A DNA stretch of 64,000 nt from Promethearchaeota archaeon (GTDB lineage: Archaea > Asgardarchaeota > Lokiarchaeia > Sigyniarchaeales > SOKP01): the NCBI GenBank assembly GCA_019058445.1, contig JAHPZA010000010.1, positions 384,001 to 448,000 of the forward strand, read 5' to 3'. The translations under genes and the position numbers were made by a program. This document shows, one piece after another, positions 1-64,000 of this stretch; the first letter of the stretch is position 1, and every line of letters starts with the position of its first letter. The notes below the pieces were generated by a model, which saw nothing but the letters and a program-made list of their open reading frames with translations, did no database searches and was not told the DNA's origin.

Positions 1-102
1 GATGAGATAAAGAAAAGAGAAGATGAACAAAAGGCCAAGGAACGTGAAGAATTTGACGAAATTGCTAGAATGCTTCGAGACCTTAAAAAAAAGGAGAAGT
101 AA
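1..102 (+). CDS. 3' end of a gene truncated by the window edge (charged helical C-terminus)
   Basis: Frame 1 reads DEIKKREDEQKAKEREEFDEIARMLRDLKKKEK then TAA at 100-102. Confidence 0.7.
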   Translation, partial: DEIKKREDEQKAKEREEFDEIARMLRDLKKKEK

Positions 103-297
103 TCCTATCGTTCTTATTTTACATTGTATATTTATATTTTAAGTAAGGTAAAATTCTTAAGAATTTAAAACCTCCAAATTATTCATGAATAAATTAGAGA
201 TGATTGAAAATTCTTCAAGATTAAGTGGTAAAAATCTAACTTAAAATTTTATAAATTGATTTTAATATTATAATAAAAAACAATTTACTATCAAAAA

Positions 298-1884
298 ATG
301 ACATTAGAAAAAAAGGATGAGATTCTAAAATCTCGGATGTTTGCCAGACAACAGTTAATTGATGGTTGGGATCAATCGATAATAGATAATGCATGTATCT
401 TGATAATAGGCATAGGTGCACTTGGTTGTGAAATTGCAAAGGATTTTGCGTTGATGGGTATAGGAAAACTTATCTTAGTTGATTTGGATTTAATAGAAAC
501 TTCTAACTTATCTAGACAAATGCTATTTAGACCTGGAGATGAAGGACGCCCAAAAGCAGAAGTCGCCGCAGAACGTTTGAAAGAAATGAATCCATATTTA
601 AAAGTTGACTTCTATTTCGAAAAACTTCAAAAATTACCGATGTCCGTATATGAGGAATCAGATGTAGTTGTTGCCGCACTAGATAATTTCAATGCAAGGT
701 TAGATCTAAATAAAATATGTCTCCGATTAAAAAAGCCCATGATTGAGGGCGGAACAGTAGGATTTGAGGGTCATGTACAAATTGTTATTCCAGAGGGCTC
801 CGGATTAGAATATAAAACTAAAGAGGTTGAAATTGATAAATTAGTCGAAACAAAATTATGGGAACTTAGTAAAGATGAATATCCTAAATATTTTCAAGCT
901 ATGGAAAGAATTGAGAAATTAGAACACCTTATTGAGCAAATTAATGAGACAATGATTGATCCAATTAAAGCAAAAATTAGAGCACAAATAGAGGCAGAAT
1001 TTAATGAAAAATATGCTTCAGAGGTTTTAGATCAAACAGCCTGTTATAGATGCTTAGTACCTATTCCTCCTGCTGATGATAAATTGGTTGCTGCTTGTAC
1101 ACTCAAAGGGATCCCAAGAAATAGAAATCATTGTGTTATTAAGGCAGAAGTAGATTTTGAAAAAATGTATGGTCATAAACCTGACCTAAATAAAGATGAC
1201 GAAGTTATTAAATTAAAAGAAATTGCTCAAGAAGAATTGGAAAAATTAAGACGAAGGATATTTAATGAAAACGTCCCTCCTGAAAAGAGAGATTCTTTAA
1301 CCCAAGAAGAAATTGTAGATTGGCAAAACAATATTTTAGATACTTTTGGACCTGATTATAAGTTTGAAGAAATGGAAAATATCTTAGGAAATAAAATTGC
1401 GGCTATTCAAACAGTAAGTTCCGTAATTGCCAGTATCCAATCTCAAGAAGCATTAAAACTTTTATTTCGCGTTAAAGGTCGAAATATCGGCCCTCCAATG
1501 GATCCTCCTTATGTAAATTATAACGGAGTTTATGGGCAATTTGACCATTTAGATATTATAAAAAGAGACGAATGTCTTGCCTGTGGTAAAATAACAGGAG
1601 AAGAGAATGTAAATATTGTTGTTCCATTTGATGCCAATGTGGGATACATCTTTGAGGCAATGAAAATAAGCGGTTTTCCTTTAGATCCAGAACATTGGAT
1701 GATAACCAATCCCATGACTAAAGAAATTATTTGGAATCCCATGGTTGCCTCATTAAAAGACCCAAACTATAAATTAAAAGCCTTAAAAATTAATAGCAAT
1801 GATATAATCTCAATGACTCCTTTAGGAAAAGCAAGGGAAGACTTTGAAATACAAAAGTATAATGTCATTATAACCTATATGTAA
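298..1884 (+). CDS. Ubiquitin-like activating enzyme E1 (ThiF/UBA family, Uba2/Uba3-like catalytic subunit)
   Basis: GIGALG nucleotide loop, ETSNLSRQ and ALDN motifs; Zn pairs CYRC/CLAC; catalytic-Cys segment ACTLKGIPRNRNHC resembling Uba3 CTIASMPRLPEHC; C-terminal ~90 aa extension where Uba3 has its ubiquitin-fold domain. Confidence 0.9.
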   Translation: MTLEKKDEILKSRMFARQQLIDGWDQSIIDNACILIIGIGALGCEIAKDFALMGIGKLILVDLDLIETSNLSRQMLFRPGDEGRPKAEVAAERLKEMNPYLKVDFYFEKLQKLPMSVYEESDVVVAALDNFNARLDLNKICLRLKKPMIEGGTVGFEGHVQIVIPEGSGLEYKTKEVEIDKLVETKLWELSKDEYPKYFQAMERIEKLEHLIEQINETMIDPIKAKIRAQIEAEFNEKYASEVLDQTACYRCLVPIPPADDKLVAACTLKGIPRNRNHCVIKAEVDFEKMYGHKPDLNKDDEVIKLKEIAQEELEKLRRRIFNENVPPEKRDSLTQEEIVDWQNNILDTFGPDYKFEEMENILGNKIAAIQTVSSVIASIQSQEALKLLFRVKGRNIGPPMDPPYVNYNGVYGQFDHLDIIKRDECLACGKITGEENVNIVVPFDANVGYIFEAMKISGFPLDPEHWMITNPMTKEIIWNPMVASLKDPNYKLKALKINSNDIISMTPLGKAREDFEIQKYNVIITYM

Positions 1885-1889
1885 TATTT

Positions 1890-2504
1890 TTAAGACATGT
1901 CAATTTCTTGTCTCTTTTTTTTTACCATGTTTATAATCTCTTCTATTAAGTAAGATTCAACTCCCGCATTATTTCCAGTTTTGATATCTTTTAGTAAATC
2001 GCCAAAATAGATCATATCTTCGTTATCTACTCCAAAATATTCCATGATTTTTAGTAAACCATCTGGATTGGGCTTCCATTTTCTTATATCTTCTCTTCCG
2101 ACAATATAGTCAAAATTATCATAAATTTTTGCCATTTTTAATGAAGCTATTATAACTTTTCGTGTATTAAGAGAAAAAATAGCTAATTTTGTCTCTTTTG
2201 GTACTCCAAACACCTTTAAATTATTAATGAAATAAAGAGATTCATCAATTTCTTTGTTATCATTAATATTTCTCATCTCAAGATCTTCTAGAACCTTAAA
2301 AAAATTATTCAGTTCCCGCTCATCTTTTTTCTCTACGACATAATCTAGACAGCCAGAAATATGTTTAAATTCACATTTCTCTCCATAGATCTTAAAATAT
2401 CTATCGCTCAAAGCTTTTTTGATATGGTGCCAATCAGCTGCTAATTCGACGAGTGTTCCATCTAAATCAAAGACTAGAACTTTTTTTTTTTTAAATGAAA
2501 TCAT
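1890..2504 (-). CDS. HAD-superfamily phosphatase
   Basis: FDLDGTL motif I, KPNPDG, GD-x3-D motif IV. Confidence 0.9.
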   Translation of the reverse strand: MISFKKKKVLVFDLDGTLVELAADWHHIKKALSDRYFKIYGEKCEFKHISGCLDYVVEKKDERELNNFFKVLEDLEMRNINDNKEIDESLYFINNLKVFGVPKETKLAIFSLNTRKVIIASLKMAKIYDNFDYIVGREDIRKWKPNPDGLLKIMEYFGVDNEDMIYFGDLLKDIKTGNNAGVESYLIEEIINMVKKKRQEIDMS

Positions 2505-2566
2505 AATGCTTCTTAATTAGAATCTTAAATCAACTATACATAAAAGAAAAAGGAGTAGACTAAAAA

Positions 2567-3082
2567 TTAATCCATAGCATATTTTTGTGTCCACTGACGA
2601 GCTTTTGACTCAAACTTTTTAAGACTCCTAAAGTATTGCTCTCCAGCCTCGTGGTTTAGAGGATCACCCGGATTAAAGAATGGAGCTTCATAATGCATCA
2701 TGCCCTTCAAGGCTTCAACTATATTAGTAAGAGTCTTACTAGGAGTCCAACCACTCGCGCCTGTTGCAGCATCAACTTTACCAACCAAATCTGGATTAAT
2801 TAAATCTAAACATATATTTAACTTTCCTGGAGGGATTGAAGAATCAATATTAGGATGCCACATTAGCGTTACAGCATAAACGTAAGGAGGAGCGAAAGGA
2901 TAATTATCTGGAAATTTAATTTCAAAAATAAATTTACCTCCCGCATAGGGAGTTTTCGGTTTACCTATTATCGTTAACCTAAGGTGGTCAATGCTTCTAC
3001 CCCAAGGTTCAAGGATTATAAGTTCGTTATCTTTATAAGACTCTAGAGCTTCCGCGTAATCTGTTTCTTCACGCAAACGCAT
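2567..3082 (-). CDS. Ubiquitin-conjugating enzyme E2
   Basis: TPYAGG, FPDNYPFAPP, HPN triad, catalytic ICLD, WTP, DPLN. Confidence 0.95.
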   Translation of the reverse strand: MRLREETDYAEALESYKDNELIILEPWGRSIDHLRLTIIGKPKTPYAGGKFIFEIKFPDNYPFAPPYVYAVTLMWHPNIDSSIPPGKLNICLDLINPDLVGKVDAATGASGWTPSKTLTNIVEALKGMMHYEAPFFNPGDPLNHEAGEQYFRSLKKFESKARQWTQKYAMD

Positions 3083-3335
3083 ACACCTCTTATGTCTGAA
3101 TCTATTTTATTAATTTTGTTTAGTAATTCTTATAAAAATTAAATATATTACTTTATTATAAAGTTTTTCAATTACAAATAAAGTATTACTTATTTTTAGG
3201 ATTTTTCTAAAAAAGAAGAAATTTTTAAATACGAGACTTTAAACTAGTTCTGCATATTTTCATATAAGAATCGTAAAAAATATATTAATTCAACAATTTA
3301 AGAAATTAGTAAGATTTTATATAAAATAATATTAA

Positions 3336-3483
3336 CCCCCCTTAGCTCAGTTGGTTAGAGCGCGCGGCTGTAGATAATAATCGCGTACAAAGGCTTTTGC
3401 CGATGAATGTGCGTCAGCCAGCAGCCACCGTGAGGCAAGAAAATGCCCGGTATAGGTCCCCGGCTCAAATCCGGGAGGGGGGA
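3336..3483 (+). tRNA. tRNA-Tyr(GTA) with two introns (3374-3426 at 37/38; 3433-3453 at 43/44)
   Basis: Acceptor CCCCCCT/AGGGGGG plus A73 (C1:G72 Tyr identity); D arm GCTC/GAGC; anticodon stem CGCGG/CCGTG with GTA at 3370-3372; T arm CCCGG/CCGGG. Removing both inserts gives a normal cloverleaf. Confidence 0.9.
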
Positions 3484-3616
3484 CTTTTAATTTTTAATTT
3501 TTTAAGATTTAAATTAATTAGTTTAAATAATTATTTTCAATTCTAAACTGATTAAGTTCAAAAAATTATTATTTTACACGTCATTATACACTATTATAAA
3601 AATACGATCCAGTTAC

Positions 3617-4543
3617 ATGAAAAAGAAAAGAACTGCTGTAGTTGGCGCTGGTTGGTTCGGTCGAGCTCATATTCGAAATTTTCATGAGCAATCGAAGTTA
3701 GTAGGAATCTGTGATAATAACAAAGTGCAATTGGAAAGAATTCAAGATAATCACCAATATGATGAAGTCAATGTATATACTAATGTTGATGACTTAATCA
3801 AAAACGAAGAACTCGACGCTGCCAGCATCGTGACTCCTCCTAAAGATATCCCTCAAATTTCGAAGAAATTTGCCGATGCGGGTATTGACATTTTAATGGA
3901 AAAACCAATGGCATTAAATATTGAAGAATTAAAGATACTAAAAGAATATGAAGATAGTATTCGAATTATGCCGGGTTTTATAGAACTTTATAATCCAGTT
4001 TTTGAAAAGTTATTAAAATATTTACCTGAGATAGGAGAAATATTATCCATAACATCTAAGAGAGTTGGTTTATATCCAAGAAGAGATTGGCATATGGGTG
4101 TTATTTTGGATTTATCTATCCATGATATTTACCTTCAAGAAAAAGTTATGGGCAACAATAATATTTTAAATGCTGTAGGATTTAAAAAATGTTTTAAGGA
4201 TAACGTTCATGCAGATGCTGCATTCATTATTTTAGATTTTGGAAAAGCCATTGGAAATATTGAATCAAATTGGCTAACACCTTCCAAATTTAGAAGAATG
4301 TATGTCAATGGAGAGCTAGGAGGAATAATGATTGATTTTATTTCACAGAAAGCTAATTTACGTACTGGAATGGATTTACAGGGAGAATGGCCTGAAACTA
4401 AAGAAGTTTCATATACTCCTTTAAGATCCGATGAGCCTTTAAGGAGAGAAGTATATAATTTTTTATATGACAAAAAAACCTTAGTTAATTTGGATGATGG
4501 TATTCGAGCTTTAGATATTGCTCTTAAAATTGTAAATAATTAA
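3617..4543 (+). CDS. Gfo/Idh/MocA family oxidoreductase
   Basis: VVGAGWFG Rossmann motif, EKP, DLSIHD. Confidence 0.9.
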   Translation: MKKKRTAVVGAGWFGRAHIRNFHEQSKLVGICDNNKVQLERIQDNHQYDEVNVYTNVDDLIKNEELDAASIVTPPKDIPQISKKFADAGIDILMEKPMALNIEELKILKEYEDSIRIMPGFIELYNPVFEKLLKYLPEIGEILSITSKRVGLYPRRDWHMGVILDLSIHDIYLQEKVMGNNNILNAVGFKKCFKDNVHADAAFIILDFGKAIGNIESNWLTPSKFRRMYVNGELGGIMIDFISQKANLRTGMDLQGEWPETKEVSYTPLRSDEPLRREVYNFLYDKKTLVNLDDGIRALDIALKIVNN

Positions 4544-4567
4544 TAAGATGAGGAATGTGTTGAAAAA

Positions 4568-4984
4568 ATGAGTGAAAAAGAAGAACATGAATTAGATAAA
4601 ATTCGGATGAAAAAATTAAAAGCATTAATGGATGCGCAAAAGAGAAATCAAGCATCTCAAGAAAAGGTTACAAGTATTTGGGAGAAAGTGGATTACATTT
4701 TAAGAGCTGTAATGATGCCTGATGCTTACACCTATTTGAATTATTTAAAAACTAATGAACCTCAAATTTACCAACAGATCATCAATGAATTAATAACTCC
4801 TGACGTAATTCAAAATTTAGAGTACCTTTTAGCAGCTATTGCTCAATCAGGTGGTGTTCCAAGGAGGATTCCTAAAGACGTTATCGTTTTTTTAGAAAGG
4901 AAGGCTAAAGGTATTAAAAGTAAAATTCAAGTAAAACAAGGAGACGGTGATATGATGGATTTAGGATCTTATTTGAGCAAATAA
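4568..4984 (+). CDS. PDCD5-like (dsDNA-binding) protein
   Basis: ELDKIRMKKL N-terminal helix and ILRAVMMPDAY, typical of the PDCD5 family. Confidence 0.6.
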   Translation: MSEKEEHELDKIRMKKLKALMDAQKRNQASQEKVTSIWEKVDYILRAVMMPDAYTYLNYLKTNEPQIYQQIINELITPDVIQNLEYLLAAIAQSGGVPRRIPKDVIVFLERKAKGIKSKIQVKQGDGDMMDLGSYLSK

Positions 4985-5112
4985 TAAAGATTAATTAAAA
5001 GATTCAAAAGCAAACATTATTATAGAAAGCATTCTAATTTTTATTTTTCCTATATTGCTTTAATTGAATTTATTCAGCTTCATAGATTAAGTAAAAAGAG
5101 AATATAGTTTTT

Positions 5113-6117
5113 ATGACTTCAAAACCAAAGAAAAAGAAGGATTTTATTTCGACTCAGGATTGGAGCAGAAAAGATTTAGATAAATTACTTCAAATAACCA
5201 AAGACATAAAGGCCCATCCAGAAAAATATAGAAACACTTTAAAAGGCAAATCGCTTTGTATGTTTTTTTATAATCCTTCGACGAGAACAAGGAATTCCAC
5301 AGAAGTTGCGGCATATCAATTAGGAATACATCCTACCTTCAACAGTATAAAAGATGCTTGGATAGGATATCAGTCCGAGTCTGTAAAAGATACTGCAAAA
5401 GTTTTATCAAGGTATTATGATGCGATAGGAATACGGTTATTTCCCGTTTCAGTAAATTGGATTTATAAAGAGGGAAATCGGATTCTACGTGAATTTGCGG
5501 AGTATTCTGATGCGCCGATCATTAATTTTGAAGATGACCAATTTCATCCACTTCAAGCTTTAACAGATATTTTTTCAATTAAGGAGAAATTGGGTGAGCC
5601 AAGAGGAAAAAAAATAGTGATATCTTGGGCATACCATTCTAAACCTTTACCAGTAAGTGTTCCAAACTCAATTTTATTAATTTCGTCCAGATTTGGAATG
5701 GATGTTACTTTAGCTCATCCTAAAGAATACCATTTAGATGAGAACATAATTAATATTGCTAAAAAAAATGCAAATGAATCTGGAGGTTCCCTAACTATTT
5801 CTAATGATATTAAAGAATCTTATAGTAATGCAGATGTAGTTTATGTAAAAAGTTGGGGGGCTTTGGGATCTTATGGAAACGCCAAAGAAGAAAAACAATT
5901 AAGGATACCCTATAGAGATATTTGGAGAATTAAAAGTGAATATTTGGATTTTACTGATCAGAAATCGATTTTTATGCATTGCCTTCCTATCAGACGAAAT
6001 ATTGTCGCGGATGATGCAGTAATTGATGGTAAGCACTCAATCGTCTACGATCAAGCAGAAAATAGATTATATACAGTTAAAGCTCTTCTTTATAATTTAT
6101 TAGGAGAAATTGATTAA
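5113..6117 (+). CDS. argF': N-acetylornithine carbamoyltransferase-type transcarbamylase
   Basis: STRTR, HPLQAL and HCLP motifs, plus the AOTCase-type loop SWAYHSKPLPVSVPNS and KSWG. Confidence 0.8.
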   Translation: MTSKPKKKKDFISTQDWSRKDLDKLLQITKDIKAHPEKYRNTLKGKSLCMFFYNPSTRTRNSTEVAAYQLGIHPTFNSIKDAWIGYQSESVKDTAKVLSRYYDAIGIRLFPVSVNWIYKEGNRILREFAEYSDAPIINFEDDQFHPLQALTDIFSIKEKLGEPRGKKIVISWAYHSKPLPVSVPNSILLISSRFGMDVTLAHPKEYHLDENIINIAKKNANESGGSLTISNDIKESYSNADVVYVKSWGALGSYGNAKEEKQLRIPYRDIWRIKSEYLDFTDQKSIFMHCLPIRRNIVADDAVIDGKHSIVYDQAENRLYTVKALLYNLLGEID

Positions 6118-6140
6118 AGAATTAGTAATTTTTTAACAAA

Positions 6141-6695
6141 TTATTGTTCTCTACCTGAAATAATAGCAATAACTTCCCATTCACCACTTAAAAGTTGATT
6201 TGCATCAATACTTGAGAATTGAAAGGCAAATGGGCGTTGGAAAATCTTTTCAACCATCGGACCGAAAGAACTAATAGCAAAAATGAATATTCTTTTTAAT
6301 ACATTTTCAAGTTTTTCAGTGCTATTTAATTCTTGCATGATTTCTTCTATTACTCTAATTTCTTTCAAACTATATTGATATTTATAGATTAATTTAAAAT
6401 CTACGGGAGTCGGAGCTTCAGGATCTTCATATGTTAATCCTCTTTTCCTAAATGGAAACATAGTATTTAAATAAAAATCAAAGATCTCCTTATGATGATC
6501 TTTTAAAAGATGAGATATCCTAGAACGAGCGCTATATTCTGGCCAGTATTTATTCATCAGTTCCAAGAGGCGAGGGTAATTTTTATATTTATTTTCACTG
6601 TCCCTTTGTAAGGATATTAGTAATTGATTTTTTATCGGTTTAAAATCAGTATCTTTTCCTATCCTTCTGATAAAGTTTTTGAAGGTGATTGACAT
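6141..6695 (-). CDS. Hypothetical protein
   Basis: 184-aa ORF with normal composition and no recognised motif. Confidence 0.65.
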   Translation of the reverse strand: MSITFKNFIRRIGKDTDFKPIKNQLLISLQRDSENKYKNYPRLLELMNKYWPEYSARSRISHLLKDHHKEIFDFYLNTMFPFRKRGLTYEDPEAPTPVDFKLIYKYQYSLKEIRVIEEIMQELNSTEKLENVLKRIFIFAISSFGPMVEKIFQRPFAFQFSSIDANQLLSGEWEVIAIISGREQ

Positions 6696-6912
6696 AGTAT
6701 TAAGAGTGAAAGAAGTTATGGTTTAACTTTTTTTTAAAATCTATAATTGTTTATATAATATTTGGATAATATAAGTTTTCTTATTTATTCCTTCTGTTTT
6801 ACGGAGTTTCTCAACATTCTTGGAAGATTATATTTTAAAATAGAATAAATTATTTAAAATAAAAATCTTGTTTAATTAATTATTACATAACTAATCTTCT
6901 GCATTTCTGATC

Positions 6913-8109
6913 ATGGGTAGTAAAAAAGTCGGATTAATATATACCAATGAATACCAGCAATATAATTTTGGAGAACAACACCCGCTAAGACCGCTTAGAA
7001 TTAAACTTACGTATAGTTTAATGGAAAAGATAGGGCTCTTAAATAACGAAAGTCTTGCAATTATCGAACCACGGATGTGTACGAGAGAAGAATTGGAAAT
7101 GGTACATTCCACAGATTATATAGAAGCTGTAAAAAAATTAAGCGACGATCCCAAGAATAAGGAAATTTTACCTTATAAATATGGCTTAGGACCAGGAGAT
7201 AATCCTATTTTCAAAGGGATGTATGAAGCGTCCTCATTAGTTTGTGGAGCTAGTCTAGTTGCCGCCGATATAGTATGGAAAGAAAATGATTTTCGTTTTA
7301 CCTTTAATCCTGCAGGAGGACTTCATCATGCCATGAAAGATAAAGCTTCGGGTTTTTGTATTTTTAATGATATTGCTGTTGCCATTAAACATCTTCAAAA
7401 ATTAGATAAAAATATTAGAATTGCATATTTAGATATTGATTGTCATCATGGAGATGGCGTTCAATGGCTTTTTTATGATGATCCAAATGTTTTAACGATT
7501 TCTTTGCATCAAAGTGGGAAATTTCTGTTTCCAGGAACTGGGGATACTAAAGAGAGAGGTGATAGTGAGGGTGAGGGGTTTGCAATTAATTTTCCTTTAT
7601 TGCCGGGCACCAGTAATAAGATGTATTTGAAATTATTTAGAAGATGCGTACCAAGAATACTTGAAGCATATAATCCTGATATTCTTCTTACACAACTTGG
7701 AGTGGATACTCATTTTAATGATCCATTAACCCAATTGGGGCTCTCTATCTCCATTTATCGGGATTTAGGGCAAACAATGGAAACATGCGCCACAGATTAT
7801 TGTAATAATAGATGGCTTGCTTTTGGCGGTGGAGGTTATTCTATGACAGTAGTTCCCAGAGCTTGGACTATATTCTTATCAAAAATGCTTCATATTGATT
7901 TAGAAAACAAATTGCCTGAGAGTTGGATAAGAGAAGTAAAGCAAAATGTCCCTTATGAAGAGGTACCCTACTTATTATGGGATAGAAACGATAAAATCGA
8001 GGTACAACTCCTATCTCATCCCGAAATCGCCAAAAAAATGATCGATTACAATAAACAGCTAATCGAGTTATGTGAAGAAAAATACATTCCAGCCTTAAGT
8101 AAAATATAA
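6913..8109 (+). CDS. acuC: AcuC / histone-deacetylase family protein
   Basis: HPLRPLR, GGLHHA, SGFCIFND, DIDCHHGDG, FPGTG, GGGGY. Confidence 0.9.
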   Translation: MGSKKVGLIYTNEYQQYNFGEQHPLRPLRIKLTYSLMEKIGLLNNESLAIIEPRMCTREELEMVHSTDYIEAVKKLSDDPKNKEILPYKYGLGPGDNPIFKGMYEASSLVCGASLVAADIVWKENDFRFTFNPAGGLHHAMKDKASGFCIFNDIAVAIKHLQKLDKNIRIAYLDIDCHHGDGVQWLFYDDPNVLTISLHQSGKFLFPGTGDTKERGDSEGEGFAINFPLLPGTSNKMYLKLFRRCVPRILEAYNPDILLTQLGVDTHFNDPLTQLGLSISIYRDLGQTMETCATDYCNNRWLAFGGGGYSMTVVPRAWTIFLSKMLHIDLENKLPESWIREVKQNVPYEEVPYLLWDRNDKIEVQLLSHPEIAKKMIDYNKQLIELCEEKYIPALSKI

Positions 8110-8141
8110 TCTCTCATTAAAATTAAATTAAAAAAAAAAGT

Positions 8142-9518
8142 TTAATTTGTTTTAAAAACTACTTTTCGCTTTATATGTGTTATTAGCAGGATAATTCCTA
8201 AAACCATGAAAAGTATGTAATAATTACCAAATGGTATGACTCCAGAATCGCTAGATCCTCCATTTCCCCCTCCATCACTTCCGCCATTAGAAACAATTAT
8301 TTGAGGTAAACCACGAGTTAATAGAAAAAGATTATGTTCATTGGGAACTTGGTCAGTATCCGTACATCCAGTAACAATATACTCACCATCCGATGAAATT
8401 GCTAATTGATTATAATCTAGCAGACCTCGTATCGGATAACTCCATAACGATGAAGAGTGAGATTTATGAAATAAATAGACTTTTTTATTCTCGTTTCCGC
8501 TCCCTGCTATTATATAATTACCATCAGCTGAAATTTTCACAACACTGGCTGCTTCGATGGTGGCTTCCCATAGGTTATTCCAAGTAGGACTGGAAATAGA
8601 TTTATTAAATAACCGAACTCGCCAATTTCCACATGCGACAAAGTAATCTCCGTTAAATGAAATTGATAGAGTTGCGATAAAATCATCCGTATCCAATGTA
8701 TGTGGCCATAGAAGAGGACTTACGTTATTCGTTGTATTAAATATATGTATTTTGTTTACTTCGGAAACCATATTTGTAATATGAGCTATAACAAACTGCC
8801 CATCTGCTGAAATTTCTACAGATACAGGTACAAAACCGGATTCTTGATATGTCCACATAGGTGTTGAGCTGGACTTTTGAAATGCATATATGGTATCTCC
8901 AGACCATCTACAAATTGCGACCATGTAATTACCGTCAGATGATATTGATATATCATTTATATCTCCCTCAGTTGGACTAGTACTCCACAAATAGGGATTT
9001 GCGTTATTTGTGCCATTAAATAGGTATACTCTATTATCAGAGCATCCAGCAACTACATAGCTACCATTAGCCGAAATTGCAACTGATCGAAATGATTGCC
9101 CACCCACAGGATAACTCCATAAAAAAGGACTAGCTATATTTGTTATATTAAACATATAGATATTCGCTGCCGCCACAGCGATATAGCACTCATCTAATGA
9201 AATTGCAACTTCATAGACATTACCACCTACATCATAGAACCATAATGGGGTAGAGCTTGATTTATTGAAACAGTAGATTCTATTATCATCACATCCAGCT
9301 GCGATGAATGTTCCATTTGAGGATATTGCCACGCTTCTTATGTTTTCTGGCATCTCACGATTCCATACAAGAGGAGTATTTGAAATGCTAGGTACTTTTA
9401 ATTCCGAATAATCATTTCTTCCAACGAGTCGAGTATTTGTGAAAGAGATTTCATTTAAAGCGAATAGTAAAATCAATAAAACAAAGATAAAATTAATTGA
9501 TTTATTCTTTTTAGTCAT
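8142..9518 (-). CDS. Secreted WD40/PQQ-like beta-propeller surface protein with C-terminal Loki-type membrane anchor
   Basis: N-terminal signal/TM segment; ~8 repeats of PLW-x-Y...VAIS-x-DG-x-YI; Gly/Ser linker, then IPFGNYY-TM-KRK tail. Confidence 0.85.
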   Translation of the reverse strand: MTKKNKSINFIFVLLILLFALNEISFTNTRLVGRNDYSELKVPSISNTPLVWNREMPENIRSVAISSNGTFIAAGCDDNRIYCFNKSSSTPLWFYDVGGNVYEVAISLDECYIAVAAANIYMFNITNIASPFLWSYPVGGQSFRSVAISANGSYVVAGCSDNRVYLFNGTNNANPYLWSTSPTEGDINDISISSDGNYMVAICRWSGDTIYAFQKSSSTPMWTYQESGFVPVSVEISADGQFVIAHITNMVSEVNKIHIFNTTNNVSPLLWPHTLDTDDFIATLSISFNGDYFVACGNWRVRLFNKSISSPTWNNLWEATIEAASVVKISADGNYIIAGSGNENKKVYLFHKSHSSSLWSYPIRGLLDYNQLAISSDGEYIVTGCTDTDQVPNEHNLFLLTRGLPQIIVSNGGSDGGGNGGSSDSGVIPFGNYYILFMVLGIILLITHIKRKVVFKTN

Positions 9519-9904
9519 GAATCAATCATCAATTTTTCAAGAATTTCTGTTTAAATATATTTAAATTTTAATTGATTTAAATGTTATTTTTTTGAAATCC
9601 ATCATATATTGCTGAGAAATAAAGAATAAAAAAAATCAATAAAGATGTTTTTTTCAAGTTAATTCTTAATTTTAAAATAAGACTGAAAATTCAAATAAAA
9701 GGAAATATGGAATCTCAGAAATCAAGATTGACTTTATCTAGTTCATTTTTATGATTTTTTATTAAAGAAACGATTTATTATAATAGATCGATAATTAAAT
9801 GACGTGAAAAGAAATTATCCTGACTTTAAATAGAGTTTTATGTAAGCTGAATAGTTTTTTCCAAAAAATTAGAATTTTAAACCAAGTAGTATTCTTATCT
9901 TTAT

Positions 9905-10765
9905 ATGAAAGTAGAGTTTTTTGAAGATATTAATGAATTTGTAGATTTAGTTTTCCCTTTTTTATTAAAGTGGGAAGCTGAGAACAATATACTCTTCATG
10001 ATTCTCAATTCTTTAAAGGAAAATATGCATCGCTATGGAGATTATAAGCCATATTTAACAGTAGTGTCAGATAATGATGCAATTAAACTTGTTTCTATTT
10101 GGACACCCCCTTATAATCAGTTACTATCTTATACAGATGACATAAAGACGATTGACATTTTAATTGAAGAACTTATCAATAAAAATGTGAAATTACCGGG
10201 AGTTACAGGATTTAAGGAGGGAACAGAAAGATTTGTAAATATATGGTGCGAAAAAAGAGGACTAAAGCCTCAATTAGTAAGAAATACAAGAGGACATAAA
10301 CTAATAGAAGTGGCTGAAGAAACACTAGGAAATAGAGACTTCATTATAGGAACAGAACTACATCAATCAATAATTCTTCAATGGGCAAAGGAAATGATCT
10401 TAGAAGCGGGGTTAATGACTGAAGCCGATCAAATGAACCGAACCTTAAACCAGATGAAGCAAGATATTAAAGCACAAAAAATATTTTTATTAGAAGATAA
10501 TCATATGCCTGTTTCCATGGCGAGGAAAGCTGGAAAAACCCCGAATGGGAGCCTCATTAATTTTGTGTATACACCTCCTGATTTACGCAGAAGGGGATAT
10601 GCAACAGAATCCGTAGCAAAACTGAGTAAACTTCTTCTTGAGGAAGGTAATGATTATTGTTTTTTATTTACCGATCTGGCAAATCCCATCTCAAATAGTA
10701 TTTACCAGAAAATAGGGTATCGCCCGATAATAGATTTAGATGAATATAAATTTTTAGATGTATAA
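9905..10765 (+). CDS. GNAT family N-acetyltransferase
   Basis: VYTPPDLRRRGYA acetyl-CoA motif and LFTDLANPISNSIYQKIGY. Confidence 0.9.
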   Translation: MKVEFFEDINEFVDLVFPFLLKWEAENNILFMILNSLKENMHRYGDYKPYLTVVSDNDAIKLVSIWTPPYNQLLSYTDDIKTIDILIEELINKNVKLPGVTGFKEGTERFVNIWCEKRGLKPQLVRNTRGHKLIEVAEETLGNRDFIIGTELHQSIILQWAKEMILEAGLMTEADQMNRTLNQMKQDIKAQKIFLLEDNHMPVSMARKAGKTPNGSLINFVYTPPDLRRRGYATESVAKLSKLLLEEGNDYCFLFTDLANPISNSIYQKIGYRPIIDLDEYKFLDV

Positions 10766-10822
10766 CTTATAAGATTTAATATTAATATCTTTAGAGTATT
10801 AGGAAACTATTTTGGTGATTGC

Positions 10823-11662
10823 TTGAAGAAAAAAAAAGAGTTGGAACTAAAACCAATCGAAATAAATACCCCCGCCGCAAATAAAATGAGGGAGTTATTG
10901 AAGTTAACTAAAACTTCACCGAAATTGAAAAAAATGTATCTAAAAAAAGCCTACCCAGAGGGAGTGGAGCAGACAGGTAGCCCCATACCAGTTAATGTTA
11001 CTCTAGGTGAGTATGAGGATCAAATATTACCATTTGTTGTCACAGAATATTTTATCAAAAAGGCAGGAACCATACTTTTAATGGATTGCCCATGTCGTAG
11101 AGCTAATAAATGTGAAAATCATGATTATCATTTAGGTTGCACTTGGTTGGGGGAAGGAGCTCGCCATGTAGATCTATCTAAATGGCCAGTTGCCAATGGA
11201 CGTTTTGCGACTAAAGAGGAAGCTTTAGAGCGAGAACGCTTGGCTTATGAAAATGGTTTGGTACCCCATTTAGGAAAGCTGAGAGGTGATGCAGAGTTAT
11301 ATAATGTGGTAGATTACGAGGATCAATTCATGTCTATTTGTCATTGTTGCTCTTGCTGCTGCATTGTTAGCTTGATGAAATATGGGCCATCGGAGTATAA
11401 ACAAATTGTAAAAAGGATGGAGGGTGTTGAAGTAAGGATAGATCCTGATAAATGCACTGGCTGCGGAGCCTGCTTTAAAGTCTGCATCTACGACGGTTTG
11501 AAGATGGAAAACGGCAAGGCAATGATTAATCAAGAAAATTGCATGGGATGCGGTCGTTGCGAGATGACATGCCCAAACAAAGCGGTTTCCATTTCAATTG
11601 ATGATTATACTCGTATTGATGAATTAATTGCCAGATTCGAATCTCGCGTGGACATTTCTTAA
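10823..11662 (+). CDS. 4Fe-4S dicluster protein with Cys-rich N-terminal region
   Basis: CPCR, CHCCSCCC and two CxxCxxCxxxC motifs; TTG start after GGTGA. Confidence 0.85.
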   Translation: MKKKKELELKPIEINTPAANKMRELLKLTKTSPKLKKMYLKKAYPEGVEQTGSPIPVNVTLGEYEDQILPFVVTEYFIKKAGTILLMDCPCRRANKCENHDYHLGCTWLGEGARHVDLSKWPVANGRFATKEEALERERLAYENGLVPHLGKLRGDAELYNVVDYEDQFMSICHCCSCCCIVSLMKYGPSEYKQIVKRMEGVEVRIDPDKCTGCGACFKVCIYDGLKMENGKAMINQENCMGCGRCEMTCPNKAVSISIDDYTRIDELIARFESRVDIS

Positions 11663-11764
11663 TTGAATCTTGTTATTTCCTGTACCTAAATAACTAATAA
11701 TACTATTCTAATTATTAAAAAAAATATCAGCTGGGAATTTTCCTTTAAAGGTTTATTTTAGAAA

Positions 11765-11878
11765 TGTATCTTATTTACATAACTGGCAAATCCTATATCA
11801 TATAGCATTTACCAAAAAATAAGATATCGCCTGATAATAGATTTAGATCAATACAATTTTTTTGTGAGTAAAACTTAA
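11765..11878 (+). pseudogene. Remnant 3' end of a second GNAT gene homologous to 10658-10765
   Basis: Translates CILFT*LANPISYSIYQKIRYRLIIDLDQYNF, versus CFLFTDLANPISNSIYQKIGYRPIIDLDEYKF in the intact gene. Confidence 0.85.
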
Positions 11879-12011
11879 AATTTTGGAATTAGCATAGAAA
11901 TTCTTAGGAAATTAATACGGCATTAAATATTTCATAGAACCAAAACTAAAATAATGATTTCAAGATTCTATTTCCTCTATAAACAAAATAAAAAGAAAAT
12001 TATAAAAAGAT

Positions 12012-14099
12012 TTAAATTTTCTTGATATTTACTTTTCGCTTTAAAAAAAATATTAGTGAAATTACTGATATTATGGTAAATAAGAAGTAAAAATCTCCAA
12101 ATGGAATAACATCATCCCCATCACTGCTATTACTACCTCCCCCTCCGCCATTATCAGAATCTGTAGTAAGGGAGCATGATTTATTACATATCGGATAATT
12201 ATCTTGAGCTATTGCATCGCCTAATATGGAATAAGCAGTCTCTCCAATGCCATCACCATTATTATCGCAACCAACATAATCATCCCAATAATTACCAATC
12301 GAACCATTATCCCACTTATTATTAGTCCCATTATCTTTGGCATTAATGGTATTCTCAATAAACCAATTGATATAAATTAAGTTATTATCACTACTAGTAT
12401 CTTCATTATCGAGATGAATACCAATTTCTCCACTATAATAAATATGATTTTCTGTGAAATTATTAGAATCAGATGTAAATAAGAAAATACCATATAGTGA
12501 ATTGTTATAAATCTTATTATCAAAAATGGTATTTTGATTACAATAATCTATTCGTATTCCATGTATTGAATTATTATTAAGAATATTAGCAGTTATATTA
12601 TTAATATTGCTATTAATCATAAATAGACCGGAATCACTATTACTATTTAATGTATTATTAAGAAGAAGGTTATATCCACAAGTATCTAAATTGATTCCAT
12701 TTCGACTATTATTTGAACAGTTATTATTAATTAAAATTCCATTATTTACATTATCTAAACTAATCCCTGCGTTTCCAAAAGATGATCCTGAATTATAGAG
12801 TGTGCAATTTTCAATTCTGAAATATTTAGTTGAGTTACCTATTATTATGCAACTTCCATCTCCTTGACCATCTATATTAAAATTATCTAAAATATATGGA
12901 TTTTCTTCTGTACCTAATCCTTTACCCCATGCTCTTGTTGAGAACCATGCCCATGTGTGTCCACTAATTCCCGAATCATCGATATGAATCTTTCCCCCGT
13001 CATAAAACGGATTTCCATGAATAGGTTTATAATCTTTATTACTTCCTGAAGGAGGAACATTATAATAACTATCTCCAATCCCATCTCCGTCATTATCATT
13101 TCCTGTATAATCATACCAATAATTTCCAATGTAAGAATTGTTCCAATGAAGCACATTCATATTGTCATAGCATGTATCCGATATGAAATAATTTTTATAT
13201 ATAAAATTATTCCAATTTGCACTTACGCTGAAATGATTAATCCCATCACCATTATTACTGAAATAATTCTCTGTAAAATTATTGTCATTATTATTGTTTC
13301 CAAACCAAATTCCATCGTAGGAATTTTCCTCAAAATTGTTGTTTAAAACCTTCGTATTATCACAATCATAGATATGTAAACCGTGTTCATTAACTCTAAT
13401 ATTGTTATTTTGAATTACTAAATTGTATCCACTTAGTACTTCTATACCTGTTTGGGTATTATTTTCGATTCTATTGTTAATTATCACATTATCAGGGTTG
13501 CTATATGTTTGATAGATATCAATTCCGTCGTCGCTATTATTATGTATTACGTTGTTTATTACTTTGTTATTTCTACAATTTTCATATAGAGTTATTCCTA
13601 CATTGCTATATGAGCAATTATTATTCATAATAATACCATTATTAGTGTTATCGAGGTGTATTGCTGCTTCATAACTTATGCCAAGCACATTAGTCACTAT
13701 ACAGTTTCTTATGATGAACTGAACATTAGAATCTCTAATTTCTATACCATATTGACCTCCCTGTCCATCCATATACACATTCTCGATTATATATACCCCT
13801 CCTACATAAGTACACCAAGGTTGTGAAACAGCTTGAGCCCATGAGATATATCCCGAGTAAATAGGTGTTGTACCACGAATTCTTATTGGACTTCCCGTGA
13901 GGTCAAATAAATCTGCTTGTTTTGGACGATTTAAATCATCAATATAATTCTTTTGATGTGCATCATCTTTTTTGTTTAAATCACTAGTAAATAGCTCATT
14001 AACTCGCTCTCGATTATTTATAATAATGAATGAAGGTATGATACTCTGAAAGATAATTGAAATTGTCAAGTAAATTACTATATTTTTTCTCTTATTCAT
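12012..14099 (-). CDS. Secreted right-handed beta-helix (NosD/CASH) protein, two modules, with Loki-type C-terminal anchor
   Basis: Asn-rich PbH1 repeats; two GNYWxDYxGxDxxGDGIG motifs; Gly/Ser linker, then IPFGDFY-TM-KRK. Confidence 0.85.
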   Translation of the reverse strand: MNKRKNIVIYLTISIIFQSIIPSFIIINNRERVNELFTSDLNKKDDAHQKNYIDDLNRPKQADLFDLTGSPIRIRGTTPIYSGYISWAQAVSQPWCTYVGGVYIIENVYMDGQGGQYGIEIRDSNVQFIIRNCIVTNVLGISYEAAIHLDNTNNGIIMNNNCSYSNVGITLYENCRNNKVINNVIHNNSDDGIDIYQTYSNPDNVIINNRIENNTQTGIEVLSGYNLVIQNNNIRVNEHGLHIYDCDNTKVLNNNFEENSYDGIWFGNNNNDNNFTENYFSNNGDGINHFSVSANWNNFIYKNYFISDTCYDNMNVLHWNNSYIGNYWYDYTGNDNDGDGIGDSYYNVPPSGSNKDYKPIHGNPFYDGGKIHIDDSGISGHTWAWFSTRAWGKGLGTEENPYILDNFNIDGQGDGSCIIIGNSTKYFRIENCTLYNSGSSFGNAGISLDNVNNGILINNNCSNNSRNGINLDTCGYNLLLNNTLNSNSDSGLFMINSNINNITANILNNNSIHGIRIDYCNQNTIFDNKIYNNSLYGIFLFTSDSNNFTENHIYYSGEIGIHLDNEDTSSDNNLIYINWFIENTINAKDNGTNNKWDNGSIGNYWDDYVGCDNNGDGIGETAYSILGDAIAQDNYPICNKSCSLTTDSDNGGGGGSNSSDGDDVIPFGDFYFLFTIISVISLIFFLKRKVNIKKI

Positions 14100-14288
14100 T
14101 AATTTCTTTCACTTTGTCATTTATGTCATTATCTTATATTTTTTTAATATACCTTATGTTCTAGGTTTATGATAAACATAAAATTATCTTTTTTTATCTA
14201 TAAAAACCTTTTTTTGTCTTTTTATATTAAAATATGGTTAATATAAATTAAAGAAGTAGTTATATAAATCTTGTCTTTTCTTGACAAT

Positions 14289-15089
14289 TTACCTTTTTGG
14301 GAATGTATTGATAGCCACACATATAGATTGATGTATCGCTAAAAAAAGATTATCAGATAACTCATCATATATTTCTTGAGTCGCATCTACAAATGCCATA
14401 TCATTCCAAGAACCCATAGCACCAAATACAAACCCTTTTAGACAAGCCCCGAGAATTTGTCGAGCTTTAAGTGAATAATTCTCTTCAATAATTATATCCT
14501 TATGTGGTACATCACTGAGAGGATCATCTGAAGAAAGACAATCTAATGCTGAATTGAAAGCATTGGTAAACTCTTCTTCATTTTGCTTTTCAGAAAACGG
14601 GATAATTTTTTGAAAGGCACTTTTTAAATTATTATATGATTTTTCTAATGTTGGAAGGTCTTCTTCAGAGGGGAAAGACCATTCTTTCGCAATTCGACCA
14701 TAATTAACATTCCATAGATTTTCTTCTGATTGATTCTCATCCGGAACAATCCATCTGGCCTCCCAGATATCTACTGTCTCTCCAATTACAGCAGATATCA
14801 GCCATCGTCCACACCCTCCAATGAAACCAGTAGTTTCCCTATCCTCTTTTAAGCCTTCTTCTGAAAATGCATGATCTAAGATTAATTATTCCACCTTATT
14901 CTCCTTTAAAAAGTCAAACCATTCATCAGGATTCTTTGCTAAAGTGTCTGCCCCTGGCCATTCAATAAAATTTATTTCTTTGCAACTTTTAGCAGTAGAA
15001 TGCGTGAATTCAAAAGAAACAGATTGACCTTGTAAATAAGCATTCCCATAGGGTGTTAAAGCTGCAATTTGCACTATTGATGTTTTCAT
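14289..15089 (-). pseudogene. Conserved hypothetical gene (FGAMGSWND motif) interrupted by one in-frame TAA at 14886-14888
   Basis: The frame continues past the stop for ~199 codons (LILDHAFSEEG...VFGAMGSWNDMAF...NTFPKR*), giving 267 codons overall. Confidence 0.8.
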
Positions 15090-15205
15090 ATAATATTTTT
15101 AGGTTTATTGTTATTAAATCTAATGTCCAAGAAAATAAGATTAATATAAAATTTAAAAAGTATTGTATATAAATTCCTAAAGGAATAAATCAAAGAAGTC
15201 TTGAG

Positions 15206-15385
15206 GTGAAATTTAAGGTTTTATCAAATGAAGAAATTAGGAAGAAGAGAGAAAAATTAAATAGAAAATTAATGCTTATTCAAAAGCTAATTCAAGAGGG
15301 CAAATTTTCTCAAGCTAAAAAGGAAGCAGAAGAGATTATGCAAACGAAAAAATTATTTAAAATTAATAAACGCAGTGAGCAATAA
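15206..15385 (+). CDS. Small basic helical protein (59 aa) or gene remnant
   Basis: GTG start; MKFKVLSNEEIRKKREKLNRKLMLIQKLIQEGKFSQAKKEAEEIMQ...; below the ORF-track length cutoff. Confidence 0.35.
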   Translation: MKFKVLSNEEIRKKREKLNRKLMLIQKLIQEGKFSQAKKEAEEIMQTKKLFKINKRSEQ

Positions 15386-15595
15386 CTTGAAACTTATGAT
15401 GGCCATATCTTTTAAATAGGAGGGCTTTAACTCAGGTAACTCGGTAACCTTATCAAAGCAGGTAAGTTTTTCCTCAGATTCACCACGCTCCTCATGAAAC
15501 ACCCCTAAATTAAACCATTCGGTCGGGGTTGAAATTGTGTGCCAATGCAAGTTATACCATGTGTAGTTCAAGTTTATTTGAGCACACACACTCAT
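15353..15595 (-). pseudogene. Probable TPR-repeat fragment
   Basis: EWFNLGVFHEERGESEEKLTCFDKVTEL matches one TPR unit; flanks look degenerate. Confidence 0.4.
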
Positions 15596-16062
15596 ATATT
15601 TGAGCAGGTGTTAAAAAATTCATTCTAATATTTTAAAAAAATCCAAATATTTAGGTTTTATAGCTAGTCGATTTAGGTTTTTTTTAATATCCTTTTTTGA
15701 ATCATTAAATTATAGAACATAATTTAAAGGATAAATTTAAAAAATAAAGAGTTAAAATAGACAAATTTTAAAAGAATTATAAATAATTATGCTCAAAAAT
15801 CAGATTATTCTCTCAAAAGGGAGAATATTAATGCATCGGGTTATAATTTAAATTTATTTTAATTCAATGAACGTATTTTCGAATTTCACTTTTGTCATAG
15901 GAAAATGAAAACATTTTTATAGTCGGTTAACTAATAATTGATCAAGAAAAACGGAACCATGATATCAAAATATATTCTTATACCTAAAGCCGAAAAAAAA
16001 AATCGGTAATACCTCAACCCTTAACCCTGTTATATATACACTCGCATCGGGTGAGTAGACGA

Positions 16063-16138
16063 ATAGATAAATATGTCTCCTCTTTTTTTATAAAATAAGA
16101 ATCATGGTTTTCCGATTTTCTCTCTTTTTACTTTTTAT
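16063..16138. repeat. Direct repeat copy 1 (~76 bp)
   Basis: ATAGATAAATATGTCTCCTCTTTTTTTATAAAATAAGAATCATGGTTTTCCGATTTTCTCTCTTTTT, near-identical to 17871-17946. Confidence 0.9.
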
Positions 16139-16151
16139 ACTGCTTTAATTT

Positions 16152-17780
16152 TTAACCATTAAGAGGATTTGGATTATTTATATTAAATTCTTGTAATTCA
16201 CGAAATGCCTTTTCTGTAGTTAAAGCTTCTGAAGTTAAATCAGATGCATATTTGATAAGCTTCTTATAATAACTATTAAAATTAAATAGAACTAAAAATT
16301 GGTTAAGTGTAATAAGTCTGCAATTTCTACCTTTTTGAATACTTCTAATTTCATTATTTATAAGATGGATTCTTTCCTTGGAATATTTACCATAAATAAC
16401 GATAAGCAATGGACGATCATCCCTCTGATAATTTTTATTAAGTTTTTGTAATATATGCTTGTTATTTTCAGCAACAGAAGTATAATCAATAGAAATTTCA
16501 TTCATACTTTCAAGATCTAATTGAATATCATCTAAAATCTCATAATTCATGATAATTTTTAACTTCTTATTTATTTTTATCCATGTATCAATTCTATGCA
16601 AAGAAACTGGATAATTAGAAAACTTTTCATTTTCAAATGTAACATAATTTTCTTTGAAGTGGATGAAGGAAATATCCTCTGCATAGATATGCATCAAACT
16701 TCCAATTCTTAAATGAAGGAGTTTTTCCCCCATGTAATTTTGCTTATATTCTAATATTAAATTATTGATAAAATCTTTTTCATTACTAGGAGGAGATTTA
16801 TACATCAATTTTTCAAGACGGTCTATAGTTTCAACACCAAAATTAAATTTTCCCTTTAAATAATCATAATGAGATGGAGTTATACTATTTAATTCATTTG
16901 AAAATTCAATCCTATTTGGATCATGATTAAAATGAACAATTCTAAAAAGAATTGATGCTTCTCTTAACGCGCTTAGATGAACATAAGATTCTTGCAAATA
17001 GTGCCATCGAATTAAAGCTATTGCTTCTGATTTAAATTTGATTAACTTTTCTTGTATCGGTATTTCTGTAGATTTTAATTTAATATTTAATAATTTATGT
17101 TCCATAAGAAGGTATGTTGGTAATTTAGGATGCCCTGAATCACGTTGCCCTGTCGTTATTATACTAACCTTTCCCTTTCTAGTAGAAATGTATTTAGATC
17201 TTAAAAATCCATAAAGCATAGTGGAAAATTCTCCTGAAGTAAACCCCACCTTTCCAAGAGGAATGTATCTAGAATACAAATCTTGAATGGATTCAATTAA
17301 ACGTGAAAATCCTACTTGTGAACTTTTCTTTATTTCTGAGGTTTTTACTTTATCAATTATATTCTTACATTCCAGAAAAAGAGACTTATTCTTTATCTTT
17401 TCTTTTAAATTAAAATAGATTCTCCTGTATGTACTTAATCTACCTTCCTTTCTAGAATGTGTCTTATACCATCCTTTACCCATTCCAAGAAAATCATTTA
17501 GAAATCTCTTATTAAAACTATTACCTCTCTTAATTTCTTCAAAATAATGACTTAGTAAATAACCAATTTCATTGAAAAATATTTCCTTAGTCATAGATGA
17601 TGTAATATCAGTATTATATGCTTGATATATATCTATGATTTCTCTTAGTTGTTGAAGGCTAATTCCATTTCCAAAGTATCCTTCAATTAGATGATATAAC
17701 TCACTTGTAGTTAGAGTTCCATAATATTTTTCAAAAAAATCTTGGAAAAATTCTTCGTTGGATTTATTAGTGGATTCCAT
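16152..17780 (-). CDS. Orphan protein with a possible C-terminal PD-(D/E)xK-like nuclease domain
   Basis: 542 aa; C-terminal GSLMHIYAE...E...RIDTWI...ISIDYT spacing resembles the restriction-endonuclease fold; flanked by direct repeats. Confidence 0.5.
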   Translation of the reverse strand: MESTNKSNEEFFQDFFEKYYGTLTTSELYHLIEGYFGNGISLQQLREIIDIYQAYNTDITSSMTKEIFFNEIGYLLSHYFEEIKRGNSFNKRFLNDFLGMGKGWYKTHSRKEGRLSTYRRIYFNLKEKIKNKSLFLECKNIIDKVKTSEIKKSSQVGFSRLIESIQDLYSRYIPLGKVGFTSGEFSTMLYGFLRSKYISTRKGKVSIITTGQRDSGHPKLPTYLLMEHKLLNIKLKSTEIPIQEKLIKFKSEAIALIRWHYLQESYVHLSALREASILFRIVHFNHDPNRIEFSNELNSITPSHYDYLKGKFNFGVETIDRLEKLMYKSPPSNEKDFINNLILEYKQNYMGEKLLHLRIGSLMHIYAEDISFIHFKENYVTFENEKFSNYPVSLHRIDTWIKINKKLKIIMNYEILDDIQLDLESMNEISIDYTSVAENNKHILQKLNKNYQRDDRPLLIVIYGKYSKERIHLINNEIRSIQKGRNCRLITLNQFLVLFNFNSYYKKLIKYASDLTSEALTTEKAFRELQEFNINNPNPLNG

Positions 17781-17870
17781 GATAATATACTATATACTTG
17801 ATGTTTACTCTGTTTTAATTATTAAAACTATTTAGGCTATTTAAATTAAAACCCAGTAAAGAAAAATGAT

Positions 17871-17946
17871 ATAGATAAATATGTGTCCTCTTTTTTTATA
17901 AAATAAGAATCATGATTTTCCGATTTTCTCTCTTTTTCCCTTTTAT
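17871..17946. repeat. Direct repeat copy 2 (~76 bp)
   Basis: ATAGATAAATATGTGTCCTCTTTTTTTATAAAATAAGAATCATGATTTTCCGATTTTCTCTCTTTTT; differs from copy 1 at a few positions. Confidence 0.9.
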
Positions 17947-18048
17947 TTGACGTGATTAATATCAAATTATTGTGATAACTAAAGAGTTTTTTATATGGGA
18001 CTATTTAAAGTTATATAAATTAATTTTATTTTTGTATTACACGAAATC

Positions 18049-19164
18049 ATGAGTATTGAAAAACTTAATAAAATACGTTCTCATGAAGCGTTTTTTGAAA
18101 ATGATATTGAGGCACTTTTTCTAATAAAGCCTCAAAATATCACATATGTGTTGGGTTTTAAAATCGAAAGTGATACATTTATCCTACTTCCAAGAGATGA
18201 TATGAATGATGGCAAGGTTATGGTGTTTGTAAACGCCCTCGAGATTGATCAAGTGAAGAAATTTATTGAACAAGATAAGGAATTTTCAAAAGTCATTAAT
18301 TTAATCCTCATTCCGGGAGGAAAACCAAAATTTGTTCAAAAAACCATCAATAAATTTGGGTTCAACAAAATAGGGTTTGAAGAGGATTTCGTTTCGGTCA
18401 AAAAATTTAGGGAATGGAAAGATAAATTAAATATTCCTAATTTTGTAGGAGCTACGAATATCATTCTTGATGCACGATTAACAAAAACTCAGGATGAAAT
18501 AGAGAGAATGCAAAAAGCTGCGAATTTGGGTGATATTGGATTTAAAGCGATTTTTGAGTCGATAAAAGAGGGAATGACCGAGGAAGAATTAGCGGCGGAG
18601 GCGGAATATGAGATGAGAAAAGCGGGATCAGAGGGAACTTCATTTGATACTATAGTAGCATCTGGAGAAAACTCTGCATTTCCTCATGCTAAAACTTCCA
18701 ATAAAAAAGTGGAGGATGGAGATATAGTTATTGTGGATATCGGGGCTCGATATAGTGGATATTGCTCAGATATGACGAGAACTTTTATTTTTGGAAAAAT
18801 TGACAAGATGAAAAAAAATTTAGTAAATTTGGTTAATCAAGGTCAGAAATACGCATTAGAGAATATAAAAGCGGATTTAAGCTGTATGGAAATGGATAAA
18901 CTTGTCAGAGATTACTTTATTGAAAATAATAAAGAGTGGGGTAAAAGATTTATCCATAGCTTAGGTCACGGAGTAGGAATTGATATTCATGAAAATCCTT
19001 ATCTTTCTCCTGTCTCTGAAGAGACATTGAAAGAGTTTATGATAGTAACCGTGGAACCCGGTTTATATATTCCCGGTTTAGGAGGCGCTCGAACTGAAGA
19101 TCAAATAGTGATCAAAAAAAATGGATATTTTTCATTAACTCATTCACAAAAGTATTATTACTAA
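18049..19164 (+). CDS. Xaa-Pro aminopeptidase/prolidase (M24B)
   Basis: DIGARYSGYCSDMTRT, HSLGHGVGIDIHE, EPGLY, RTED. Confidence 0.95.
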   Translation: MSIEKLNKIRSHEAFFENDIEALFLIKPQNITYVLGFKIESDTFILLPRDDMNDGKVMVFVNALEIDQVKKFIEQDKEFSKVINLILIPGGKPKFVQKTINKFGFNKIGFEEDFVSVKKFREWKDKLNIPNFVGATNIILDARLTKTQDEIERMQKAANLGDIGFKAIFESIKEGMTEEELAAEAEYEMRKAGSEGTSFDTIVASGENSAFPHAKTSNKKVEDGDIVIVDIGARYSGYCSDMTRTFIFGKIDKMKKNLVNLVNQGQKYALENIKADLSCMEMDKLVRDYFIENNKEWGKRFIHSLGHGVGIDIHENPYLSPVSEETLKEFMIVTVEPGLYIPGLGGARTEDQIVIKKNGYFSLTHSQKYYY

Positions 19165-19259
19165 GTCGCATGATCTATTTTTATCACTTTAAAAAACCTT
19201 TTTAAGGCTTAACTTTATTAATTAATAAAATAAAATTCTTCAATATTTGTGATTGAGAT

Positions 19260-19706
19260 ATGACTCTTGAAATTAAGTTAAGAAATGGCACTAAAGTAGA
19301 GTTTGATAAACAAGCCCCGAAAACTTTGTTTGAAGTTATGATTTCAGAGATTTTAATTCCTAAATACAAGGACACCGACGATTGGAACCTTGCAATTAAT
19401 GTTATTATCGAAGAGATAAATCATATCATCGGAGAGCATGAACTAGATCCAAGATTAAAAATAGCATTGTTAAGCGAAATTGAAAATCATTTGGATAAAG
19501 ATATCGAAGAATTAACTGGTGTTGCGAAAATTGAAATTCTCTTTTTAAATATGGAAGATTATGTTGAGGACATTGAAAAAATTATTACCGCAGGTTTGGA
19601 AAAGGCAGAACTCCGACATCAGATGGCGAGACTTATTCAACCATTAACACTCTTCGAGCTTGGAGAATTATTTATCTTTCTAGGGAAGAGAGCATTTTTA
19701 AAATAA
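19260..19706 (+). CDS. Hypothetical helical protein
   Basis: 148-aa acidic ORF with ATG start; no recognised motif. Confidence 0.7.
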   Translation: MTLEIKLRNGTKVEFDKQAPKTLFEVMISEILIPKYKDTDDWNLAINVIIEEINHIIGEHELDPRLKIALLSEIENHLDKDIEELTGVAKIEILFLNMEDYVEDIEKIITAGLEKAELRHQMARLIQPLTLFELGELFIFLGKRAFLK

Positions 19707-20000
19707 GCTTTTTCTAATAATTTTCAATTTACCTGGATGATTTATTATTGAACTTAACTGAATTTAAATAATTTTTTCAATTTTTCGTATCCTGTTTAAT
19801 ATGTCTAAAGTAAGACGCTCTCCTCCTTGTTCTATTTCATATATTCCAGTATCAAATTCGGATTGACAATACGGATTATTCATTCTTTTGTAGTTTGAAA
19901 GTGAATTTCATTTCCATTAACAATAAAAGGATTTCCTACCTTAAAACAAACAAAAGAGATGAAAAAAAAGCTTCAAGAAATTCATATGAAAAAAGCTTAA

Positions 20001-21026
20001 TTATAATTTTTCCACTTTTTCTTTTTTTCCTGATTCTGAAGACTTGTATAAAGCTTTAATTAAACACAAAACTTTAGAACTTTCTTCGACAGTATTAAAA
20101 AAAGGTATATCTTCTAGAACCCAATTAGCAAAAGCATTAACGCATTCGCTAATATCGGAATTATTTTGCACATAGTCTTTTGCACTAAAATCTTCAACAC
20201 CATACCATTTTATTGAAGAGTGTGGCCATGGTCCCTCATAATAGCAACTCCCTTTCTCTCCAAAGATATTTAATTCAACTCGATCACTTATTCTTCTTTT
20301 TAGAGGTTTAATAATCATGGAATCATTAATTTGGCCATAACTCCTATTATTAAATTCAACAATTCCAAATCCGATATCTTCGACTTCAATATCGGTGAAT
20401 TTTAGATTATCAATTCGACCCATAACAGAAATGGGTTTTCCTAAGGTCCATATCATTATGTCTATTATATGGGATCCATGAGTTAATAATGTACCACCAC
20501 CTGACGTTTTCAAATTTGATCTCCATGGTCCCTCATTAAGATATTTCTGATTACGACTGAAATAAATATTACAATTTGCATAATAAATTTTCCCTAAATG
20601 TCCCTGATTAACACCGTTGGCTAAATTATAGCAATTATAATCATATCTATATTGATAATTAAATCCAATCTTCAAATTTGAATATTTTTTATCTAATGAG
20701 TATATCTCACGAGCATTTTCGATTGAAGTTGTAACCGGTTTTTCACAAAAGACATGTTTTCCTTCCTCGAGAGCTTCTTTTATCATCGGTTTATGAAGGT
20801 GATGAGGAGTCGCAATATACACCGCATCAATATTTTCATTTTTATAGAAAGTCTTGGTATTCGTATAAGAATGTTCTTTTCCTGCGATATTATATGCTTT
20901 TTCAATAGTATGATCTACAGCTGCTACGATCTTTATAGTATTAATGTTTTCGGTCAGAGCTTTGAAATAATAGGTCATTAGACCACATCCAATAATGCCT
21001 AGATTTAATTGTTGAGTTTTAACTAT
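20001..21026 (-). CDS. Gfo/Idh/MocA (ThuB-like) oxidoreductase; true start probably ATA at 21026
   Basis: ATPHHLH, CEKP, GGGTLLTHGSH; the Rossmann motif LGIIGCG lies upstream of the first ATG (20978). Confidence 0.85.
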   Translation of the reverse strand: MVKTQQLNLGIIGCGLMTYYFKALTENINTIKIVAAVDHTIEKAYNIAGKEHSYTNTKTFYKNENIDAVYIATPHHLHKPMIKEALEEGKHVFCEKPVTTSIENAREIYSLDKKYSNLKIGFNYQYRYDYNCYNLANGVNQGHLGKIYYANCNIYFSRNQKYLNEGPWRSNLKTSGGGTLLTHGSHIIDIMIWTLGKPISVMGRIDNLKFTDIEVEDIGFGIVEFNNRSYGQINDSMIIKPLKRRISDRVELNIFGEKGSCYYEGPWPHSSIKWYGVEDFSAKDYVQNNSDISECVNAFANWVLEDIPFFNTVEESSKVLCLIKALYKSSESGKKEKVEKL

Positions 21027-21045
21027 GATAAATCACCCGATACTA

Positions 21046-21675
21046 TTATGCATTTAATACCCATTCAACGGAATTTCTTATAATAGACTGAAAAATTTCT
21101 TCTTTTAAAGATAAATTTCTATGACCTAAAGCGCAAAAAAAGACTTTCCCTTTTCCATATGGTTTTACCCACATAATTGGTTCAGGATCTGGATCATCTG
21201 GATCATTATAGTCTGCTTCAGCAAGTACATGAAGATCTTTGGTCATTGAAAAATCATGGCGATAAGGTTCATCTTTAAATGTAAAGTTACTTAAACCTTT
21301 TGTAATTTGATGATTAGAATCTATAATTCTGATATCAAATTTATTTTGCTCTTTATGTCCAATAAATTTTCCTCCAAGCATTTCAAAATATTTAGGATGT
21401 GATTTAAAGGATGCAGAAGCTCCATGTAATCCGATAAAACCTTTTCCACTGGAGACAAATTCAAGAACGTTATTTTCTTGCTCATCAGTGAATTCACCTT
21501 CTTGAGAGAAAAATATCATTGTAGAGTATTCAAAAAAATCTCTATTAGAGAAAATATCAACACTCTCATAACTATCAACGTCATAATTGTCCAAGATACT
21601 TTGAAATGCTTTATGATTCTTTTCCATCCCAAAATATCTTCCCCCTTGAAATAACAGAATTTTTTTCCTAATCAT
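21046..21675 (-). CDS. ThuA-like (trehalose utilisation, GATase-fold) protein
   Basis: GKGFIGLHGAS, MLGGKFIGH, DEPY, WVKPYGKGKVFFCALGH. Confidence 0.85.
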   Translation of the reverse strand: MIRKKILLFQGGRYFGMEKNHKAFQSILDNYDVDSYESVDIFSNRDFFEYSTMIFFSQEGEFTDEQENNVLEFVSSGKGFIGLHGASASFKSHPKYFEMLGGKFIGHKEQNKFDIRIIDSNHQITKGLSNFTFKDEPYRHDFSMTKDLHVLAEADYNDPDDPDPEPIMWVKPYGKGKVFFCALGHRNLSLKEEIFQSIIRNSVEWVLNA

Positions 21676-21725
21676 TGATTGAGAAAATGAAAATTGCTTT
21701 AATATTTATTTTATATTATTATATA

Positions 21726-23090
21726 ATGAATGCTAACCCATCCGACAAAAAATTTGAGCCTTTTACCTATAAGTCTTTAGAAGTTCTTAGAGAAAAATTT
21801 GAGGAGTTAGGTTTAGATATTCCAGTTAGTCAAGATATCGAAGTGCTCCAAAACAACATAGAAACTAAGAAGATTTTAATACCAAATCGATTATCAATAC
21901 AACCAATGGAAGGTTTTGATGCTCATGATGATGGGAGTCCCGGAGAACTAACATTAAGAAGATATACACGATATGCAGATGGAGGAGCTGGTTTAATATG
22001 GATCGAGGCAACTTCAATTGCGAAGGATTGCCGGTCAAATCCACATCAATTAATGCTCACTGAACAAAATCTTGAAAAATTTAGAGATTTTGTTTCAGTA
22101 ATTAGAGCACGATGCAATGAAACCCTAAAATCCTTAGGATTTAAGGACAAATGTGTTCTATTAATACAATTAAACCATTCAGGGAGATATTCAAAACTTG
22201 GTTTAGAAAAATTTCCAATTAGAACCTATCATAATGTCGATTTGGATACTGCGATAGGAGTGTCTAAAAAAAATGGAATGATAATTTCTGATGATGAATT
22301 ACAAGAACTTGAAAATATATGGGTTAGCAAAGCAATTTTAGCGAAAGAAGCTGGATTCGACGGAGTTGATATAAAAGCATGTCATGGATATATTATAAGC
22401 GAATTATTGGATGCGAGAAACCGGAAAAACTCAATATATGGAGGCCCCTCATTAGAAAATAGAGCACGATTTTTCCTAAATATAATTAAGAGGTTAAAAT
22501 CCAAACTAGATGATTTCATTTTAACAAGTCGCTTAGGGATATATAATGGAATTCCTTATCCAAATGGATTCGGCGTAAGAGAAGTTGAAAATCAAAATTT
22601 TCCTGCTGAAGCTGACCTTAAAGAGCCAATTCAGTTAATTAATCAATTACACAAACTAGGGATATCACTTATTAATATATCAGTCGGAAATCCTCATTAT
22701 ACCCCACATCTTACTAGACCTTTTGATACTCCCTTAAAAGGAGCTAAATTACCAGAGGAACATCCCTTGTTTAGTTTATATCGTATTCTTTATTTAACCT
22801 CTCTTATAAAACATCAAATTCCTAAAGGTATGATTATGATTGGTTCTGGATATTCCTATCTACGTCAATTTGCGGGATATATTGCAGCTGGTCTGGTAAA
22901 AAATAATATGGTTGATATATGTGGATTTGGCAGGATGGCTATTGCGAATCCCAACTTTCCACGACAAATTTTTCAAAATGGAGTGATTGATAAAAATCAA
23001 GTATGTATTGCTTGCTCTCAATGTTCTGGATTTATGAGACAAGGTATAAAAACGGGTTGTGCTATTCGGGACCCCCTATATAAGAATTAA
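21726..23090 (+). CDS. NADH:flavin oxidoreductase (Old Yellow Enzyme family) with C-terminal Cys cluster
   Basis: QPMEG, QLNHSGR, DIKACHGY, CIACSQC...C; ATG 21726 is more plausible than the TTG overlapping the ThuA start. Confidence 0.85.
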   Translation: MNANPSDKKFEPFTYKSLEVLREKFEELGLDIPVSQDIEVLQNNIETKKILIPNRLSIQPMEGFDAHDDGSPGELTLRRYTRYADGGAGLIWIEATSIAKDCRSNPHQLMLTEQNLEKFRDFVSVIRARCNETLKSLGFKDKCVLLIQLNHSGRYSKLGLEKFPIRTYHNVDLDTAIGVSKKNGMIISDDELQELENIWVSKAILAKEAGFDGVDIKACHGYIISELLDARNRKNSIYGGPSLENRARFFLNIIKRLKSKLDDFILTSRLGIYNGIPYPNGFGVREVENQNFPAEADLKEPIQLINQLHKLGISLINISVGNPHYTPHLTRPFDTPLKGAKLPEEHPLFSLYRILYLTSLIKHQIPKGMIMIGSGYSYLRQFAGYIAAGLVKNNMVDICGFGRMAIANPNFPRQIFQNGVIDKNQVCIACSQCSGFMRQGIKTGCAIRDPLYKN

Positions 23091-23092
23091 TT

Positions 23093-25117
23093 TTATTGAA
23101 AAATTGAACCATTAGTGAAATCTTTCCAGATATTTTCGAACCAACCAAACTCATTTGGAATGTCTCTTACTTTTTCCCATTCGAATTTAATTATTCCTGC
23201 TTGAGATTGGATTGTCTGAATTTCGCCTTTAAGAATATTATCACTCATTATAAACTTGAATTGTATCAAATCTCCAGGAGGAATAACATATCTCTCATTA
23301 AATGATTCATTAAGTTTATCTCTAATAATTAGATATGAACCCCGACTTTTCCCATTAGATTCATGAAAGTTTAAAATGGATTCCAAGATGTATTGTTGAG
23401 TAAGGAGCGCATCTCGTATTCGTAAATATTCAATAATCTCATTATTATTTTGTAAAATTAGTAGTGTGTTAAGATTGTATATCTGTTTAATTACATTCTT
23501 TCCCTCCTCGAATAGATCTTTTACGGGTCTAATAATACCTCCAAATTTTGACATTCGATCTTGGATTGTTTCCCAAAATTGAGGAGGAGCCATTTGATCT
23601 ATATTCATAAGTGATTTTTTGAATAGAACAGAGTTAATATTCTTGATAATTAAGCTTAATTCAGGGGCAATAAGTTGTAGAAATTCATCTCTGTTCAGAG
23701 ATTCCATTTTCATGTACACGTTTCCAATTTTCTGTGCTGCTCTTAAACCTCCCACTTGACCAGAATTTAAAGCAGAACCTCCAGGTCTATAAATCCCGTG
23801 ACTTCCATTTGTTTCTCCAATGGCAAAGAGATGTTTAATATTTGTTTCCCACCAAATGTCTCCTGAAATTCCACCATTTAAGTGTTGATTACAAACAGCT
23901 ATTTGTAAATATTCCTTGGAGATATCAATCCCATTTTCGATATATAATTGTATTGCTTTTGGATTTAACAGTTTAAGTCTATCGAGCGGTGTGCTGGCCA
24001 GAGCATTTGAATTACTTAAATATTCTATAGTGATAGGATCTAACATGGTTTCTTCATAGTTCACAGGATTTTGAGTAAAATCAAGGTATACTTTATTATC
24101 TAAAATTTCCGTCTCATAATAAACAGCAAGATCAATAAGAGAAGAACCAAAATTTTCAATTCTTTCGGCATTAAATGGCCATTGATATCCTTTTAAAAAA
24201 ATAGCTTTAGAAAGTTGATGAAATGAAGGAAAATATTTTTCAAGGAATTCTATTTCATTTCCATTTTTATCTATGGAAACATATCTAGGTATTACCTGCT
24301 GATAAGAGCCAGAGACATTCCATCTAAATTTTATTGAGGCTAATCCAAATTGGGATTCAGTTAAATTTTGAAGCTTACATCCCGCTTTAATAGCAAGACC
24401 TAAGCTTCCTCTCTGAGATTCTGGGTAAACTGAATGTTTATATAAAGCTGCAGGACCTCCTGTTGCCATGATAATATTCCTAGCTTTAAAAATTTTAATG
24501 GAATTAATAATATTTTCCAAGTTCTTTTCTGATGCTAATTCATCTGTTTTAATACATATAACACCAATTGCTTCGCTTCTCTTTTTGGTATTATCAACCA
24601 ATATATTTAACGCGTAATGGTTATCAAATATTACAATATCTTTTTTTTGAACTTCTTTTAATAAGCATTTACCCATCTTTTGAGAGGTAAATGGGCCAAT
24701 AGAGGTTGCACGTTGTTTTGGGTCATTATCCGTTTTATATCCAACAAATCCACCAAATTGATCATGAGGAAATGGCACTCCTAGTTGCACTAAATGAAAG
24801 AACTCTCTAATTGAATTCGTAGCCTCAATTAAGGCAATGTCACCATGCATCGCACCTCTTGCACATAAATCATTAGCCATTTCAACCGGAGAGTCCAATT
24901 GGTCTCCAATTAAAGACACTTTGTAATAAGTTTGCTTGTCAGAGCCACTATTAAACGAAGTACCTCCTCCTAATTTCTCAGTGATTATCGCAATTTTTGA
25001 ATGATCTATCCCCTCATCTACTAAATGAATTGCGCAATTAAGACCCGCAGCACCAGAGCCAATTATTATTGTATTGAATTCTTTAATTTCAAAATCTTCG
25101 ATATTAATATCTGTCAT
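23093..25117 (-). CDS. FAD-dependent oxidoreductase of the SdhA/FrdA/NadB flavoprotein superfamily, substrate unknown
   Basis: IIGSGAAG, ATGG, QHLNGG, GETNGSHGIYRPGGSAL; no Fe-S or membrane subunits adjacent. Confidence 0.8.
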   Translation of the reverse strand: MTDINIEDFEIKEFNTIIIGSGAAGLNCAIHLVDEGIDHSKIAIITEKLGGGTSFNSGSDKQTYYKVSLIGDQLDSPVEMANDLCARGAMHGDIALIEATNSIREFFHLVQLGVPFPHDQFGGFVGYKTDNDPKQRATSIGPFTSQKMGKCLLKEVQKKDIVIFDNHYALNILVDNTKKRSEAIGVICIKTDELASEKNLENIINSIKIFKARNIIMATGGPAALYKHSVYPESQRGSLGLAIKAGCKLQNLTESQFGLASIKFRWNVSGSYQQVIPRYVSIDKNGNEIEFLEKYFPSFHQLSKAIFLKGYQWPFNAERIENFGSSLIDLAVYYETEILDNKVYLDFTQNPVNYEETMLDPITIEYLSNSNALASTPLDRLKLLNPKAIQLYIENGIDISKEYLQIAVCNQHLNGGISGDIWWETNIKHLFAIGETNGSHGIYRPGGSALNSGQVGGLRAAQKIGNVYMKMESLNRDEFLQLIAPELSLIIKNINSVLFKKSLMNIDQMAPPQFWETIQDRMSKFGGIIRPVKDLFEEGKNVIKQIYNLNTLLILQNNNEIIEYLRIRDALLTQQYILESILNFHESNGKSRGSYLIIRDKLNESFNERYVIPPGDLIQFKFIMSDNILKGEIQTIQSQAGIIKFEWEKVRDIPNEFGWFENIWKDFTNGSIFQ

Positions 25118-25178
25118 ACTTAATTATAATGTAAGGTATAAGTATCATATAAAAAACTGATTATTATCTGTTGTCAAA

Positions 25179-25673
25179 ATGAATAAGATGTATAAATGGA
25201 AAATAAAAGATACATTTATTATTGATTTTTTTTTTATTATATCCTTTATTGGGATTATAATTTTACTTGGTATTATATCAATATTCTATTTAATAATTTT
25301 TACTTTGTTTTATATTCTAATGAATTTATTATTAGCAATTATTTGTCATGATTGTCCTCATCAAGGGCATTTCTGTCCTGGAATCAGTCAACTACTATTT
25401 GGTGCTCTACTCTCAAAAAAGCTTATTAAAAAAGAAAAGATAAGCCGAAAAATGATAAGAATTACTTTGATATTTTATGCGATAATAGGAATGGGTACCT
25501 TTATTGTTGCCTTTCTTGTGATAATTATTTTACTATGGTCATCTTTATTTTGGATTACATTAATTCCTCCCATCTGCTACATTATATATAGCATAATAGC
25601 ATGGCCAATTTTATGTCCAAAATGTAACAATAAAGATAATTGCCCAGTAAAAAATTTTAAAGAGTATTTCTAA
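25179..25673 (+). CDS. Four-TM membrane protein with two Cys clusters
   Basis: Hydrophobic helices; CHDCPHQGHFC and CPKCNNKDNCP. Confidence 0.7.
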   Translation: MNKMYKWKIKDTFIIDFFFIISFIGIIILLGIISIFYLIIFTLFYILMNLLLAIICHDCPHQGHFCPGISQLLFGALLSKKLIKKEKISRKMIRITLIFYAIIGMGTFIVAFLVIIILLWSSLFWITLIPPICYIIYSIIAWPILCPKCNNKDNCPVKNFKEYF

Positions 25674-25686
25674 GCCCTGATAGAAA

Positions 25687-26490
25687 TTATAATCGACGGA
25701 TATGAAAGCCACCATCTATATCTATAATGGTTCCAGTAGAATATGGCAGTAATCCACTCACAATCGCTATAACTGGTTTGGCGATATCTATGGGTTTTCC
25801 CCATTGTTTGATTGGAGTAAGCCCTTCATTAATAAGCTTATCATATTTTTCATGGATGTTTTCGGTCATTGGAGTGTCTATGATCCCCGGAGAAATTTCA
25901 AATACAGGAATTTCATGATCTGATAATCTTTCCGCAAACAATTTCGTCATCATACTCATTCCAGCTTTTGAAATACAATATTCTCCTCTATTTCTTGAAG
26001 TAGTATATCTACTAAGGGAAGAAATATTAATAATGTACGGTTGATATTCTTCTGTTAGTAATTGTTTGAGCTCAATCATCCATTTAGCTATAAGTTGGGT
26101 TAAGAAATAAGGGCCTTTAAGATTTATAGCCATTACTCTGTCATAGGAATCCTCACTTGTCTCTAAAATATCTTTTCTCTCCTTAGGAGCAACTCCAGCA
26201 TTATTTACCAACACATCAATTCGATTAAATTTATCTTTAATAAGATTGACTAATTTATTCCGATCCTCTGCCTTACTTACATCAGATTGAATAAAAATGT
26301 ATCTTTGCTCGAATTGCTTTCCATATATCTCCTTTAGTGCTGATAAATAATTCTCTGATAAGCTATTAGTTGTTGCTCCATTTATTACTACATTGAATCC
26401 AATTTTAGCTAACTCTAAAACAATCGCTTTCCCTATACCATGTGTACTACCAGTTACACACGCAATTTTATGTTCACTAAAATTAGTCAT
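25687..26490 (-). CDS. Short-chain dehydrogenase/reductase
   Basis: TGSTHGIG, NNAG, YCISK. Confidence 0.9.
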   Translation of the reverse strand: MTNFSEHKIACVTGSTHGIGKAIVLELAKIGFNVVINGATTNSLSENYLSALKEIYGKQFEQRYIFIQSDVSKAEDRNKLVNLIKDKFNRIDVLVNNAGVAPKERKDILETSEDSYDRVMAINLKGPYFLTQLIAKWMIELKQLLTEEYQPYIINISSLSRYTTSRNRGEYCISKAGMSMMTKLFAERLSDHEIPVFEISPGIIDTPMTENIHEKYDKLINEGLTPIKQWGKPIDIAKPVIAIVSGLLPYSTGTIIDIDGGFHIRRL

Positions 26491-26522
26491 TATAAAATTA
26501 GATTGTATTTAATTAAAACAAA

Positions 26523-27320
26523 TTAGCTTAATTTGATTTCATTTGCAGTATCATAAAGATAGTTAAAATAAAAGGTGGCCGCTGGGGCGAAGGCGATATG
26601 ATCAGTAAGCACTCCAAAATATGATGGTTTCTCAAAGAATTTTTGAGTTAGAACTATAAATGCGTCCTCTCCTTCATCAATCACGACAGCCATTCCAAAG
26701 ACCTGATCTCGAGATTTGATTTCGGAGATTTCATTATACTTTTTTAAAATTTCTTTATATTTTTTATCCTCTAAAGCATGATCTTCAACTAATAATTTGA
26801 TGTTTGTAACCCCTCTAGCTCTTGCTTTCTTCATATCCTCATAAAAAATTTCTAGTAGTTCAAAGTCAGAAGACACGATAAATATTGATGTTTTAGCAAG
26901 ATTAATTAAAGATATGGATCTATTTAGACAAATATCACGCCCTCTATGAATATATAATCCAATTTTAATCGGAGTGTCATGTGATTCATAGATCGGAGTG
27001 AGGGTATGAATAATTTTATTGGAATTTTTATCAAAATTATCATTATATTGTTTTTTTGCGATTATAAGTGCTTCGTCTGGACTTTTCGCAAAATATCTGG
27101 ACGGTCTTGATTCTTCTTCCTTAATAATCCACATTTTATCTTTTTCGAGCTGTGTGAGAATATTATATATCCGAGAATAGGGCACACCAGAAGCTTCTGA
27201 CAGTTCTCGAGCATCCATCGGACCTTTTGAGATTAGTGTGAGATAAATTGATATTTCATAATCAGTAAGTCCTATGTCTCTAAGGGCGTCCTTAACCGAA
27301 TCAGGGATTTCATTTGACAT
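26523..27320 (-). CDS. TrmB family transcriptional regulator
   Basis: GLTDYE...SGVPYSRIYNIL wHTH plus effector domain. Confidence 0.9.
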   Translation of the reverse strand: MSNEIPDSVKDALRDIGLTDYEISIYLTLISKGPMDARELSEASGVPYSRIYNILTQLEKDKMWIIKEEESRPSRYFAKSPDEALIIAKKQYNDNFDKNSNKIIHTLTPIYESHDTPIKIGLYIHRGRDICLNRSISLINLAKTSIFIVSSDFELLEIFYEDMKKARARGVTNIKLLVEDHALEDKKYKEILKKYNEISEIKSRDQVFGMAVVIDEGEDAFIVLTQKFFEKPSYFGVLTDHIAFAPAATFYFNYLYDTANEIKLS

Positions 27321-27456
27321 GATTAGTACCTTTGCTTTATATAAATATTAGTTTATACAGTTTAAGACATTTTTAAATATATATAATATTACTTCATCAC
27401 TAAATAATTTTTATTTTTAGTCTAAATAAAAGAATCTATTTAAGACATGTTTTTTT

Positions 27457-29076
27457 TCATGATGAAAAATATTTCTCTACAAATTGTTTCCGCATAAATT
27501 CTGGATCTTCACCATTTCTTAATATATAGTCTTCGCATTTTTTATATAGAATCACCATTTCATCATACAAATCCCTATTTTTAAGTTTAGGGGTGATTTC
27601 TATAGTCGATTGCGAGTTCAAGAATTTAGATACTATTATGTTCCAGTTTTTCCCTTTTTTGATGAAATCATAGTACGATTTAAGAGATCTGAACGCCGCA
27701 CCTAAAGCGGCAGAATCTGTAATATTAAATTGACGAATTGGAGTTTGAAAAATGTCAGCTGCTACTTGTAAAATATCGTTATTTACCGAACCACCTCCAG
27801 TAGCATAAATATCCTGAGGCTTTTCACTAATCCATTGTGAATGAAGTCTCATTGATAAGAATTGAGCCTCTATGATTCCTCTTACGTTTCCTTCAATATC
27901 ATTCTCATTAAGACCAAATCTATAAACTTTCGGTTCTAACACTAATGGAACTATTTCAGGAAAAAAGTAGGGTAATATCACTTTTCCATTATTTCCCGGT
28001 GGAGATCTTTTTAGTAATTCAGAGAATTTATCCCAATTAAGATTAAACTTTTCTTTAATTTTTTCTCTTGCTAAGGAACCGTTTTTATAGCAAATTAAAC
28101 TCATATAATCCCCGGTGGGAGCTCCAAATACGTGTCCTTCACCACTTAAATCTAAGTGAAGTTTTTTCATGTAGCCAAAATATGTATCGCTTGTCCCTAA
28201 ACTAATTGCGACTTTCCCTTTATCGATTAATCCTACTCCGATTAAGCTATTAGGATTATCACCTGACCATGCAACTAATATCATATCAGGATCAAATCCA
28301 AATTTCTTAATAAAATAAGGTGAGATTTTACCGATGATATTATAGGAGTCTCTAAGGGGCGGTAATTTCTCTCTTAAATTAGGGGCAGTTGCATTTAATG
28401 CTCGATTATCCCATTGTTTGGTTTGAATATTCATAAGATTCATTCCTGCACCATCTCCGTGATCTATAGGAGCATTTTTTCCTAAAAGAATAGTAGCCAT
28501 ATAAGAGCTGACTAAGTGAATAATTGAGGTTTGAAGATACCCCTCTGGATTTTCTTGATAGAATTTACGAATTTGGGGTCCAGAAAATCTTTCAAAAGTA
28601 TTTGAACCAGTTATTTTAATAGTTTCCTTCAAACCACCAAGACTCTTTCTAATTTCCTCACATTGTCTAGTAGTGCTAGAATCCATCCATATAGGGCTAG
28701 TTTGTCTACTGAAGCATCCCTTAAGTTGATTTATTATAGCGTCCTTCGGATTTAACGCTTGAAGTGCATGCTCGAATTTGTTATTCAAATACACAGTGCC
28801 ATGTTGCTGTCCAGATCCAGATATTGCCTTAATATTTTCGATTGAAATGTGATTTGAAATTTTATCAAATATTAACTCAAGTGCCTCTACCCACATGAGA
28901 GGAAAAGAATGGACCACTTTCTCATTCTCTAAAATAATAATCCCATTAGTAGTGTTATATTGTGGTAACTCTTTATCGAAGTTTATTGAAACCTTGTAAA
29001 TAATGGAAGAAGAATCAACGATTATGCCAGTTAGGCTCTGAGTTGAGCAATCTAATCCTAAGAAATAATCGCTCAT
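27457..29076 (-). CDS. xylB: Xylulokinase, eukaryote-type FGGY kinase
   Basis: LGLDCSTQS, SGSGQQHG, ERFSGPQIRK, GDNPNSL, ISLGTSDT, CYKNGSLARE, TGGGS. Confidence 0.85.
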   Translation of the reverse strand: MSDYFLGLDCSTQSLTGIIVDSSSIIYKVSINFDKELPQYNTTNGIIILENEKVVHSFPLMWVEALELIFDKISNHISIENIKAISGSGQQHGTVYLNNKFEHALQALNPKDAIINQLKGCFSRQTSPIWMDSSTTRQCEEIRKSLGGLKETIKITGSNTFERFSGPQIRKFYQENPEGYLQTSIIHLVSSYMATILLGKNAPIDHGDGAGMNLMNIQTKQWDNRALNATAPNLREKLPPLRDSYNIIGKISPYFIKKFGFDPDMILVAWSGDNPNSLIGVGLIDKGKVAISLGTSDTYFGYMKKLHLDLSGEGHVFGAPTGDYMSLICYKNGSLAREKIKEKFNLNWDKFSELLKRSPPGNNGKVILPYFFPEIVPLVLEPKVYRFGLNENDIEGNVRGIIEAQFLSMRLHSQWISEKPQDIYATGGGSVNNDILQVAADIFQTPIRQFNITDSAALGAAFRSLKSYYDFIKKGKNWNIIVSKFLNSQSTIEITPKLKNRDLYDEMVILYKKCEDYILRNGEDPEFMRKQFVEKYFSS

Positions 29077-29215
29077 AATAAAATTAATATTCTTCTTTAT
29101 TTTTGAATCATTTGTAATTCTAGCTTTAAATTTATAATGAAATTTAAAATTAGGACGTATTTACGGAGTATAAACTTGAAGGGACTCAGCGGATTACTTC
29201 TGTTTTAGGAAGTTT

Positions 29216-29905
29216 TTACGATATCGGTTTTCCGCAGTTATTACAAAATTTACTATTATCCCTTAAATCATTTCCGCAATGGACACAAGTTAGGATTTTA
29301 GGCAAATCTTCTTCTTCAGAAGGTTCTTCATCTTTAGGAAGTTCCTGCGATAGGGGTTTTCCACAGCCCATGCAGAATTTATCATTTTCTTTTACTAGGT
29401 ATCCACAATATTTACATTTTGGGATATCGGGTTTATCATCTGCTTTAGCAGGCTCTTCAGCTTCAAGAAGATCTTGTGAGAGAGGTTTTCCACAATTGGT
29501 ACAGAATTTACTATTCTCTTTAATAGGATTCCCACAATGTTTACATTTGGGAAGTTGGGGTATGTCTTCTGCTTTAGGTGTTTCTTCTGTCTTAAATGTT
29601 TCTTCAGTTTTAGATATTACTTCTTTCTTGGGAGTTATTTCTGCTTTAAAAATTTCCATAGATTTCGGAAGATCCTTAGAGACAGGTTTTCCACATTTCG
29701 TACAAAATTTAGCATTTTCTTTTAAGGTTACTCCGCAAAATTTGCATTTAAGAATTTCAGTTGCTTTTTTAGGCTCAGAAATCTCTTCAATTTCAGTTTC
29801 AGGATAATATCGGGGTATAGGCTTCCCACAATTAGAACAAACTTCAGCATTTTCTTCGATTTCTCTCCCGCAGCCCTCGCAATAGAAAACCATTTTTAAT
29901 ATCAC
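29216..29905 (-). CDS. Five-fold zinc-ribbon (DZR-type) repeat protein
   Basis: Five CxxCG-x6-7-(F/V)CxxCGKP units joined by acidic/Pro linkers. Confidence 0.85.
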   Translation of the reverse strand: MILKMVFYCEGCGREIEENAEVCSNCGKPIPRYYPETEIEEISEPKKATEILKCKFCGVTLKENAKFCTKCGKPVSKDLPKSMEIFKAEITPKKEVISKTEETFKTEETPKAEDIPQLPKCKHCGNPIKENSKFCTNCGKPLSQDLLEAEEPAKADDKPDIPKCKYCGYLVKENDKFCMGCGKPLSQELPKDEEPSEEEDLPKILTCVHCGNDLRDNSKFCNNCGKPIS

Positions 29906-30251
29906 ATTCTTTTGTTTTTACAATACATCAGAAACTATAATTAGACAATAAAATTCCATCGATATAAAATTACGGTTTTTGAAAATCATTTCTATAGTTG
30001 ATATTTTTAAAAAAAATACTAATTATATAAACACTATTTTGATGTACTCAAAAATAAATAAAATTACTTTTTTAATTAAATACCACAAATAGATAGAGAA
30101 ATTAGTCAAGATCAATTAGAGAATCGACAAAAAAATTACTAAAACGGAAAATTAAAATACGAATTTGCATAATTTAATAATCAAGAGTATATGAAATGAT
30201 AATATTTCATAAAAAAGTTATGAATAATTTAATAAAGATTTATAATTTCAC

Positions 30252-30686
30252 GTGATAAATATAAAAATGGATGTTATAGATTTAAAAATTTTAGAGGAAT
30301 TGAAACAAGATAGTCGAATAAGTTTCAATGAAATTGCGGATAAAATAGGAAAAACTGAAGCAACCATACGCCGTCGTGTTAAAAAACTTAAAGAAGATGG
30401 AACAATTAGGAAGTTTACTATTTTATATGAACTGAACTCAAAGCCAAAAACCCGAGCAACGGTGAAGATTGAGCCCGATTTCAAGGACATCAAGCGAATT
30501 CTAAAGGAACTAATCGATATTGAGCAAATAACAGATATCTGGAGGCTTTCCGGAGATTGTGGGTTATTTATGAAAGTAGAAATTGAGTCCATTGAAAAAT
30601 TCAACCCTTTAATTGAGGAACGATTAGCTCAGATAAAGGGAATAAAAATCGTTGAGACCTGTTTTATTACTGACGTTATAAAGTAA
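30252..30686 (+). CDS. Lrp/AsnC family regulator
   Basis: DLKILEELKQDSRISFNEIA...TIRRRVKKL HTH plus RAM domain. Confidence 0.9.
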   Translation: MINIKMDVIDLKILEELKQDSRISFNEIADKIGKTEATIRRRVKKLKEDGTIRKFTILYELNSKPKTRATVKIEPDFKDIKRILKELIDIEQITDIWRLSGDCGLFMKVEIESIEKFNPLIEERLAQIKGIKIVETCFITDVIK

Positions 30687-30772
30687 ATTTGAATTTCTTT
30701 TTCTTTTTTCTTATTTAAACTGGAGAAAACTTCTCATTTTAGTAAAAATTCTTCTTAATTTAAGATTTTACT

Positions 30773-31417
30773 TTACACTGCTTCTATTTCTTTCACAAAT
30801 ATTATTTCACTATTAACATCGTAAAATTTACGATCTTGGACCGATTCTATAAACACCGAAAACTTTTTTATTTGCTCTCTATATAATCCACTTTTTTGTA
30901 TTGCTACAGCATCTTCTTTACTTTCCCATAATCCAAAAGATATACCCTCGTCTCTCTGTTCTGTAACTAGAAGTAATAAGCTAACAAGCCCTTTTTGACT
31001 TTTCATAGCGGGGACCACGCTTCCATCCCAAATCTCTCTTACTTCTTCGGGGGAAACACCTGGTTTTACTTTAGTAAATGTCAAGCTACCAACTTTCGCT
31101 TCTAAGTCTTTCATAAAAACTAATTCGCTGTTCACCTCATAATACTTGCGGTTTGGCGGTGCTGCTAAAAAAGCTGCAAATTTTTTTACTTGATCTTGAT
31201 AATAGGGGATTTTCTCTCCTGCCAACGCATCATCCTTATTCTCCCAGAGAGTGAGAGCAAGAGCTTCATCTCTTTTTTCTGTGACTAATAAGCAGCCACC
31301 TATAAATCCTTTCTGTTCTTTAGAAGCAGGGATTACACTACCATCCCAAATCTTTCGAGTATTCTCTAGTGAAATATTTGGTTTTAATTTGGCAAAGGTT
31401 ATGCGGACAAACGCCAT
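30773..31417 (-). CDS. Tandem ABM-like (dimeric alpha/beta barrel) protein
   Basis: Internal duplication IWDGSVxPAxKxQKG...LWExKxDA. Confidence 0.7.
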   Translation of the reverse strand: MAFVRITFAKLKPNISLENTRKIWDGSVIPASKEQKGFIGGCLLVTEKRDEALALTLWENKDDALAGEKIPYYQDQVKKFAAFLAAPPNRKYYEVNSELVFMKDLEAKVGSLTFTKVKPGVSPEEVREIWDGSVVPAMKSQKGLVSLLLLVTEQRDEGISFGLWESKEDAVAIQKSGLYREQIKKFSVFIESVQDRKFYDVNSEIIFVKEIEAV

Positions 31418-31650
31418 ATAATTAACCTCTTATTGAATTTTGTTTTATAAATTGGATTTTATTACAGAAAACAAAATTATAATTAACTATTTAAATCTTT
31501 ACATTACTGTAGAAAACGCTCAGATAAAGATCATACCCTTCAAATAGATACTCTCAAAATTATGAAAAATAATCCCAATATCTAAAAACAACTCACGATT
31601 AAAAATTCTAATACTCAATTTTTTAACAGTTAAAAAACAGGAAAAATAAC

Positions 31651-32139
31651 ATGGCAATTAAAAAAGGAGATATTATTAAAGTGGAATATGAAGGTACTCT
31701 GGATGATGGTACTGTTTTTGATAGCACAAAATTAAACGGAGGAAATCCCTTAAAGTTCGAAGTTGGCGGAGGACAACTCATTAAGGGGTTTGACGACTCA
31801 GTTATAGGTAAGGAAGTTGGAGAAGAGTTTTCAATTACGCTTCAACCCTCAGATGCGTATGGAGATTATAAAAATGATATGGTACGTAAACTGGCAAAAA
31901 ATCTTTTCCCAAAAGAACAAGAACCACAAGCTGGTATGATAATCCAAGTGATGGATGAAACAGGACATATAATATTAGCATCAATTAAGGAAGTTATAGA
32001 TAATAATGTGATTGTAGATATGAATCATCCTTTAGCAGGTAAAGTATTAAAATTTAAGATTAAAGTGACCGAGACAGGTTGCGAACCTGATCCTCCTCAT
32101 ACATGTGGATATGGTTGCGGTCACGACCACGAGCATTAA
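31651..32139 (+). CDS. slyD: FKBP-type peptidyl-prolyl isomerase, SlyD-like
   Basis: YEGTLDDGTVFDS, DMNHPLAGK; Cys/His tail HTCGYGCGHDHEH. Confidence 0.9.
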   Translation: MAIKKGDIIKVEYEGTLDDGTVFDSTKLNGGNPLKFEVGGGQLIKGFDDSVIGKEVGEEFSITLQPSDAYGDYKNDMVRKLAKNLFPKEQEPQAGMIIQVMDETGHIILASIKEVIDNNVIVDMNHPLAGKVLKFKIKVTETGCEPDPPHTCGYGCGHDHEH

Positions 32140-32338
32140 GTTTTTACAAAATCAGAAGAGAAGTAACAATATTTTTTTAAATTTTTTTCTTATTGTGAGA
32201 GCGTGAGATACGTTCAGTGATTTCCTACTAGAGTTCAATTAATATTTTTTATGAAAAACACATTTAATTAAAATGATCTTAAAAATATGAGAAAAAGACT
32301 TTTGAGCTTTATAATACCTATTAGCTTAAAAAAGAGTC

Positions 32339-33262
32339 TCAACTATCTCCTTCGATTGCTTCAAGGTTCCATACATTTAGGTATTTTATTCGCAGTTTTT
32401 CTGCTAAGTCGGGGTCCATTACATACATAGAAGCAAAAATCTGATAAGGTTTTACGGGATTTTGAAGTTTAAATATTATTCTCTGCTTGTCAGAAATGTC
32501 ATAATAAGTAGGTGTCTTTTTATAGATATATTTCATCTCAAAGTTGGGGCGTTCTACTGATAACTGGTAATACTCTTCAAGTATTTGTGTAATTTTGACA
32601 AACAGTTCAGCATTATGAGATTCTTGCTCATCCGAAAGAGGGCGCCCATCATGTTCAAAACTCCATAAGTATTTAATCCTTACTCCCCTGTCTAAAGCAC
32701 GTTTATATGGTTCAAAAATATCTTTACCATATGGAATGATCTTAGTTGTGTTTTCATTGATAAAACTATTTATCAAAATCTCGTGTTTAGAATCATAACA
32801 AAATTTTTTATACAATGAAACAATTGATTGATACTCGAATGCCGTAGACCAAAATATCTTAAGCGGTTCTTTTTTAATAGAGGTTTCTGATTCATAAAGG
32901 TTTGCTTCTATTAATTTAGCTTGTTGTACTAAAAATGCCTCTTTTCTTTTATTTTCAGCAGTCTGATGTTGAATAAGATTTTCTAATGCCTTATTGAGGG
33001 TTAAAGATTTGAATTTCTTGGGTCTAGATTCAATGATCTCAACCATACCTTTATCATTTAAATCATCTAGAACTTCATATATTCTTCCGCTAGGAACATT
33101 GGATTTTAATGATATCTCTTTGGCAGGGATTCCGTCATATTTTGATGACTTTAGTAGAGTAATAAACGCATTAATTTCATATGTAGAGAGATTTGCGTTA
33201 ATCAAAAATTCACTTAGATTATCAATTAAATTATCAGACATCCTAATAATCATATGCTCCAT
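32339..33262 (-). CDS. TrmB family regulator (paralog of 38224-39117)
   Basis: LSTYE...VPSGRIYEVL; shared KKEPxKIFWSTA. Confidence 0.85.
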   Translation of the reverse strand: MEHMIIRMSDNLIDNLSEFLINANLSTYEINAFITLLKSSKYDGIPAKEISLKSNVPSGRIYEVLDDLNDKGMVEIIESRPKKFKSLTLNKALENLIQHQTAENKRKEAFLVQQAKLIEANLYESETSIKKEPLKIFWSTAFEYQSIVSLYKKFCYDSKHEILINSFINENTTKIIPYGKDIFEPYKRALDRGVRIKYLWSFEHDGRPLSDEQESHNAELFVKITQILEEYYQLSVERPNFEMKYIYKKTPTYYDISDKQRIIFKLQNPVKPYQIFASMYVMDPDLAEKLRIKYLNVWNLEAIEGDS

Positions 33263-33423
33263 TAAACTTAAAATTAGTTGTGGAGGATTTTTGAGAGATT
33301 ATTTGCATTAATTTTTTTTATTTATTTTTTGAAATAAAATGAATTAAGGACTATTAGCATTAATTTTATAATCATATAATCCTATTATTTAATAAGGTTC
33401 CTAATTAATTAATATATAAGATA

Positions 33424-33894
33424 ATGATACAAGAAAAAAATGAAGACATAATCAAAGAAGATTTATTTATGGATTTATTTCACCTCATTAAAAGAATAGG
33501 AAAGGATTTTGATTATATTGAGCGAGAAATATTATTGAAACGACCTAAGATTAGCATGAAAGAAATAACACCACCTCAATTATTTATACTCCGAATACTT
33601 TGGAAAGAAGATGGCTTCCCCTTAAAATATCTAGCAACGGCAGCTAAGTGTTCTCGTTCTACTATGTCAGGTGTAGTCGATACTATGGAAAAAAATGGAT
33701 TAATTATTCGCGTTCCAAATCCTAAAGATGGACGTAGTACATTAATTAAGCTTACAGAATTAGGGAATGATATAAAACGCTTTACGCCACCATTAGATAC
33801 TTATTTAATGTCTCATTGTAAAGATATAAGCAAAGAAGAGCTTCAAATGTTAATTTTATTATTAAAAAAATTTTCAAGCTCTTTAGTAAAATAA
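33424..33894 (+). CDS. MarR family regulator
   Basis: ITPPQLFIL, MEKNGLIIR, DGRS, LTELG. Confidence 0.9.
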   Translation: MIQEKNEDIIKEDLFMDLFHLIKRIGKDFDYIEREILLKRPKISMKEITPPQLFILRILWKEDGFPLKYLATAAKCSRSTMSGVVDTMEKNGLIIRVPNPKDGRSTLIKLTELGNDIKRFTPPLDTYLMSHCKDISKEELQMLILLLKKFSSSLVK

Positions 33895-33944
33895 TTTAAA
33901 TCCTTATACCTAAAAGATTTTTGAATATAAACTCAAAAAAATAG

Positions 33945-33977
33945 TTCGGGATCGAAAGACTTTAATACGGTACCGAA
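33945..33977. promoter_or_regulatory. Two TTCG-N4-CGAA-type palindromes flanking/overlapping the TATA box (probable repressor operators)
   Basis: TTCGGGATCGAA at 33945-33956 and TACGGTACCGAA at 33966-33977, 21 bp apart, around TTTAATA. Confidence 0.55.
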
Positions 33978-33988
33978 TTAAAAAATTT

Positions 33989-34330
33989 ATGGAAAAAGAA
34001 TTTAAAAATAAAATGAAAAAGTCTAAACTAACTAGAGAAGAAATGAAAGATTTTTTAGCTAAGGCAGAATCCATTGACAAAAAATTAGATCACGGCAGAG
34101 CATATAGAACCCTCATGAATCAAGTAAGAAGGGAGCTTCTAAAATTCATTGGTTGTGAAGTAAGATCTATGGATGAAATGAAAAAGGAGTTTCAATTAGA
34201 TGAAAATCAACTAAGATATCATTTATCAATGCTACTGCAAAGCCTATATGTTATAGAATCACAAGAGGGATGGAAATCGACTCCAAGAGGAATTGGGTTT
34301 TTAGAGAATGCCATAATGAGCGATAATTAA
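33989..34330 (+). CDS. ArsR-like winged-helix protein
   Basis: RRELLKFI...QLRYHLSML...TPRG. Confidence 0.7.
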   Translation: MEKEFKNKMKKSKLTREEMKDFLAKAESIDKKLDHGRAYRTLMNQVRRELLKFIGCEVRSMDEMKKEFQLDENQLRYHLSMLLQSLYVIESQEGWKSTPRGIGFLENAIMSDN

Positions 34331-34344
34331 ATGAGGAGGAAAAA

Positions 34345-34917
34345 ATGGACATTAAAGAAGCAAAAAAAATCCTGGGTAATGAATTTAGTTTTATGTTCGA
34401 TTTTATTAATTCAGTTGTTCAGGGTTTGGGGTTGGATAAAGACGCTAAAATTCTGGATGTTGGGACTGGACAAGGCAGGATGGCTATAATACTTGCTCTA
34501 AATAATTATAAAGTAATTACTGGAGAACCAAAGGGCGATAATTCTGAATATGCTAAACGAGATTGGTTGAATAATGCTAAAAAAGTAAATGTGGACCATA
34601 TGATAACATTTATGCATTTTAATGCCATGGATATGTCATTTGAAGACGGAGCTTTTGATGCCATTTTCTTACAAGGATCATTTCATCATGTAGATGACAA
34701 AGTTTCAGCATTTAAAGAATTTATACGTGAAACTAAACCTAATGGGATTATTTGTATATTTGAACCAACTCCCAGAGGCATAAATGCAATGCGTAAGAGA
34801 TTTCCTTCTCATCCTGATGCGGTTGATCCGAGAAATTTAGCACATAATTATAATTTATATGTAGAGGTAATAAATGGTTCATTTTTCGATGCCTTTGTCT
34901 TTAAGAAAAGAGATTAA
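34345..34917 (+). CDS. Class I SAM-dependent methyltransferase
   Basis: ILDVGTGQG, FDAIF, FHH. Confidence 0.9.
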   Translation: MDIKEAKKILGNEFSFMFDFINSVVQGLGLDKDAKILDVGTGQGRMAIILALNNYKVITGEPKGDNSEYAKRDWLNNAKKVNVDHMITFMHFNAMDMSFEDGAFDAIFLQGSFHHVDDKVSAFKEFIRETKPNGIICIFEPTPRGINAMRKRFPSHPDAVDPRNLAHNYNLYVEVINGSFFDAFVFKKRD

Positions 34918-34954
34918 AAAAATTTATAAAAATTCTAAATAAGGTTAAAATAAA

Positions 34955-35524
34955 TTGAAGGTAATTGCAATAAGCGGAAGTCCCCGTCCTCGGGGAAATA
35001 CATCCCAATTAATTGAAATAGTTTTCAACGCGATAAAGGAAAAAGATAATACAATTGAAACTGAAATGATACAATTAGCGGGGAAAATAATAAATACCTG
35101 TTTATCTTGTTATAAATGCGTCAAAAATAAAGATAATAAATGCATTCAAAAGGATGATCTCAATGCCATATATGCAAAAATGGTTAAAGCAGATGCGATT
35201 ATATTTGGAGCCCCGGTTTATTTCGGCGATGTTACAGGAAAAATGAGATGCTTTATTGAGAGGGTTGGTATGATTGCTATGTTTAATAATAAGGCATTCA
35301 AAAGAAAAATTGGGGCAATAGTAATAGCGAAGAGGAGACAAGGAGGGATCCAATCCTTGAATACAGTTAATTTTCTTTTCTATATTAGTGAAATGATTAT
35401 TGTAGGCTATGCTATAGGAATTGGTACAACTCCTGGCGAAGTTCAAAACGATTCAGAAGGAATAAATGATGCTAAGACTTTAGGAAAAAACATTTTTTGG
35501 TTATTAAATAAAATTCATAATTAA
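34955..35524 (+). CDS. Iron-sulfur flavoprotein / flavodoxin family
   Basis: GSPRPRGNT, CLSCYKC-x7-C, PVYFG. Confidence 0.9.
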   Translation: MKVIAISGSPRPRGNTSQLIEIVFNAIKEKDNTIETEMIQLAGKIINTCLSCYKCVKNKDNKCIQKDDLNAIYAKMVKADAIIFGAPVYFGDVTGKMRCFIERVGMIAMFNNKAFKRKIGAIVIAKRRQGGIQSLNTVNFLFYISEMIIVGYAIGIGTTPGEVQNDSEGINDAKTLGKNIFWLLNKIHN

Positions 35525-35634
35525 TCCTTATTATTGGCTTTATTAGGAATAGATGAAGCTATTTTGGAGCAAGAAGTCCACAAAAAAATTAAATTATTTA
35601 ATGATGGAATAATCAAATTACGTAAAACTGTGAG

Positions 35635-36504
35635 GTGTCCAATTTGAAGGCATTAATTATATATTTCTCACAAACTGGAAATACAAAAAAAATTGCTGAA
35701 ACCATCAAAAAAGGGATTCTCAAAAGTGGAAATATGTGTGATATTGCTCCAATTAAGAATGTTAACATAAATTTATTGGAAAGCTATGATCTCATTGGGA
35801 TTGGAACCCCTACTTTTTTTTATAGAGAACCTAAAAATGTGCTAAACTTCATTCAAAATCTTAAAGAAACAAAAGAAAAGCACTGTTTTATATTTTGTAC
35901 CCATGGGAGTTTAATAGGAAATACGTTTTATCATATGAATGAAGAATTATCTAAAAGGGGATATATTGTAATCGGAACATTCGATTGTTATGGATCTTCT
36001 TCGATCCAGTTTTATCCCCAACCGATGCATACAGAAGGTCATCCTGATGAAATTGAATTTATGGAAGCTACAGAATTTGGAGAAAATATCTGTGAAATAA
36101 ACCTGAAAGTTCAGAATGGCCAAATGAACTTAATCCCTCAATTTGAACTAATTTCAAAAACATGGTGGGCACTGCAATCAAAACAACTAACAGTGGAAGT
36201 ATTAAAGAAAATTTCTCCAAAATTTAATATAAATTTAGACGTATGTACTAAATGTTTAACTTGCCAAGAGGCTTGTCCAACAAATTCCATTGATGTAGAA
36301 GCAGAACCTCCAGAAATTCAGAAGGAAGGATGCATTTCCTGCTGGTATTGTGAAAAAGTGTGCCCTGAGGGGGCTATTGAAGCCGATTGGTCAATGATGG
36401 AGAAGGCCTCAAAAAGCAATCTTATTGGATATATTGAAGCTTTAAAGGAAGCGGAGAATCAAGGAAAGTTTCGACCTTATATTGATTACCAAAACATAAA
36501 ATAA
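35635..36504 (+). CDS. Flavodoxin-ferredoxin fusion (EFR1-like)
   Basis: YFSQTGNT flavodoxin motif plus two CxxCxxCxxxCP motifs. Confidence 0.85.
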   Translation: MSNLKALIIYFSQTGNTKKIAETIKKGILKSGNMCDIAPIKNVNINLLESYDLIGIGTPTFFYREPKNVLNFIQNLKETKEKHCFIFCTHGSLIGNTFYHMNEELSKRGYIVIGTFDCYGSSSIQFYPQPMHTEGHPDEIEFMEATEFGENICEINLKVQNGQMNLIPQFELISKTWWALQSKQLTVEVLKKISPKFNINLDVCTKCLTCQEACPTNSIDVEAEPPEIQKEGCISCWYCEKVCPEGAIEADWSMMEKASKSNLIGYIEALKEAENQGKFRPYIDYQNIK

Positions 36505-36546
36505 TCCTTAATTATTATAGTTCTCATAGAAAAATTTACTTTTAAA

Positions 36547-37704
36547 GTGATTAAAATAGAATTAAAACATCTTTTCAGTCCGGGAAAAATAGGAAATGTT
36601 CAAATTAAAAATAGAATTGTGCGTTCAGCCACCTATGAACGACGAGCAATGAAATATGGTATTGTAAGCGACAAACTTATCGAATTATATAGAGAATTAG
36701 CAGAAGGTGGAACAGGACTAATCATCACTGGAGCGATTGGCATAGACCCAAAAGCAACAGGAGGGCCAGATCAACCATATTTATTTGATGATTCTCACAT
36801 GGAGGGCCAGAGAAAGCTGGTAAAAGAAGTTCATAATTATTCTGACACTAAAATAGCGGCACAATTCGTCCATACTGGTCGTCAAGGAACTCATCCTAAA
36901 TATACCTCTGTTGCACCATCACCTATAGAAGATAAATCAACTAATAAAATCCCTAAAGAATTAGCAACTGAGGAAATCGAGAAAATTGTACAGAATTTCG
37001 TAGTTGCTACACGAAGAGCTTATGAATGTGAATATGATATGGTCCAAATGCACGGAGCTCATGGATATTTACTAAGTAACTTTATCTCTCCTTATACAAA
37101 TATTCGAACTGATGAATATGGAGGAAGCACTGAAAAGCGGGCAAAAATTTTAGTGGACATTTATAATCATGCAAGGGATGAAGTGGGAAAGGATTTTCCA
37201 ATACTAATTAAACTACAAATTGATGATGATATTCCAAGTGGATTGAAGTTAGAGGAAGGAATTAAAATCGCTAAAATTATGGTAGATACTGGCTATAATG
37301 CGATAGAACCAAGTGGCGGTATAGGAGAATCTATCTCGTTAAATAAGAATCCATTACCGAGTAGATTTGTGAAATCACCTGATGATGAAAACTACTTTTT
37401 AGATTCCGCGAAAAAACTAAAACCAATCATGAAAGATTGTCCTTTAATACTTGTAGGAGGGGTTAGAAATCCTTTATCTGCAGAAAAAATTCTTCAAGAA
37501 AAACATGCTGATTTCATATCATTGAGTAGACCCTTAATCTATGAACCAGATCTTCCAAATCGTTGGAAAAGTGGTGATTTATCACCAGCTAAGTGTCTGA
37601 GCTGCAATTCATGTTTCATGACTATGATGACAGGGGAAGTGTATTGCGTAGTGAAAAAGAAATTGGAAAAGAAAAGATTGAAGAAAGAAAAACAAAAAAA
37701 TTAG
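36547..37704 (+). CDS. NADH:flavin oxidoreductase (OYE family)
   Basis: NRIVRSAT, HGAHGYLL, RTDEYGG, CLSCNSC. Confidence 0.9.
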   Translation: MIKIELKHLFSPGKIGNVQIKNRIVRSATYERRAMKYGIVSDKLIELYRELAEGGTGLIITGAIGIDPKATGGPDQPYLFDDSHMEGQRKLVKEVHNYSDTKIAAQFVHTGRQGTHPKYTSVAPSPIEDKSTNKIPKELATEEIEKIVQNFVVATRRAYECEYDMVQMHGAHGYLLSNFISPYTNIRTDEYGGSTEKRAKILVDIYNHARDEVGKDFPILIKLQIDDDIPSGLKLEEGIKIAKIMVDTGYNAIEPSGGIGESISLNKNPLPSRFVKSPDDENYFLDSAKKLKPIMKDCPLILVGGVRNPLSAEKILQEKHADFISLSRPLIYEPDLPNRWKSGDLSPAKCLSCNSCFMTMMTGEVYCVVKKKLEKKRLKKEKQKN

Positions 37705-37716
37705 ATATTTCTAGTG

Positions 37717-38193
37717 TTAATTAAATGACAGAATAAAATTTGCTATGTGTTCACGCTCAATAAATCCATTTTTTTTATAAAACCCTTTTTCATAGGATAG
37801 ACGATTGCGATTATTAGCCAACATGAGTCGAGAGCAACTTTTTCTTTTCGCTTGATTTTTTACTTCTTCTATTAATAAGCTTCCAATTCCGCAGCCTCTT
37901 TCTTTTTCACTTACAAATAATTCTGAGATATACCCTTCAGGACCGGGTAAAAATGCATAGAATAGCCAATGTATAGCAATATATCCGACGACTTCATCAT
38001 CCTTTTCTGCTACGAAGACATTATGACAAGAATCTCTCTGACAAAACCTTATATGGTCCTTAATCTTAGAGATTGTATCTAGTTTTGAATTTTCCTTAAT
38101 ATGGTCAAACCATTTAAGTTCCCTTAGGATTTTTTCAATTGATTCAATATCTTTTAATTTTACAGGTCGTATTGTTACATTTCTATCCGTCAT
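37717..38193 (-). CDS. GNAT family acetyltransferase
   Basis: LFVSEKERGCGIG, FYKKNGF. Confidence 0.9.
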   Translation of the reverse strand: MTDRNVTIRPVKLKDIESIEKILRELKWFDHIKENSKLDTISKIKDHIRFCQRDSCHNVFVAEKDDEVVGYIAIHWLFYAFLPGPEGYISELFVSEKERGCGIGSLLIEEVKNQAKRKSCSRLMLANNRNRLSYEKGFYKKNGFIEREHIANFILSFN

Positions 38194-38223
38194 TCTTTTT
38201 ATTCTCCAATTTATCTCATTATT

Positions 38224-39117
38224 TTATTCTAATTCATTAGATGCTTCAAAGGTCCATATATTTAAAAATTTGTCCCTTAATTGATTGGCCAAAATTGGAT
38301 CTAAAACATTCATACATGAAAATATGCGGGATGGTCTTAATGGGTCTTGAATTTTAAATATGATTCTCTTTCTATCAAAAATATCGAAACTAGTAGGAAT
38401 TCTTTTAAATATAAATTTCATTTCAAAACCATTGAAGTTAAACTTAAGATTAAACATCTCTCCAAGTTTAAATGATACTTTTTTATATAATTTGAAGTCT
38501 TTTTCTTTTTCTGTTTCAGAAAGGGATCGTTCTTCGTGTTCGAAACTCCATAATAATTTTACTTTTACACCTTTTTCAACAATTTCTTTAATAGTTTGAA
38601 ACAAATCTTTTCCATATGGAAGAACCTTCAGAGTATAGATATTTATGAAATCATTTAGCAATAATTCATCTTTTAATTCTTTAGCATATCGCAAGTACAT
38701 TGAGATGATAGATGATGCTCCGTATGCTGTCGACCAGAAAATTTTTGATGGTTCTTTTTTGATAAATGCATCAGAATTATACAATTTTGCTTCAAGAACT
38801 TTTGCTTCATTACTTAAAATTTCTGTTTTCCTTTTATGTAAATTATCAAGATATGAAATTAAGTTATTAATTGATTGATTAATACTTAAAGCAGAATAAA
38901 TTTTTGGGCGTGTGCTTTTTATTTCAATCATACCTTTATTTTTTAATTCTTCTAATATTTCATAAATTCTTCCTGTTGGAATTTTAGATTTTTCACTTAA
39001 TTCTCGAGCAGTTAAATCGGATGATCTAAGAAGTGTTAAATAACCATGGATTTCATAAGAAGATAAATTAGCCCTTTTAAATAACTTTTTAAATTCATTG
39101 ATTAATTCAATTGACAT
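38224..39117 (-). CDS. TrmB family regulator
   Basis: LSSYE...IPTGRIYEIL wHTH; divergent from the 39.3 kb operon. Confidence 0.85.
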   Translation of the reverse strand: MSIELINEFKKLFKRANLSSYEIHGYLTLLRSSDLTARELSEKSKIPTGRIYEILEELKNKGMIEIKSTRPKIYSALSINQSINNLISYLDNLHKRKTEILSNEAKVLEAKLYNSDAFIKKEPSKIFWSTAYGASSIISMYLRYAKELKDELLLNDFINIYTLKVLPYGKDLFQTIKEIVEKGVKVKLLWSFEHEERSLSETEKEKDFKLYKKVSFKLGEMFNLKFNFNGFEMKFIFKRIPTSFDIFDRKRIIFKIQDPLRPSRIFSCMNVLDPILANQLRDKFLNIWTFEASNELE

Positions 39118-39207
39118 TATATATGAAAAGGTTACTACAAAATAAAGGTTTTTTATGTTCCTTATTATTATACTTTTAGGGCTCTCTTCTCTAGTTCTAT
39201 TCTATTC

Positions 39208-39248
39208 AACCTTTTTTTAGGTTGTTTATGATCGAAAACCAATTTAAA
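39208..39248 (+). promoter_or_regulatory. Shared promoter motif copy 1 (inverted repeat, ATCGAAAA BRE, TATA)
   Basis: AACCTTTTTTTAGGTT-N7-ATCGAAAA-CCAA-TTTAAA. Confidence 0.65.
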
Positions 39249-39291
39249 TGAAGATATGTGTTAAATCCTTAGAGTTAAAATAGCATCTAAA

Positions 39292-39792
39292 ATGCAGAAT
39301 ACAAAAAAAGCTCTAATAAATAAAAATAAAATGGTGAAAAAGATGAAATTAATAAAAGATTATGCTCCTTTTCTCCAAGAACATTTAGGTTATTCAAACG
39401 AAGAAATGGAACTATGGATGAAAAATCCGAGAAATCAAGAAGCTCTTTTGAAAGCACCAGCTTTAATGCAAAAAACAATCATAATCGAGGTGGTTGAATC
39501 ACATGGTTGTAGTAGTTTACATAAAGTTGGTGACAAATTTTATTTCGATGGTGCCGGAAATCTTCTTACTAAGTTAAATCCAAAAAGAATTTGTATTTTT
39601 GCTTTAAGTGAAATGGAAAGATTGATTTTTGCTGCTCAAGAGCTTTTCTATGCTAATGTTGATCCTAATGAATTACGTATTAAAAGAGTTGGCTGTTTCG
39701 ATATAGGACTAAAATGTGGAGGTTGGGGTAGAATAATTCTCGAGCTTAAATTTGAAGATAGAAATAAGATAAATATAAAATTAAAAAAATAA
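39292..39792 (+). CDS. TIGR04076-like Cys-containing protein
   Basis: EVVESHGC..HKVGDKF...ICIFAL...GCFD pattern; the true start may be a downstream GTG/ATG. Confidence 0.6.
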   Translation: MQNTKKALINKNKMVKKMKLIKDYAPFLQEHLGYSNEEMELWMKNPRNQEALLKAPALMQKTIIIEVVESHGCSSLHKVGDKFYFDGAGNLLTKLNPKRICIFALSEMERLIFAAQELFYANVDPNELRIKRVGCFDIGLKCGGWGRIILELKFEDRNKINIKLKK

Positions 39793-39810
39793 AAGATCAG
39801 GAGGTAAAAC

Positions 39811-41094
39811 ATGTCGAAATATCTTACTCAAGTTATAAATGATGAGATTTTAGAAAAATTTAACCTTAGAAATAGATATAACTTCATAAATAATAATGTT
39901 ATGTCAGTTTTGAGTTCAAGAGATTTCAATTATTTAAAGTCTTGTCAGAAGTTTTGTATAAAATTAGAAAAAAAACATAATATGACTCATGGTCCAGACG
40001 AGGATGTATACAATTATGTATCTGAGGCAGGTAAGCAAGGAATTATTAGTAGACTCTATAAATATGAAAATTTAGACTTAAATTATGAACCTTATGGAAT
40101 GATTGCAAACTTTATACGATGTTTAGCAGGCACTCCGTTTGACCCTCAATTAGCATTAGTTATTGGAGGTACCGAATTAGCTATTAACCCACTTCAACTT
40201 CATCATGAAAATCTCCCAATTAGATTAGAAGCATTAAAAGAGTTAGTAACAGGCAAAAATCATGGATGTATTTTAATTACTGAGCCAGAAGGAGGATCTG
40301 ATGCAGTTCATCAAACGACTCTTTGTGATGTACAAGAGGATGGCTCTTATATTTTGAATGGTGAAAAAATATACAATACAAATGCTCCGAGAGCAAAGTG
40401 GGCGGTCATTTATGCTACGGCTGAAGAAAAAAATGCTAATACAATGGTTCAAGTCTTAGTAGATACTTCTTGGAATGGTTGGAATTGTGAACGAGTATTC
40501 ATACCATGGGTACCAAAAGTTCATATAGGTCGAGAAAATTTAGTAAATCTTCGGGTTCCAAAAGAATATATTTTGGGTGAAGTTGGAAGAGGGCGTGATC
40601 ATCTTTTTGAAGGATTAATTGAAGAGAGAATAGAAATTGCTTATATGAGTCTCTGTTTGTGTTGGGGTTCACTTTCTCATGCTTTCATTTATACCAATCT
40701 GAGAAAACAATTCGATCAAGAAATTTTAAAGTTTCAAGGTGTAGGCTTTCTATTAACGGATTTATGGGCAAAAACTATGAATTTAACGCTCAGTATAATA
40801 AAATTTTGTGAATCTTATGATGAAAAAGTTGAAAAATTCAATAATCAATTACCGTTGAATATTCGATATGCTATGGTTGCATCAGCCAGTCAATTGAAAT
40901 ATCATTGTGCAAAACTTTCAGAAGAAGTTTGTTATGAGTCTGCAAACTTAATGGGCGGAGCAGGTTTATGTGATAACACCTTGACTCACGATTTTCTGAA
41001 TAGCTCAAGAGTCCAAGAAATAATTGGAGGCTCGCGTCAAATACAGCAATATATAATGTCAATGGCACTTAGACAACTATATAAAATGATGTAA
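39811..41094 (+). CDS. Acyl-CoA dehydrogenase
   Basis: ITEPEGGSDA, LNGEKIYNTN, RKQF, FQGV, GGAG, EIIGGS; AGGAGGT RBS. Confidence 0.9.
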   Translation: MSKYLTQVINDEILEKFNLRNRYNFINNNVMSVLSSRDFNYLKSCQKFCIKLEKKHNMTHGPDEDVYNYVSEAGKQGIISRLYKYENLDLNYEPYGMIANFIRCLAGTPFDPQLALVIGGTELAINPLQLHHENLPIRLEALKELVTGKNHGCILITEPEGGSDAVHQTTLCDVQEDGSYILNGEKIYNTNAPRAKWAVIYATAEEKNANTMVQVLVDTSWNGWNCERVFIPWVPKVHIGRENLVNLRVPKEYILGEVGRGRDHLFEGLIEERIEIAYMSLCLCWGSLSHAFIYTNLRKQFDQEILKFQGVGFLLTDLWAKTMNLTLSIIKFCESYDEKVEKFNNQLPLNIRYAMVASASQLKYHCAKLSEEVCYESANLMGGAGLCDNTLTHDFLNSSRVQEIIGGSRQIQQYIMSMALRQLYKMM

Positions 41095-41249
41095 CTAAGA
41101 CTTTTTTTTTTATATCATTTAAAATAAGGACAAATTAAGTTCTATGATTGAGATATACTAAATGATATTGTTATGTTTTTTAAAATAAATTTAAAAAGAA
41201 ATTACTAAATACAATTATTTTTTAAAAGAATAAAATTACTTAAATTACT

Positions 41250-41456
41250 ATGGAACAGTTGTCTAAAGAAGAACAGTTTATTATTGAAAAATTAAAGGAA
41301 AATGACGGGAGCTTAAATTATCGGAAATTGCAAGATTTATGTGCTGAAGAATTTGAAGGTGTAAGACTAATTTTAAAAAAATTAAAGGAAAAAGGTTTTG
41401 TTGATTATGAAGGCATTATTCCTGGTTTTTCAGCCGAAATTAAATTAATGAAATGA
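41250..41456 (+). CDS. Small winged-helix protein
   Basis: LSKEEQFIIEKL...VRLILKKLKEKGFV. Confidence 0.7.
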   Translation: MEQLSKEEQFIIEKLKENDGSLNYRKLQDLCAEEFEGVRLILKKLKEKGFVDYEGIIPGFSAEIKLMK

Positions 41457-41473
41457 TGTGAAATTTCTTCTAA

Positions 41474-41514
41474 AACCTTTTTTTAGTTTTTTTTTATCGA
41501 AAAACAATTAAAAA
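41474..41514 (+). promoter_or_regulatory. Shared promoter motif copy 2
   Basis: AACC-TTTTTTT-AGTT-N7-ATCGAAAA-ACAA-TTAAAAA. Confidence 0.65.
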
Positions 41515-41567
41515 GACTTTTGTTTGCTTAGAATTATAACTATATCAAAGTTTTAAGTGAGTATAAT

Positions 41568-42656
41568 TTGGATGTTTATAGAGCTTTGCAAGCACATTTA
41601 GATAAAATGCCTGTAGGATACCCTATGACCGAATCTGGTGTAGAGATTAGTCTATTAGAAAAATTATTTACACCAGAAGAAGCTGTAATTGCTACAAAAT
41701 TAAAGTTTTTTCCAGTAGAACTCAAAAAAATTCATCGTAGTCTAAAAAAGACTGAAATCAATCTAAATGTATTAAATAAAACACTAGAAAGAATGGTAAA
41801 AAAGGGACTAATTATGAAACGTGAAATCAATGACCAACCAAGCTATTCGAATATACCCTTCTTAATTGGAATTTGGGAGCTACAACTTGGAAGACTTACA
41901 GCTGAAGTTGCTAGTGATTCTTATCAATATTTCTATGAATCATATTTTGAGAAAGAATATAATAAAACAGGTATACCACAAATGCGTACAATTCCTATTG
42001 AAAAAGCCATAGACGATGACTCGACTGTTGCTACATATGATCAAGTTCGTACTTTAATAAATAATTCAGACTTAATAGCATTAGTAGATTGTATCTGTCG
42101 AGTTGGAAAAGATTTAATAGGAGAGCCCTGTAAAAGGACAAATTTAAGAGAGACTTGCATAATGCTTGGAACTTTTGCTAAAATGAGAATTCAAAATGGA
42201 CTAGCTAGAAAAATTACTAAAAAGGAAGCTTTTGAACTTCTTGAAAAGAGTGAAAAAGAAGGTTTAGTGCCCCAAACTTCAAACTCCCAGGATCCAATGG
42301 TTATTTGTAGTTGTTGTGGTTGTTGTTGCGAGGTTCTTTCTTCGCAGAATAAACTTGAAAACCCTGCTAAATTTTTCGCCACAAATTTTTATGCTGAAGT
42401 GAATTTAGATGATTGCATTGGATGTGGTACTTGTGCTGACCGGTGTAATATGAATGCCAGAATCCTTAAAAATAATAAATATGAAATCAATTTAGACAGA
42501 TGTATTGGATGTGGTGTATGTATTCCTACCTGTCCTCAAGATGCTACTAAACTTACTAAGAGGGGGAAAGATATAGTCCCACCAAAGAATACCATAGAGA
42601 CGTATACCGCAATAATGAATAAAAAAGCTGAATTGTCAAGAGCATCTAAACTATAA
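41568..42656 (+). CDS. 4Fe-4S dicluster protein with N-terminal HTH-like region
   Basis: FTPEEA, CICR, ICSCCGCCC and two CxxCxxCxxxC motifs. Confidence 0.85.
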   Translation: MDVYRALQAHLDKMPVGYPMTESGVEISLLEKLFTPEEAVIATKLKFFPVELKKIHRSLKKTEINLNVLNKTLERMVKKGLIMKREINDQPSYSNIPFLIGIWELQLGRLTAEVASDSYQYFYESYFEKEYNKTGIPQMRTIPIEKAIDDDSTVATYDQVRTLINNSDLIALVDCICRVGKDLIGEPCKRTNLRETCIMLGTFAKMRIQNGLARKITKKEAFELLEKSEKEGLVPQTSNSQDPMVICSCCGCCCEVLSSQNKLENPAKFFATNFYAEVNLDDCIGCGTCADRCNMNARILKNNKYEINLDRCIGCGVCIPTCPQDATKLTKRGKDIVPPKNTIETYTAIMNKKAELSRASKL

Positions 42657-42664
42657 CTAATTTC

Positions 42665-42705
42665 AACTTACTTTCAGTTTTTTTTCATCGAAAACTAATA
42701 TAAAT
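42665..42705 (+). promoter_or_regulatory. Shared promoter motif copy 3
   Basis: AACT-TACTTTC-AGTT-N7-ATCGAAAA-CTAA-TATAAA. Confidence 0.65.
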
Positions 42706-42766
42706 TAACATGGTATATCAATGATATATTATTATATTTAAAGACCAATAATTAGAGGCAACAATA

Positions 42767-43312
42767 ATGCTTCAAGATCAAGATATTTATGATGATAGGA
42801 AAAAAATTAAAGAAAAATATGAGATTCCTTTAGCCACACAGAGATTTTTACTTCAACTCTGTTGGGCTCGGCACGATGGACAGTGGTTTCTGAAATCCAA
42901 AAAAAAATATGGAATAAAAGAGGCTAATGAATTAAACCAAAATGTTATATACTCAATGGGAAAAATCGAAGCAAGGCATATCTTAGATGCTTTAGGCATA
43001 AAAAAGGGAGAAATTAGTACAATTCCAGAGGTATTTAAGATTATAAATACATTAATGGAAGTACTAATACCGAAGGTTATGAAATTCAGATTTTTTGCTC
43101 TTTCAGATCATGAAGGTGATGCTTTTGTGGATAAATGCTTTATATGGAAGGAAGTACAAAAATCAAAAGAACCTATCGAGTATGAATGCGCCTGTAATTT
43201 TAGACATAGAGGATGGTTAGATGCTATGGGTGTTAATGGCAAGATTGTAGCCTTGAAACGTTTTTCTAACGGAGATAATATGTGTAAATTTAAATTTATA
43301 CTAGAAAATTAG
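42767..43312 (+). CDS. DUF6125 / V4R-like protein
   Basis: WARHDGQWF, conserved Cys; paralog of 53084-53623. Confidence 0.7.
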   Translation: MLQDQDIYDDRKKIKEKYEIPLATQRFLLQLCWARHDGQWFLKSKKKYGIKEANELNQNVIYSMGKIEARHILDALGIKKGEISTIPEVFKIINTLMEVLIPKVMKFRFFALSDHEGDAFVDKCFIWKEVQKSKEPIEYECACNFRHRGWLDAMGVNGKIVALKRFSNGDNMCKFKFILEN

Positions 43313-43522
43313 AAGAATAATCTTTATTAAATCACTCAATTCTCTCAAATGGAATTTATTTTGCAAAAAGTTGAGGAACTACATAGATTGTTTTTAATGT
43401 AATCCATATATTTCTCAACTAAATTAGCAAAAAATTGCTGCATACGTTATAAAAATCAATAAAACTATATTACAATCTTGAACAAAAGAAGTATTTAAAA
43501 ATCATTATTATAAATTTAACTT

Positions 43523-44428
43523 ATGAAATTATATGAAACAATGAATGATCCTAAAAATGCAGTATGGGTATCGTTTCTGGTTATGGTTATATTTGGTTTT
43601 TTTATGGTTGTTCCACGGAACCTATCTATAGCTTTATTAGATATAATTGAATTGGACTTCTTGCTGGAATTAACCATATCCTTTATCATTCAATTCGTTT
43701 TTGCGGGATTTGCATGTCTGGTACTAATACCCTTACTGCTGGGTGTTCCCACTAAGGTCAAACCATATCGAACGTACCTCGAATCCATTCAATTAACCCA
43801 ATATAAACCAATTGGAAAACTTTTGTTTATTGGAATAACAGCAACTGTGTTTGTTCTATTTTTCTCCTTATTTTTAACAAGCATTACAGGGGACCTGAAT
43901 ATACATCCACAAAATGTGTTTGGACCACCTCTTCGAAATCCATCAGATCCTGAAAAGTCTATTTTGGGTTGGTTTGGATTCGTAATGTTTCTTACACCAG
44001 GAATATGGGAGGAAGTCTACGCAAGAGGGATCTTATTAACAATTTTATTAAGGAAATATCCCCAAGAGAAAGGAGAACACCACAAAGCAATTTTAATTGG
44101 GGGTGTTATATTTGGATTAACCCATATATTAGATATTCCAGGTCTAATTAGAGATCCTATTTTCATCTTACTACAAGTAGTATGGTCTTCAATAATTGGA
44201 ATAGCATTTGGATACTTGCGAGTAGCCACAAAAAGCCTGCTCCCATCAATTTTAATGCATTGGCTAATAGATTCATTTAATGCATATATTTCACCAGGGG
44301 GAAACCCACTTTTATTCCTAATCTTGTTTATGATAGGAATAATAATAGCTTCAGGATTAATCATTGTACTTGTATATCAAACGACTGATATCGGAAAACT
44401 AGAGAAAATAAAAAATGTCAATGGCTAG
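43523..44428 (+). CDS. CPBP (CAAX-protease-like) intramembrane metalloprotease
   Basis: EEVYARG, FGLTH, HWLID; multiple TMs. Confidence 0.9.
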   Translation: MKLYETMNDPKNAVWVSFLVMVIFGFFMVVPRNLSIALLDIIELDFLLELTISFIIQFVFAGFACLVLIPLLLGVPTKVKPYRTYLESIQLTQYKPIGKLLFIGITATVFVLFFSLFLTSITGDLNIHPQNVFGPPLRNPSDPEKSILGWFGFVMFLTPGIWEEVYARGILLTILLRKYPQEKGEHHKAILIGGVIFGLTHILDIPGLIRDPIFILLQVVWSSIIGIAFGYLRVATKSLLPSILMHWLIDSFNAYISPGGNPLLFLILFMIGIIIASGLIIVLVYQTTDIGKLEKIKNVNG

Positions 44429-44582
44429 ATTTCTTTCGAAATTTCTTATACCAAATATAAATCAAGAACTCAAGAGATACTCTATTAAAGATAGCTGTCC
44501 CGACGGCACAATATATTCCCGCTAGAGCACCTAAAATTAGATAAATCATCACTCTTTTAATATTTAATCCAAATTTCTCCAA
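44418..44582 (-). pseudogene. N-terminal remnant of a paralog of the 50307-50675 membrane gene
   Basis: MEKFGLNIKRVMIYLILGALAGIYC...EFLIYIWY, versus MEKIGIDIKRMIIALIIGAFFGAIC...EYLIYIWY; similarity ends abruptly. Confidence 0.75.
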
Positions 44583-44749
44583 AATTTATTTATCCTCTTT
44601 ACTTAGGAACTGTTTCCATATAAAATTATTATAATAAACTAAATATTTATGATATTTAAAATGGAACTTAAAGAATTGTTATTTATATCCTCTTTATTAA
44701 AAATTTAAAAATATATTCTCTTAAAAAAAAAAAAAAATAGATTTATTGA

Positions 44750-45367
44750 TTAAATAACAAATTCAAAAAGTAAGCTAATTGCGATAAATATCACAGCTAT
44801 AATGGCTGCCTTTTTACTTTCTAATTCATGTATGTATTTTGAGATTAAAAAAACGTAGATTGTAAATAGAATGGCTAAAATTATACTAAATACAAGCATA
44901 ATTGGATTTCCAATCAAAACCGTAAACATCTGTTGATAAAATGTACTACTTGAGATTTTTGTAGATACAGGCTTGAATGATAGCGCAGAAATTAATACTC
45001 CGATATAATAAATTACTTGGAAAATACATACATACCCAAAAGCGGATGCGATTTGTTTAATGCTCCCAGATCCTTTAAAAATTTTCCCTAAAATCCATAT
45101 AATTATCGCATTGAAAATGAAAACCCAAAGAAACCCTATAATCAATGTGATGATTATAACGATGAACACTATATAGCTAGCCTGGGGAAAATCAGTAATT
45201 GTTATTTTTGATAATAATATAGCTGCTATAATGATACATTCGAGTAAAACGCCAAAAAAACTAATCAGTAAACCTTTAAACTCTGGACTCTCTTTAATCT
45301 CACCTAATGTTTCATCTGGAGATGTAAAAATACCCTTCAATCTTTCTAATGGATTCATTATATTCAC
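44750..45367 (-). CDS. Yip1-domain membrane protein
   Basis: IFTSPDETL, LGKIFKGSGS...AFGY; five TMs. Confidence 0.75.
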   Translation of the reverse strand: MNIMNPLERLKGIFTSPDETLGEIKESPEFKGLLISFFGVLLECIIIAAILLSKITITDFPQASYIVFIVIIITLIIGFLWVFIFNAIIIWILGKIFKGSGSIKQIASAFGYVCIFQVIYYIGVLISALSFKPVSTKISSSTFYQQMFTVLIGNPIMLVFSIILAILFTIYVFLISKYIHELESKKAAIIAVIFIAISLLFEFVI

Positions 45368-45778
45368 TTATTACACAAGAAAAGATGATTTTTTTGGATT
45401 ATAGATATAAATTGTAAGAGTTCTAATAGTATTTCTTTTTTATACTTTTGTAAAATATCTCGCAAATGTAAAGCTTTCTATTTAAACTAATAAAGAGTTT
45501 ATTTTGATAGAATAAAGTTTAAAAACTCATTTGCTTGCTTAACATTGTTACAATTTTATAATTACATATGGTTTTAATATAAGATAACTGTTGCAAATTC
45601 AAGTTCATATTAGAAAAGACTAATACTCATTTTAAATAATATTTAAAACAATAATCTCATTACATATTTGATAGGTAGATAGTAATAAGAAAAATACAGA
45701 AAATTCAATCACTGTTGACTTTAAAAAGTCCACGAATTTTTTATAAACACAACAAATACTGATTAACGACAAAAAGAT

Positions 45779-46249
45779 GTGATAAAAGAAATGGATTATA
45801 AGTTTAAAATTAAAGAGCTAAAATTTCAACCTACTTTAGCTGTTAGAACCCGGACCCCTGTTGAGAATTTGCCTCAGGAGATCGGAAATGCTTATAGGGC
45901 AATAATGCAATATTTAGGGGAATTAGGTGTAGAACCCGTTGGCATGCCTTTTGTTATTTATTTTAACTTAGATATGCAAGATTTAGATGTTGAAATCGGT
46001 TTTCCAGTTCCCAAGCAGTTTAAAGAAAAAGGAGCGATAAAGGCGAGTGAACTACCAAAAGGGAAAGTTGCTTCATGTATTCATATGGGTCCTTATGAGG
46101 AGATGAAACCTACCTATGATGCTCTTACAGAATGGGTTCAAAATAATGGTTATGACCCAACGGGCGTCACTATTGAATATTATTATAATGATCCTCATGA
46201 AGTGGCACCAGAAGAAATAATGACTGAGATTCAATTTCCTCTTAAATAA
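45779..46249 (+). CDS. GyrI-like small-molecule-binding protein
   Basis: HMGPYEEM..TY..L..W, EYYYND, TEIQFP. Confidence 0.85.
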   Translation: MIKEMDYKFKIKELKFQPTLAVRTRTPVENLPQEIGNAYRAIMQYLGELGVEPVGMPFVIYFNLDMQDLDVEIGFPVPKQFKEKGAIKASELPKGKVASCIHMGPYEEMKPTYDALTEWVQNNGYDPTGVTIEYYYNDPHEVAPEEIMTEIQFPLK

Positions 46250-46291
46250 AGAATAGTAAAATAAATTCTTATTCTTTTTATAATTTTAATT

Positions 46292-46390
46292 TCAAGAATC
46301 GGATGGAGCCAATATAGTAGAGATAAAATCGATTAAAGCTACAAAAATAATACCCATAATGAGATAATAAATTCCGCCATTAGCGAAAAT
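46292..46390 (-). pseudogene. C-terminal remnant of a paralog of the 50307-50675 membrane gene
   Basis: GIYYLIMGIIFVALIDFISTILAPSDS*, versus AISYLWAGIVYGIIIDVVATRFSKSD*. Confidence 0.55.
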
Positions 46391-46397
46391 CCTCCAT

Positions 46398-46661
46398 TTA
46401 TTCAGATAACTGTCTATTATTTTTTCTGATTTCTAAATAACAATTAAGTATTCCATACCCATTTAAAAATATATAACAAAAATTGATTATTGCTATGCTC
46501 AATACCCCAATTGAGAAGGTAAAAATTGAAACTAGAAATGAAATAATTATTGACATAATCAATCCAATAATCCTAAAACTCGGTTGACTTGCTCTTTTAC
46601 TAATAAAAAAGTAAAATGCGATAAATGATAATATAGTAAAAGCCCATTCAATTAATTCCAT
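46398..46661 (-). CDS. Small three-TM membrane protein
   Basis: Hydrophobic 87-aa ORF with AGGTGA RBS. Confidence 0.65.
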   Translation of the reverse strand: MELIEWAFTILSFIAFYFFISKRASQPSFRIIGLIMSIIISFLVSIFTFSIGVLSIAIINFCYIFLNGYGILNCYLEIRKNNRQLSE

Positions 46662-46692
46662 TATTTATTCACCTTAAAAATTGATTGATAGA

Positions 46693-46773
46693 TTTTCATG
46701 AAATTCGAATTCTGAGAAACCATCATGAAATATTATTATTGCATTCTATTTAAATGTTTTCATAAAATTCGAA
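46693..46773. promoter_or_regulatory. 17-bp repeat TTTTCAT(G/A)AAATTCGAA in a divergent promoter region (probable operator)
   Basis: Copies at 46693-46709 and 46757-46773, with a partial TCATGAAA between; core palindrome TTTCATGAAA. Confidence 0.55.
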
Positions 46774-46816
46774 CTAAAAAAATAAATAAGGGAAGTACTT
46801 ATATTTATCTTAAGAA

Positions 46817-47893
46817 ATGTCAGAAAGAAGCGAAAAATTATTCTTTGAGGGAAAGCTACGAGAGTATGAAAAAAAAATCATTGATTATTATATGGAACGG
46901 GTAACAATTTCAGGACAATCAGAAACTTTAGCATCTATTATCGGATATCTATCAATTTATGGAGGCTTAACCCAAACACAGTTAAAAAAATTAACTGGGT
47001 TTTCAAAATCTACGATCTCTACGGGATTATCCAACTTAATCAATGTCAGATACGTTAAAAAGAATAAAATAACTGGAAAAAGAGAATATAAATATTACTT
47101 ATCTTTTGATTCTCAAGGTTCTATTGATGATGCATTAGGTAGTGTGGAACCAGAGATAATGTTTTTTCAAAATACAATAAAGGAATTAGAAGAAAAACTT
47201 ACGGAAAAACATAAAGGATACGACCTTCTGTTGGAAAGATTAAATGAGATTGTAGATGTTTTTGAATTATATCAAACTTCTCTAAAAGATATAAAAGATC
47301 TAAATGAAATCGTTAAAATTGATTATGAACCACCAAAAGTGGAAAGATTAACTCCAAAAGCTATAGATTACCTATTAGAAGATTTTGATCCGGAAATAAG
47401 GAAATTTGAGAATGAAATTATTGATTTTTTTAAATATCAATCTGCATATTCCACTTTGACAGAATTTATGTTGATTATTTTTGTCTATTTTATTACGAGG
47501 AAGGTATTAACTCAAGCTAAAATAAAAGAACTTACAGGATTATCTGTGGGGAAAATATCCCAAGTGGTTAATGCCCTCATAAAAAAAGAGCATATTATCT
47601 CGCTTAATAAGAAAAAATATAAAGAATTAATTCCAAAAAAATTAGAACGACAGAAATTATATGCAATGATTTCAATTAGGAAATCATTTTTTCATTCAGG
47701 AATTAAATCTCTAAAAGAAATGTTAAAATGGGAAACGAAGTTCGCTTTAATAAAAGCGGAATTGAATAATAGGAGAGATGAGCTTGAAACACTGTACGGT
47801 TATCAAAAAATAAAGAAGAAAGTGAATGAACTTATTGATTTAATGCAAATTTACAAGAATGCGATTAAATTATTTTCAAAGTTATTGCAATAA
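46817..47893 (+). CDS. Tandem GbsR/MarR-like wHTH regulator (two fused modules)
   Basis: LTQTQLKKLTGFSKSTIS and LTQAKIKELTGLSVGKIS, each followed by a coiled coil. Confidence 0.75.
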   Translation: MSERSEKLFFEGKLREYEKKIIDYYMERVTISGQSETLASIIGYLSIYGGLTQTQLKKLTGFSKSTISTGLSNLINVRYVKKNKITGKREYKYYLSFDSQGSIDDALGSVEPEIMFFQNTIKELEEKLTEKHKGYDLLLERLNEIVDVFELYQTSLKDIKDLNEIVKIDYEPPKVERLTPKAIDYLLEDFDPEIRKFENEIIDFFKYQSAYSTLTEFMLIIFVYFITRKVLTQAKIKELTGLSVGKISQVVNALIKKEHIISLNKKKYKELIPKKLERQKLYAMISIRKSFFHSGIKSLKEMLKWETKFALIKAELNNRRDELETLYGYQKIKKKVNELIDLMQIYKNAIKLFSKLLQ

Positions 47894-47998
47894 ATCAAGA
47901 CTCTAAAAATAAAACAATAATCTTATAAAAATGAATTAATTTAACTCAAATTGTTTTTAAATTTGATGGATGTCTCCCATTTCTAATGCTATTATTTA

Positions 47999-48781
47999 TT
48001 ACTTTTTATTTAGAACTGCTTGAATTTGTTTCTTTAGTGTATGTTGATATAAGGTTCTTTCACCATTACACACAACACAATATGTTCCATATGGATAAAT
48101 ACCATTTTCTTGAGCATCCTTACAATTTTCAATCTTGATTATTTTCACTTTGTCACTGTGAGGCATTTCCTTAACTTCATCCACCAAGTCCACAACATAT
48201 GGGCATTGATCAGTATAAAAGATTGTAATGCCAGATTCATGATTTTTCAATTCTTCATTAGAGAGAGGTTGGAACTTAGGTTTAGGAGCGTCTATTGAAA
48301 ATCCTTTAGCATACAATCTGAAATAAGGTTCCATCTCATCTATTAATTCAAATCCTAATCGTTCATATAATTTTCGTTTTGGGAGCCAGCCTCCTTTATC
48401 TGCCGTCATTCCGACAACACCATACATTCCTGCTTCTTTGGCGTCATTAATCGCATATTCTAGAAGCTTGGACCCATACCCTTTTTGTTTATGCTTCCCC
48501 ACTACCCACAAACAATGGATAACCATCCAACCATCCGCCTGAATTCCCCGCCAATTATACTCCCCTGGAATGTATTCGATCATTCCACGTGAAGTTTCCT
48601 TATTTCCTTCCTTTACCATTAATAATTTATATTTTAATCCTTCTTTAAAGCGTTTTTTAATCCATTTGAGCTTGCTTTGATAACCATTAAATTTCTTCTT
48701 GGTTTTTTTGCAAAACATCTCCTGCTCATCAATATTTTTCTCATTAATATCTATTATTTTTGACATTCTTCTTAACCTCAA
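47999..48781 (-). CDS. YoaP-type GNAT acetyltransferase
   Basis: GMIEYIPGE..WR, IHCLWV...KGYG, C-terminal TDQCPY. Confidence 0.85.
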   Translation of the reverse strand: MRLRRMSKIIDINEKNIDEQEMFCKKTKKKFNGYQSKLKWIKKRFKEGLKYKLLMVKEGNKETSRGMIEYIPGEYNWRGIQADGWMVIHCLWVVGKHKQKGYGSKLLEYAINDAKEAGMYGVVGMTADKGGWLPKRKLYERLGFELIDEMEPYFRLYAKGFSIDAPKPKFQPLSNEELKNHESGITIFYTDQCPYVVDLVDEVKEMPHSDKVKIIKIENCKDAQENGIYPYGTYCVVCNGERTLYQHTLKKQIQAVLNKK

Positions 48782-48792
48782 TTATAATAGAG

Positions 48793-49254
48793 TTATATTT
48801 GCTTTCTCATTACTTCCTTGATTGTTTTATACCCTAAGGCAACCCAAGTATTCTTACCTTCTTTATTATTAGAATCTACCCTTAAATCGATTTTATTGAT
48901 TCCTTTTTTCTTAAGGGTTTCGATCAGCATTGCTTCCATAAGACACATAACACCCTTTCTACGATGTTGTGGTTCAACATATCCTTTCATCATATATGCA
49001 GTGCGGGTACTCTTTAATTCTGCTCCAGTAAATCCAATAATTTCCTTGCCCTTTACAGCAACTATGTGTATATAGCGTGGATTTAAAAATCTTCGTGTCA
49101 CATGCTTGAGATGATTTTCTACAGTCCATTCAAACGCACCTAAGTGAATTGTCAAAGCTCTTGTCATCTCTGCAATTCGGTATAAATTATTTTTCGTAGC
49201 TAATCTAACTTCCACGAGATCTTTATTTTGCTCAACTGCTTTCATATCTATCAT
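48793..49254 (-). CDS. GNAT acetyltransferase
   Basis: YVEPQHRRKGV, N...W..LGY. Confidence 0.85.
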   Translation of the reverse strand: MIDMKAVEQNKDLVEVRLATKNNLYRIAEMTRALTIHLGAFEWTVENHLKHVTRRFLNPRYIHIVAVKGKEIIGFTGAELKSTRTAYMMKGYVEPQHRRKGVMCLMEAMLIETLKKKGINKIDLRVDSNNKEGKNTWVALGYKTIKEVMRKQI

Positions 49255-49278
49255 TTTCCTACAATTTTCCAGTCAAAT

Positions 49279-49704
49279 TTATTTATTTTGAAATTTCTTA
49301 TTTAAAAGATATCCAATCATAACAGCTAAAACCAAGTTATTTATGTAAACCAAGATTCCGGGTAAAAAAGCACTAATTCCTAATTTTAGTATTAAGACAA
49401 CTACCAAAAAATCTAATAAAAAATTCATGATATACCAGTTAACTCCTGCGATTAATCCATATTTTGAATAATCATCTCTAAGACCTTTAAAGTACAAAAA
49501 TGCGAATAACGCAAAATTTAAACTCCAAACAGCGCCCAATACCGCATTAAACCATAAAATATCTATTATCGGTTCATTTTTAGTTACATCCCAAAGGAGG
49601 GTTGCGACTAATGCCGGAATAAACCAAATTAAAAAACCAAATAATATTGTTCTAATGATTTGATTTAACTGAATCTTATTTCTATCAATATTTTTTTCAC
49701 TCAT
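49279..49704 (-). CDS. Four-TM membrane protein
   Basis: Hydrophobic helices; AGGAGGT RBS. Confidence 0.75.
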   Translation of the reverse strand: MSEKNIDRNKIQLNQIIRTILFGFLIWFIPALVATLLWDVTKNEPIIDILWFNAVLGAVWSLNFALFAFLYFKGLRDDYSKYGLIAGVNWYIMNFLLDFLVVVLILKLGISAFLPGILVYINNLVLAVMIGYLLNKKFQNK

Positions 49705-49748
49705 TTTTCTTACCTCCTAAAAATAAAAAAAAATTTTAAATTTGTAAT

Positions 49749-50261
49749 TTATCCTTCTTCAAATTCCTGTGCAGCCCACCACTCTGCACCATCTTCATAC
49801 CAATCAGGCCAATCTTTTAGCCAAGGTGCTATATGAACATCTCGAACTCTGTCACAAATCGGAAAATAGGCTTTAAGATCAACAATAGGAGTGCCATCAA
49901 ACGCGTCAATATATGGAACTTTTACAAATCCCTCATCTTGATTGACTTCCATTATATTTACTGTAGTTATTGCGATAGGATTGGGACGATACTCTGCTCT
50001 TGTAGCAAATACTCCTGTAGTAGGAGAATCTTCTCCGTAAGGAGGTGTTGTTTCTACTACACTTCTTGCTTCTTTGTTATCATTTTTATCAGCCCACCAG
50101 AATACAATTACATGACTAAATTTATCTAATTCTTTTAGTCCTGCTCGGTATGGCTTTGCTATATCAATGAAATAGTTAGAATTCATTGGATCTACTCCTT
50201 CTACTCTAACATGACCTATTGGCTTTAAATTAATTACCTTTTGTGAACTATCCATACACAT
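49749..50261 (-). CDS. trmO: TrmO/TsaA (YaeB) family SAM-binding methyltransferase
   Basis: LKPIG, GVFATRAEYRPNPIA, IDAFDGTPIVDLK. Confidence 0.85.
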   Translation of the reverse strand: MCMDSSQKVINLKPIGHVRVEGVDPMNSNYFIDIAKPYRAGLKELDKFSHVIVFWWADKNDNKEARSVVETTPPYGEDSPTTGVFATRAEYRPNPIAITTVNIMEVNQDEGFVKVPYIDAFDGTPIVDLKAYFPICDRVRDVHIAPWLKDWPDWYEDGAEWWAAQEFEEG

Positions 50262-50306
50262 TATCCTCCAAAATTTTTACTTTATTCTTTAATTAAATCA
50301 AAAAAT

Positions 50307-50675
50307 TCAATCGGATTTAGAAAATCTCGTCGCAACGACATCAATTATTATTCCATACACAATACCAGCCCATAAATATGAAATTGCAGGCAAACCAGGA
50401 ATTATAACTAATATAACACTTATAATCGTTCCAAGAATTGCACCCCTAATGGCAGCATTACCATACTTGTTTTCAATGAATTTCATGTTTTCCGCATAGC
50501 CTATTATAAATCCTAAAATTAATCTATTATACCAAATATAAATTAAATATTCAATAGTTAGCCATTCTGCTGGAATAGGAGCTGTAGAAGTCGCCCATGC
50601 ACATATTGCTCCAAAAAATGCACCAATAATGAGCGCAATTATCATTCTTTTTATATCTATACCAATTTTTTCCAT
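50307..50675 (-). CDS. Four-TM membrane protein
   Basis: Gly-rich TM helices, WYNR..LG, RGAILG. Confidence 0.75.
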   Translation of the reverse strand: MEKIGIDIKRMIIALIIGAFFGAICAWATSTAPIPAEWLTIEYLIYIWYNRLILGFIIGYAENMKFIENKYGNAAIRGAILGTIISVILVIIPGLPAISYLWAGIVYGIIIDVVATRFSKSD

Positions 50676-50864
50676 ATCAAATTCCTTTATGTTGCTGTTT
50701 TTTCTTCTTTTAAACTATTTGATTGAATTAAAATTTAATGACTGTGATGAATAATGATGATTTAATATTTAATCTTTCCTATTTTTGTGGGAGTTTATTC
50801 ACTTTTTTTAGGAATATTTATATATGATTAATGCCATAATAGTATTATAGGAAGGTATATTTCG

Positions 50865-51401
50865 GTGAGAATTAAGATAGAACATAAAATTATTGAAAAA
50901 AAAAGTTTTATGTTTATTGGGTGTGTTTTTTACGGAGATCCGTTTCATTCTGCTAAGGAATGGACTATTGAAAATGAAATAGGTAAATTATGGGAGAGAT
51001 ATGGAGTATTACTTAAGAAATATTGGCGTTCATTAAGAAAATATTTTATAAATCCTAATATCAGTTATGAATTACATATAGAGCCTGAAGAGTATATTGA
51101 AACTAAAAATTATTATGTATTTACTGGAACAGAAATAAAAGAATATGAAGAGATGCCATTAGAAATGTTTGTCAAAATCCTTCCAACATCAAAATATCTT
51201 ATGTTTACAGCAAAAGCAATGGACTTTGACAGCGGAGAATATTATTTTAAAAATTGGTTACCGCAATCTAGCTATGAACAAGCATATCCCTATATAATTC
51301 AAGCCTATGATGCTCAACGTTTTAAAAGTCTCGAAGATAAAGAATCAGAAATTGACTGGTATATCCCAATAAAAAGTAAAAACTCGAGTGAAAAAAATTG
51401 A
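50865..51401 (+). CDS. GyrI-like effector-binding protein
   Basis: IGKLW, WLPQSSYE, EIDWYIPIK. Confidence 0.8.
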   Translation: MRIKIEHKIIEKKSFMFIGCVFYGDPFHSAKEWTIENEIGKLWERYGVLLKKYWRSLRKYFINPNISYELHIEPEEYIETKNYYVFTGTEIKEYEEMPLEMFVKILPTSKYLMFTAKAMDFDSGEYYFKNWLPQSSYEQAYPYIIQAYDAQRFKSLEDKESEIDWYIPIKSKNSSEKN

Positions 51402-51787
51402 TAGATGATAAATCATTGGATGATTTAAATAATGATTTAGGAGTTTGGTTTGAAGAGGTTTTATCTATAATAAAAGCTCTTGGAAATGATAACCGGCTGC
51501 AAGTGCTTTCTCTTCTACTAAGTAGCCAGCAGTCATTTCAATCGCTCATGAATTTTACAAATTTAAAAAAAACTGCCTTATCAAATCATCTGAATAAACT
51601 AATTGAAAATGGTTTAATTCTCAGAACGGATCACGGAGTATATAATATCACTTCAGATGGAATTTTATTTTTGAAGGCAATTTTAAATTCATATAAACAA
51701 TCAGATCATCAAAAAGAGCAAATAAGAACCTCAAGTGGATTAAAAATGTCAAACAAGTTTATTCAATCTTTTTTTAAGAAAAAGTAA
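51398..51787 (+). CDS. ArsR family wHTH regulator
   Basis: KALGNDNRLQVL...ALSNHLNKL...GVYNIT. Confidence 0.85.
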   Translation: MIDDKSLDDLNNDLGVWFEEVLSIIKALGNDNRLQVLSLLLSSQQSFQSLMNFTNLKKTALSNHLNKLIENGLILRTDHGVYNITSDGILFLKAILNSYKQSDHQKEQIRTSSGLKMSNKFIQSFFKKK

Positions 51788-51909
51788 AAATTAGGCATTA
51801 GAAATAAGCCATTATATCCATTTAAGGCTTTAGAACTATAATCCTTATTTTTCCTAATTTTTATTAAAAGAAAATATAAAAACGTACACAACCTTCTTAA
51901 CCGTAAGCT

Positions 51910-52524
51910 ATGAGTCAAGAAAAGTTAAAAATAATTGTATACTCAGATTATATTTGTCCTTTTTGTTACATAGGTTATCATCGGATTGAAAAACTTAAAG
52001 AGCAATTTGAATTTGACGTCGAATGGCGTCCCTTTGAGCTTCATCCAGAAATTCCGAAAGGAGGTGTAAATCTAAATCAAATGCCCTTTCCTAGAGAGTA
52101 TTTAGAAATGGTATTAACTAATGTAAAGCGCCTCGCAGATGAAGACGGAATCGATGTTAATTTCACTGAAAAGCTCCCAAATTCACAAATGGCTTTATAT
52201 ATTTCCGAATTCGCAAGAAAAGAAGGAAAATTCGATGAGTTTCATAAATTGGTTTTCGAAAAGTATTGGAAAGAGGGTGGCGATATTGGAGAGAGATCAT
52301 TATTATTGGATTTGGCAGAATCTATTGGATTGAACCGTAATAAAATAGAAGATTACATTCAGAGCGATGAGCCTCGCAATGAACTAAGGAGATATCTTTC
52401 AGAAATAAGAAGTCTCGGGATAAATGGTGTACCAGCATTTTTAATTGGCAAGCAAATAATATTCGGAGCCCAACCATATGAGACATTCAAAACTGTTATT
52501 CAAAAAGCTTTAGAACAAGATTAA
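51910..52524 (+). CDS. DsbA/FrnE family thiol oxidoreductase
   Basis: SDYICPFC, PFELHP, GINGVP, GAQP. Confidence 0.9.
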   Translation: MSQEKLKIIVYSDYICPFCYIGYHRIEKLKEQFEFDVEWRPFELHPEIPKGGVNLNQMPFPREYLEMVLTNVKRLADEDGIDVNFTEKLPNSQMALYISEFARKEGKFDEFHKLVFEKYWKEGGDIGERSLLLDLAESIGLNRNKIEDYIQSDEPRNELRRYLSEIRSLGINGVPAFLIGKQIIFGAQPYETFKTVIQKALEQD

Positions 52525-52928
52525 ACTCGTTCCTTTTCTAAATTCTCCTTTTTTAAAAAGTATGCTTTTCGGAAAATTTCATAATCTTCGCTTGACAAGA
52601 TTTTCTTAAATCTTTCGACATTTTTTTCTGTAATTTCAAATGCCTTCTCGATAGTAGGACAAGGATAATCAACACATTTTCCACAATTTTCGACTTTTTT
52701 TTCAATACAACATTCTTTTATGCCATATTCACATATTTCAACATCTTGACATCCTTCACATCTCATTCTTTCGGGTTCGTCTAGATTATAACGCCAACTA
52801 ACTTTTTTCATTACAAGTGCAACCTCCCTTTTTTTTTTCTTACCCCCAATTAAATTTGCACTATATTTTGGACAATATGCGCAATTATCTCCGCAATAAG
52901 CTATATTTTTTGTAGACATATTTTTCAA
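52521..52928 (-). CDS. DUF3795 Cys-rich protein
   Basis: AYCGDNCAYCP, CEGC, CC...NCGKCVDYPC. Confidence 0.8.
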   Translation of the reverse strand: MKNMSTKNIAYCGDNCAYCPKYSANLIGGKKKKREVALVMKKVSWRYNLDEPERMRCEGCQDVEICEYGIKECCIEKKVENCGKCVDYPCPTIEKAFEITEKNVERFKKILSSEDYEIFRKAYFLKKENLEKERV

Positions 52929-52990
52929 CTTTACTTCAGTGGAAAAGTATAATGTTAAATTTTCAATATATATTTGAATTTTTCATTTTC

Positions 52991-53030
52991 AACTAAATAT
53001 TAGTTTTCATTGATCGAAAATAGTTAAAAA
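52991..53030 (+). promoter_or_regulatory. Shared promoter motif copy 4
   Basis: AACT-AAATATT-AGTT-N7-ATCGAAAA-TAG-TTAAAAA. Confidence 0.65.
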
Positions 53031-53083
53031 TAGAATGAGATTTGAGTTAATCAATGATATTCTAAAATATTTAAGAGGAAAAG

Positions 53084-53623
53084 TTGATAAAAATTATGAA
53101 ATCTTTAAGCGATAAAGAGATAAAAGAACTAATAATCAAATGCTGGATGACGCATGATGGAATGTGGTTTTTACACTGTTTAAGGAAGACTGGAATTAAA
53201 ATGACAAATAAAATAAATAAAGCAGCGTCGCATGGTTTAGGTCTAATAGAGGCCAAACGATTCAAGAAACTATTTGGGATTGAAAATATCAATACTAATA
53301 ATGAATTAAAACATTTTATTGATAAAATATTTGAAATCGTGAAAGCAGATTTCATGAAATTCTCCTATGATTTCTCAAAGCCTAACGTTTTTCACTTTGA
53401 AATGCATCAGTGTTTTGCTCATGATGGAATAACGCGAATTGGAGTAATTGATCAATATCATTGTGGGATATATGATAGAATTGACGGCTGGTTTGAAGGA
53501 TTAGGATTAAAATTTAAAGTGTCTCCTCAAATTAAGGAGTGTTTAAAACATAAAGGACAAAATTGTGTAAGAAAATACACTTTTGATTTTCCAGAATTAA
53601 CAGTGGAACATAAAGTTTCATAA
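53084..53623 (+). CDS. DUF6125 / V4R-like protein
   Basis: WMTHDGMWF, CFAH, YHCG. Confidence 0.7.
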   Translation: MIKIMKSLSDKEIKELIIKCWMTHDGMWFLHCLRKTGIKMTNKINKAASHGLGLIEAKRFKKLFGIENINTNNELKHFIDKIFEIVKADFMKFSYDFSKPNVFHFEMHQCFAHDGITRIGVIDQYHCGIYDRIDGWFEGLGLKFKVSPQIKECLKHKGQNCVRKYTFDFPELTVEHKVS

Positions 53624-53747
53624 TAAAAAGTTACTTCAGAAAATAGTTATTCTTTATAATAGTCCTAGTAATAGTATTTTTTAATTTATAAACAATCTAA
53701 TAATAAAGTCCATTTCATTTATATTTATTAGAATTTAATACAATAGG

Positions 53748-54257
53748 TTGAAAACTATGCCGATAAAAAGAGGAGATGTAATAAAGGTTTATTATGAAGC
53801 AAGCTATGAGGATGGAACTGTTTTTGATAGTACTGAGATGTGCGGAGGAGAGCCTTTGAAAATTCAGATAGGTGTAGGTCAAGTAATTCATGGATTTGAG
53901 GATGCAATAATCGGTATGGACGTAGGAGAAGAAAAGAATTTTAGCCTGCAACCTACAGAAGCTTATGGAGAATTTAATCCTTTATTAGTGGAAAAAATAG
54001 ATGCGTCGCAGTTTCCCGGGGATATGAGTCTTGAGCATGGAAAACAAATCGAAGTAGTAGGACCAAATGGTATTTCTTCACCAGGGTGGATTCGACTTAT
54101 TGAGAAAGATTTCATCCTTGTAGATATGAACCATCCTTGTGCGGGTAAAGTAATAAATTTTAAAATTAAAGTTGTTGAAACAGGTTTAGAACCTGATCCT
54201 GTTCAGAATCCTTTTAGTTTTGGATTAAGTTGTGATAGTGCATGTGATCACCATTGA
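53748..54257 (+). CDS. slyD: Second SlyD-like FKBP peptidyl-prolyl isomerase
   Basis: DGTVFDS, DMNHPCAGK; tail CDSACDHH. Confidence 0.85.
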   Translation: MKTMPIKRGDVIKVYYEASYEDGTVFDSTEMCGGEPLKIQIGVGQVIHGFEDAIIGMDVGEEKNFSLQPTEAYGEFNPLLVEKIDASQFPGDMSLEHGKQIEVVGPNGISSPGWIRLIEKDFILVDMNHPCAGKVINFKIKVVETGLEPDPVQNPFSFGLSCDSACDHH

Positions 54258-54404
54258 GTATAATAGAACGGAAAAAAACCATTCTATTTCTTTTATGATT
54301 ATACGTTAGTAAATAGAAAAGCTCACGGTATTTAAATGATTCATTTTAAAATGTTTCGCATATTTTTATAATTAAGAATTATCACTACTTTCATGGTGAA
54401 ATAA

Positions 54405-55760
54405 TTGAGTTATAAATTCTCCAAGGAAGAACTCAAGCAATTATTAATTGATTATAATGAGATTGCCTTAAAAGAAGCCAAGATTGAAGTTCCCAAACAA
54501 GCTTGTATTTGGGATGAGACTCTAAGAGATGGGGAGCAAAGTCCTACGGTTTACTTAACTCTCGATGAAAAAATCCACTTAACAAAGATGATGGATGAAA
54601 TTGGGGTGAAATTAATAGCAGTTGGGTTTCCAGCGGTTTCAGAATCAGAGAAAAATATAGTGAAAACAATAATAAAAGAAGAATGTAAAAATGCTACAAT
54701 ACTTTCCATAGCTAGACCTCGAAAAGATGATATTGATGCATGTATTGAGGCTGATGCTGAGGAAATCGTGGTTTTTATGCCAGTATCTCCAATCTTCATG
54801 AAAACTTTGAAATTAACAGAACAAGATCAATTAGATCGAATAAAAGAAGCAATTCATTATGCAAAAGATAATGGACTTAAGGTCAACTGGGTCTCTGAAG
54901 ATGGTACTAGAGCAGAATATAATCATTTAAAAAATGTTTTTTCTACGGCTATAGAGGCAGGAGCAGAAAGAATAGTGATAGGAGACACCGTTGGAGTTTT
55001 GACTCCGCACTCAACTACCTACTTAATTAGGCGATTAAGAGAAGAAGTGATCGAACCTTTAAAGAAAAAAGTATATATGGCCATTCACACTCATAATGAT
55101 TTCGGTCTGGCTGTAGCCAATACAATTACAGGGGTTATTGAAGGTTGTGAGTACCCTCATACGTGTATTAATGGGTATGGTGAGAGAGCAGGAAATGCTG
55201 CTTTAGAAGAAGTAGCAGTTATTTTAGAAAGGTTAGGGATTGAAACTAATATAAAATTAGACAAATTACCAGAGCTTAGTGAAGTGTGTGAAAAGTATTT
55301 TTGTAAACCATTGTCACAATATAAGCCGATTGTTGGAGATTATGCATTTAGCCATGAAAGTGGACTTCATATTGCTGCGATTTTAGCCCATCCATTAACA
55401 TATGAACCTATGAATCCTAAGACTGTTGGACGAAGAAGAAAGTTTTATTTGGGTAAATTTTCAGGCACTAAATCAATTATTCATGCACTACAAAACAAGA
55501 TTAAAGTCTTAGATTTGGATATTCCAGAAGAAATTATAAGAAAGATAGTAAATGAAGTTAAAATTAAGCATGAAACTACTTCAAAGGAAGATCTAAGAAA
55601 ATCCTTTGATATCATTAAAGAGGAATTAAAAAAAATTACTAAAGGTGTTTCAGATAGAGATTTCTTTGAAATAGTCAATAAATACGCTCAACCTTACATT
55701 CCTGAAGGCCATCCTGTGAAACCTAAAGACCAAAAAGCAGCTAAAGATCTTTATCCCTAA
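54405..55760 (+). CDS. DRE-TIM acyl-CoA condensing enzyme (homocitrate / isopropylmalate / citramalate synthase family)
   Basis: DETLRDGEQ, HTHND, GERAGN, HESGLH; no obvious LeuA regulatory domain. Confidence 0.85.
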   Translation: MSYKFSKEELKQLLIDYNEIALKEAKIEVPKQACIWDETLRDGEQSPTVYLTLDEKIHLTKMMDEIGVKLIAVGFPAVSESEKNIVKTIIKEECKNATILSIARPRKDDIDACIEADAEEIVVFMPVSPIFMKTLKLTEQDQLDRIKEAIHYAKDNGLKVNWVSEDGTRAEYNHLKNVFSTAIEAGAERIVIGDTVGVLTPHSTTYLIRRLREEVIEPLKKKVYMAIHTHNDFGLAVANTITGVIEGCEYPHTCINGYGERAGNAALEEVAVILERLGIETNIKLDKLPELSEVCEKYFCKPLSQYKPIVGDYAFSHESGLHIAAILAHPLTYEPMNPKTVGRRRKFYLGKFSGTKSIIHALQNKIKVLDLDIPEEIIRKIVNEVKIKHETTSKEDLRKSFDIIKEELKKITKGVSDRDFFEIVNKYAQPYIPEGHPVKPKDQKAAKDLYP

Positions 55761-55834
55761 GTTCAATTTTATTGCTATTATTAAATGAACCAACCATAGA
55801 AATTATTTGATTAGAAAAATAATATAAAAAACTT

Positions 55835-57304
55835 TTAATCTAATTGGATTTTTATCTCAGAAATGCGTTTTTTAGTTTGATTTAGATCTTTTTGTAATTT
55901 CTGAGTTTGCTTTTCAAATGTTTTATCGTCTAATTTTCCATCTTCATGCTTCTTTTCTATGAATTTTAGAAGATTTATAACAGAGTTTAATTTACTTTCT
56001 AAGCTCTCTAATTTTGCTTCTAAATCTTCTTTACTTTCTTCTTTTTTTTCAATTTTTGGTGCTACTTTTTTCTCTTCCTTCGACTTTGATTTTTTTTTTG
56101 CCTTTGTATGTTTTTTAGGGTGTTTAGGAGGTTCACTTATTTTAGAGGGGGGGACAGGTACTGATTTAATAAACTCTTTTTCATCAATATCATCATCCCT
56201 TTTCTCTAATTCTGGAGGCTTAGGTGGTAAAGCGGTAAGATTCGAGGGATCTTTACTACTTAAATAATCATATACAGATTCTTCTTCTTCCTGATATGGT
56301 TCATAAATAAAATCAGGATTAGTAGGTGATGCCGTTTCTAAAGCTTGATCTTCTGGTCCACAAAAGATTTCCTCTGCGGATTCTGATATAATTTCTATTA
56401 GTTTATGAATGCTGGTTTTCATAGTATTAATCTGAGTTAAGTAATTTTGTAAAATTTCAATTACTTCAGCTTTGGAAGAAAATGTAATTGATGAGTCTAT
56501 TTTCATTTGAGTCTCAACTTGAGTTGCAGTCTCTACAGTTGATGGTTGCTCTTCGATTGTCTGCACAGGTTTGATGGAAACGGGTAATGTATGTTCTTCT
56601 CCTTGTCTGGTTAATTCCATACGATAATCTGAAATAAGCCAATTAAAGATGTTTAACGTTAAAACATGATGGTCATCATATTGAAACCCACCGCCTGTTT
56701 TATCTCGAAACATTTCATAACTCCCAATTGAACATACTCTTCCTCGGTTTGGTTCTGAAGTACAAATTAATGGACAACTAAATGGTTCAGATGTTTCATT
56801 TGATGTGGCTATAGAAATTGCACTGCCTATCACAGTAAGAGAACATCCTGCTCGATAACAAATGGAAGAAATTCCATTCGTAATGGGATGGGGAGGTATA
56901 AAATTAATTGAAGAAATAATTGGCATATTTTCAATTCCAATATTGTTGATCTCATCTAATACTTGGTCGTTTTCAAAAGCGATTCCAAACTGCTCTGATA
57001 ACTCACTTACGTTGCTATTTCGCCCACGATCGCCGCCCGCATGAGAGAGTAAAAACAAACCACCTCCATCTTCTTTTACCCAATTCACAATTTCCATTAT
57101 TTCAATATGAGAAAATTTAGAAAAGTCGGGACATGCGATTACTAAAATATCAAAGGGTTTTAAAGACTCTTGAGTGACGGGAGTTTCGAGAAAGTTATAA
57201 CACACAAAATCATTATCGATTAAATAATCTCTTATTTCAGTAAAATTTTCATCAAGTTTCGCTCTTTCCTTATGAGAGTTATCAAAGGCAATATAATACG
57301 GCAT
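55835..57304 (-). CDS. Cytosolic GIFT (GldG/IFT52)-domain protein with coiled coil, Pro/Lys-rich linker and C-terminal helical hairpin
   Basis: Residues ~3-225 are collinear with the IFT52 N-terminal domain; no signal peptide or TM. Confidence 0.7.
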   Translation of the reverse strand: MPYYIAFDNSHKERAKLDENFTEIRDYLIDNDFVCYNFLETPVTQESLKPFDILVIACPDFSKFSHIEIMEIVNWVKEDGGGLFLLSHAGGDRGRNSNVSELSEQFGIAFENDQVLDEINNIGIENMPIISSINFIPPHPITNGISSICYRAGCSLTVIGSAISIATSNETSEPFSCPLICTSEPNRGRVCSIGSYEMFRDKTGGGFQYDDHHVLTLNIFNWLISDYRMELTRQGEEHTLPVSIKPVQTIEEQPSTVETATQVETQMKIDSSITFSSKAEVIEILQNYLTQINTMKTSIHKLIEIISESAEEIFCGPEDQALETASPTNPDFIYEPYQEEEESVYDYLSSKDPSNLTALPPKPPELEKRDDDIDEKEFIKSVPVPPSKISEPPKHPKKHTKAKKKSKSKEEKKVAPKIEKKEESKEDLEAKLESLESKLNSVINLLKFIEKKHEDGKLDDKTFEKQTQKLQKDLNQTKKRISEIKIQLD

Positions 57305-57432
57305 TTTAATCCATATTTATGAATATTCACTAATTTAATAATATAAAGAAATAATAAATATCTATCAGTTAATAATTTGATTAGTTTATAATATAAAGTT
57401 TTACTGAAGTTAATAAAGTATTAGAAAAATAT

Positions 57433-58527
57433 CTAATAAATGGACTTATCACCGATGATTAAATTATCTTTACTAATATTTTCTATTATGACATAACTTC
57501 CTATAATAGAGTTCTCGGAGATTACATTCCTGAGTTCTGCATAATTTTCAATTACACATCCTTCTATAATAGAATTTTCAATAACACAATCCTCACCTAT
57601 TGAACAATGTGGACCAATAACAGAATTTATTATTTTTGTATGGTTGCCAATGTAATTTGGATTTTTAATAAAACTTCTCTCAACTGAGATATTTGGTTTT
57701 AGATAATCTTCATTCATTGTCTGATGTTCTAAAAGAAATTTGTTCCCCTTCAACACTTCAGAGGGTCTTCCAAAGTCTAGGATCCCTTTTTTCAGTTCAA
57801 TAGCGGCGATTTTAAACCCACTATCAACTAAATCTTGTAAACTTTGAGTCATATAGATCTCTTTGGAATTTTCAGTTCTTTGGTCCAAGTATTTTTTTAT
57901 CTTATCAAAAAGGGTTAATGTGGCTGAATGAGAAAAAGCATATATTCCAGCAATAGCTAAATCAGAAACAAAAGTTTTAGGTTTTTCCACTAATTTTGCA
58001 ATAATATTATTTTCATCTGTTATTACAACACCATAAGAACTAGCTTCTTCCTTTGGAACTTTCATCACAGTTATTATTCCATCAACATCAGATTCATGAT
58101 ACCTATACATAACATAAGAATATTCATCAAGTATTATCATATCTCCAAGGAATATGAGAGATCCTTCTCGTTTATCATCTTCCCTACTTTCAAAATCTTT
58201 TTTTTTAAATCGTTTATGGGCTAGATGAACCGCTTCCCCCAATCCCCAATAATATGGTACGTTATCTTTATACCCTCTTGGAATTTGCTCTATAAAGGTT
58301 AATTTAAATTTATCACTATAGTTTTCGTTAATATAATTGATTATCTGTCTTTTCTTATAGCCAACAATAAGAATCAATTCCGTTTCAGAGTCAAATGTAT
58401 TTACAAATCTCGTTAAAATATGATCGAGAACTGTCTTTCCAGCAATGTTGATAAATGCCTTAGGTTTACTTAATGTAAAGGGGCGCAAACGTGAACCTAT
58501 ACCTGCAATCGGACCAATTATTTTCAT
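57433..58527 (-). CDS. Sugar-phosphate nucleotidyltransferase with C-terminal left-handed beta-helix
   Basis: AGIGSRLRPFTLSKPK, YGVV, VEKP, hexapeptide repeats. Confidence 0.9.
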   Translation of the reverse strand: MKIIGPIAGIGSRLRPFTLSKPKAFINIAGKTVLDHILTRFVNTFDSETELILIVGYKKRQIINYINENYSDKFKLTFIEQIPRGYKDNVPYYWGLGEAVHLAHKRFKKKDFESREDDKREGSLIFLGDMIILDEYSYVMYRYHESDVDGIITVMKVPKEEASSYGVVITDENNIIAKLVEKPKTFVSDLAIAGIYAFSHSATLTLFDKIKKYLDQRTENSKEIYMTQSLQDLVDSGFKIAAIELKKGILDFGRPSEVLKGNKFLLEHQTMNEDYLKPNISVERSFIKNPNYIGNHTKIINSVIGPHCSIGEDCVIENSIIEGCVIENYAELRNVISENSIIGSYVIIENISKDNLIIGDKSIY

Positions 58528-58623
58528 TTTTTTGGTTCTTGTATACTACTTTTTCAATGATAAAAGTTAATATAATATTAAAATTAATGTAATTTACTTA
58601 AATTTTCAGATTTTATCTCTAAA

Positions 58624-59400
58624 TTAATAAAATTTCGATTTATCAGAATCAAAGACTCTTTGTAGATAGCCAAATAACAAATCTAGTCCATCTTCTCTTT
58701 TTATTGTACAAGGTATCAACTCTGCAGTTGATCCCATCTGAATAAATACTTCTGATAAATCCATGGACAATTCCCTTATCAATCCACTTTCTCGCTCACT
58801 TGTAGATTCTTCTAATGCTTTGAAGTCTTGCGACCAGTTAATAATCATATCTATCTGGTCATCATCTAGAAGGTCCATCTTAGAAAGTACATTAATTTGA
58901 GAGATTCTTCTAAATCGGAATTGTACGGATGCAGCAAGTAATAAGGTTGATATGAATCCATTTGGCCGAAGTACAAAATTAGAATCAAATAGAAATGAAA
59001 CTGACTTTTGAATATCTCCGAAACCTAAAGAACTTGCGATTAATGGTCCAGTTTCTCTAAAAGCAAACAGTTCTAATTGTCCTGCTGTATCTACTAAAAC
59101 CCAGTCCGGATTAAATTCATCAATTTCATATTTTAAATCATCTAAATAGTTAACCATCAAGTCACTTGCGAGTATCATCCCCCCATTAGGGCCTAATCCA
59201 TATTCTTCCATGATCTCCTCTAAAACAACAAAATCCCGGATATCAATATCTGGAATATAAGGGATTATTCTTACACCAGGATCTAAGTTTACAGTTATGG
59301 CCGAAATTTCGGGATCTCGGTTGATTAGATATTGCTTTAATTCACCTGTAATAGTAGATTTGCCTGAACCTGCTGTACCTATAAAGTAATTAAGTAGAAT
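58624..59400 (-). CDS. gpn: GPN-loop GTPase (non-canonical ATT start at 59400)
   Basis: GTAGSGKST P-loop and NLDPG lie upstream of the first ATG; YGLGPNGG, DTAGQLE, SKMD. Confidence 0.9.
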   Translation of the reverse strand: MLLNYFIGTAGSGKSTITGELKQYLINRDPEISAITVNLDPGVRIIPYIPDIDIRDFVVLEEIMEEYGLGPNGGMILASDLMVNYLDDLKYEIDEFNPDWVLVDTAGQLELFAFRETGPLIASSLGFGDIQKSVSFLFDSNFVLRPNGFISTLLLAASVQFRFRRISQINVLSKMDLLDDDQIDMIINWSQDFKALEESTSERESGLIRELSMDLSEVFIQMGSTAELIPCTIKREDGLDLLFGYLQRVFDSDKSKFY

Positions 59401-59511
59401 TTTCGGAGACCTCTTTTTAAGATATAGTACTTAATAGTTGTATTTAATCATTTAAGAAATTAAAGATTTAGGATTTAGCTAAAGAAGTGTAATCAAAAAT
59501 AATTTCAATTC

Positions 59512-60468
59512 TTACTGGGGTTTTTTTAGGTTTTCTAATAATAATTCCTTTGGTTGTTCTTTCTCTATCCGTTTAATTTGTCTTTGAATTGCAAGTTCTT
59601 GTTTTTCTTCTAATACATCATCTTCGAGTATTATAAGATTAAGTTCCTCCTCGGTCATAGGTTTTAAGTATTTTCTAAATTCCTCGGGGTCTTGCATTAT
59701 AGATTTTAATTCAGGTAAAAAGGGTGGTAAAGATTGTATAGCGGAATTTGATCGATGTCCACCCTCCCTTTTAATTCTTTCAATTCCTCTCTGTGGAGGG
59801 CCTCTTCGGGGGGGAGACGGTGTTGTATAATTGATACTACCAAGAGATAAATTTTTTAGAGTATAATTAATTGCTTTTAATTGTTCCACCACATTTTTCA
59901 TGACTTCAGTATTTTCACGTATTAAAGACATTATTGGATTGCCATGACAAGTTCCTCTAACTTTATTCTTCTCGTAAATTAAGGTTCCTTTTTCTTTCAA
60001 GTTTTTGAGGTCCTTTTCAAATTTATGATATACCTTCTCTTGAGTTATGGAGGTTTCAGACATATCCTCAGATCTTATTTCTTCATAGCTAAAATTGGTA
60101 TAACAATCTTCATTAATACATATCTCTGATAAAGTGAAAGTGCGTTTTATTGAGTATTCAATTCTCTGACCAGAAAATAAAAAAATGGTTAAATTTAATA
60201 TTTTAATTTGTAATTCGTCTAAATTATTTATCTCACTTAAATCAATAGAAAAAGCCATGAAATCGTTTAAAAAATAAATTGTTTTAATTGAAATTAACTG
60301 TGGTAAATTATTTTGATAAGATTCCCGTTTAAAAGCTTTAGAGATTTCATATCGCAGATTTATTCGCTTTACAGTATCAGGAAGAAAAAGCTGTTTTTCC
60401 TCTGCATGCTTTTTAAATTCTAAAAACAGATTTAGTTCGTCGTCAAAAAAGACTTGGAACAATTGCAT
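59512..60468 (-). CDS. Hypothetical protein with coiled coil, Pro-rich segment and WH2-like C-terminal motifs
   Basis: PSPPRRGPP, FLPELKS...YLKPM, LENLKKP; GAGGT RBS. Confidence 0.6.
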   Translation of the reverse strand: MQLFQVFFDDELNLFLEFKKHAEEKQLFLPDTVKRINLRYEISKAFKRESYQNNLPQLISIKTIYFLNDFMAFSIDLSEINNLDELQIKILNLTIFLFSGQRIEYSIKRTFTLSEICINEDCYTNFSYEEIRSEDMSETSITQEKVYHKFEKDLKNLKEKGTLIYEKNKVRGTCHGNPIMSLIRENTEVMKNVVEQLKAINYTLKNLSLGSINYTTPSPPRRGPPQRGIERIKREGGHRSNSAIQSLPPFLPELKSIMQDPEEFRKYLKPMTEEELNLIILEDDVLEEKQELAIQRQIKRIEKEQPKELLLENLKKPQ

Positions 60469-60629
60469 TTTTATATGAAACCTCGCTTTAATATTTAACT
60501 TTTAATATTAGAGTACTCTCTATTAACATTCCCTCTTTCAAATTTAAAATAAAAAGACTTCTAAGAATTAATAATTTTTAATAAGATGGTTAAGAAGAAG
60601 AATGAGTGATACTATAAAAAAAAAAAAAA

Positions 60630-61028
60630 TTACTTTTGTTTTTTTAAATCCGATAAATAATAAATTGGTTTTTTTAATTTTTGTGTAAAATATTTGATTT
60701 CTTCTTGAGTTTGGTCTCCAATATACCCATCTACATCTAAAACAAGAATAGCTTCTTGATCACTCAATTTCTTAAGGGCGATTTGTTGCAATTTATCCCA
60801 TTCTTCTGTTGAAAATAAATCTTTATTTAATATACCATCAATAGAACAAACTGATACTATTTTACTAAAAATTATTTGAAGGATTGATTCAGTTTTAATA
60901 AAATAATCTTTTGCTTTAGTAATAGAACCTACCAAGAATATTTTATCTTCTTTTATAACAGAAAAATCATAGTTTTTAAAATCCTCAATAAATTCATTAT
61001 TTAAACGCATTTTTATTTTTGTTAACAA
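60630..61028 (-). CDS. Small nucleoside-deoxyribosyltransferase-like / DUF4406-like fold protein
   Basis: IFLVGS...K..D.EAILVLDVDGYIGDQTQEEI...KPIYY. Confidence 0.5.
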   Translation of the reverse strand: MLTKIKMRLNNEFIEDFKNYDFSVIKEDKIFLVGSITKAKDYFIKTESILQIIFSKIVSVCSIDGILNKDLFSTEEWDKLQQIALKKLSDQEAILVLDVDGYIGDQTQEEIKYFTQKLKKPIYYLSDLKKQK

Positions 61029-61243
61029 TTACCAATTTGATATATAAATGTAAAAAATATGTCTTATTCATTAAATTTTTTTAGGAAATTGTTCTAGTTC
61101 TCTTTGCTAGGAGATTTATTATTAAGTAATACCATGATATCACGATATTTTATAGAAAAATTTTTAAGATCATTTTGCGTAAGTGAATTTTTTCACATCT
61201 CAAACAAATAAAATTGTTAAAATTAGATAATTAAAAGTCCAAA

Positions 61244-64000
61244 ATGACAAGTGAAGCTCTTACATACGAGGATCTATCTAACGAAGCTATTCTTGAGATG
61301 TTCCAAAATTCAATATTGAAGAATGTTAAAAAAAAATATCAAAGTAACATTAGAAATGGTAAGGCATTAAAATCAAATTATCTTGAAATTGAAAGTGACC
61401 CTGAGCCTTATACTAGGCGTAAAATTGAACCTATCTTGAATAGATTTCTTCCCAATATAGATTTCAATGCAGAAGTCCATAAAATTACAAGTTTAGGTAA
61501 TTTAAGGAAGCCAGATGGTTTTATTAAATCAAAAGATAAAAAGATAAATAAAAATATCTTGATCGAATGGGAACCTTTTAATGAAGATTTAAGAGTTAAA
61601 AAAGATCATGGAATAAATCAAGCCAAAACGTGGATATCTGACATAAATATAGGACAAAATAACGATGCATTAGTAACAAATGGGAGAGATTGGATATTAA
61701 TTACAACCCAAATGATAGAAAATGAAATTAGAGTTATAGAGCAAGATTTTTCTGTTAAAGAAGCTCTTAAATTTATGGAGGATATCTACAACGGGAAAAA
61801 AATACCTAAAAATAATCTTGAGGAAAGAATTGATATAACTGAAAAGTTCTATAACTGGTATGTCGCATTAATTCATGGAGGAGAATATATCGATAAAGAA
61901 AATAAAAAAAAATATATTTCAAAGGAGAATTGTTTATTAAATAATATAAAAAATACCTCAAATAAGCGGGAAAAAGAAGATTTTATTAGACTTATCTTTA
62001 CAAGACTAATTTTTATAAGAATTCTTAATGAATATGGGATAATTAAAGAAGATATACTTAACTATCTGAAAAATACTGAGCCTGAAGATTTTTATAATCG
62101 GATTAATCAACTTTTTTTTGAAACTTTAAATACTCCTATAAAAGAAAGGGAAAATATTCCAGATGTTTATGAGCAAATTCCCTTTTTAAATGGAGATTTA
62201 TTTAGACAGAAATCAATTGATAGTAAAGGTTTAAAAATTGAAAGAGAGTCATATATCGATGCTATCCAATTTTTAAGAACCTTTAATTTTATGAAAGAAT
62301 TCGAGAATTTAGAAAAAAACTATAAAATTGACAATACCATTAATCCAGAGATTTTAGGACATATTTTAGAAAAAACTATTAAGGATAGGAAACAAAGTGG
62401 AGTGTACTATACTCCACAGTTTATAACCGAGTATATGGCTCAAAATATTATTGAAGAATACTTATTTAAGAAGTTAATAGAATTTTTAAAAGAAAGTAAG
62501 GACTCACAATGGAAATATATTGAATGCTTTAAAGATTTTTATGATCTTAACACTATAATCCTAAGAAAGTTTTATGATGAACATATAAAAGACATTAAAA
62601 TATGCGATCCTGCTGTTGGTTCAGGAGCATTTCTCTTAAGTTGTGGGAATGTTCTTTTCAAAATAAGAAGAAAAATCCATGGAATAATAGGAGTTCATGA
62701 AAATGACTATATGATTAAAAAAGAGATAATTCAGAATAATCTATATGGTGTTGATATCAAGGAACCAGCAGTAGATATTTGTAAATTAAGATTATGGTTA
62801 TGGATTATTGAAAAACATAAGCCAGAACCATTGCCAAATATAGATTTCAATATTAGAAAAGGAAATACACTTATTGGTTACACTAATACTCAAACACTAA
62901 AAATTGATACGAGTGATATTAGTTCGTGGGAGAAAAAAGCTAACTTAATGGATATTTTTTTAGAGAGAAATCAATTAATAAAAAATTATTACTATACAGA
63001 AAATCCTACATCCCAAAAGGCTTTAAAAAGGGATATTGATGAAATTACGACAATATTTTATAATAAAATTAACGAGAATCTTGCAAATGAATTGAAGAGG
63101 GAAAAAGTTAGTATAAATTCAAGGAAGCTTTCTGATTTAAACGCTTTTCATTGGATTATGGAATATTCTGAAGTATTTGAAAAGAATAATGGTTTTGATA
63201 TCATAATCGGAAATCCTCCCTATTTTAGAATCACTTTTGCCCCAAAAATCGAGCAAAAAATTGTTGGAAAAATGGGTATTTTAAAAAATTTTCATCATGG
63301 TCAAGGTGATATTTATTATGATTTCATTGTACGTTGTTATGATTTGCTAGCTGAAGGAGGATATTTTATTTTTATAACTTCAAGGTATTGGTTAGAATCA
63401 GCTTATGCAAATTATTTAAAGAAATTCATTAAAAAAAAAATAAAATTAACAAAAATTATTGATTTTAGAGAAAGTCTAATCTTTGAAGGAGTTGATATCC
63501 ATAATACTATTTTATCCTATATAAAACAAAAACCTGAAAAAGATAATTATCCCTTAGATGTTTACTTTTTAAAAGAAGATTTTTTTGAAAAAACAAGAAG
63601 CCCTTATCTTAAAGATTATTTAGAAAAAGTAGGAAAATATGAACTAAATAATTGGAGATTAGATGAAAATTGGGCTTTTGTCCCAAAAAAACATAAAGAT
63701 TTGTTTATGAAAATTAAAAGTATTAAAACAAAATTAGGTGATGATTACAATTGCAATCAATATTCAAATTGCTTTAGAAAAAGGTTAAAAAAATTATTAA
63801 TTTTTGAAGAGAAACCAAAAGAAGTAGCTATGAAATATTTAAGGAAATATCAGAGAATGGGAGAAGTAAATAAATTTTCGGTATCAAAAGTTAAAGATAA
63901 ATTTGTTTTTGTCTCACATAACATTGAGAAAGCATTAAAGGATTATGAGTTGAATAAATTCTTTTTAGCTCATAATATTTCAAAAGAGGATATTATTGAA
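61244..64000 (+). CDS. Type IIG (Eco57I-like) fused restriction endonuclease / N6-adenine methyltransferase, truncated by the window end
   Basis: Absent from the ORF track (no stop in window). In-frame KPDG...IEWE nuclease region, GVYYTP, CDPAVGSGAF (62606) and FDIIIGNPPY (63212). Confidence 0.9.
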   Translation, partial: MTSEALTYEDLSNEAILEMFQNSILKNVKKKYQSNIRNGKALKSNYLEIESDPEPYTRRKIEPILNRFLPNIDFNAEVHKITSLGNLRKPDGFIKSKDKKINKNILIEWEPFNEDLRVKKDHGINQAKTWISDINIGQNNDALVTNGRDWILITTQMIENEIRVIEQDFSVKEALKFMEDIYNGKKIPKNNLEERIDITEKFYNWYVALIHGGEYIDKENKKKYISKENCLLNNIKNTSNKREKEDFIRLIFTRLIFIRILNEYGIIKEDILNYLKNTEPEDFYNRINQLFFETLNTPIKERENIPDVYEQIPFLNGDLFRQKSIDSKGLKIERESYIDAIQFLRTFNFMKEFENLEKNYKIDNTINPEILGHILEKTIKDRKQSGVYYTPQFITEYMAQNIIEEYLFKKLIEFLKESKDSQWKYIECFKDFYDLNTIILRKFYDEHIKDIKICDPAVGSGAFLLSCGNVLFKIRRKIHGIIGVHENDYMIKKEIIQNNLYGVDIKEPAVDICKLRLWLWIIEKHKPEPLPNIDFNIRKGNTLIGYTNTQTLKIDTSDISSWEKKANLMDIFLERNQLIKNYYYTENPTSQKALKRDIDEITTIFYNKINENLANELKREKVSINSRKLSDLNAFHWIMEYSEVFEKNNGFDIIIGNPPYFRITFAPKIEQKIVGKMGILKNFHHGQGDIYYDFIVRCYDLLAEGGYFIFITSRYWLESAYANYLKKFIKKKIKLTKIIDFRESLIFEGVDIHNTILSYIKQKPEKDNYPLDVYFLKEDFFEKTRSPYLKDYLEKVGKYELNNWRLDENWAFVPKKHKDLFMKIKSIKTKLGDDYNCNQYSNCFRKRLKKLLIFEEKPKEVAMKYLRKYQRMGEVNKFSVSKVKDKFVFVSHNIEKALKDYELNKFFLAHNISKEDIIE

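Follow-up and report, generated by a model that had tools for sequence, protein, structure and literature searches.

A cytosolic Asgard GIFT-domain protein with a steadiness-box-type terminal hairpin

The window analysed here is a stretch of 64,000 nucleotides from a Promethearchaeota archaeon, and the Lokiarchaeial gene of interest encodes a protein, P0001, with a GIFT domain at its N-terminus and a helical hairpin at its C-terminus, separated by linkers (Table 1). The open reading frame was found exactly as the original prediction had it, by both the ORF list and the translation. The protein had been described as cytosolic, and no signal peptide or transmembrane helix was found: Kyte-Doolittle values over 19 residues peak at 1.41, in a core β-strand, and the N-terminus is polar. 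Homologs of P0001 number more than 548 and are chiefly named Promethearchaeota or Lokiarchaeota MAG proteins; because its features are kept in hundreds of orthologs, a chance pattern is ruled out.

Table 1. Features of P0001 and its upstream neighbours (positions in the window)
Feature	Coordinates	Strand	Description	Basis
Whole gene, protein P0001	55835..57304	(-)	489 aa + stop; GIFT head, linkers, predicted SB-type tail	ORF list, translation
GIFT domain, residues 1-233	56606..57304	(-)	class-I glutamine-amidotransferase-like fold; IFT52/OST48/GldG superfamily	Pfam, hhalign, Foldseek, pLDDT
Conserved amphipathic helix, residues 278-308	56381..56473	(-)	variable disordered linkers on both sides	alignments A1 and A3, AlphaFold2
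Linear motif L-T-A-L-P-P-K-P, residues 356-363	56216..56239	(-)	within disordered linker	ortholog alignment, AlphaFold2
C-terminal helical hairpin, predicted SB type, residues 425-489	55838..56032	(-)	helices 425-454 and 460-488	AlphaFold2, SB HMMs, hhalign, Foldseek
Sugar-1-phosphate nucleotidyltransferase, divergent, LbH tail	57433..58527	(-)	364 aa; upstream neighbour, co-inherited	Pfam, NCBIfam, PDB matches
GPN-loop GTPase gene	58624..59211	(-)	farther upstream; context only	Pfam ATP_bind_1, 105 bits

The AlphaFold2 model of P0001 is most certain at its two ends, with pLDDT above 90 for the GIFT domain, about 80 for the central helix, and 93-94 for the hairpin, while residues 309-424 are disordered and Lys-rich. 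The hairpin consists of two antiparallel helices joined by a short loop at the protein terminus, as in steadiness boxes (SB). The central helix bears a conserved block, IS-KSEL--LL----NQI--IK--I--L, in both alignments. A Pro-rich linker had been noted in the sequence, and it proved to contain a linear motif conserved family-wide: L359, P360, and P363 each reach 90% conservation or more among 83 orthologs, the linker around the motif is hypervariable, and the local pLDDT is below 50-58.

The N-terminal region is a true GIFT domain, as shown by profile, sequence, and structural comparison. It matches the Pfam family IFT52_GIFT (PF23355) with 57.9 bits against a cut-off of 27.2, and PF09822 with 24.5-27 bits, under the cut-off of 34.7 for that family. 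The best PDB sequence matches are the IFT52 chains 5fmr_A, 8bd7_B, and 5fms_A. By hhalign, residues 6-233 of the P0001 clade align with IFT52 at a probability of 98.3% (E 1.5e-14), and an Asgard GIFT HMM matches 128 of 128 IFT52 proteins across the full domain. Structural comparison gave the same answer: Foldseek ranks IFT52 first for the head (5fms and 5fmr, E 1e-15 to 1e-16, target TM 0.80-0.91; for 5fms, target TM 0.85-0.91 and rmsd 2.0-2.2 Å), and the fold is flavodoxin-like or class-I glutamine-amidotransferase-like, as in solved GIFT domains. P0001 and IFT52 (OSM-6/BLD1, of the IFT-B1 core; PDB 5FMR, 5FMS, 8BD7) have in common the signature GG...GG[DE]..[TS]N...G..N[DN].V, P...P, G..GS..F.D, N...W-L. 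The homology to the N-terminal domain of IFT52 along its whole length, first proposed by eye, is supported, and the motif pairs quoted for it are present in the PDB-chain alignments.

Other members of the superfamily are also recognizable. P0164 is a homolog from the Korarchaeota, in TACK. The second structural family after IFT52 is the luminal domain of the oligosaccharyltransferase subunit OST48/Wbp1 (PDB 6S7O, 6EZN; Foldseek E about 1e-8 to 1e-9), followed by ThuA-like and GH42 domains; unlike P0001, OST48 is luminal and membrane-anchored, and its sequence signal is weak (Pfam OST48_N, E 0.17). GldG/ABC_transp_aux (PF09822), DUF4350 (PF14258), and T9SS-tailed GIFT proteins belong to the same superfamily, and the exported or T9SS GIFT groups align with the P0001 clade by hhalign at 100% probability and scores of 300-350. 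Export had been pointed out as typical of prokaryotic GIFT proteins such as GldG, and these forms are mostly exported, membrane-anchored, or multidomain, whereas P0001 is cytosolic, with one GIFT domain at its N-terminus and a predicted SB-type tail.

Does P0001 stand closer to IFT52 than other prokaryotic GIFT proteins do? The original prediction raised a specific sisterhood, in which case P0001 could be a proto-intraflagellar-transport scaffold of Asgard archaea, either directly ancestral to IFT52 or its sister. Among solved proteins IFT52 is the top match in sequence and structure alike, both proteins are cytosolic with the domain N-terminal, the grouping of IFT52 with the ortholog clade is not rejected by the AU test (p 0.57), and in one orthologous lineage the GIFT domain is fused to a Ras-family GTPase. 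We nevertheless consider such a direct relationship very unlikely. The best match in the PDB is biased, because no prokaryotic GIFT structure close to the family has been solved there, and bacterial GIFT proteins likewise exceed the IFT52_GIFT cut-off. The IFT52 HMM prefers other prokaryotic GIFT proteins, P0173 (107 bits) and P0261 (100 bits), over the P0001 clade (46-76 bits). With hhalign, exported prokaryotic GIFTs score 203 against IFT52 and the P0001 clade 132, the second-lowest of six prokaryotic groups; short paralogs alone are lower (89.5). A quick tree of 88 rows places IFT52 at a deep trichotomy, and the backbone of a careful tree of 65 rows, in which 23 long-branch or redundant rows were left out, is a polytomy, where IFT52 joins another clade with weak support (42/76). 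Beyond the GIFT domain nothing aligns with IFT52: IFT52 has an in-domain insert, a central Pro-rich region that binds IFT70 and IFT88 (PF23352, carried by all fetched non-fragment IFT52 proteins), and a C-terminal domain that binds IFT46 (PF21178), and P0001 is without all of these (no Pfam match to PF23352 at E <= 10 and an hhalign alignment ending at residue 233; no Pfam or hhalign match to PF21178). The specific sisterhood with IFT52 is not supported, and P0001 is not demonstrably nearer IFT52 than other prokaryotic GIFT proteins are.

The head of P0001 is also set apart from IFT52 by invariant polar residues of its own. Across the family, identity in the GIFT domain is about 70%, and H11, K12, R14, C58, D60, H88, R95, E111, Q114, H139, R151, Y196, E197, and R200 are invariant in the clade and absent from IFT52. 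Their conservation suggests that the head has a defined site for a ligand or a partner. Invariant Cys, His, Asp, Arg, and Glu residues are unusually dense where adjacent strands end on their C-terminal side (C58-P-D60, S87-H88, D92, R95, H139, R151, E197, R200); this, together with the high identity of the domain, would suit a cryptic hydrolase or transferase of glutamine-amidotransferase-like fold that the tail merely localises. However, the canonical nucleophile-elbow Cys is absent after strand 4, where the sequence is S-H-A-G-G-D, and we know of no GIFT domain that is catalytic; the chance that the head is such an enzyme appears minimal.

The C-terminal hairpin had been likened to the steadiness box of TSG101/Vps23. 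In ESCRT-I, the headpiece is a bundle of such hairpins from Vps23, Vps28, and Vps37. We searched all 11,737 frames of the genome with an HMM built from Asgard Vps23 and Vps28 steadiness boxes alone, GIFT proteins being excluded, and obtained exactly three matches: the Znr_CC_PH_SB protein, the P0001 tail, and Vps28. The tail scores 27.2 bits (E 1.6e-6) and 20.7 bits (E 1.9e-4) with two such GIFT-free HMMs, and the same three proteins emerge when the SB segments are bounded by Pfam coordinates only. Profile-profile comparison gave probabilities of 95.6-96.9% (E 1e-8 to 6e-10) between the tail and Asgard SBs; against pooled SBs the tail reaches 96.6% with a score of 49.8, equal to that between Vps23-SB and Vps28-N (50.7). 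The controls were much lower: 0.8% for the SerRS arm, 4.5% for prefoldin, less than 5% for the middle helix of the P0001 family, and 0.2-5.7% when profiles were reversed.

Searches in the other direction agree with this result. A tail HMM matches the SB of UEV-Vps23_core proteins, the Vps28 N-hairpin, a freestanding SB, and the Znr_CC_PH_SB family, and its matches land on the residues that Pfam Vps23_core marks. In tail-profile scans of individual genomes, the best non-self match was a Vps23-like SB in G006, the top match was Vps28-N in G058, and the top match in G012 was again a Vps23-like SB, here weak (E 0.07). One further tail-HMM match in the present genome, a flavodoxin-like Fe-S protein at C9:768080, was rejected as a false positive.

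The tail could also be a generic antiparallel coiled coil in which the likeness to SBs is convergent (length, loop Gly, heptad pattern), making P0001 a dimeric or oligomeric GIFT protein. The single-tail scans, the Pfam Vps23_core scans, and the structural aligners point in this direction. When 58 tails were scanned singly against Pfam, many generic coiled-coil families were matched (KxDL in 47/58, prefoldin, Seryl_tRNA_N, CdvA), with Vps23_core outside the 25 families matched by most of them. Vps23_core (PF09454) gave no match to P0001 at E <= 10 by hmmscan, and none to the tail at E <= 1 genome-wide; the model equally misses the Vps28 and Znr_CC_PH_SB hairpins of this genome, and both of its weak matches elsewhere in the genome, to an acyl-CoA dehydrogenase and to a glutamate-dehydrogenase-like protein, are spurious. 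In a tail-profile search of PDB sequences at E <= 10, every match was a generic coiled coil (prefoldin 4, designed coils, Rpt1) and ESCRT-I chains were missing. Of two protein-atlas searches, the one by features had no usable match, and the one by shape led back to the family, to CdvA-like hairpins, to recombinase coiled coils, and to a GIFT cluster of Thorarchaeota. By structural alignment, the top-ranked Foldseek matches in the PDB include the ESCRT-I headpiece (6vme, 2f6m_C, 2f66_A; rmsd 0.6-1.0 Å over 57-58 columns) at a non-significant E of about 1, and the VIA aligner gives ESCRT-I hairpins a Z of 9.5-9.6, tied with CHMP4B, SMC, CdvA, and designed hairpins (Z 9-10) among 182 chains at Z >= 8.

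We consider a generic coiled coil distinctly unlikely all the same. Apart from the tail, the SB HMM finds just two frames genome-wide, and both encode accepted SB proteins; natural coiled-coil and reversed-profile controls stay below 6%, as against 96% for SBs; and the match runs through both helices and the loop, with the common positions LE-LES, EKK[FH]--G-[IL], and Y-K. A SHOCT domain, the other generic possibility raised at the outset, was not detected: PF09851 has no match to P0001 at E <= 10, and its five matches genome-wide at E <= 1 all lie outside the gene. Together, these controlled profile comparisons support the assignment of the terminal hairpin to the steadiness-box type.

The resemblance extends to the overall plan of Vps23/TSG101 and the Asgard proteins of UEV-coiled-coil-Vps23_core layout (PDB 2F6M, 2F66, 2P22, 6VME; PMC9192718). 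Like these, P0001 ends in a two-helix hairpin of about 60-65 residues, alike at the profile level (hhalign 90-96.9%), and in both cases a binding head is followed by a Pro-containing linker, a helix, and then the SB. The head is a UEV domain in Vps23/TSG101 and a GIFT domain in P0001; the Vps23 stalk is contiguous with the SB, whereas about 115 disordered, Lys-rich residues separate helix 278-308 of P0001 from its hairpin; and Pfam Vps23_core does not extend to the P0001 tail. A second point of comparison is the Asgard-specific Znr_CC_PH_SB (asCOG cog.011556), which has been described as an ESCRT component in a study where the GIFT-SB protein is unmentioned (PMC10936438). It carries a C-terminal SB hairpin like that of P0001, with a zinc ribbon, a coiled coil, and a PH-like domain in place of GIFT. 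The present genome encodes a copy (C6:88355-90475, 697-707 aa) with the ending ...FESGVISDVDYFRTYKKLQKDI..., which visibly resembles ...HEDGKLDDKTFEKQTQKLQKDL... of P0001. Several further Asgard architectures bear SB hairpins, both in our analysis and in PMC10936438.

Of the 201 Asgard genomes sampled, 131 have the GIFT family, usually as a single copy, as do 75 of the 86 high-quality genomes. The SB tail is present on orthologs of families f1, f2, f7, f8, f19, and f26, and another C-terminal coiled coil on those of f3, f4, f5, f18, f20, f21, and f27. In f7 the GIFT protein occurs in 43/43 genomes and Pfam VPS28 in 1/43; conversely, no GIFT ortholog was found in f12, f13, f14, and f22, although Vps28 is present there. 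Labels such as 'Hodarchaeota' on NCBI homologs 70-75% identical to P0001 probably reflect submitter taxonomy, and they were left out of the argument on independence from ESCRT.

In this genome, the neighbourhood of the gene does not bear out the proposed link to membrane remodelling. There is no ESCRT cluster at this locus: Vps28 (C6:1047819-1048457) and Znr_CC_PH_SB lie on contig C6, and the GIFT gene lies on C10. In three f8 genomes, however, the GIFT gene is found ~5 kb from a UEV-Vps23/Vps28 pair. The co-inherited neighbour within the organism's own order is the sugar-1-phosphate nucleotidyltransferase, which matches Pfam NTP_transferase (89 bits) and LbH_EIF2B; its best NCBIfam models, rmlA_long and Arch_glmU, are both under cut-off, and its best PDB matches are mannose-1-P guanylyltransferases. 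The GPN-loop GTPase gene holds the same position in the close relatives L005 and L006 and is absent there in L007 and L008. A 242-aa paralog on contig C9 was considered as the 'short GIFT' partner that neighbours the gene in other genomes, for example L005, and was rejected as ThuA-like; no true ortholog of this partner was found in the genome.

The constancy of the nucleotidyltransferase raises a different explanation: P0001 could be independent of ESCRT and act in nucleotide-sugar or glycan metabolism, with the hairpin only oligomerising the protein and the GIFT head working with or regulating the nucleotidyltransferase. In every locus of its own family (f1) and own order (f2) with upstream DNA, the nucleotidyltransferase lies directly upstream on the same strand; its orthologs (79, 74, 41, and 40% identity) co-diverge with the GIFT protein, and in f3 and f21 it is found at 1.6 and 4.5 kb, respectively, from the GIFT gene. 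The kinship of the head to OST48, ThuA-like, and GH42 (mid-domain) structures, as well as to GldG, would fit this explanation; the invariant basic and polar residues would suit a small-molecule site; and in f7 the GIFT protein is distributed independently of Pfam-detectable Vps28. Against this, no nucleotidyltransferase was found within 6 kb of the GIFT gene in f4, f5, f7, f8, f18, f19, f20, f26, and f27, with intergenic gaps of 46-228 bp co-transcription is no more than possible, and the SB-type nature of the oligomerisation module is left unexplained. We regard such an ESCRT-independent role as somewhat unlikely.

The reading that we tentatively prefer, which has a substantial chance of being correct while falling a little short of probable, is that P0001 is a soluble modular adaptor, in which a GIFT head is tethered to an SB-type hairpin that docks into an SB bundle. 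The hairpin would dock either with itself or with Vps28 or Znr_CC_PH_SB, the only other SB proteins of the genome, and docking would present the GIFT head and the linear motif on a long tether. This plan of head, linker, helix, and SB would mirror that of Vps23/TSG101, GIFT replacing UEV, and the best lead to a partner of the head may be the co-inherited nucleotidyltransferase. The separation of helix 278-308 from the hairpin, the lack of ESCRT genes nearby, and the imperfect co-occurrence with Vps28 weigh against the adaptor. Complex prediction for the tail (A4) and the N-terminal 110 residues of the genome's Vps28 (A5), run with no controls, gave a score of 0.26, where the mark is 0.32, a result that weighs neither for nor against binding.

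A bolder extension of the adaptor model is suggested by the number of SB proteins. In eukaryotes, exactly three SB hairpins are bundled in the ESCRT-I headpiece. Three is also the exact number of SB proteins detectable in this genome (Vps28, Znr_CC_PH_SB, and GIFT-SB); a UEV-SB Vps23 was not detected, and the UEV search (PF05743) is uninformative, because neither the genome nor any control gave a match. Conceivably, GIFT-SB supplies the third hairpin to an ESCRT-I-like headpiece in Asgard archaea, its GIFT head serving as a ubiquitin-independent cargo- or partner-binding module, and the GIFT domain of IFT52 and the ESCRT-I chassis may share a history as interchangeable adaptor parts in pre-eukaryotic trafficking. 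We consider this unlikely as a whole, and offer it as speculation. Of the interpretation first attached to the gene, what stands is the cytosolic GIFT domain homologous to that of IFT52 and, by profiles and controls, the SB-type tail; the IFT52 sisterhood is not supported, given the polytomy and the profile scores, and the membrane-remodelling link is hypothetical, given the non-ESCRT neighbourhood.

What is new here is the architecture; its parts, a GIFT head of IFT52 type and an ESCRT-I assembly hairpin, were already known. We found no paper that describes a GIFT domain and an SB hairpin in one protein, and none that connects Asgard archaea with IFT52 or GIFT; a comprehensive ESCRT survey names neither (PMC10936438). 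P0001 joins two modules of eukaryotic flavour whose combination is not known from any other protein, in a group of archaea that is intensively searched for forerunners of eukaryotic trafficking machinery. If the hairpin stays outside Vps28 bundles, the SB would be a portable oligomerisation module used beyond ESCRT, a caution against equating every Asgard SB match with ESCRT-I. If it joins Vps28-containing bundles, P0001 would be a new adaptor in the Asgard ESCRT-I-like catalogue, and the role of GIFT domains before cilia would become testable with recombinant proteins.

The GIFT-SB protein P0001 belongs to a 4.6-Mb Promethearchaeota (Lokiarchaeia-type) assembly, G000. In alignments of 32 and 83 orthologs, conservation falls into five modules with hypervariable linkers between them (see table), and an AlphaFold2 model based on the 83-sequence alignment predicts disorder for residues 309-424, followed by a C-terminal two-helix hairpin (425-454 and 460-488, pLDDT ~94) that adopts the same fold when modelled alone (pLDDT 93). 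The Pfam family IFT52_GIFT (PF23355) matches residues 5-116 and a second stretch with 57.9 bits (cut-off 27.2), and ABC_transp_aux (PF09822) stays under threshold. As originally predicted, the protein is cytosolic in character, with no signal peptide or membrane helix: the N-terminus is polar, and the maximum 19-residue hydropathy, reached in a core strand, is 1.41.

Features of P0001, its neighbours and related proteins
Feature	Location	Strand	Remark
P0001 ORF	55835..57304	-	489 residues encoded
GIFT domain	residues 1-233		pLDDT >90 (AlphaFold2)
Conserved helix	residues 278-308		pLDDT ~80 (AlphaFold2)
Linear motif L-T-x-L-P-P-K-P	residues 356-363		ortholog alignments
Lys-rich spacer	between linear motif and C-terminal block		ortholog alignments
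C-terminal block			~65 residues; ortholog alignments
Divergent sugar-1-phosphate nucleotidyltransferase, LbH tail (LbH_EIF2B-like)	57433..58527	-	directly upstream of P0001 gene
GPN-loop GTPase ORF	58624..59211	-	Pfam ATP_bind_1 from model position 57 on, counting from first ATG
~700-aa SB protein, G000	contig C6:88355-90475 (L109:2353-4446)	-	genome's strongest SB hairpin
SB-like-tail protein, 478 aa	L142:1784-3220 (G147:C10)	-	28.7 bits, P0001 tail profile
VPS28 C-terminal-half match (Pfam positions 82-187)	G000 contig C9:654709-655017 (L019)		in 793-aa ORF

The C-terminal hairpin (the tail) is very probably of the steadiness-box (SB) type, an assignment we make because of profile-level evidence from HMM scans, hhalign and controls. 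An SB HMM built without any GIFT protein gave exactly three matches among the full 11,737 frames of P0001's genome: Znr_CC_PH_SB (E 3.6e-10), the P0001 tail (27.2 bits, E 1.6e-6) and Vps28 (E 2.1e-5), the fourth-best reaching only E 0.29. A second HMM, whose segments were bounded by Pfam coordinates alone, thus removing circularity, returned the same three (P0001 tail, 20.7 bits, E 1.9e-4). By hhalign, the tail scored 96.6% against the pooled SBs (score 49.8, on par with 50.7 for Vps23-SB against Vps28-N) and 95.6% against the Pfam-coordinate set. Reversed-profile controls gave 0.2-5.7%, and two natural coiled-coil hairpins of the same phylum, the seryl-tRNA synthetase arm and prefoldin beta, gave 0.8% and 4.5%. 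The predicted steadiness-box-like tail is thereby supported, and the generic coiled coil that was our initial expectation is made unlikely by the specificity of the SB HMM together with the coiled-coil and reversed controls.

The tail HMM leads to the same proteins from the other side. In other Asgard genomes, the only non-GIFT ORFs it matches are those matched by Pfam Vps23_core; the targets at these loci, with Pfam-confirmed identities, are the SB at the C-terminus of UEV-Vps23_core proteins, the hairpin at the N-terminus of Vps28, a freestanding SB and the Znr_CC_PH_SB family. When whole genomes were scanned with the tail profile, the strongest match other than self in G006 was a Vps23-like SB, the top match in G058 was Vps28-N, and that in G012 was a weak Vps23-like SB (E 0.07). 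Asgard UEV-Vps23, Vps28, freestanding SB and Znr_CC_PH_SB proteins have been described (PMC9192718, PMC10936438); the GIFT-SB protein is absent from the ESCRT descriptions in these two papers, and we found no paper connecting Asgard archaea with IFT52 or GIFT.

Single-sequence and structural comparisons of the tail are broader. Individual tails match many coiled-coil families, prefoldin-like coils are all that the tail profile retrieves from PDB sequences, and neither Pfam Vps23_core nor SHOCT matches the P0001 tail; the silence of the latter speaks against the SHOCT domain named as an alternative in the original prediction. Foldseek places ESCRT-I headpiece hairpins (6VME, 2F6M_C, 2F66_A, 2P22) on top, with rmsd 0.6-1.0 Å and E ~1, and a second, independent structural aligner ranks them level with many other hairpins (Z 9-10). 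Because of these E values and ties, the modelled structure is compatible with an SB but does not discriminate. The top VIA match of the tail model (me08daebc0c43) is the cytoplasmic domain of OST1 (ribophorin I) from Promethearchaeum (PDB 8WHN, Z 10.4; seventh in Foldseek), with no detected sequence similarity to the tail; the link is curious, as OST48, another OST subunit, bears a GIFT domain. Pfam KxDL, a BORC/BLOC-1 subunit family, weakly matches 47 of 58 aligned tails (best E 2.8e-5), in which K-L-x-x-D-L is conserved; these matches are probably coiled-coil noise.

At the other end of the protein, the GIFT domain is homologous to that of IFT52. The top sequence matches of P0001 among all solved structures are the IFT52 chains 5fmr_A (E 1.4e-7), 8bd7_B and 5fms_A, whose alignments contain the motif pairs originally quoted. 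An Asgard GIFT-domain HMM matched 128/128 eukaryotic IFT52 proteins over the whole domain (54-105 bits), hhalign aligned residues 6-233 with 98.3% probability, and Foldseek put the N-domains of IFT52 in first place (target TM 0.80-0.91, rmsd ~2 Å for mouse), followed by OST48, STM3548, ThuA-like and GH42 domains. The predicted IFT52 likeness thus stands as full-domain homology but not, from profile scores and trees, as a special relationship. The IFT52_GIFT cut-off is also exceeded by bacterial GIFT proteins, among them one with a T9SS sorting tail; the IFT52 HMM gives 46-76 bits for the P0001 clade and up to 107 for other prokaryotic GIFTs; and profile-profile scores are 132 for the P0001 clade, 239 for a wider cytosolic archaeal set and 203 for exported prokaryotic GIFTs. 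In GIFT trees, whose backbone is without resolution, IFT52 forms a single long-stemmed clade joined weakly to another small clade (42/76), so that the proposed sisterhood is not recovered, although an AU test does not reject grouping IFT52 with P0001 orthologs (p 0.57). Beyond residue 233, hhalign finds no alignment to IFT52, and P0001 is missing the Pfam domains that IFT52 has in its centre and at its C-terminus. Conversely, IFT52 lacks the polar residues invariant in the P0001 clade (H11, R14, C58, D60, H88, R95, E111, Q114, H139, R151, Y196, E197 and R200). Nor are cytosolic GIFT proteins confined to Asgard archaea: Korarchaeota, for instance, have them.

The P0001 family is present, mostly in single copy, in 131 of 201 sampled Asgard genomes. 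The SB-type tail occurs in families f1, f2, f7, f8, f19 and f26, and a different coiled-coil end in other families. Co-occurrence with Vps28 is imperfect: in f7 the GIFT protein is found in 43/43 genomes and Pfam VPS28 in 1/43, and f7 genomes hold other ~540-aa proteins with SB-like tails. The homolog P0153, from a lineage nested within the ortholog clade, is a GIFT-GTPase fusion in which a small GTPase domain of the Ras family (116 bits, Pfam Ras) takes the place of linker and SB tail. Contig C9 of G000 encodes two more cytosolic GIFT-superfamily paralogs (L004:1222-1950 (-) and L002:949-1857 (-)): a ThuA-like protein of 242 aa, encoded beside a proteasome beta subunit, and a GIFT/DUF4350-like protein of 302 aa that has a short coiled coil at its C-terminus.

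The C6 protein of G000 has a zinc ribbon at its N-terminus, a PH/GLUE-like segment, a low-complexity region rich in Q, Y and P, and an SB hairpin; it is probably the G000 member of Znr_CC_PH_SB (cog.011556). The N-terminus of the 478-aa L142 protein is helical, and a long linker rich in Lys and Pro leads to the SB-like tail ...KYKKGELDDLAYKREMDKIR...; the protein matches no Pfam family and may be another undescribed SB-bearing architecture. The 793-aa C9 ORF matches only the C-terminal half of the VPS28 model; its orthologs of ~790-820 aa recur across the family, which suggests a large protein bearing a Vps28_C-like domain.

The nucleotidyltransferase gene is co-inherited with the GIFT-SB gene throughout f1 (its own family) and f2 (its own order): it lies directly upstream on the same strand at every f1/f2 locus with upstream DNA, and divergence among its orthologs runs parallel to that of the GIFT protein. 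In f3 and f21 the distance between the two genes is 1.6-4.5 kb, and in the other families the nucleotidyltransferase gene is not nearby. Its G-x-G-S-R-L...P-K motif is intact, and it falls under all NCBIfam equivalog cut-offs. In the GPN-loop GTPase, the start of the Pfam match at model position 57 means that the P-loop must be encoded ahead of the first canonical start codon. In some relatives the GIFT-SB gene is followed by a short GIFT paralog, which has no ortholog in P0001's genome. In f8, the GIFT-SB gene lies ~5 kb from adjacent UEV-Vps23_core and Vps28 genes in 3/3 genomes examined (G006:C1, G017:C3, G076:C28; loci L054, L056).

Given these domains, homologies, conservation and synteny, the best-supported reading of P0001 is a soluble adaptor comprising a GIFT head, tethered elements and an SB hairpin. 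The head would offer a defined, predicted binding site, and the flexible tether would present the conserved helix and the linear motif. We infer that through its SB hairpin P0001 would bundle with itself or with the two other SB proteins of the genome, and that it may be connected to ESCRT.
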